Position numbers and translations under genes: made by a program
In this document: piece after piece, positions 1 through 40,221 of the stretch
Layout: every line of letters starts with the position of its first letter
How positions within the stretch are numbered: position 1 is the first letter of the stretch
The notes under the pieces: generated by a model
Seen by the model: the letters and a program-made list of their open reading frames with translations, nothing else
What the model was told of the DNA's origin: nothing
The model's database searches: none
NCBI GenBank assembly: GCA_944393345.1
Contig: CALXZW010000001.1
Coordinates: 1 to 40,221, forward strand
Direction: 5' to 3'
DNA: 40,221 bases
DNA from: an uncultured Clostridia bacterium
Lineage (GTDB): Bacteria; Bacillota; Clostridia; TANB77; CAG-508

Positions 1-836
1 TTTTGATTAAATTTATATCTTCCTACTTTAGCTAAATCATATCTTCTGTTGTCAAAAAATAGTCCATTAAATAAGTTTCTTGCTGCATCTGCTGTTGGAA
101 GCTCTCCTGGTCTTAATTTTTTATATATTTCTATTAATGCTTCATCTTGATCTTTTATTGTATCTTTTGCAATTGTTGCTGTTAACATTTCTTCATCCCC
201 AAATAACTCTCTTATTTGGTCATCTGAAATAACACCTATTGCTCTTAATAATGTTGTTACAGGTACTTTTCTTGTTCTATCCACACGAACATAGAATATA
301 TCATTTCCATCTGTTTCATATTCTAACCATGCACCACGAAGTGGCATAACTGTTGATGTATATGTTCTTTTTCCTGTTTTTGTATCAAATTCTTCTGCAT
401 AATAACAACCTGGTGAACGAACTAATTGGCTTACTACAACTCTTTCCGCACCGTTTATTACAAATGTACCACTATCTGTCATTAATGGGAAATCACCTAA
501 ATAGATTTCTTGCTCTTTTATTTCACCTGTTTCACGGTTTATTAATCTTACCTTAACATGCAATCTTGCTGAATATGTTGCATCTCTTTCTTTGGCTTCT
601 TCAACTGAATATTTTGTTTTGTCTTCCATGTAATAATCAAAAAATTCTAATACTAAGTTTCCAGAATAATCTTCTATTGGTGAAATATCTTTTAATACTT
701 CTCCTAGACCTTCTTCTAAAAACCATTCATAAGAATCTTTTTGAACTTTAATAAGATTTGGCATTTCGATGTAATCTCCAACTTTTGCAAAGTTTTTACG
801 AGTTGCCTTCTCGTATTTTAACTCTTTTAATTCCAA
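1..836 (-). CDS. rpoB: DNA-directed RNA polymerase beta subunit, N-terminal ~278 codons; the 3' part runs off the window
   Basis: Absent from the ORF track because there is no stop in the window. My minus-strand translation from TTG at 836..834 gives (M)[43 protein letters not shown]...[30 protein letters not shown]...RAIGV, a typical RpoB N-terminus. A GAGGTGA Shine-Dalgarno lies at 848..842. Confidence 0.9.
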
Positions 837-1549
837 AAAAATCACCTCTAAAAAAAATTAAGCAGAATTAAATATCAACTTTCGTTGACTAGATATATTT
901 ATTAAAAGAAGTCCCTCTTAAATAATAATTTGAAAATAAGATTTTGTTTTGTCTGCTTTTACAATTCAAAATTACTTATTTCAACTTATTTTTAATTCCT
1001 CTTCTTTTAATTTTAAACTTTTGAATAAATAATAAATTAATCTTTTGAAAAAATTTGCAAACTTAACCTGTTTATTAAATAAATGGCAATAAAAGAGCTG
1101 TCAAAAAACTTCTATTTTTTCGACTCGCCCTACTTTATTTATTTTATAATTTACATATTATTTTTCCTATTTTAATCACCTTTATTTTTATATAGATAAT
1201 TATTTTGCAAATCTTAATTATTATATACTATATATTGCTTAAAGTCAATGTTTTAATGTGATTTTGTTAATTTTAAAATACAAAAAACTAATTAACCTTT
1301 AATCTTTAACTATTTAAAACGAACTCAGAAGTTTGACAACTTAAAGAATTTTAGATTCTTGTGTTCTACCCTCTCTGTAATTTTATAGTCAGATTTGTTT
1401 TTTATATACTTTCTGCATCGCTTTATTACCAAGTATTTTACATCTTTTTAGTTTTTAAACTTATTTCTTAAGATTTAAAATTCAACTATTGAAATTTTAT
1501 AGATTTTATGTTAAACTATATGTAATACATTTTGAAAAGAGGTTTTATT

Positions 1550-1810
1550 ATGGACTTACCAATTGCCAAAATACTTTTTAGGCGGTCTGACACTAATATA
1601 CCAATTTTGGAGGTAATTTTGGAAAGCGAGGACAAAAACCTCAAAGATTTTCTGCTCCTTAAGGCTGTTATGATGATTGAGATGTCGGCTATTTTTACGG
1701 GTGTTCCTTACCCGAAAGAGCTATTTTCAAATGCTCCTATTGCCGTATATTTCTCTCTTATTTTTAACTCAGAAAGGGACATCGAACGTTTCGTTAAATT
1801 ATATTATTAA
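1550..1810 (+). CDS. Hypothetical 86-aa protein, or alternatively a non-coding transcript; its own promoter-to-terminator unit
   Basis: AGAGG lies 7 nt before the ATG at 1550, and the ORF is followed by the terminator at 1828-1858. Composition is visibly richer in G+C than the flanks. Codon use is atypical (AGG CGG tandem at 1580-1585, plus CTC, CTG, TCG, ACG, CCG). I recognise no homolog. Confidence 0.3.
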   Translation: MDLPIAKILFRRSDTNIPILEVILESEDKNLKDFLLLKAVMMIEMSAIFTGVPYPKELFSNAPIAVYFSLIFNSERDIERFVKLYY

Positions 1811-1827
1811 CGAAATTTTCTGGAAAG

Positions 1828-1858
1828 GCAACTCTGTATGGAGTTGTTTTTTCTTTTT
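1828..1858 (+). terminator. Rho-independent terminator
   Basis: Stem CAACTC (1829-1834) / GAGTTG (1841-1846) with a 6-nt loop, followed by TTTTTTCTTTTTT. Confidence 0.7.
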
Positions 1859-1899
1859 TACTTTAACAATTCATTCTTTAATTTCCTATAATATAGTCT

Positions 1900-1928
1900 T
1901 TGACATTTTTATCTTTTTATAGTACAAT
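1900..1928 (+). promoter_or_regulatory. Sigma-A type promoter for the 1958 gene
   Basis: TTGACA (1900-1905), 17-nt spacer, TACAAT (1923-1928). Confidence 0.6.
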
Positions 1929-1957
1929 ATAAAAAGTTTAAAAATAGGAGGAGTTTT

Positions 1958-2458
1958 ATGTCAGAATTACCATTAATAGTAAAATATTTATTAACAACAT
2001 TTATAGGAATGGTTCCAATCGCAGAATTAAGAGGAGCAATACCAGTTGGAGTATTCACATTCGACCTTAATTATGTTGAATCTTTTATTTGTAGTTTTAT
2101 AGGTAATATTATTCCATTATATTTTATAGTAAAATTTATAAGACCCCTATTTGATTTTTTTGGAAGATGGAAACCATTTAAAATTATTATTGATTGGGCT
2201 TCAGAAAGAGCAACTAAAAAAATTGAAGAAAGTGAAAAATTACAAAATTTTGCTGCTTTAGGTTTATTCCTATTTGTTGCTGTTCCATTACCTGGAACTG
2301 GTGCTTGGGTTGGTTCTTTAATTGCAAACTTTTTAGATTTGCCACCTAAAAAAGCGATTCCACCTATAATTCTTGGTGTTCTTGCTGCTGGTATAATTAT
2401 TTTAACTTTAACAGCTATAGCTAATGGTGGTATTCAATATTTGTTACAAAATGGATAA
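1958..2458 (+). CDS. Small multi-drug-export-like membrane protein (COG2426 / Sm_multidrug_ex family)
   Basis: 166 aa and multi-TM. The motifs IAELRGAIPVG and LPGTGAWVGSLIANFL are typical of this family. GGAGG lies upstream of the ATG. Confidence 0.7.
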   Translation: MSELPLIVKYLLTTFIGMVPIAELRGAIPVGVFTFDLNYVESFICSFIGNIIPLYFIVKFIRPLFDFFGRWKPFKIIIDWASERATKKIEESEKLQNFAALGLFLFVAVPLPGTGAWVGSLIANFLDLPPKKAIPPIILGVLAAGIIILTLTAIANGGIQYLLQNG

Positions 2459-2503
2459 AAAAAATCCTATATCAGTATTTTTTACTAATATAGGATTTTA
2501 TTT

Positions 2504-3646
2504 TTATTCCATTTGTTTATTATTCTTTTTATATTTTAATCTAAAACTTATATAATCTTCTACAACAATCTTTAATACTGCCGCTACTGGCACTGCTAAA
2601 AACATACCTAATATTCCAAAATATGCTCCACCGACTGTTACAGCAAATATTACTAATAGTGGGCTTACTTTCAATGATTGACCTACTATTTTCGGATTTA
2701 TAATGTTTGCATCTAATTGTTGTAAAATTATTACTACTATTAACATCCATATTGCTTGTGATATTCCACCTGTCATTAATGTTATTACTGCTGAAATAGC
2801 AACAGCAATTATTGCTCCTATATATGGTATCATATTAAATAGTCCTATAAAAAATCCTAATAATGGTGCATATTTAACTCCCATTAATGACATTGCTATT
2901 GTCACTAATATTCCTACTACTATCGCATCTAAGAATTGACTAGCAATAAATTTAAAAAATATTTCATTTGAGTTATTAAAATATTTATCTATGTTTTTAT
3001 AAGTTTTTTCTTCAAATACTGCATTTGTCAATCTTTTTAGAAACACTAACAATTTTGATCTTTCTGCTAAAATATATGTAGAAACTATTATAGCTACAAA
3101 AATTTCAAATATGCTTGTTACGGCACTTATAGCATTTAGTAAATACTCTATTATTTTATCTGCTCCAATATATTGTTTTAAATCTATATTTTTTACATCT
3201 TCTATTAATTCTTTTACAAATTCGCTTTTAAATATTGAATTTTCTGATAAACTATTTATATTGTTAATTGCTGTGTCATAATAATTTTGCATATTATTTA
3301 TTAAATCAGATATACTTTCAAAAACAACTGGTAAAATAACATTTATTAATATTACTATTATTATTACTACCATAAAATATACTGTAAAAATCGATAATCC
3401 TCTTGCTTTTCTTGATATTATTTTTATTTTAGACTTTCTATATGCTTCTTCAATTTTTTTACAAGGTACATATAGTAAATATGCAATAAATATACCAATT
3501 AAAAATGGACTTATAACATTAAAAAATCCTCCTATTACTTCTGTAATATCTGCAAAATTATCTAATATTTTATATACTATTATTATTGCAACACCTAATA
3601 AAAACCAATATAGCCATTTTCTCCAATGATTTTTTATTTCATTCAT
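2504..3646 (-). CDS. AI-2E family transporter (UPF0118 / PerM / YtvI-like)
   Basis: 380 aa and polytopic. The C-terminal signature is NIINPKIVGQSLKVSPLLVIFAVTVGGAYFGILGMFLAVPVAAVLK. Confidence 0.85.
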   Translation of the reverse strand: MNEIKNHWRKWLYWFLLGVAIIIVYKILDNFADITEVIGGFFNVISPFLIGIFIAYLLYVPCKKIEEAYRKSKIKIISRKARGLSIFTVYFMVVIIIVILINVILPVVFESISDLINNMQNYYDTAINNINSLSENSIFKSEFVKELIEDVKNIDLKQYIGADKIIEYLLNAISAVTSIFEIFVAIIVSTYILAERSKLLVFLKRLTNAVFEEKTYKNIDKYFNNSNEIFFKFIASQFLDAIVVGILVTIAMSLMGVKYAPLLGFFIGLFNMIPYIGAIIAVAISAVITLMTGGISQAIWMLIVVIILQQLDANIINPKIVGQSLKVSPLLVIFAVTVGGAYFGILGMFLAVPVAAVLKIVVEDYISFRLKYKKNNKQME

Positions 3647-3677
3647 TAAATCACTTTCCTTTCATATTTAAATAATT

Positions 3678-4433
3678 TTATATGTTTATTTCTAAACTAA
3701 CTGGACAATGATCACTTCCCATAATTTCTGCATATATTTTTGCTTCTTTTATTTTATCTTTTAAGTTATTTGATACTATAAAATAATCTATTCTCCATCC
3801 CACATTTTTTTCTCTTGCTTTTCCCATATATGACCACCAAGTATATGCATTCTCTTTATCTGGATATAAGTATCTATATGTATCAATAAAACCAGATTCT
3901 AGTAATTCTGTCATTTTTTTTCTTTCTTCATCTGTAAATCCGGCATTTCTTCTATTCGTTTTAGGATTTTTTAAATCTATTTCTTTATGTGCTACATTTA
4001 AATCTCCACACATTATTACAGGTTTGTTTTTCTTTAATTGTAATAGATATTCTCTTATCTCATCTTCCCAGACTTGCCTATAATCTAATCTCTCTAACTC
4101 TCTTTTTGAATTTGGTGTATATATATTTACAATATAAAAATTATCATATTCTAAGGTTATAACTCTTCCTTCATTATCATGCTCGTCTTTTCCAATTCCA
4201 TATATTACATTTATAGGCACTTTTTTTACAAAAATAGCCGTTCCAGAATATCCTTTTTTTTCCGCACTGTTCCAGTAACTTTTATAGCCATCAAATTCTA
4301 ATTCAATTTGACCTTTTTGGCATTTAGTTTCTTGAATACAAAATATATCTGCATTTATTTCTTGAAAAAAATCAGAAAATCCTTTGTTCACACATGCTCT
4401 TATTCCATTAACATTCCATGACACTAATTTCAT
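3678..4433 (-). CDS. xth: Exodeoxyribonuclease III
   Basis: 251 aa: MKLVSWNVNGIRA...FCIQETK...GDLNVAH...WWSY...RIDY...GSDHCPV. Confidence 0.95.
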   Translation of the reverse strand: MKLVSWNVNGIRACVNKGFSDFFQEINADIFCIQETKCQKGQIELEFDGYKSYWNSAEKKGYSGTAIFVKKVPINVIYGIGKDEHDNEGRVITLEYDNFYIVNIYTPNSKRELERLDYRQVWEDEIREYLLQLKKNKPVIMCGDLNVAHKEIDLKNPKTNRRNAGFTDEERKKMTELLESGFIDTYRYLYPDKENAYTWWSYMGKAREKNVGWRIDYFIVSNNLKDKIKEAKIYAEIMGSDHCPVSLEINI

Positions 4434-4563
4434 CTTTTTCTTCCTTTTCTTTAAATTTATCTATATAAAAAGATTATATCCGCTATCTGTTAAAAAATCA
4501 AGTCTTTTATTTACCGTAACTCTAAAATTAAAAATAAACCCACTTTGAAAGTGAGTTTTTATT

Positions 4564-5553
4564 TTAAAAATATACATTTCCGCCTATTAATTGACCCGAA
4601 TGAGTTCCTGCTGCTCTAAATGATAAATAATTGTGATTCCTTACACCATTTAAAGCATCTGTTACTGCTTGAACTACTACACTTGAATAATTTCCATTTA
4701 ATCTTTTTTTCCAATGGCTATCTATAGAGTAACAAAATTGGCCTGGTGCTTTATATTGGCTTAATGGATCTGTACCATTTTTTCTCCATTTTGTACTTTG
4801 TGCTCTATTACAAGCTGTTGTTATAACTGCCAATGCTCCTGTATAACTTGAACTACACTCTTGCGCTGTAATTGCACATAACAAGTCAAAATCACTTGCT
4901 GAATATTGCCATTTTCCTCCTGAATATGATACTACAGTTGAACTTCTAGATGTTACTTTTTGTACCTGTACTATCTTATTTACAGGTTCTTTTATTGTAA
5001 CTTCTGATATAACTGTTTTCTCTATTTCTACATCATTTTGATATTTAATTTTATATGTTATTTCTTTTAAACCATCTTGACCCTGTTGTATTACTTTATT
5101 TGTTGTTTTTTCTGTAGTTGTAGTTGAGTTTTTTGTTATTGTTTCATAAGGTATTGTTACTTGCTCTACTACTATTTTTTCAGTAATAGGTGCATAATTT
5201 TTTAATAATTCATCTAAAGTTGCTTCCGTTCCTTGTTCAGATACATTTGCTATTTGAACTTCATTATATGATTTATCTGCTATTTTAATATTTTGACCTT
5301 CCTTAATTTCTGAATCCAAACCTGGAATTGTTTTTTGATTTTCTTCTAATATTATGTTGTTTTCTTCTAATATTTCCGAAACTTTTGTTTTTGATGTTAA
5401 CACTGTCATTTCATAACCATTTTGCAATGTTATTGTTACATCATCTAATTTAGTATTTACTGCTAAAACTCCTATACCTGATATTAAAAGTAATATTATA
5501 CTTATACAAATTATTTTCATTATAGAAATCGAAGCTTTTTCTTCTTTTTTCAT
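4564..5553 (-). CDS. Membrane-anchored cell wall hydrolase with DUF348-like, G5 and SleB-like (Hydrolase_2) domains
   Basis: N-terminal TM segment. A G5-like segment is present (VTIPYETITK...QQGQDGLKEITYKIKYQNDVEIEKTVISEVTIKEPVNKIV). The C-terminus DLLCAITAQEC...ALAVITTACNRA...YKAPGQF resembles SleB-type hydrolases. Confidence 0.75.
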   Translation of the reverse strand: MKKEEKASISIMKIICISIILLLISGIGVLAVNTKLDDVTITLQNGYEMTVLTSKTKVSEILEENNIILEENQKTIPGLDSEIKEGQNIKIADKSYNEVQIANVSEQGTEATLDELLKNYAPITEKIVVEQVTIPYETITKNSTTTTEKTTNKVIQQGQDGLKEITYKIKYQNDVEIEKTVISEVTIKEPVNKIVQVQKVTSRSSTVVSYSGGKWQYSASDFDLLCAITAQECSSSYTGALAVITTACNRAQSTKWRKNGTDPLSQYKAPGQFCYSIDSHWKKRLNGNYSSVVVQAVTDALNGVRNHNYLSFRAAGTHSGQLIGGNVYF

Positions 5554-5585
5554 AAATTTTATTACCTCCTTTTGGCAACGTATTT

Positions 5586-5614
5586 ATTATACTATATTTT
5601 TTTCATTCTGTCAA
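5586..5614 (-). promoter_or_regulatory. Sigma-A type promoter for the wall hydrolase gene
   Basis: On the minus strand: TTGACA (5614..5609), 17-nt spacer, TATAAT (5591..5586). Confidence 0.6.
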
Positions 5615-5812
5615 ATTTTTGTAATTCTACATTCCTAGGGATTTACACACTTTAGGTTTTTGTTTGTCCTATTTTTCTAGTTATTCAATAATATTATATT
5701 CTTATTTTTTTATAAATATTACTTTATATTCACATTTTTTTCACAATTTTATTGTATAAATTTTATTAATATGATATCATTTATTGTATATAATATAAGA
5801 AGGAGGATTTTT

Positions 5813-6376
5813 ATGATTGGTTGGATTATACTTGCAGTTGTTATTTTATTAGTTATCGTTGTTATTGGATTATATAATAGTCTTGTTCAAGCTAGAATTA
5901 AAGTTGATAATGCTTGGAGTCAAATTGATGTTCAACTACAAAGAAGATTTGACTTAATTCCTAATTTTGTTGAAACAGTAAAAGGTTATATGCAACATGA
6001 ATCTGAGACATTTGAAAAAATAACTAAATTAAGAACTTCTTGGGCAAATACTCAAAGTGTTTCTGAAAAAGCTAAACTTGACAATGAATTATCTAATTCT
6101 TTAAAGACAATTATGGCTGTTTCTGAAAATTACCCTGATTTAAAAGCAAATCAAAATTTTTCTGAATTATCTGAAGAATTAAGAAACACAGAAAATAAAA
6201 TATCTTTTTCTAGACAATTCTATAATGATACAGTAACAATGTATAATACAAAATTACAAGTTGTTCCTTCTAACATAATTGCTGGAATGTTTCATTTTAC
6301 ACCTCGTGAATTATTTAAAACTGAAAGCGAAGAAGCTAGAAAGAATGTAAAAGTAGATTTTGGAAAAAATGCTTAA
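5813..6376 (+). CDS. lemA: LemA family protein
   Basis: The start is moved to the ATG at 5813, which follows AGGAGG (5801-5806). N-terminal TM segment, then [31 protein letters not shown]...FYNDTV..YN, typical of LemA. Confidence 0.9.
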
Positions 6377-6465
6377 AAAAAATAACGAGGCATAATTAAA
6401 TACTTTTTATTATAGTATTTATATGCCTCATATTTATTTAAATTTATTATAAAGGATGATTAATT

Positions 6466-7368
6466 ATGTTTGAAAGTATTAAAAAAAATAAAATAGAATC
6501 AGGAGTAATAGTTGGAATATTTATAATTGTTATAACACTTATTGTATATTATATCTGTCATGCTTTGGAATTAGGTACTTTTTCTATAGTAATTGCATTA
6601 ATTTTTTCCATTGCCACAGCTTGGGGATCTTATTATTATAGCGACAAAATTGTATTATCAATAAATAAGGCTAGACCTGCAACAAAGGAAGAAGATTTAA
6701 AAATAGTAAATATTCTTGATGCTTTAATGGTAACTTCTGGTTTATCACATAAACCTAGACTATATGTTGTAGATGATATTCAACCCAATGCTTTTGCTAC
6801 TGGTAGAAACCCTGAAAACTCAGTTATTTGCGTAACTACAGGGCTTTTAGAAAAATTAGATTATTATGAGTTAGAAGGTGTTATCGCACATGAATTGAGT
6901 CATATTAAAAATTATGATATAAGACTTAGTTGTGTTGTTTCAGTAATGGTTGGATTTATGGTTATGCTATCTGATTTATTTTCTAGAATTCTTTTTTTGG
7001 GAGGAGCAAAAGATCGTGATAGCGACAGTAAAGGTAATGGAATCTTAATGATTATCGGATTAATATTTTTAATATTATCACCAATTTTTGGTTCGCTTAT
7101 GCAATTAGCTTTATCTAGAAAAAGAGAGTTTTTAGCAGATGCTACGGCAGTAGAATTTACACGTAACCCAGAAGGTCTTATATCTGCATTACAAAAATTA
7201 GATGCTGATTCTAATCAATTAAAGACTGCTAATAGTGCTACTGCTAATATGTATATTGTTAATCCATTTAAGAAAAATACTAAAGAAGGTAAGAAAAAAT
7301 CTAGCAGCCTTTGGTCTACACACCCTAGTATTGAAGATAGAATTGAAGCTTTAAGAAATATAAGATAA
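6466..7368 (+). CDS. htpX: Zinc metalloprotease HtpX (M48 family)
   Basis: 300 aa with HELSHIKNYD (HExxH), TM segments, and the C-terminal STHPSIEDRIEAL motif. Confidence 0.9.
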   Translation: MFESIKKNKIESGVIVGIFIIVITLIVYYICHALELGTFSIVIALIFSIATAWGSYYYSDKIVLSINKARPATKEEDLKIVNILDALMVTSGLSHKPRLYVVDDIQPNAFATGRNPENSVICVTTGLLEKLDYYELEGVIAHELSHIKNYDIRLSCVVSVMVGFMVMLSDLFSRILFLGGAKDRDSDSKGNGILMIIGLIFLILSPIFGSLMQLALSRKREFLADATAVEFTRNPEGLISALQKLDADSNQLKTANSATANMYIVNPFKKNTKEGKKKSSSLWSTHPSIEDRIEALRNIR

Positions 7369-7424
7369 TCATTATTTTAATTATATATAAAAAGACAAAT
7401 ACAATATTAAAGTATTTGTCTTTT

Positions 7425-8207
7425 TTAATCATTAATTTTAAATATTTTTTTTGCATTTTCAGTAGTAATTTTTGCAATTTTCTCAATATTTTTTCCTTTA
7501 ACTTCTGCTATTTTTTTTGCCATATACTTTACATTTCTGCAATCATTTCTCTTTCCTCTATTTGGTTCTGGTGATAAATATGGACTATCCGTTTCTATTA
7601 ACATTTTTTCATCAGGAACTATTGATATTATTTCACTTGCATTTTTGGAATTTTTAAAAGTTATCGGACCTGCAAACGAAATATAAAAACCAAGTTTTAA
7701 TGCTTCTTTTACTAATTCTCTATTTAAAGGACAACAATGAAAAACCCCTTTTTCTTTTACTATATTCTTTTTTAAAATTTCCAATGTATCCATTATAGCT
7801 TCTCTTGTATGTATAACAATAGGCAATTCTAATTTGTTTGCTATTTCTATTTGTTTTATAAATGCTTTTTTTTGCATTTCTTTATTCTCTGTATTCCAAT
7901 AATAATCTAAACCAATTTCTCCAATCGCTACTACTTTAGAATTATTTTTCGCTAAATATTCAATTTGAGTTAACATTTTCCACAATTCTTCATCAGTTTG
8001 TGGAACATCATTAGGTGATATTCCAGCCGTTGCATATATAAAATCATATTTTTTAGATAATTCTATTGATTGTATTGTTCCTTCTAAACTGTAACCAGCA
8101 TTTATAAAATTAGATATTTCACTATTTCTTATTTCTTTTATTATTTCTTCTCTATCTTGATTAAAATGTTCATCATTTATATGTGCATGACTATCAAAAA
8201 ATTCCAT
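7425..8207 (-). CDS. tatD: TatD family deoxyribonuclease/hydrolase
   Basis: 260 aa: MEFFDSHAHIND...GEIGLDYYW...IHTREA...ETDSPYLSP. Confidence 0.9.
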   Translation of the reverse strand: MEFFDSHAHINDEHFNQDREEIIKEIRNSEISNFINAGYSLEGTIQSIELSKKYDFIYATAGISPNDVPQTDEELWKMLTQIEYLAKNNSKVVAIGEIGLDYYWNTENKEMQKKAFIKQIEIANKLELPIVIHTREAIMDTLEILKKNIVKEKGVFHCCPLNRELVKEALKLGFYISFAGPITFKNSKNASEIISIVPDEKMLIETDSPYLSPEPNRGKRNDCRNVKYMAKKIAEVKGKNIEKIAKITTENAKKIFKIND

Positions 8208-8212
8208 TTTGC

Positions 8213-8608
8213 TTACTCCATTTTACATTGATTGTTTTTCCATATCACAACTACATTCGCTACAGCATATTGTTTACAATGTGACATGCTTAAATCTATA
8301 TTTTCAATATTATTACTTATTTTATGAGTAATTTTTACTTTTGGCTTTCCATCCTCTCTATTTAAAACTTCGATGTCTTTCCAAGATATCGAATATTTAT
8401 CATTCAAGAATTCTGATATTGCTTTAAATACCGCTTCTTTTGCTGCAAATCTTGCAGAATAATGTTGATATTTTTGCCTCTTCTTACTTTCACAATATTT
8501 AATTTCATTTTCAGTATATACTCTTTCCAATATTCTATCTTCTAAAGTTTCTATACTTTCTTTTATTCTTTCTATTTCAATTATGTCTGTTCCACAAGTT
8601 ATTTTCAT
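8213..8608 (-). CDS. acpS: Holo-[acyl-carrier-protein] synthase
   Basis: 131 aa: GTDIIEIERI...RFAAKEAVFKA...SMSH. Confidence 0.9.
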   Translation of the reverse strand: MKITCGTDIIEIERIKESIETLEDRILERVYTENEIKYCESKKRQKYQHYSARFAAKEAVFKAISEFLNDKYSISWKDIEVLNREDGKPKVKITHKISNNIENIDLSMSHCKQYAVANVVVIWKNNQCKME

Positions 8609-8622
8609 TTCTATTCAATCCT

Positions 8623-9852
8623 TTATTTAGTCATTACAATAAAATTTAATATATTAAATACTAACGAAGCAACTAAAACAATTGCAATTATTATTGTAGA
8701 TTTCATATTTCTTTCAATATTTAATTCTTTGTATAATGTATCATATTTGCTTTTTACTTCATTATATAATTTATCTATTTCTAAAACTCTTTGTATTTTA
8801 TTATTTAATTCTGTTCCAATTTCATCTTCTGTTATTTCTTGTATCCATAAATTTTTAGTGAATTCTATGAATTTTTTCCTTGCTTTTTTTACTTTATTTA
8901 TATTTTTTAGTTCATTTTGTATCTTTTTTAAATATATTTTTTTATATAAATTTAATATATATGTATATAAAAATTGATTCTCATATTCATCCGGTAAAAT
9001 TGTATAATTATTTATATCTGCACTTGATGAAAATAAGAGCATTCCTAATTTTGTTATTCCAATTTTAGCATATTTCCAAGCAGAAAATACTGTTATTTCA
9101 TTATCAGAAATTTCTCTACTACTATCTGCTGATAATATATTTGAATATTTAATGAAATTATATTTTATATTTTCAAAATGTCTATTTGAATTCCAATTCT
9201 CTTGATCTATACAAGTATATGCATATGTTATAAATCTTTCTGTATCAATATCTAATTTTAAAGCCTCAACTTTTGATCCCGTTATATTTCTTATAAAATC
9301 TCGTAAAGTTTCTGTTGTTGAAAAAGTATCATTTTGTAATCTTATATTATCATAATTATCTAAATTAGAAACTTCTTGATTTATATCTCTAAATTTGTAA
9401 TTAAAATTTAGAATATTAGAAAATTCAAAATTATCTTCCACAGACGTTTTCATACATAAAAAACATATTCCTGTATTAAAACATATTATTTCTACTTTCT
9501 GTATACTAAAAAATATGCCTTTTTTTCCATCCACTTTCGCTTGTATATCCTTTTTTAAACTATATTCAAATATAGTACAAGGATATTTATTAAGTATAGC
9601 AGATCTTGTTTCTATAGGTAATTCTTCAAATTTTTTCATCTTTCCATTTGTAAAGCTAAAACTTGAAAATAAAAAATCTCTAGTTTTAGGTAAAAAATAT
9701 TTATACAACCTTAAATCTTTTTCTTTCTGAAAAATTTTTAATTTGCAATTTTTATCTTTTAACATTTTTAAAAGATATTTTTGATATTTACCTTCTTTTA
9801 CTACAAATGGATGTATAAAATATGTATATTGATATTTTGTCTTTAGTTCCAT
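8623..9852 (-). CDS. Hypothetical protein, 409 aa, with a coiled-coil-like C-terminal region ending in a single TM helix
   Basis: The start is placed at the ATG at 9852, after AAAGGTGG. It is a long open frame in a stop-rich AT-rich background. I recognise no family. The C-terminus is STIIIAIVLVASLVFNILNFIV. Confidence 0.6.
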   Translation of the reverse strand: MELKTKYQYTYFIHPFVVKEGKYQKYLLKMLKDKNCKLKIFQKEKDLRLYKYFLPKTRDFLFSSFSFTNGKMKKFEELPIETRSAILNKYPCTIFEYSLKKDIQAKVDGKKGIFFSIQKVEIICFNTGICFLCMKTSVEDNFEFSNILNFNYKFRDINQEVSNLDNYDNIRLQNDTFSTTETLRDFIRNITGSKVEALKLDIDTERFITYAYTCIDQENWNSNRHFENIKYNFIKYSNILSADSSREISDNEITVFSAWKYAKIGITKLGMLLFSSSADINNYTILPDEYENQFLYTYILNLYKKIYLKKIQNELKNINKVKKARKKFIEFTKNLWIQEITEDEIGTELNNKIQRVLEIDKLYNEVKSKYDTLYKELNIERNMKSTIIIAIVLVASLVFNILNFIVMTK

Positions 9853-9894
9853 TTTTACCACCTTTATTATCTATTTAATTTTTTATATATTTAA

Positions 9895-11412
9895 TTATTC
9901 TTGATTATAATAGTTCATATTTATATCTTTTCCATAATGCCAGTTATTTATAAAATCAATCTTTAAGTATTCATCTAAATCATATTTAGGTTCTACTATA
10001 ACATTTCCTTTATTGTCTATTGCTCCCCATTTTCCATCTTTTTTAATTCCTGCATATCCATATTCATTTTGTTTTGTTGCATCATCATAAATATAATCTA
10101 CTATTACTTTTCCATCTTTATCTATAAATCCATATTTTCCATCTTTTTTATCTAAATATAATGTTTCAAAATTATATATATCTTTTATATTCTTTTCTCC
10201 AAATTTAAAATCATAATATTTAATTCCATCATCTTTTCTAATTTCTATAAATCCTTTTTCCGTATTGATATCTGTAACTATTCCAGTTTGTTTTACTGTA
10301 AAAGTATTATCTAATATCTCATTATTATAATTCTCATCTTCGGCTATATAAATATCAGCAGCATCATTATATGAAATCGAAATATACTTAAATTCTACTT
10401 TTTGATTTTTTTGTAAATCAATTATTCCATATTTTCCATTTTGTTTTGCAATAAATAGTCCTTCTTTTGCTTCAATTAAATCTTCATAATTTTCTAATAT
10501 TTTTTCTGAATTGAAATTCATTACACCATATTTATTGTCTTTTACAAATATTACTCCTGCATCTTTGGCCTTTAATATTGCTTTTATTTCATTATAGTCT
10601 CCATTTAATACTTCTTTTCCTGTTTTATCTACAATAATTTGTTTATTATCTTTTCTAACTACATATAAGTCATTTCCAAATACTTTTTCTATTTTTTCAT
10701 ATTGAGGCTCTACTATTATATTATTAGAATAATTTGCTATTCCGAATTTTAATTCTGAATTTTGAACTATATAGCCTGATTTATTATCTTTTCCTAATGC
10801 TTCTATCGAAATATATTCTGTTTTCAATATTTCTTTTCCTTCATTGTCAACTACACCATATTTGCCATCTTTTTTTACTTTTATTGCTTTAGTAATTCCT
10901 TTTACTGCTGTTATTTCTTCGTATTCTATTGGTAGTATTTCTGTTCCTTTAAAATCTATTATTCCATATTTTCCATCTTTTTGTACTCTTAAAACATTAT
11001 CTTCATACCATATATTATTATTGTCATCATAATTTTGTATTGGTTCTATTTTATCATATCCGGTTAAAATCTCTTCATTTTTACTATTCAATACCTTCGT
11101 TTTATATTCTCCTGTTTCATAATTAACATCATAAGTGCATAAGAATATATCATTTTTAGGATTTGGTATTATTATCATTTCTTGATATGATGGTGTTATT
11201 ATATCTTCTCCTTTTGAATTTATTACTCCCCATTTATTATCTTTAAATGAAACAAAATAAGTTTCACTTGTTATTTTCCCCTGTTCTTCATCTTTATCTA
11301 AAATCCCTTTTATCATATATATTGACATTATCAATACTATTATTGCTACTATTACAGCAAATACCTTTTTTTTATTTAATTTTGGTTCTTCATATCTTCT
11401 TCCTCTACTCAT
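9895..11412 (-). CDS. Membrane-anchored WG-repeat (KWG) protein
   Basis: 505 aa with an N-terminal TM segment. It carries many repeats of the type DGKYG(I/V)ID..G.E(I/V)L...Y. Confidence 0.8.
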   Translation of the reverse strand: MSRGRRYEEPKLNKKKVFAVIVAIIVLIMSIYMIKGILDKDEEQGKITSETYFVSFKDNKWGVINSKGEDIITPSYQEMIIIPNPKNDIFLCTYDVNYETGEYKTKVLNSKNEEILTGYDKIEPIQNYDDNNNIWYEDNVLRVQKDGKYGIIDFKGTEILPIEYEEITAVKGITKAIKVKKDGKYGVVDNEGKEILKTEYISIEALGKDNKSGYIVQNSELKFGIANYSNNIIVEPQYEKIEKVFGNDLYVVRKDNKQIIVDKTGKEVLNGDYNEIKAILKAKDAGVIFVKDNKYGVMNFNSEKILENYEDLIEAKEGLFIAKQNGKYGIIDLQKNQKVEFKYISISYNDAADIYIAEDENYNNEILDNTFTVKQTGIVTDINTEKGFIEIRKDDGIKYYDFKFGEKNIKDIYNFETLYLDKKDGKYGFIDKDGKVIVDYIYDDATKQNEYGYAGIKKDGKWGAIDNKGNVIVEPKYDLDEYLKIDFINNWHYGKDINMNYYNQE

Positions 11413-11572
11413 TTTTTCCTCCTATTTTTCACCATTACTATATCATAAATAGATTTTAGTTTCAAGTATGATAAAACCATTTTATGAATCACTTACAAAA
11501 TTTATATATTTAACATATATAAACTCGCGTTTAGCATATCTGGCAAACGTGAATTTAATATAAAATTTAACT

Positions 11573-12025
11573 TTAATATTTTTTAAAAAAACCTTTAAGT
11601 TTATTTAAAATTTTTATAATTATATTTTCCTTGTATTCTACCATTGCTTTCTGATTTTTCATGATTTCATCTGTTACATTTTTATTTTTTTTAAATATAT
11701 TATCTGGATTATACTTTTCTCTTAATTCTTTTTGATATCTTTCCTCATTATTGGTCAATTCTAATATAAATTTTTCTTTTTGCTCGGCAGTTTGACACCA
11801 ATAATTAAAACAAATCATCGCAATTAATCCTTTAGTTTCCTCTTGCAACTCTAATTCTTTAAGTGGTTTCTTATAATCAAATTTACATACATAACTTTCT
11901 AATGAATTTTGTTTAAAGTATTCTATTAATTTTTGGGGAATTTTATCTATATCTTCTTGTCTAATTCCCTTCAAATAATGTAAAACTTCTGCCATTGCAA
12001 TAGCATATTTTATATTATCTTCCAC
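11573..12025 (-). CDS. Hypothetical 150-aa protein, overlapping and probably translationally coupled to the upstream HExxH gene
   Basis: GTG start at 12025 overlaps the stop of the 12015..13055 gene by 11 nt. Lys/Glu-rich and predicted helical. No recognised family. Confidence 0.5.
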   Translation of the reverse strand: MEDNIKYAIAMAEVLHYLKGIRQEDIDKIPQKLIEYFKQNSLESYVCKFDYKKPLKELELQEETKGLIAMICFNYWCQTAEQKEKFILELTNNEERYQKELREKYNPDNIFKKNKNVTDEIMKNQKAMVEYKENIIIKILNKLKGFFKKY

Positions 12026-13055
12026 CTTTTTCTTTATCCTCTCTTCCTATTCTCGTTATGAATTTATCTTTTATAAATCTTATTGCATTATCTAATAATC
12101 TTTTTCTTATTGGAGTTCCTAATACATCTTCTTTTCCTTTTTTTCCTTCTTCACTCTGTTTCAAAAGTATAGTAGGCGTAATTGTTTGTTTATTTCCTAC
12201 TTCTTTTCCATCTAAAATTTCTTCAATTTCTCCTAAAATTTTATTGCTTTCTTCTGCATATTTACTAAAGTTATCTGAATTATTGAAAACAACTATTAAT
12301 TTTCTCATATACTTATCAAAGTCTGAATAATTTTCTCCTATTTTTTTTTCATAAGCACTTTTAAATAATGCTTCATCTGAATTCCAAGCAGATTTAATTA
12401 TATTTTCTTCTCCAATTTTTTCAGATAGCATATATATTGCTCTAGTCCCATATTTGTATGTTTTAATCTGCTCAATAGGTATATTCTCAATTCTTGTTGA
12501 AATATAATTTACAATCGCTTCTACATAATTCGAATTCCCATCAATCATGCTATAATAATCTAATCCAAATAAATTTTTTCCATATGTAGCAAATATATGT
12601 TTTTCACCCATACCGTAACTGCCTTTTATTGTATATGCAGCATGTGTTAATTCATGTATTAATGTACTTTTTATCTGTGCTTTTCTTTTGTTTAATTCTT
12701 CGATTAGATTTTTTTTATCACTTTCTGTGTATATATTCCAGAATTTTTTATTACTTTCGGATATATCTAAATCACTCTCGTCTGAATATATCAAAATTTC
12801 ATTTTGATCTGTTTCATCTTTTATTCTTCCTCGATATTCTCCAAAATTCATGCTTTTTTTTCCAGCAAAAGTAACTTTATCCAAATTACTTTCCAATCTA
12901 TTTAATAATTCATCTACTGAAATATATTTTCCAAAGAGTAGTGTATGATTTTCTATAAACTCTTGTATACATTCTATGACAAATGGATTTGTTATATTTT
13001 TATGGCTTAAAAAATTATTAATTTTATCTTGTAATATCATTTTTTCCATAATCAT
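12015..13055 (-). CDS. Hypothetical cytoplasmic protein with a HExxH zinc-metallopeptidase-like motif
   Basis: 346 aa. AAAGGA lies 6 nt before the ATG at 13055. LIHELTHAAY is followed about 45 aa later by NYVEAIVNY, a possible third ligand Glu. There is no signal peptide. Confidence 0.6.
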   Translation of the reverse strand: MIMEKMILQDKINNFLSHKNITNPFVIECIQEFIENHTLLFGKYISVDELLNRLESNLDKVTFAGKKSMNFGEYRGRIKDETDQNEILIYSDESDLDISESNKKFWNIYTESDKKNLIEELNKRKAQIKSTLIHELTHAAYTIKGSYGMGEKHIFATYGKNLFGLDYYSMIDGNSNYVEAIVNYISTRIENIPIEQIKTYKYGTRAIYMLSEKIGEENIIKSAWNSDEALFKSAYEKKIGENYSDFDKYMRKLIVVFNNSDNFSKYAEESNKILGEIEEILDGKEVGNKQTITPTILLKQSEEGKKGKEDVLGTPIRKRLLDNAIRFIKDKFITRIGREDKEKGGR

Positions 13056-13171
13056 AATAATTCCTTTCTTACTTTTGCTTTATTATATCATAATAATATT
13101 TTTTTGTCATAAAATTGTTTTGCTTTTTATATTAAAAGCTCTCAGACTTATAAAGTCCAAGAGCTACTTCA

Positions 13172-13363
13172 TTATATTATTTCAAACAGTGAATTCATTG
13201 TTTTATAATCATCACAATAACCTTCTACATGAAATTTTTTATCACCGTTTTTTCTAAGCACCCATATCCGTGTGCCTTTGGGAAGTACTACTAGAAAAAA
13301 CTCTTCATTTTTAATCTGCTTTGTTCCATCAATCAGTTGTTTCAGTGTGTATTTCCTATACAT
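13172..13363 (-). CDS. Hypothetical 63-aa protein; contains an in-frame CGG at 13270..13268
   Basis: A strong AGGAGGG Shine-Dalgarno lies 5 nt before the ATG, and a hairpin follows just after the stop (GCTCTTGGAC/GTCTGAGAGC, about 13138-13164). No recognised family. Confidence 0.5.
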   Translation of the reverse strand: MYRKYTLKQLIDGTKQIKNEEFFLVVLPKGTRIWVLRKNGDKKFHVEGYCDDYKTMNSLFEII

Positions 13364-13422
13364 ACTTTTCCCTCCTACAAAATATAATTATATTGATATA
13401 TTATATCTTTTTCTTAATGTCG

Positions 13423-15864
13423 TCAAGCAATTTCTTCTTTTTGCTTTACAAATTTACAAACTACTAGGCTCATATCATCTTTTATTTTTCCGAAATTATT
13501 ATCTATTGCTTCATTTAATATTAAGTCAGCAATTTTTTGTGTATTTGTTGTTTCTATATCTTCTAACATATATTTTAACCATAATTCTTTATTTTTATAT
13601 TCAACATTTGAATCTAATATTCCATCTGAACACATTAACATTATTTCTCCCTCTTGGATGTCTTTATCAAATATTTGAATATTATCAGTCTTTACAATTC
13701 CTGTTGGTAATGAATTAGATTTTATCATTTGTACTTTTTTGCTTGATTTTATATATGTTGGACAAGCTCCACTTTTTATAAATTCTACTTTTCCTTCATA
13801 TAAATCTACTATTGCTATATCTAATGTAGCAAAAATTTCATTATTGTTACTCATTAATGTTGCATTTATTAAATCTAGTGAACTCTCTCTATCAAAACCA
13901 GATAACAATAAATTTTCTAACAGTTTTAATGCTCTACTACTACTGCTATTTGCTTGTTTTCCTGTTCCCATGCCGTCACTTATTGCTATTAAGTACTTCC
14001 CATCTTTCAATCTAATGTTTAATATTCCATCTCCACATAATTCATCTTTATCTTTTGCAATTTCATTTTTTCCTATTGTCATTAGATATTTATCATCAGA
14101 AATAAAACTTAACTTTTTGCCAACTGTAGTTTCTTGATTAATGACTATTTTTTCTCCTAAAATTTTAGTTAATATCTGTTCTATTTTTTTTATTCTTTCT
14201 AATTCTATTATTTCTTCTATATATATTTCTAGTATATATCTCTTTTCTCTTTTTATAGATACGTCAACAACTGGTATTCCTTTTTGCTTAATTAATTCTA
14301 ATATTTCTCTAGTTTTTTCTTCATATTTTTCTTCTGATTGCATATCTTTTTCCATATTTTTAGCCATTGTTTTTATTGCTCTTGATACACCATCTAATTG
14401 CGAATTTACATTTTTTTGATTTTCTTCAATTCTTTTTTTCCAAACAAAATTGGTTTTACTTATTTTATATGAAATATTTATTACTTTTAATATTTGTGAT
14501 ATGTTCTCTTCTAGGTATTTACTTATGTCTTTGTCATCAAATCCTACTATATAGCTATTGCATTTAGCAAATATGTTTAACAAATCTTCTCTTCCTATTT
14601 CTTGTTTTTCTAATAAAAGATTAAATATTTCATCTATTATTTTTCCATTTTCATTTGACAAATCTTCATATAACATATTTTCTTTGTATTGTTCTAGATT
14701 TCCCAATAATTCTATTATAAATATTTGCTTGTTTTCTTCTATTGCTTGTTTTTCTTCTATTTTTTCACTTTCTTTTGTTTGATTTTGTACAATTTCTTGT
14801 ATTGCATCTGATACATTATTTAAACTTTGTGCTACTTCCTTTGTTTTATTTAAAGCTCTATTAGGTGTAACTGGTAAAAATTTAGAATTACCAACAAATT
14901 CTTCTAAATCTATATGTATTGTTTTTGGAAGTGCTAATAATCCTATTGAAGCAATTAATATCTCTTTAAAATGTATTAATTCTACGGTATATCCATTAGA
15001 TACATATGCCAATACAATATTCCCTAAAGCAAAACCTACTATTACTCCTATTTTTCCAAATTTATTTAATATCCCCGCTATCATTCCAGATATTGCATAG
15101 GCAGCTATCATTATGGGTTCTGATCCTGTAATTACTCCAAGAGTTACTCCGATTGAAACTCCTGTAGTCGTTCCTACTAAAATTCCATTTTTCCAACCTA
15201 GTACCATTACAATTAATATACTTAATATATTTTTTATTCCAAATCCAAATATATTTGTGTCCCCAAAGGCTCCTACGGAAATCGCCAACAATAAACTTGC
15301 ACCTATAACTTCCTCTATTGAAAATGCACTTTTTCTATTAAAATCTTGTAGAACTACTATTGCATTTACAAATATTTTATAAAACACTACTGCTATTATT
15401 GATATTGTAATTGTTGATATTAAGTCATAAATTGTAAATATAGACATTGCAAATTTTATTATTTGTACTATTAATGTTGCTATAAATATGTTTTTTCCTA
15501 TTTTTAATTTTTCATTTCTTTCTAACTCATTATATACAGGTTTTAATATAAATAAAGATATCATCATTACTAAAGTTGTAAGAAAATAGTCTAATGCCCC
15601 ATTTGCTCCAAATTTAATTAGATTTCCAATTAGTGATATAACAATTATGCCTAGCAATGGAACTGATGATGCAAAACAAGCACCTAATAAACTTATACTG
15701 AAAATTGAAAATTCTCCACCTAGCGCTACTTGTGATATCATAAAAGAAATTATATATAATGTTATATATTTTTTAGTAAATATGTTTGCAATTATGTTAG
15801 TTATATTTTCTCTTATTTTGTTTTTTTCTAAATTTATTGTATTATCATTTATATTTTGAAACAT
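13423..15864 (-). CDS. spoIIE: Stage II sporulation protein E (PP2C-type phosphatase with a polytopic N-terminal domain)
   Basis: The start is moved to the ATG at 15864, after GAGGTGG. The N-terminal half is multi-TM. The C-terminal PP2C domain shows ISDGMGTGKQA...MCSDGILD...DDMSLVV. Confidence 0.9.
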   Translation of the reverse strand: MFQNINDNTINLEKNKIRENITNIIANIFTKKYITLYIISFMISQVALGGEFSIFSISLLGACFASSVPLLGIIVISLIGNLIKFGANGALDYFLTTLVMMISLFILKPVYNELERNEKLKIGKNIFIATLIVQIIKFAMSIFTIYDLISTITISIIAVVFYKIFVNAIVVLQDFNRKSAFSIEEVIGASLLLAISVGAFGDTNIFGFGIKNILSILIVMVLGWKNGILVGTTTGVSIGVTLGVITGSEPIMIAAYAISGMIAGILNKFGKIGVIVGFALGNIVLAYVSNGYTVELIHFKEILIASIGLLALPKTIHIDLEEFVGNSKFLPVTPNRALNKTKEVAQSLNNVSDAIQEIVQNQTKESEKIEEKQAIEENKQIFIIELLGNLEQYKENMLYEDLSNENGKIIDEIFNLLLEKQEIGREDLLNIFAKCNSYIVGFDDKDISKYLEENISQILKVINISYKISKTNFVWKKRIEENQKNVNSQLDGVSRAIKTMAKNMEKDMQSEEKYEEKTREILELIKQKGIPVVDVSIKREKRYILEIYIEEIIELERIKKIEQILTKILGEKIVINQETTVGKKLSFISDDKYLMTIGKNEIAKDKDELCGDGILNIRLKDGKYLIAISDGMGTGKQANSSSSRALKLLENLLLSGFDRESSLDLINATLMSNNNEIFATLDIAIVDLYEGKVEFIKSGACPTYIKSSKKVQMIKSNSLPTGIVKTDNIQIFDKDIQEGEIMLMCSDGILDSNVEYKNKELWLKYMLEDIETTNTQKIADLILNEAIDNNFGKIKDDMSLVVCKFVKQKEEIA

Positions 15865-16050
15865 CCTTACCACCTCGTTATTTTTTATAGGCTTATTTTA
15901 CTACTTGTCCTTTGTGGTTTTTGTCTTTTTTAGTAACATACCATTGAAAAGTTTTTTACATTTTTTCTTATATATTTTTATTATTTTTAGTTTTCTAGCA
16001 TTTTGCAGTTTTTATTTTATTACAAATTGTATAATTTTGCAATATAAAAC

Positions 16051-16083
16051 AAAAAAATAGAAGGTTTTGCCTTCTATTTTTTT
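16051..16083. terminator. Bidirectional rho-independent terminator downstream of the adhesin operon
   Basis: TAGAAGG (16058-16064) / CCTTCTA (16070-16076), flanked by an A-run and a T-run. Confidence 0.7.
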
Positions 16084-16086
16084 ACC

Positions 16087-19000
16087 TTATTTATTTAAAA
16101 TTTTTTTCTTAATGAATACAACTCCTGCTCCTAATATTACTAATGCACTTACAACTATTGATATTGGAACTATAAAGTTTAGATTATCACCAGTTTTTGA
16201 AGTGGCTATTACTTCTTCTGCCATATCATCATCTGACTCTGTTTTTCCAGTACCTGGTATATAATTTCCTGGTGTAAATGTAAGATTTCCTCCACCTGTT
16301 CTTTCTATTTTAACTATTTCTGTTTCATTATCTAAATTGATTTCTTGAGATACTGCTAATAATTTTGAAACATTTAAGTATATTGTTTCTTTTTCTTCTG
16401 GTTTTAATTTTTTATCTTTTAATGCTTCTGTATATAAAATTGTTGTTTCATTTATTGTACTATTTTCATCTTCATATACCACTTCATCAACTATTGTTTT
16501 AATATCATCTAAAGTTTTTGTTTCCCATCCTTGATTTGCTTCTTTATCAAAGTTCCAATCATCATCTAGATAATCTATTATTGCTGTTGGTGTTATTGTA
16601 GCAACATCTCCTCCTGTTATTCCATATTTATAGTATTCTTCTGTTAAGTATTCTAGTTCACTATTATTTTTTACTGTTATTCTATATTGAACTTCTAAAT
16701 GTGCTCCTTCCATCAATTCGTTATCTATTTCAATTTTTAAATAGCCATTTTTAGGTAGATTATCTGATGGTGGCATATATGATACATATCTTTCTTCACC
16801 AGTTAAATTTCCATTTTCATCAATAGATACATCTGCAATTACTTGTCCATTTGCAAGTGTTAATTTTAATGTATTTATTCTCTTAATAAGTGCTAAATCT
16901 TGTCTTGCTCTTTCAACAATACCAAAATCAACATTATTTATCCTATAGGTATATTTATCGCCTGTTGAAGCTGTATATGTTGTATCATATTCTACACCAA
17001 TTCCCATTGTTGGAGTAGTAGAATCCATCTTTAATGCTTCTCCTTGGTCTATTTTTTGTCTAGTTTCATAATTATCAACTGCATCATTTAATCTTGTCTC
17101 TACATCTTGTTTGTACCACTCTTTATTATTTAAATTATTTTGATATCTTTCTTTATCATATATTGTTCCTTTATATTTTTGAACAGTATATGTTTCATCT
17201 CCCCAAACATATGTTAATACATAATCTCCTGGAATAAAATCTGCAATTAAGAAATCACCATTTGTATCTGTTGTTGCCTTATATTCTTTTCCACTACCAG
17301 TTTTTTCTGTGAATACTACTTCAACATTTGGTATTCCTGCTTCACCTTCCTCATATGCTCCACTACCTTGTCTGATTCTACCTGTTAACAATCCTTCTTC
17401 TGTAGAATCTAAGAATACTTTTCCTGCTAATTCTCTTGCATTTGCAACTTCTAATTTTAATGCTGGGCTTGAATCTGTATCATCTTCATATGTTGCAGTA
17501 TTACCAGGAATTGCATTTCCAGGATTTGAATCTTTATCTATTCCTGCATAAATGTTTCCATCTTTATCAAATACTGAATATGAGTTTATTTCTACTACAT
17601 TTTCTAAATTTTCTTTGTCATTTAATATATTGATAACTGCTTCTCTATTTAGTTCAAATTGCACATATATATCACTTTGTTGTTGAGCATCTATTTTTAT
17701 CTTTGTAGGTATTATGTATTTGTTATAGTTATCATCATATTTAGCGATTTGATTATTAGTACTTGTCATCATTGATGAATTTACAACAACATCACCTTTT
17801 GCATCTAAAGATGTTCCTATTGATTTAATAGTATATCTACTATCAAAATAGTCTACTATTGAATTTACTTGAGCACTTAGATTTGTTGATTGATTCTTCA
17901 ATGCTATCTTATAAGTGATATATACTTTCAGTTCTTTACTCTTGTCATTTTCATTTACATATTCGTAATCTGATTTATATATTGGTCTTGTATATGACAT
18001 ACTAGAATATTTATTTCCAAATTTAACACCTACATTAAATCCATCCCCGTATTCTCCTTGATTTTCAAATCTTTGTGCATAATTATATGTATGCTCATAT
18101 CCATTTATAGCTAATCTAACATTTTGTATATCTTTCATTACAGCTAGATCTGGTTGTTCTCTTTCATATAAACCTAAATTTATATTTTTAATTTCTTTCA
18201 TACCAGGTTGATAATTTTCCTCAATTTTATATCCTGCTTCATCCGTGTTTGCAACTATTGGATATTGACCATTATTAATTAATGTTGCTGTGTGTGCCGT
18301 TTCGTCTATATTATATGTCAAATTATGTTTTCTATTATAATTCGAATCACTTGTATATCCTGTATCTCTACTTTCACCTTGGATAATAGCAAAATCCTTA
18401 TTAAAGTTTGTTCTGGTTGTTGCATTTTCTATCGCTTTAGATCCATTATCTTTATCTATATGTGGTATTACATTTGTATATGTTAAACCATCATATTCGA
18501 ATTCTATATAATATTCAGATAATTTATCTACTAAAACATCTGTAAATAAGTATGATCCTCCATTTGCAGTTTTTGCCTCTTTTATTACATTTCCAGATGA
18601 ATCTTTTAATCTAACTGTTATTCCATCTAATAATATATCTTCACTATCATAATCATTATCTTTGTATAAGTCGTTTCTTAATGATTGCTTTCCAAAAATC
18701 TTGTCAAGCCATACATAACCTGATAATTTAATATATTTCTGTTTATTTCCTATTGTCATCTCAGTTGTTTTATCAACAACTATAGTTTTCTCTTGTCCAT
18801 CTTTTATTATTTCATAACCATAATTTGGATTTTTAGTTTCATATGCTACATATGTTCCTACAAGTAGATTTTTTACTAATATTTCTCCATTTTTATCTGT
18901 TACAAATTCTGTTGCCTCTTTTTTATCTACATAAGAAATTGTGCCATCTGAATTTTGTTTTATATATTTTCCTGTTTCTTTATGTTGAATATAAAAACCT

Positions 19001-19971
19001 ACACCTTGAAGTTTTATTGTATTATTATCTTCATCAATTTTTACAACTTTTAAATTTCCTTGTAAATGTATATTATAATTAAAATTACCTTCTATTTCTT
19101 GTTTTCCTTCATCCGGTTCTCTTATAATTAGATTTTGTACATTCCCTCCCGTAACACTTTCTAAGAACCATACTGTTGCTTTTTTTATTTTTACATCACT
19201 TTTACCATAAATTTTTGTTATCTTTGTTACTCCTTGATTTGCAGGTATTAATACATAAAAATCAGAATCAGTTTTAATTTTGCTTACATTTATCACTTCT
19301 TCTGTAGTTCCTTTATATGTACTGTATAAAACATTTGATATTTCTTTACCATTTTGATCATATACAGGTACTTCTGTTATTGTTCCCGGAAATGACCAAT
19401 TAAAAGGCCCTATTCTTATATATTGTTTACCATTCTTTTCTGTTACATTTGCTTTTATTTTTGATTTATCTGTATTGTCTGTAAATTTCATATTTTTTAT
19501 TTGATTTGCATAATCTAAAGCATCTTGATCTAAATCCACTTCTTCTCCATGACTAGAACTCATAAATCCTTTATATAGTCCATTATGATATTGTCCTACT
19601 TTATTCATCCATGTTGCTCCAAAATTCCATATTGCATTTTGAACTGGTCCAGACTCTTTATCATCCCCATTGTTAGATGTTAATATTTTAACAAATTGTG
19701 CATTATATGTACTATCAATTACTTTACCTTTATGATCTGTTGATTTTGTTCCTTCAATTACTACTTTTGATATTACTTTATATGGTTGTGTTCCTTTTAA
19801 TGATTGATTATGCTCCACACAATATATATCATCATTACTAATATAATCCATATATGAAATATTCAAACTATCTCCAACATTATAGTTATATGCATTTGCA
19901 ACACTATTAAATCCTAAAATAACCATTGTAAATATAATACTTACTGCTAATGCTTTTTTAATTTTATTCAT
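16087..19971 (-). CDS. Large surface protein (1294 aa): signal peptide, putative thioester (TED-like) adhesin head, Cna-B/SdrD-B-like repeats, C-terminal sorting-signal-like anchor
   Basis: Signal peptide ends ...SVANA. YCVEHNQ (Cys51) and VQNAIW (Gln111) resemble the TED Cys and TQxA(I/V)W motifs. Prealbumin-like repeats are present (LKVVKIDEDN...VGTYVAYETKNPNYGYE; GKVFLDS...TTDTNGDFLIADFIPGDYVLTY). The C-terminus is SKTGDN, a hydrophobic helix, then KKKILNK. Confidence 0.8.
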   Translation of the reverse strand: MNKIKKALAVSIIFTMVILGFNSVANAYNYNVGDSLNISYMDYISNDDIYCVEHNQSLKGTQPYKVISKVVIEGTKSTDHKGKVIDSTYNAQFVKILTSNNGDDKESGPVQNAIWNFGATWMNKVGQYHNGLYKGFMSSSHGEEVDLDQDALDYANQIKNMKFTDNTDKSKIKANVTEKNGKQYIRIGPFNWSFPGTITEVPVYDQNGKEISNVLYSTYKGTTEEVINVSKIKTDSDFYVLIPANQGVTKITKIYGKSDVKIKKATVWFLESVTGGNVQNLIIREPDEGKQEIEGNFNYNIHLQGNLKVVKIDEDNNTIKLQGVGFYIQHKETGKYIKQNSDGTISYVDKKEATEFVTDKNGEILVKNLLVGTYVAYETKNPNYGYEIIKDGQEKTIVVDKTTEMTIGNKQKYIKLSGYVWLDKIFGKQSLRNDLYKDNDYDSEDILLDGITVRLKDSSGNVIKEAKTANGGSYLFTDVLVDKLSEYYIEFEYDGLTYTNVIPHIDKDNGSKAIENATTRTNFNKDFAIIQGESRDTGYTSDSNYNRKHNLTYNIDETAHTATLINNGQYPIVANTDEAGYKIEENYQPGMKEIKNINLGLYEREQPDLAVMKDIQNVRLAINGYEHTYNYAQRFENQGEYGDGFNVGVKFGNKYSSMSYTRPIYKSDYEYVNENDKSKELKVYITYKIALKNQSTNLSAQVNSIVDYFDSRYTIKSIGTSLDAKGDVVVNSSMMTSTNNQIAKYDDNYNKYIIPTKIKIDAQQQSDIYVQFELNREAVINILNDKENLENVVEINSYSVFDKDGNIYAGIDKDSNPGNAIPGNTATYEDDTDSSPALKLEVANARELAGKVFLDSTEEGLLTGRIRQGSGAYEEGEAGIPNVEVVFTEKTGSGKEYKATTDTNGDFLIADFIPGDYVLTYVWGDETYTVQKYKGTIYDKERYQNNLNNKEWYKQDVETRLNDAVDNYETRQKIDQGEALKMDSTTPTMGIGVEYDTTYTASTGDKYTYRINNVDFGIVERARQDLALIKRINTLKLTLANGQVIADVSIDENGNLTGEERYVSYMPPSDNLPKNGYLKIEIDNELMEGAHLEVQYRITVKNNSELEYLTEEYYKYGITGGDVATITPTAIIDYLDDDWNFDKEANQGWETKTLDDIKTIVDEVVYEDENSTINETTILYTEALKDKKLKPEEKETIYLNVSKLLAVSQEINLDNETEIVKIERTGGGNLTFTPGNYIPGTGKTESDDDMAEEVIATSKTGDNLNFIVPISIVVSALVILGAGVVFIKKKILNK

Positions 19972-19992
19972 TCTACTTTCCCTCCTTCCCTT

Positions 19993-22900
19993 CTATATTT
20001 CTTTCTTTAAAGATTTTTTATTATTTCTTATTACAACAACTGCTACTACACTTAATATTGCAATCACTATTATTGTTATACCTATATATACTGCTCCACC
20101 AGTTCTTAAACTTATAATAACATCTGCATAATTCATATCATTTTCACCTTGTACTTTATTTCCTGGTGTTGAATTTACATCTTCTAGTCCTAATTCATTA
20201 TATGATTCAGCAATTTCTGCTGTATTATTTATACGTCCTAAATTATTTTCATTAAGTGTTTTTGTTAATGTTAATGTTAATGTTTTCGTTTCTCCTGCTA
20301 ATATTTTTTCATTTGCTAAACTTGTATTATATAATACTCCATTACTTAAATACCAGTCTTTATTTAATTCTGAACTAAATTGAAGATCGTTTGGTATATA
20401 ATCTGCTATTTTCTTTGCATACCCTTCAACTTCACCAACATTAGAAACATTTATTTTATATTCTATTAATACTGTTGTACCTTTTAATTGTTTTGAATCA
20501 ATTTCAATTTTAGCTAAAGTTTCATTATTAAACTCTTTAACTGTTGTTCCTGCTGAATTTTGTACTATCATTTTGCTTACATATTTATCTAATTTTAAAT
20601 CATAAGTTTTTAATTCTATTAATCCTATATTAATATCTGAAATATTTTCATTTTCTATGTTTATTATATCTGTACTTGCCACTTTTTGTTTATTATTTTC
20701 TATTGTTAATTCAGATATCATAACATCCGAATTAATGCTTTCATCTACATCTGCTACTTTATATTTTGTTACTGTATATTGTGCTGTATTATATTCAAAT
20801 ATTACTATATATTTTCCGTTTACAATGTTATCTAATACATATAATCCATTATCATCTGTTGTTATTTCTAATATATTTCCGTTTTCATCTTTTACTAAAT
20901 TATTTGTGTTAGCATTTAATAATTTAACTTTTATGTTGCTTAATGTTTTTTCATCAGAATCTTTTTTACCATTCCCATTTGCATCATACCAAGCCAAACC
21001 ACTAATCATTTTTGTTCCTTCTGCTATATCACTATCTCCATCATTATTATCTCCTTCGTTATCTCCCGTATTGCCTTCATCTCCTCCATCATCTGGTTCT
21101 GTTGAATTAGCTTCTATAATATGACTTATTTCTATTGTTTCTGCTAAAATTTCACCTATAAAACTAACTTGAGCTTTATTAGTAATCGTTTCTGCTTCAT
21201 CTCTTGCATCAGAATAATTAACAACTGTTTCAATTTTTATTTCACATTCTCCATTTTCCATTATATCTACTTTTAATTCTATATCATTGTCCTCTATTCC
21301 TTTTACTTCTTCTCCATCAAAAGTAATTTTATTTATTGATAATGATTTTGGTATAGAATCTGTAAATGTTATTCCTTCTGCTCTTACAGGTGTTTCATTT
21401 TTTATGTTTATTGTATATTCTATGATATCTCCTGCTTTTATATATTTGCTTTCTGTATTTGTTTTTATTGACATTGATAATTTCATATTATTAACTTCAT
21501 CTTGCCATACGTTAGATTGATAAGTTTTATTATTATCTTGTGCTTGTGCTGAAAATTTAATTATGTTGTTTTCTGTTTTATTTATTGACATATCATAACT
21601 TAATACTTTTGTTTCTCCTGGTTCTAAAGTTCCTATATTTATTTTTTCTGAATATTCTATTTGCTCTGATTTTACATTTGAATTATCTATATTAGAATCT
21701 TCTATAGCTTTATTAAAATCTATGCTCTTTCCTGAACCTGGTATATATATATCATCATCATTTACTTCTTCTGTTGCTAACCCTGTTATTAATGTTAATC
21801 TTTCTAGTTTTAAATTTTCAGGAAGATTTGTTGATACTTTTACATTATCTTGTTTTTGATCAGAAATATTTTCTACCATTACATAATATTGGACTGAACC
21901 GTAATTATATAAATCTATTTTTCTATCAGTTACTCTTTTTACACTTATACTTAATTTTCCTGCTTCTGACAAATTGTATAATTCATTTGATTCATTTATT
22001 GCTTCACCATATTTTGTTTCAATAGAATTTATTATCTTAGTAGCATTTTGTGTATCTTTATTTACTCTTACTTCATATTCAATAATGGCCTTTTCGCCCA
22101 CTTTTAAGTTTTCTATTTTTTCTTCATATTTATCTGTTGCTACCTCTTTATAATATGATGAACCAGTATATTCATAGTTTTCTTGAGGTACTACTAATGT
22201 AGTTCCTTCTGGTATTTTTCCTGTTACTATTACATTTTTAATATCCTCAGATCCTGTATTTGATATTTCTATATGATATTTTATTACTTCTCCATTTTTA
22301 ATTGTTTCATTTGAACTAATATTTTTATCTCCTACTGTCGCCGTTAAAGTTGTTTCTAATTTAGGTCCAACACCTGTGTCCAATTCAATGTCTGTTGAAT
22401 TCATTTGATTTGTAATATTTGAGATAGTATTTGTATAATTTACCGTATAACCTTCTGTTGCTTTTTGATTGTACTCAAGATTTTTTGGTACTTCTATACT
22501 GTATGTTCCCACTATACTTTGTTGTGGCTCTAAATTATCATATTGTATTAAATATTTTTTTACATTTTCGTTATTTTCAATATTTTCTTTCCATTGATTA
22601 TTTTCATCCTGTAAGTTATCTGTTGCATTTTCATTTTCTGAATAATATATTTTTGCATTTTCCATATTTATATTGCTAGTTACTTTTGCTCCTAAATTAT
22701 TATTTTGGCTATCTGTTGGGAAATCTCCTAATATTTTTATATCTTTAATTGCTTCTGAATTATTGTTTATCACTTCTACTTGTACATTTAAAGATTTTTT
22801 ATCTTGGCCCTTTTTCATATCTACTTTTTTGTTTGCTTCTTGGCCAATTGTTTCTATTCCTAATTCACTTATACTGTTAATTGTTGTTACATCTTTTGGG

Positions 22901-24894
22901 GCAACAAGTTTAATATTTGCTAATGTTTCTCCTATACTTTTATTATCTACATATGTATTTGCATTTTTATTTATGTATTGCATTTTTATGTTACTATCTT
23001 GTGTTGCTGTTTTTCTATTCAATGTTACATTTGCATTAATTACAATAACTGCTCCTTCAATTGATGCTTCTTTATATTTAGTTTGTTTTCCTTCTAAATA
23101 TATCTTTATATTTCTTCCGATTATTTCATAATTTTTTATTTTTAATTCTTCTTCGAATATTAAATCTATATTATTTACTTCAACTTGCTCTACATTTTCT
23201 GGTAATTCAATATTTAAAACCGGTGCATCATATAAGTCATATTGTTCACTATTTGTTTTTAATATTACTTTCATTTCAAGATTATTTTTAATCACTGTTG
23301 ATAATGTATCTTTGTTAATTTCTAATCTTGCTTCTGTCACTGTTTCTTTTAGTTCTATATTAGAAGTAGTTGTAATTTCTAATCCTTTTTTATTCTTTCC
23401 TATATATTGAGCAGTTAAATTCGTTTCTATACTATTTGCATTTTTTACTATGTTTCTATCATTTTGTTTTATTATTTTTGAATGTCTTAATTCAATTTTT
23501 CCTTCCTTTATTGGTGCTGATGTTTCTATTTCTATATTTTTTGCTTCGACACTATTATATTCTATAATCATATCTCCATATTCATTTACAGATGTATCTT
23601 TATTAATAGTTGTTATTACTTTTCCATCTTCATCTTTAATTGTCATTATACCGTTTTCACCAAAAATTTTATCAAAATCTTCTTTTCTTATGTATGTTGT
23701 TTGATAAATTATATTAGCATCTCCTAATTTTTCACCAGATTTAAAACTATTATTTTCTTTTATTTTTATTTGCTCTCCTGTATTTGCAAGATTTACATTT
23801 AATGTTGTTATTGAGTTATATAACCTATCTATTCCTGAATATAAATTTCCTTTATACATACTTGTTTCTGTATTATTTGTTTCTACTGATATTGTATAAT
23901 CCTTTTCTTCATTATCTAATATAGTACTTGTTGTTTTAGCAGTTATTTCATTTTCATCATAAAGTGTTACTTTTTCTTCTGCTTTAATTTCAATATTTTC
24001 TAAATTGATATCTTTAGGATATATGTAAGTTATTATTATATTTTCGTTTCCATTTTTATTCCATAATATTTCACTATTAGAATTAACTTCATTTTCTAAC
24101 TCGAATTCTATAATATCATTCTCATATTTATATTCATATTTTGACATATTATTTAAATTTGTAACTTCTAAAATTTCAGGTTTATTACCATCAATTTCTG
24201 GAACATTAATTTTGGAAATTATATTTTTTATTGGATAATTATTATTATTAACACCTAAATCTAAAGAAAATTGAACTACTCTTTTTTCCTCACCATTTAA
24301 TTCAATAATTTTATTAGTAACAATATTTATATTATTTATCAAATCATCCTCAGTATTATTTTCTACCAATTTAAGAGTAATTTCTCTTTCTGAATTTATA
24401 TTAATATCTTTCTGAGTGCTATCTTTGTATTCTCCTTCTAATACCACCTTACTATTCATATTTAATAAACCTACATTAAATTTATCATTTGTTATAGGTT
24501 TTATTTTTACAGGAATTTCAACTTTACTCCCTGAATTTAATTGATTTAAATAAATAATATTTCCTTCTACTTTATTTACAAATTCACTTTCTATTTTTAA
24601 GATGTTAAAGTTGCTATCTACTATTTGTAATTTTCCATTAAAATATCCTTCTTTTTTTACATTTAGGTTTATGTATAAAATTTGTTCTTCATTATTTGGT
24701 AAAATTTCAAGAGTTTTTATTCCTTCGCCTTTTTCATTTTTAAAATATGCATCAAATTCTACGTTTGCATGATTTGTAGATATTTTTTCTGCTGCATAAC
24801 TTACAAAATTTGCTCCAACAAATATGAAATTTACCATTGTTAATGTAAGTATTAACGCTAAAATCAATATAGTTTTTAAAATTTTGTTTTTCAT
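19993..24894 (-). CDS. Very large surface protein (about 1633 aa) with DUF11-type and SdrD-B-like repeats and a C-terminal sorting-signal-like anchor
   Basis: The start is moved to the ATG at 24894, after AAAGGAGGAAATAAT. A signal peptide and DUF11-like repeats are present (GEVIKYHIEISNTGSEDIKNVIVTGKIPEGTTLV; IEYTINIKNETPVRAEGITFTDSIP). An SdrD-B-like unit is GLAWYDANGNGKKDSDE...TTDDNGLYVLDNIVNGKY. The C-terminus is SLRTGG, a TM helix, then RNNKKSLKKEI. Confidence 0.8.
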   Translation of the reverse strand: MKNKILKTILILALILTLTMVNFIFVGANFVSYAAEKISTNHANVEFDAYFKNEKGEGIKTLEILPNNEEQILYINLNVKKEGYFNGKLQIVDSNFNILKIESEFVNKVEGNIIYLNQLNSGSKVEIPVKIKPITNDKFNVGLLNMNSKVVLEGEYKDSTQKDININSEREITLKLVENNTEDDLINNINIVTNKIIELNGEEKRVVQFSLDLGVNNNNYPIKNIISKINVPEIDGNKPEILEVTNLNNMSKYEYKYENDIIEFELENEVNSNSEILWNKNGNENIIITYIYPKDINLENIEIKAEEKVTLYDENEITAKTTSTILDNEEKDYTISVETNNTETSMYKGNLYSGIDRLYNSITTLNVNLANTGEQIKIKENNSFKSGEKLGDANIIYQTTYIRKEDFDKIFGENGIMTIKDEDGKVITTINKDTSVNEYGDMIIEYNSVEAKNIEIETSAPIKEGKIELRHSKIIKQNDRNIVKNANSIETNLTAQYIGKNKKGLEITTTSNIELKETVTEARLEINKDTLSTVIKNNLEMKVILKTNSEQYDLYDAPVLNIELPENVEQVEVNNIDLIFEEELKIKNYEIIGRNIKIYLEGKQTKYKEASIEGAVIVINANVTLNRKTATQDSNIKMQYINKNANTYVDNKSIGETLANIKLVAPKDVTTINSISELGIETIGQEANKKVDMKKGQDKKSLNVQVEVINNNSEAIKDIKILGDFPTDSQNNNLGAKVTSNINMENAKIYYSENENATDNLQDENNQWKENIENNENVKKYLIQYDNLEPQQSIVGTYSIEVPKNLEYNQKATEGYTVNYTNTISNITNQMNSTDIELDTGVGPKLETTLTATVGDKNISSNETIKNGEVIKYHIEISNTGSEDIKNVIVTGKIPEGTTLVVPQENYEYTGSSYYKEVATDKYEEKIENLKVGEKAIIEYEVRVNKDTQNATKIINSIETKYGEAINESNELYNLSEAGKLSISVKRVTDRKIDLYNYGSVQYYVMVENISDQKQDNVKVSTNLPENLKLERLTLITGLATEEVNDDDIYIPGSGKSIDFNKAIEDSNIDNSNVKSEQIEYSEKINIGTLEPGETKVLSYDMSINKTENNIIKFSAQAQDNNKTYQSNVWQDEVNNMKLSMSIKTNTESKYIKAGDIIEYTINIKNETPVRAEGITFTDSIPKSLSINKITFDGEEVKGIEDNDIELKVDIMENGECEIKIETVVNYSDARDEAETITNKAQVSFIGEILAETIEISHIIEANSTEPDDGGDEGNTGDNEGDNNDGDSDIAEGTKMISGLAWYDANGNGKKDSDEKTLSNIKVKLLNANTNNLVKDENGNILEITTDDNGLYVLDNIVNGKYIVIFEYNTAQYTVTKYKVADVDESINSDVMISELTIENNKQKVASTDIINIENENISDINIGLIELKTYDLKLDKYVSKMIVQNSAGTTVKEFNNETLAKIEIDSKQLKGTTVLIEYKINVSNVGEVEGYAKKIADYIPNDLQFSSELNKDWYLSNGVLYNTSLANEKILAGETKTLTLTLTKTLNENNLGRINNTAEIAESYNELGLEDVNSTPGNKVQGENDMNYADVIISLRTGGAVYIGITIIVIAILSVVAVVVIRNNKKSLKKEI

Positions 24895-25273
24895 ATTATT
24901 TCCTCCTTTAAAAAACATTTCAAAATTAATATTTCCTTTATATAATAGCATAATAAACAGAAAAATCAATATTGTTATTTTAACTTTTTTTAATATGCTT
25001 AAAATCTATTACGGAAACTCATTATAATTTTTTAGGCTAATTATTACATTTTTATTACATTTTTGTAATTTTTTTGTAATATTTTTAATAGCCTCTCTAC
25101 TATATATTATACCTTTATTTATTGATTTTTTCAATGTTTTTTATACTTTTTATGTTAATTTTTTAACTTGCTACATTATCATTTAAATTTTTTGATAACA
25201 TTTTTTATTGTTCTTCATATAATATTACATACAATCAATTATTTTGAATATATATGTTTTAGAGGTGATTATT

Positions 25274-25684
25274 TTGGAAAATTTTAATTTTGATGAAAAT
25301 TCTATTAATAAACTAAAAGAAATGATAAATAAAGGAGATTTATCTGATGTTATTTCAAAAATTCCTCCTGAAATGCTACAAAACTTTTCTAATGCAATGT
25401 CTTCTAATCAGAACAAAACAACTAATGATTCTACTAAAAATAATTCTTCTAATAATTCCAACAATTTTGATTTTTCTAATCTTGATATAAATACAATAAT
25501 GAAAATGAAGTCTGTAATGGAAAAAATGAATAATACTAATGATTCAAGATCTAATCTTCTAAACTCACTTAAGCCATACTTAAGAGAAGAAAGAAAAGGT
25601 AAACTAGATCAATATTCTAATATTATGAATATTGCTAAAATTGCTGAGTTATTAAATAATAAGGAGAATAATTCGAATGTTTAG
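25274..25684 (+). CDS. Hypothetical protein with an Asn/Ser-rich low-complexity centre
   Basis: The probable start is TTG at 25274, which is 5 nt after AGAGGTGA (25261-25268). It overlaps the next gene by 8 nt. No recognised family. Confidence 0.5.
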   Translation: MENFNFDENSINKLKEMINKGDLSDVISKIPPEMLQNFSNAMSSNQNKTTNDSTKNNSSNNSNNFDFSNLDINTIMKMKSVMEKMNNTNDSRSNLLNSLKPYLREERKGKLDQYSNIMNIAKIAELLNNKENNSNV

Positions 25685-26015
25685 TTTTCCTTTTTTTGGA
25701 TTTCCATATAATTCTATTTATAATAATTATTATAGACCTTATCCTTATATAAAAAAAAATAATAGAGATTTTTGTGATAACCAGAATTCTCATGTTGAAA
25801 ATGCTGTAAATAAAAAAAAAACATCTAAATACAATTTAAATTCCTCTATCAATTTCTATGGCTTTTCTGATATTGAAAAACCCGTATTAGAAATTATGGG
25901 AATTAAATTATATTTAGATGATATTATAATACTTGGAGTTTTATTTTTTCTTTATTCTGAAGGTGTTAAAGATGATATTCTATTTATTTGTCTAATTATG
26001 CTTTTGCTTAGCTAA
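25677..26015 (+). CDS. Hypothetical small protein with a Tyr/Pro/Phe-rich N-terminus and a C-terminal TM segment
   Basis: GGAGAATAATTCGAATG coupling with the previous ORF. The C-terminus is hydrophobic (IIILGVLFFLY...LFICLIMLLLS). Its stop abuts the minC stop with 0 nt of spacer. Confidence 0.45.
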   Translation: MFSFPFFGFPYNSIYNNYYRPYPYIKKNNRDFCDNQNSHVENAVNKKKTSKYNLNSSINFYGFSDIEKPVLEIMGIKLYLDDIIILGVLFFLYSEGVKDDILFICLIMLLLS

Positions 26016-26627
26016 TTACTCTATTTCTATTTTACCATTAACTATACTGACATATGCTTGTTTATGTAATGGTTCTTCATCTCTGTCTATTTCTTTTACT
26101 ATATTAGCAATTCTTATTTGAACTGTATCTATTAAACTTGCTGCTATTATTGCTTGAGTGTTACCTTTAGCACCTGCATGTGCCAATCCCCTTAGTGCTC
26201 CTAAAACTATTATATTTTCAGATGCCATTACTTCTGCTCCTGAATTTACATCCCCTATTATTACTAAACTTCCTTCTGATTCTAATTTTTGCCCAGAACG
26301 TAATGAACCTTTATGAAATTTTGTTTCAGATATTGTTGTTTTTCTTTCAAAAGTTTTTTTAATACTATGCAAACCTAATGTTTTAGGCATATCAAAATCA
26401 ATATCTACATCTATTTTACTTTTTATTAATTCTTCAATTTGATCCATCTCCTTATTTTTTAAAACTTTTCCAGTTACTCTAATTGGAGTTTTTTCATCCT
26501 TATACAATTTTTTTAATTCTGGTAATTTTCGTCTTAAGACTCCTACTAACTCTACTTGTTCTGCATTTTCATCTAATTTAATTATTATTTCATCTCTTCT
26601 TAGATTTATACTAACACAATTTTTCAT
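26016..26627 (-). CDS. minC: Septum site-determining protein MinC
   Basis: 203 aa. The C-terminal beta-helix signature is GSLRSGQKLESEGSLVIIGDVNSGAEVMASENIIVLGALRGLAHAG. Confidence 0.85.
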   Translation of the reverse strand: MKNCVSINLRRDEIIIKLDENAEQVELVGVLRRKLPELKKLYKDEKTPIRVTGKVLKNKEMDQIEELIKSKIDVDIDFDMPKTLGLHSIKKTFERKTTISETKFHKGSLRSGQKLESEGSLVIIGDVNSGAEVMASENIIVLGALRGLAHAGAKGNTQAIIAASLIDTVQIRIANIVKEIDRDEEPLHKQAYVSIVNGKIEIE

Positions 26628-26648
26628 TTTTACATCCTTCCAATTTAT

Positions 26649-28763
26649 TTATTGCATAATTTCAACATAAGGAATTGCCGTCATATTCTCTTCTACATTT
26701 TGCGTATTCATACCAAAATATTCTTCCATTATGTCTCTTACAACCTCCGCCGTATAGTTTCCATGTCCACCATTCTCTACCATTACTACAATAGCAATCT
26801 CTGGATTATCAAATGGTGCATATCCTGCAAACCATGCATGTACAATGTCTTTTTGATTTGCATCTTTTCCTGCTTCAGCTGAACCTGTCTTTCCTCCAAC
26901 TTCTATTCCAAAATCTTTGAATCTTACATATGCAGTTCCTGTAGTATCACTTGTAACAGATTTCATTCCTTGTAATACTGCATCAAGATTTGCTTGTTGT
27001 ATTCCTAAATCTTCTGTTTCTTGTTTCTGTATTCCTAATTTTTTATTTACAAAATTTTCTATTTCTTGTTTTGAAGCTTCTGTACCATCTGATTTTCTAA
27101 CTGTTTTTACAATACTTACATCTATGGGCTTTCCACCATTTGCTAACATGCTAACATATTTAGTCATTTGTAATGGTGTAAAAGAATTAAGACCTTGACC
27201 TATAGAAGCGTTTATAGTTTGTCCTTTTGTCCATGTTACATTCACTTTTTCAGCATATTCAGGCGTTGCCATTGCACCTGCAGTTTCACTTGGTAATTCA
27301 ATTCCTGTTTTTACACCTAACCCAAAGTATTTTGCATATTTAGCTAATGTTTCTATTCCCATTCTATCTCCAGTTTCATAAAAGAAATAGTTACATGATT
27401 TTTCGATTGCACCTGATACATTTAACCTTCCATGTCCCACATGATAGTCTGTATAATACCAACATGGCCAAGTATCTCCATATTTCTTATATACTCCTGT
27501 ATCATTAATAGTTTCAGCTCGTGTTATTGCTCCACTTTCTAAGCCGGCTATTGCAGTTACCATTTTAAATATTGAACCTGGAGGATATGAACTTTGTACT
27601 GCTTTATCTAATAATGGTTTTGCTGGATTATTTATATAATTATTCCAATTCTCCGTGCTTATCCCACCAACAAAATCAGAAGGGTTATAATTAGGATAAC
27701 TTGCCATTGCTAAAACTTCTCCCGTATTTACATCCATAACAACACACGCTCCAGCTTTTGCATCATAAGCTTTTCCAAAGCCTCCACTTGCTATTTTCTG
27801 TATGTTTGCCTCTAATGCAGCTTCTGTTATTTTTTGCAATTTAGCATCAATTGTTAATACTATGTCAGAACCTCCTATTGCTTCTTGCGCTATGTATTCT
27901 GCAGTTGTTGTTCCGTCTACCGCCATATCAATTTGTTTAGTTCCATTTTTTCCTTTTAAATATTCTTCAAAAACATATTCTATTCCAGTTCTACCTATAA
28001 TATCATTCATTCCATATGTATCTTTTTTTTCTTCATATTCGTCACTTCTTATTTGATTAGCATATCCCAAAATATGTGATGCCATGTTCCCTGAAGTATA
28101 TTCTCTTACTGGTTTTACTACAATATTTATACCTGCATAATTGTCTGAACTTTCGCTAAATTCTGCGACTGCTTCTTGTGGTATATTTTCAGCTATTTTT
28201 AATGATTTTGTACTACTATATCCTTCTCTTACTATTTCATACCTTATTGCCATTATTTTTCTTACTTTTTTTATATCATCATATTTAATCTCATATCTAT
28301 CTTTTAATTTATAAAAAGCTTCTTCTGCTGTAGCATTTTCATCTATTTTGTTTGATTTTTTCCAATTTTTTAAAGTTTCATCAGATATTATAAATTCAAA
28401 TGGTTCTATCTTTATTGGTAATGAATCAGCATATTTGCAACCATACTTTTCTAGTGTTTCAATCATATTTAATATCGCAGTATTTAAATCTTCTGTTTCT
28501 ACTTTTGTCTTATACAATTCAAGAGAATATTGTATTTTTGAAGTAACAAGTGTTACTCCTGTCCTATCTACTATATCACCTCTAGCTGCTTCTAATGTAC
28601 TTTCTCGAGTTAACCTTGTATTCGATTCTTCTCTATATTCTGCGCCATGTACTATTTGTAATGTAAATAATTTTATCATTAATATAATTCCAATTATATA
28701 AATTAAAACTGTTAATACATTAAATCTTAAATTTATATTTGAATTTTTTGCTGGCTTTACCAA
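26649..28763 (-). CDS. mrdA: Class B penicillin-binding protein 2 (elongasome transpeptidase)
   Basis: TTG start after GAAGGTGA. N-terminal TM segment. The SxxK (PGSIFK), SxN (KSCN) and KTG (GGKTGSAE) motifs are present. It sits in the mreBCD operon context. Confidence 0.9.
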   Translation of the reverse strand: MVKPAKNSNINLRFNVLTVLIYIIGIILMIKLFTLQIVHGAEYREESNTRLTRESTLEAARGDIVDRTGVTLVTSKIQYSLELYKTKVETEDLNTAILNMIETLEKYGCKYADSLPIKIEPFEFIISDETLKNWKKSNKIDENATAEEAFYKLKDRYEIKYDDIKKVRKIMAIRYEIVREGYSSTKSLKIAENIPQEAVAEFSESSDNYAGINIVVKPVREYTSGNMASHILGYANQIRSDEYEEKKDTYGMNDIIGRTGIEYVFEEYLKGKNGTKQIDMAVDGTTTAEYIAQEAIGGSDIVLTIDAKLQKITEAALEANIQKIASGGFGKAYDAKAGACVVMDVNTGEVLAMASYPNYNPSDFVGGISTENWNNYINNPAKPLLDKAVQSSYPPGSIFKMVTAIAGLESGAITRAETINDTGVYKKYGDTWPCWYYTDYHVGHGRLNVSGAIEKSCNYFFYETGDRMGIETLAKYAKYFGLGVKTGIELPSETAGAMATPEYAEKVNVTWTKGQTINASIGQGLNSFTPLQMTKYVSMLANGGKPIDVSIVKTVRKSDGTEASKQEIENFVNKKLGIQKQETEDLGIQQANLDAVLQGMKSVTSDTTGTAYVRFKDFGIEVGGKTGSAEAGKDANQKDIVHAWFAGYAPFDNPEIAIVVMVENGGHGNYTAEVVRDIMEEYFGMNTQNVEENMTAIPYVEIMQ

Positions 28764-28778
28764 TTTTTCACCTTCTTT

Positions 28779-29312
28779 TTAGAAATATCGTGTTAATATT
28801 TTATTTCCTTTATATTCATTTTCTATGTAATATCCTGCTTTTTGAAATAAGGGATATATAATAATTGTCAATATTAAATTATAAATTCCTTCTACTAATA
28901 GTATTTTGACAAAATTTAATATTTCGATATTAATACCTACTAAAACATAATTTAAAATATAAGCAATAATTTCAAAAATAATAGTTGAAGTAAATACCAT
29001 TACCATTATAGTAATTCTACTGTCTTTAGAAAAATTTTTTTCATAAACACCTGCTAAAATAGCTATTGTCCCTAATCCTATCGTGTATATTCCAAATTTT
29101 GCACTTAACAGTAGATCTAATATTACGCCAATTATTAATCCATACACTATTCCCATTATTTTATTTGAAAAAAGTCCTATAAATAACACCAATATTATAA
29201 ATAAATTTGGCATTATTCCTGAAATTGTAAACCAATTAAAAAAATTTGCTTGCAAATAATATACAATTAGTATTGTTAGTATTAATATTGCATTTATTAT
29301 AGTCTTTTTCAA
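28779..29312 (-). CDS. mreD: Rod shape-determining protein MreD
   Basis: 177 aa and polytopic, positioned after mreC. Confidence 0.8.
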   Translation of the reverse strand: MKKTIINAILILTILIVYYLQANFFNWFTISGIMPNLFIILVLFIGLFSNKIMGIVYGLIIGVILDLLLSAKFGIYTIGLGTIAILAGVYEKNFSKDSRITIMVMVFTSTIIFEIIAYILNYVLVGINIEILNFVKILLVEGIYNLILTIIIYPLFQKAGYYIENEYKGNKILTRYF

Positions 29313-29326
29313 TTAGTTCCCTCCTA

Positions 29327-30139
29327 TTATTTATTTGTTATAACTAATACAGTATTCAATTTATTAAAATCAACTGCTGTATCTACCAATGCATATCTAT
29401 CTGTAATATTTTTGGTATTTTCCACTTTTCTTATTGTTCCTACATGTATACCTTTTGGATATATTCCACCTAGTCCAGAAGTTACAATATTATCTCCTTG
29501 AATTATATTAAGCTCTGTTGGCAAATACATAGCTTTTAATGTAGAATTATCATCTAAAGTTCCTTTACATACAATACTATCTTGTGTGCTCATTGAACAA
29601 CTAACAGAGCTTGCCGTATCAATTATCAATTGCACTTTGGCTGTATTGTCTGTTACAGAAATAACATGTCCTACTAGTCCTTCGTCAGCAATTACTGTCA
29701 TATTTTCTTCTATTCCTTCTTTTTTCCCTATATTTATAACTATTATCTTAGAATAATTGCTTATATCTTTATTTATAACATATCCTGGAACAGTTTTATA
29801 TTCTCCATATTTTTCTGTTAAATTCAAATATTCTTTTAGAGTATTATTTTCAGCTTTGATTGTTTCTAATTCTCTTAATGATTGCTCTAATTTACTATTT
29901 TCTTCTTCTAACTTTTTATTTTCTTCTTTTAGATTATTTATATCTGCAAAAAATGTACTATTTCCACTTAATTTATTTTTTAAATATGTTAAACCATTTT
30001 GCACTGGCATGACAATATTACTTATAGCATTCTCTAAAAATGATGTATTGTTATCACCATTTGAAAATATAACTATTATTATTAAAATAAGTATAGTTAT
30101 AATTATTCCTATTATTCCAGCTTTTTTATTTTTATACAT
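29327..30139 (-). CDS. mreC: Rod shape-determining protein MreC
   Basis: 270 aa with an N-terminal TM segment and a coiled coil (LKEENKKLEEENSKLEQSLRELE). The C-terminal beta domain shows TSGLGGIYPKGIHVGTI. Confidence 0.9.
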   Translation of the reverse strand: MYKNKKAGIIGIIITILILIIIVIFSNGDNNTSFLENAISNIVMPVQNGLTYLKNKLSGNSTFFADINNLKEENKKLEEENSKLEQSLRELETIKAENNTLKEYLNLTEKYGEYKTVPGYVINKDISNYSKIIVINIGKKEGIEENMTVIADEGLVGHVISVTDNTAKVQLIIDTASSVSCSMSTQDSIVCKGTLDDNSTLKAMYLPTELNIIQGDNIVTSGLGGIYPKGIHVGTIRKVENTKNITDRYALVDTAVDFNKLNTVLVITNK

Positions 30140-30153
30140 TCTTTACTCCTTTA

Positions 30154-31929
<1,776 letters not shown>

Positions 31930-31980
31930 CTTATCTACCGCCCTTTCATATATGTCCCCTTGTCTTTTCTCTATGCTTAT

Positions 31981-32238
31981 TTATATTTTTTTATATATAA
32001 ATATTGCTAATACCATTCCTATTATACTAGATATATTTATTTTAAACATTAATGCAAAAGTAATTTTTAACACACTCAAATCAAGTACTACTGGATTCTC
32101 TAAACCAAAGCTTTGACTATACGATAACCACCAAAGCCAATCAACATATGATGCTAAATTTCCAATTAATCCTCCAACTACTAATCCAGATAAAATAAAT
32201 ATTAATAATATCCATATATTCTTTTCTTTTGTTGCCAT
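31981..32238 (-). CDS. DUF4321-like small membrane protein
   Basis: The start is moved to the ATG at 32238, after GGAGGGAAAA. It has two hydrophobic helices (ILLIFILSGLVVGGLIGNLA...). The position next to radC/mreB is typical of Clostridia. Confidence 0.6.
   Translation of the reverse strand: MATKEKNIWILLIFILSGLVVGGLIGNLASYVDWLWWLSYSQSFGLENPVVLDLSVLKITFALMFKINISSIIGMVLAIFIYKKI

Positions 32239-40221: not shown

Follow-up and report, generated by a model that had tools for sequence, protein, structure and literature searches.

A 1294-residue surface protein of an uncultured gut Clostridia bacterium and its probable, divergent Class II thioester head

The tip of P0001, a surface protein of 1294 amino acids encoded by an uncultured gut Clostridia bacterium (1.25-Mb assembly), very likely belongs, as a divergent member, to the thioester adhesin domains already known as "chemical harpoons". 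We consider it probable that residues 28–300 fold as a thioester domain (TED) of Class II, albeit a divergent one, with a predicted thioester between Cys51 and Gln279, and that this domain acts as a covalent adhesin head. Covalent bonding to a ligand is, to our knowledge, known for no other bacterial adhesins than those with a thioester, which have been studied mainly in pathogens such as Streptococcus pyogenes, Bacillus anthracis and Clostridium perfringens.

P0001 is encoded in the window, by which we mean the whole 40,221-nt stretch of DNA that was analysed. The +1 recoding at CGG reported for this genome was checked for the P0001 ORF, in which no in-frame CGG occurs. The gene and a second gene for a large surface protein are probably co-transcribed, and relatives from the human gut keep this gene pair, intergenic gap included. 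At least five sortase genes are present in the assembly, elsewhere than the P0001 locus. The gene and its immediate surroundings are as follows.

16087..19971, minus strand: P0001, whole gene, 1294 aa with a single cysteine, frame open throughout
19993..24969, minus strand: upstream partner of P0001, a 1658-aa DUF11/SdrD_B surface protein gene ending 21 nt upstream of P0001
16051..16083, strand not assigned: terminator-like hairpin directly 3′ of the P0001 stop codon

The protein itself is divided into an exported head, a stalk and a C-terminal anchor region.

19891..19971, minus strand: signal peptide, residues 1–27 (MNKIKK...VANA, followed by Y), recognised by sequence inspection
19072..19890, minus strand: probable divergent Class II TED, residues 28–300, from the AF2 model, Foldseek and a sub-threshold PF08341 match
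18742..19062, minus strand: CnaB/SpaA-type stalk domain, residues 304–410 (PF17802, 34.5 bits, match 305–410)
18424..18660, minus strand: SdrD B-like domain, residues 438–516 (PF17210, 34.5 bits)
17212..17343, minus strand: CarboxypepD_reg-like β-sandwich, residues 877–920 (PF13620, 39.4 bits)
16090..16203, minus strand: sorting-signal-like C-terminus with TSKTG (1257–1261), a hydrophobic helix (1266–1287) and a basic tail, KKKILNK

By inspection, the N-terminus is Sec-like, with a basic n-region, a hydrophobic core and an AxA cleavage site (ANA before Y). The first stalk domain is also matched by the pilin Spb1 (4UZG; P0001 residues 304–407, E=1e-5), and inspection alone points to a candidate isopeptide triad made up of Lys311, the Glu in AYETK and the Asn in TIGNK. 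At the other end, the anchor carries TSKTG in place of LPXTG; the C-terminal consensus of the family is ETVIVTP[ASNP]TG[ADE]N followed by a transmembrane segment and KKK. Taken from end to end, signal peptide, N-terminal TED-like head, isopeptide-type stalk and tripartite C-terminus with TSKTG give P0001 the architecture of TIE proteins. An initial annotation had proposed just such an adhesin, a TED head on a protein with a signal peptide, a CnaB-type stalk and a C-terminal anchor. It was very probably right in this, and it named the correct cysteine.

All three motifs published for TEDs (as defined in PMC4450167 and PMC6194298) occur in the head, in the expected order: Y50-C51-V52-E53, V110-Q-N-A-I-W115 and V278-Q279-N280-L281-I282.

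19813..19824, minus strand: YCVE, a [YFL]CΦζ motif with the predicted thioester Cys51 (codon TGT, 19821..19819)
19627..19644, minus strand: VQNAIW, an accessory helical motif of TQxxΦW type with Gln111 (codon CAA, 19641..19639), judged not to be the bond partner
19126..19140, minus strand: VQNLI, a ΦQζΦΦ motif with the predicted thioester Gln279 (codon 19137..19135)

In the structural model the cysteine motif lies on a strand, the ΦQζΦΦ glutamine in a β context and the variant TQxxΦW motif in a helix. Cys51 is the only cysteine among the 1294 residues of P0001 and is kept in every member of three homologue sets (91/91, 86/86 and 81/81). The set of 86 holds full-length-domain relatives of 26–51% identity, and the set of 81 is the window together with 80 species-level genomes; Gln279 is likewise kept throughout both (86/86 and 81/81). 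Across the 86 diverse relatives only Cys51, Gly188 and Gln279, out of 273 positions, are invariant, and the position of Trp115 is conserved as Trp in 68 and Tyr in 17. Because Cys51 is both the sole cysteine and invariant in every homologue examined, these motifs are not a chance occurrence.

The characterised TEDs provide the frame for reading these residues. Class I includes SfbI (5A0L) and Cpa of Streptococcus pyogenes and CpTIE (5A0G) of Clostridium perfringens (Walden et al. 2015, PMC4450167), in which a ligand amine attacks a buried Cys-Gln thioester, so that adhesin and ligand become covalently bonded (PMC4450167). For the SfbI TED, pH-reversibility has been described (PMC13685950). Class II includes Bacillus anthracis BaTIE (6FWV, Cys71-Gln266) and Enterococcus faecium EfmTIE86 (6FWY, Cys88-Gln292) (PMC6194298), as well as Staphylococcus aureus SaTIE (Cys296-Gln467; Miller et al. 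2018, PMC6194298). The bond-forming Gln lies ~150–230 residues after the Cys in a weak ΦQζΦΦ strand motif (PMC4450167, PMC6194298), and for BaTIE Gln266 this role has been shown experimentally (Miller et al. 2018, PMC6194298).

The P0001 domain resembles those of Class II in its N-terminal position right behind the signal peptide and, as modelled, in its Cys on a strand, in a three-helix centre with a TQxxΦW-type motif, and in a β-sandwich insert of ~100 residues ahead of the long P/Q hairpin that bears the Gln. Cys51 and Gln279 are 228 residues apart, compared with ~170–230 in Class II, and a CnaB-type domain follows ~30 residues past the Gln in both; 32 residues separate Gln279 from K311, the first CnaB Lys, and 31 separate Gln266 of BaTIE from Lys297. 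With Class I the domain shares the same three motifs, and the same chemistry and function are proposed for it, but Class I domains are without the β-sandwich insert and their Gln lies ~150 residues past the Cys. P0001 differs from the Class II proteins in having Val in place of the motif Thr and a motif Gln that varies within its family, and its stalk is far longer (~950 aa), with SdrD_B, CarboxypepD_reg-like and further modules. Its anchor, TSKTG (TP[ASNP]TG in the family), is also unlike their LPXTG.

The AF2 model of the head domain was obtained with a pLDDT of 94 and a pTM of 0.86. In it Cys51 sits on β-strand 22–24 and VQNAIW falls within helix 82–97 (both in model numbering), and the long P/Q hairpin has Gln279 at its tip, where its second strand begins. 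A Foldseek search of the PDB (350,542 chains) returned four matches at E<=1e-3, all of them to the Class II TEDs 6fwy (E=5.5e-7, probability 1.00) and 6fwv (E=2.4e-4), each over ~290 columns. Class I TED structures gave no match at E<=1e-3 in this search. The order of elements in the model (head strands, three helices, seven-strand sandwich, long hairpin) fits Class II, at TM-scores of 0.24–0.28. Those TM-scores, together with an rmsd of 11–14 Å at 12–15% identity in the alignments to 6fwy and 6fwv, mean that global superposition is poor; the scores are also uncalibrated, since the AF2 model of P0272, a canonical TED protein of the same genome, was itself poor when built from an 11-sequence alignment (pLDDT 62.5, pTM 0.48).

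Profile searches score the domain below the cut-offs of the recognised family. The Pfam TED model (PF08341) aligns to the isolated domain over profile positions 2–98 of 102 with 15.9 bits (E=0.018) and reaches 18.4 bits for P0001 in a genome scan, both below the gathering threshold of 22; distant family members score 13.5 bits at most, and full-length P0001 searched against Pfam yields no TED match. The first half of the refutation named in the initial annotation, the lack of a significant Pfam TED match, thus technically applies, while the fold evidence still favours a TED. NCBIfam models of TED/TQXA type gave no relevant match to the full protein or the isolated domain even at E<=10, and no TED was found when the PDB was searched by sequence, whether with P0001 alone or with a profile of 30 sequences. 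The sub-threshold Pfam score, the low identity and the lack of a sequence-level PDB match set P0001 apart from the known Class II domains.

P0272 offers a bridge between the two. This protein of 427 aa, encoded on contig C4 beside a sortase gene, passes the Pfam TED model at 39.6–44 bits; its match to BaTIE (E=9e-18) pairs BaTIE Gln266 with P0272 Gln291. Like P0001 it is Class II-like (Cys81, Gln291, spacing 210), its TED precedes a SpaA/CnaB domain, and its motif Gln is also substituted, by Lys in TKQAIY. Unlike P0001 it is short and has an LPITG anchor. Local hhalign comparisons align P0272 Gln291 with Gln279 of the P0001 family (E=0.016 and 0.0011), and a head-only comparison aligns Cys81 with Cys51; both cysteines also fall on PF08341 position 4 if the starts are taken as ungapped. 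The hhalign links between the P0001 family and the canonical TED family are weak (probability 3–20%), and the local alignments were used because a global one misregistered the head and was discarded. From these profile comparisons P0001 is only distantly related to P0272 (hhalign E about 1e-3).

The head might instead be a TED-derived fold that has no thioester, with Cys51 kept as a free thiol or nucleophile, a metal contact or a packing residue in a non-covalent adhesin. The divergence of the family past the Pfam and NCBIfam thresholds and the poor structural superposition (TM about 0.26) speak for such a reading, but we regard it as unlikely. Cys51 and Gln279 are invariant, whereas the other candidate catalytic residues, Glu53, His54, Gln56 and His129, all vary or are deleted in distant relatives, which leaves neither a Cys-His-Asp nor a Cys-His-Asn triad intact. 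The signature of a TED is, moreover, just this: a single Cys in an exported protein, conserved along with a Gln.

It is very improbable that the domain is unrelated to TEDs and that its motifs and Foldseek matches are coincidental. No sequence method reached a curated significance threshold, but the four significant structural matches were Class II TEDs and nothing else, each of the three motifs stands where the order and the modelled structure of a TED would have it, and two independent local profile alignments register the Cys and the Gln with the canonical TED.

The glutamine assigned here differs from that of the initial annotation, which took the Gln of a TQxA(I/V)W motif to be the defining thioester partner and hence proposed a Cys51-Gln111 bond. 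The P0001 ORF and both residues are where that annotation put them, Cys51 in YCVEHNQ and Gln111 in GPVQNAIWNF, and the motif Gln does adjoin the thioester Cys in TED structures, but a bond between these two seems scarcely credible. In published TEDs the TQxxΦW Gln is not part of the bond; this Gln and the Trp make hydrogen bonds to the backbone of the Cys and can be dispensed with (PMC6194298, PMC4450167), and thioester formation remains possible when the Gln is mutated (PMC4450167, PMC6194298). More than half of the orthologues have Ala, Ser, Pro, Thr, Lys or Arg in place of Gln111, with Cys51 still invariant. Position 111 holds Gln in 32 and Ala in 34 of the 81 sequences from the window and species genomes; among 92 close-homologue N-termini, 41 have Gln there, 37 Ala, 9 Ser and 3 Pro. 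The canonical TED P0272, as noted, has Lys there. Two reservations made at the time can also be relaxed. The Cys-Gln spacing of ~60 aa, then noted as shorter than in characterised examples, is an ordinary distance from the Cys to a TQxxΦW motif (54 aa in P0272). The change from Thr to Val in VQNAIW is real but unimportant, because no residue of this common but not universal motif is fully conserved among TEDs (PMC6194298, PMC4450167). The thioester domain and Cys51 are therefore retained from the earlier reading, and Gln279 takes the place of Gln111 as the predicted partner.

A local thioester of complement/α2-macroglobulin type between Cys51 and Gln56, within C-x-E-x-x-Q (compare CGEQ), can be dismissed with near certainty: Cys51, Glu53 and Gln56 are invariant in close orthologues (>=48% identical) and the neighbouring gene and some homologues weakly match bacterial α2M MG-type domains, but no more than 41/86 of the diverse relatives retain Gln56 and 27/86 Glu53, matches to the α2M thioester-domain family are absent, the fold matches are Gram-positive TEDs, and the MG-type matches reflect generic Ig-like β-sandwich similarity. 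A cysteine-protease- or transglutaminase-like pairing of Cys51 with His129 was also considered and was rejected on the deletion or replacement of His129 in most distant relatives.

If the head is a Class II TED with the Cys51-Gln279 pair, we hypothesize the following course of events. P0001 would first be exported by the Sec pathway and folded, after which the Cys51 thiol would attack the side-chain amide of Gln279, held on the VQNLI hairpin tip that returns from the inserted β-sandwich to the head. Ammonia would be released and a buried Cys-Gln thioester left behind, with Gln111 and Trp115 on the central helix contributing only packing and hydrogen bonds to the Cys backbone. The stalk of ~950 residues, built from CnaB/SpaA, SdrD_B and other β-sandwich modules, would display the head, while TSKTG, the transmembrane helix and the basic tail would hold P0001 at the cell, where a sortase encoded in the genome probably processes it. 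The thioester would then be opened by a nucleophile on a gut ligand, the best candidate being the ε-amine of a Lys, and a covalent link between this nucleophile and Gln279 would result, so that P0001 may capture its ligand in the manner of SfbI and Cpa.

The P0001 family is largely confined to one genus and is syntenic. On its wider status we are tentative: it is possible, though we would not yet rely on it, that these proteins make up a distinct and very divergent Class II TED subfamily, missed by Pfam and NCBIfam, that occupies a fixed slot in one genus-level clade and uses a non-LPXTG anchor. On this reading, the clade consists of uncultured gut Clostridia with genomes of 1.2–2.0 Mb from humans, chickens, rabbits and mice. 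The chromosomal slot would run minC, two small genes, the DUF11 giant, the TED giant and spoIIE. The anchor would be TP[ASNP]TG/TSKTG, with the second giant surface protein as partner.

In practical terms, the gain for experiments is the correct residue pair, Cys51 and Gln279, and the TQxA(I/V)W motif should not be taken for the bond-forming site in annotation or in the design of mutants. Members of the proposed subfamily would be recognisable by a lone invariant Cys with an invariant downstream Gln, and a seed alignment of the family could broaden the TED profiles. If the subfamily is real, a whole group of thioester domains in uncultured commensal gut Clostridia escapes the standard domain models, and P0001 and its relatives would represent a vertically inherited covalent harpoon within the host-association toolkit of this clade rather than a mobile virulence factor.

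The 1294-aa surface protein P0001 is encoded with the following features:

16087..19971, minus strand: open reading frame of P0001, 1294 codons
19821..19819, minus strand: Cys51 codon TGT, inside YCVEHNQ, read from the sequence
19641..19639, minus strand: Gln111 codon CAA, inside GPVQNAIWNF, read from the sequence
P0001 residues 305-410: SpaA/CnaB-type domain (Pfam)
P0001 residues 438-516: SdrD_B domain (Pfam)
P0001 residues 877-920: CarboxypepD_reg-like β-sandwich (Pfam)
16090-16203, minus strand: C-terminal sorting-signal-like region with TSKTG, compared with the homologue consensus

The observation behind the initial annotation was confirmed, as the reading frame, both residues (at exactly the codons it had named), a Sec signal peptide (...SVANA followed by YNY, by inspection), stalk domains and the C-terminal layout were all found. 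The CnaB/SdrD_B-type stalk it described is borne out by the SpaA/CnaB and SdrD_B matches and by similarity of residues 304-407 to the CnaB-type domain of streptococcal pilin Spb1 (4UZG, E=1e-5). Its C-terminal anchor is tripartite like a sorting signal, with the motif TSKTG and not LPXTG. Stalk residues 520-870 and 930-1250 (about 16220-18410, minus strand; ~650 residues) matched no Pfam family in the scan; they are probably further Ig-like modules, and precomputed annotation of P0001 homologues includes a faint PF22904 (NOMO1-like) match. Cys51 is the only cysteine among the 1294 residues, and the gene contains no CGG codon in frame.

Full-length P0001 gave no thioester domain (TED) match against Pfam or NCBIfam. 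The isolated N-terminal region aligned to the Pfam TED profile (PF08341) over profile positions 2-98 of 102 with E=0.018 and 15.9 bits, and a six-frame genome scan scored the same place at 18.4 bits. The profile check proposed in the initial annotation fell below the 22-bit gathering score, and searches against NCBIfam, the PDB with phmmer, and the PDB with a 30-sequence profile returned nothing relevant. Because it scores under curated thresholds, P0001 is not a recognised TED by those sequence criteria.

An AlphaFold2 model of residues 28-300, built from a 30-sequence alignment, reached pLDDT 94 and pTM 0.86. Short head strands are followed by three helices, seven strands and a very long β-hairpin, with Cys51 on a head strand, VQNAIW on the second helix and Gln279 at the hairpin tip. 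In published Class II TEDs (PMC6194298) the head consists of a β-barrel and three helices, the insert is a seven-strand β-sandwich, and an extended P/Q hairpin leads back to the head; the predicted element order agrees. Foldseek against 350,542 PDB chains yielded only four matches at E<=1e-3, all Class II TEDs: 6fwy chains C and A (5.5e-7 and 9.1e-7, probability 1.00) and 6fwv chains B and A (2.4e-4 and 3.1e-4). These alignments span ~290 columns, and the next match stood at 2.3e-2. Their TM-scores of 0.24-0.28 and rmsd of 11-14 Å mean that global superposition on Class II TEDs is poor. The AlphaFold2 model of P0272, a canonical TED protein of the same genome intended as TM-score calibrator, was unreliable (pLDDT 62.5).

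Three TED motifs have been defined by Walden et al. 2015 (PMC4450167) and Miller et al. 2018 (PMC6194298). [quoted passage not shown] Known pairs are Cys71-Gln266 in BaTIE, Cys296-Gln467 in SaTIE and Cys88-Gln292 in EfmTIE86 (PMC6194298). P0001 carries YCVE as [YFL]CΦζ, VQNAIW as a TQxxΦW variant and V278-Q279-N-L-I282 as an exact ΦQζΦΦ, and its Cys51 and Gln279 are 228 residues apart, in keeping with Class II TEDs.

Residue-level comparison with BaTIE (6FWV) ran through P0272, whose gene is the downstream neighbour of a sortase gene:

L007:1270-2553 (contig C4 of the assembly, ~18.2-19.4 kb), plus strand: P0272, canonical Class II-like TED protein, 427 aa, PF08341

P0272 scores 39.6-44 bits against PF08341, and its match to BaTIE has E=9e-18. 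The phmmer alignment sets its Gln291 (SMQDYAL) opposite 6fwv chain residue 235 (KVQNTT); once the Glu35 construct offset is applied, this residue is Gln266, which crystallography confirmed as forming the bond. With hhalign, Gln279 of the P0001 family fell opposite Gln291, both against P0272 (E=0.016) and against the P0272-family alignment (E=0.0011), and a head-only comparison placed Cys51 opposite P0272 Cys81 with flanking strands in register (E=0.0076). In P0272 the PF08341 match begins at profile position 1 (residue 78), in P0001 at position 2 (residue 49); if neither start contains a gap, position 4 holds the cysteine of each protein. These bridging alignments, each weak (probabilities 3-20%), do not depend on one another and agree among themselves. 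The first CnaB Lys comes 32 residues after the Gln in P0001 and 31 after it in BaTIE.

P0272 ends in ...RKLPITGM*; neither a hydrophobic helix nor a basic tail follows LPITG, a hairpin comes directly after, and its homologues are of equal length (422-439 aa); it has an LPXTG motif without the remainder of the sorting signal. A third TED-like N-terminus, with IYCAKAG and a VQQAALW helix motif, occurs on contig C99 (L009:1-2007, minus strand) in a protein with DUF11 repeats that ends at the contig edge (PF08341 14 bits, sub-threshold).

A search of a 5.8-billion-protein collection returned 154 matches at E<=0.001, with head identity of 48-97% among the 120 listed, and Cys51 was invariant in 92 distinct N-termini. 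Exhaustive phmmer against 1.84 billion cluster representatives identified 169 relatives, 86 spanning the whole domain (26-51% identity), in which only Cys51, Gly188 and Gln279 were invariant among 273 positions. An independent set of 81 sequences (the window and 80 species-level genomes, each a MAG from uncultured gut Clostridia) retained Cys51 and Gln279 throughout (81/81 each).

We consider it probable that the P0001 head is a functional, divergent Class II TED with a Cys51-Gln279 thioester, acting as a covalent adhesin on a sortase-type fibre; Cys51 and the TED assignment of the initial annotation are both retained. The main rival, a TED-derived fold no longer forming the bond, seems to us improbable, and chance resemblance to a TED is unlikely. 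A Cys51-Gln111 bond, as initially proposed by conflating TQxxΦW with ΦQζΦΦ, is also unlikely: Gln111 is kept in 65/86 whole-domain relatives and in only 32/81 of the independent set against 81/81 for Cys51, and at this position the 92 N-termini include Q (41), A (37), S (9) and P (3). The accompanying worry that ~60 aa was too short a spacing dissolves, this being the normal Cys-to-helix-motif distance (54 residues in the canonical TED of the same genome). Nor is a CGEQ-like Cys51-Gln56 bond likely; Glu53, Gln56 and His129 seem invariant in close orthologues but are not conserved among the 86 diverse relatives.

Across P0001 homologues the anchor consensus is ETVIVTP[ASNP]TG[ADE]N, then a TM helix and KKK tail. 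TSKTG in P0001 and its closest relatives is a derived variant of this family anchor with the Pro mutated. We take the consensus to be nearer to clostridial sortase signals of the (S/P)PxTG type than to LPXTG. At least five sortase genes are present in the assembly (1.25 Mb, 77% complete), a high load for a genome so small, and none adjoins P0001 or its upstream partner:

Contigs C2, C73, C24, C4 and C16 (L001-L005): sortase-domain genes, five above the Pfam cut-off and a sixth weak

The P0001 gene lies 21 nt downstream of another surface-protein gene and is followed by a terminator-like hairpin; the pair is flanked by minC and spoIIE:

19993-24969, minus strand: upstream partner, 1658 aa, DUF11 repeats and SdrD_B (domain matches)
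25244-26015, plus strand: two small genes, 146 and 112 aa, convergent to minC, between minC and the pair

The partner ends in an anchor of non-canonical type (...SLRTGG, then a TM helix and a basic tail). The small genes matched no Pfam family; human-gut relatives have genes of similar size at this place. Gene order and the 21-nt spacing persist in human-gut relatives with only ~51% head identity, which suggests that the two surface proteins act jointly. Of 201 genomes sampled across the order, 25/34 from the window's genus (window counted) carried the head domain, against only 2/~167 others.

A Cys51-Gln279 thioester would sit at the outer end of a long sortase-type fibre on the cell surface, where the head may act as a covalent adhesin for a gut ligand. 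P0001 would then represent a divergent TED and not a new mechanism, of use for annotation and experimental design.
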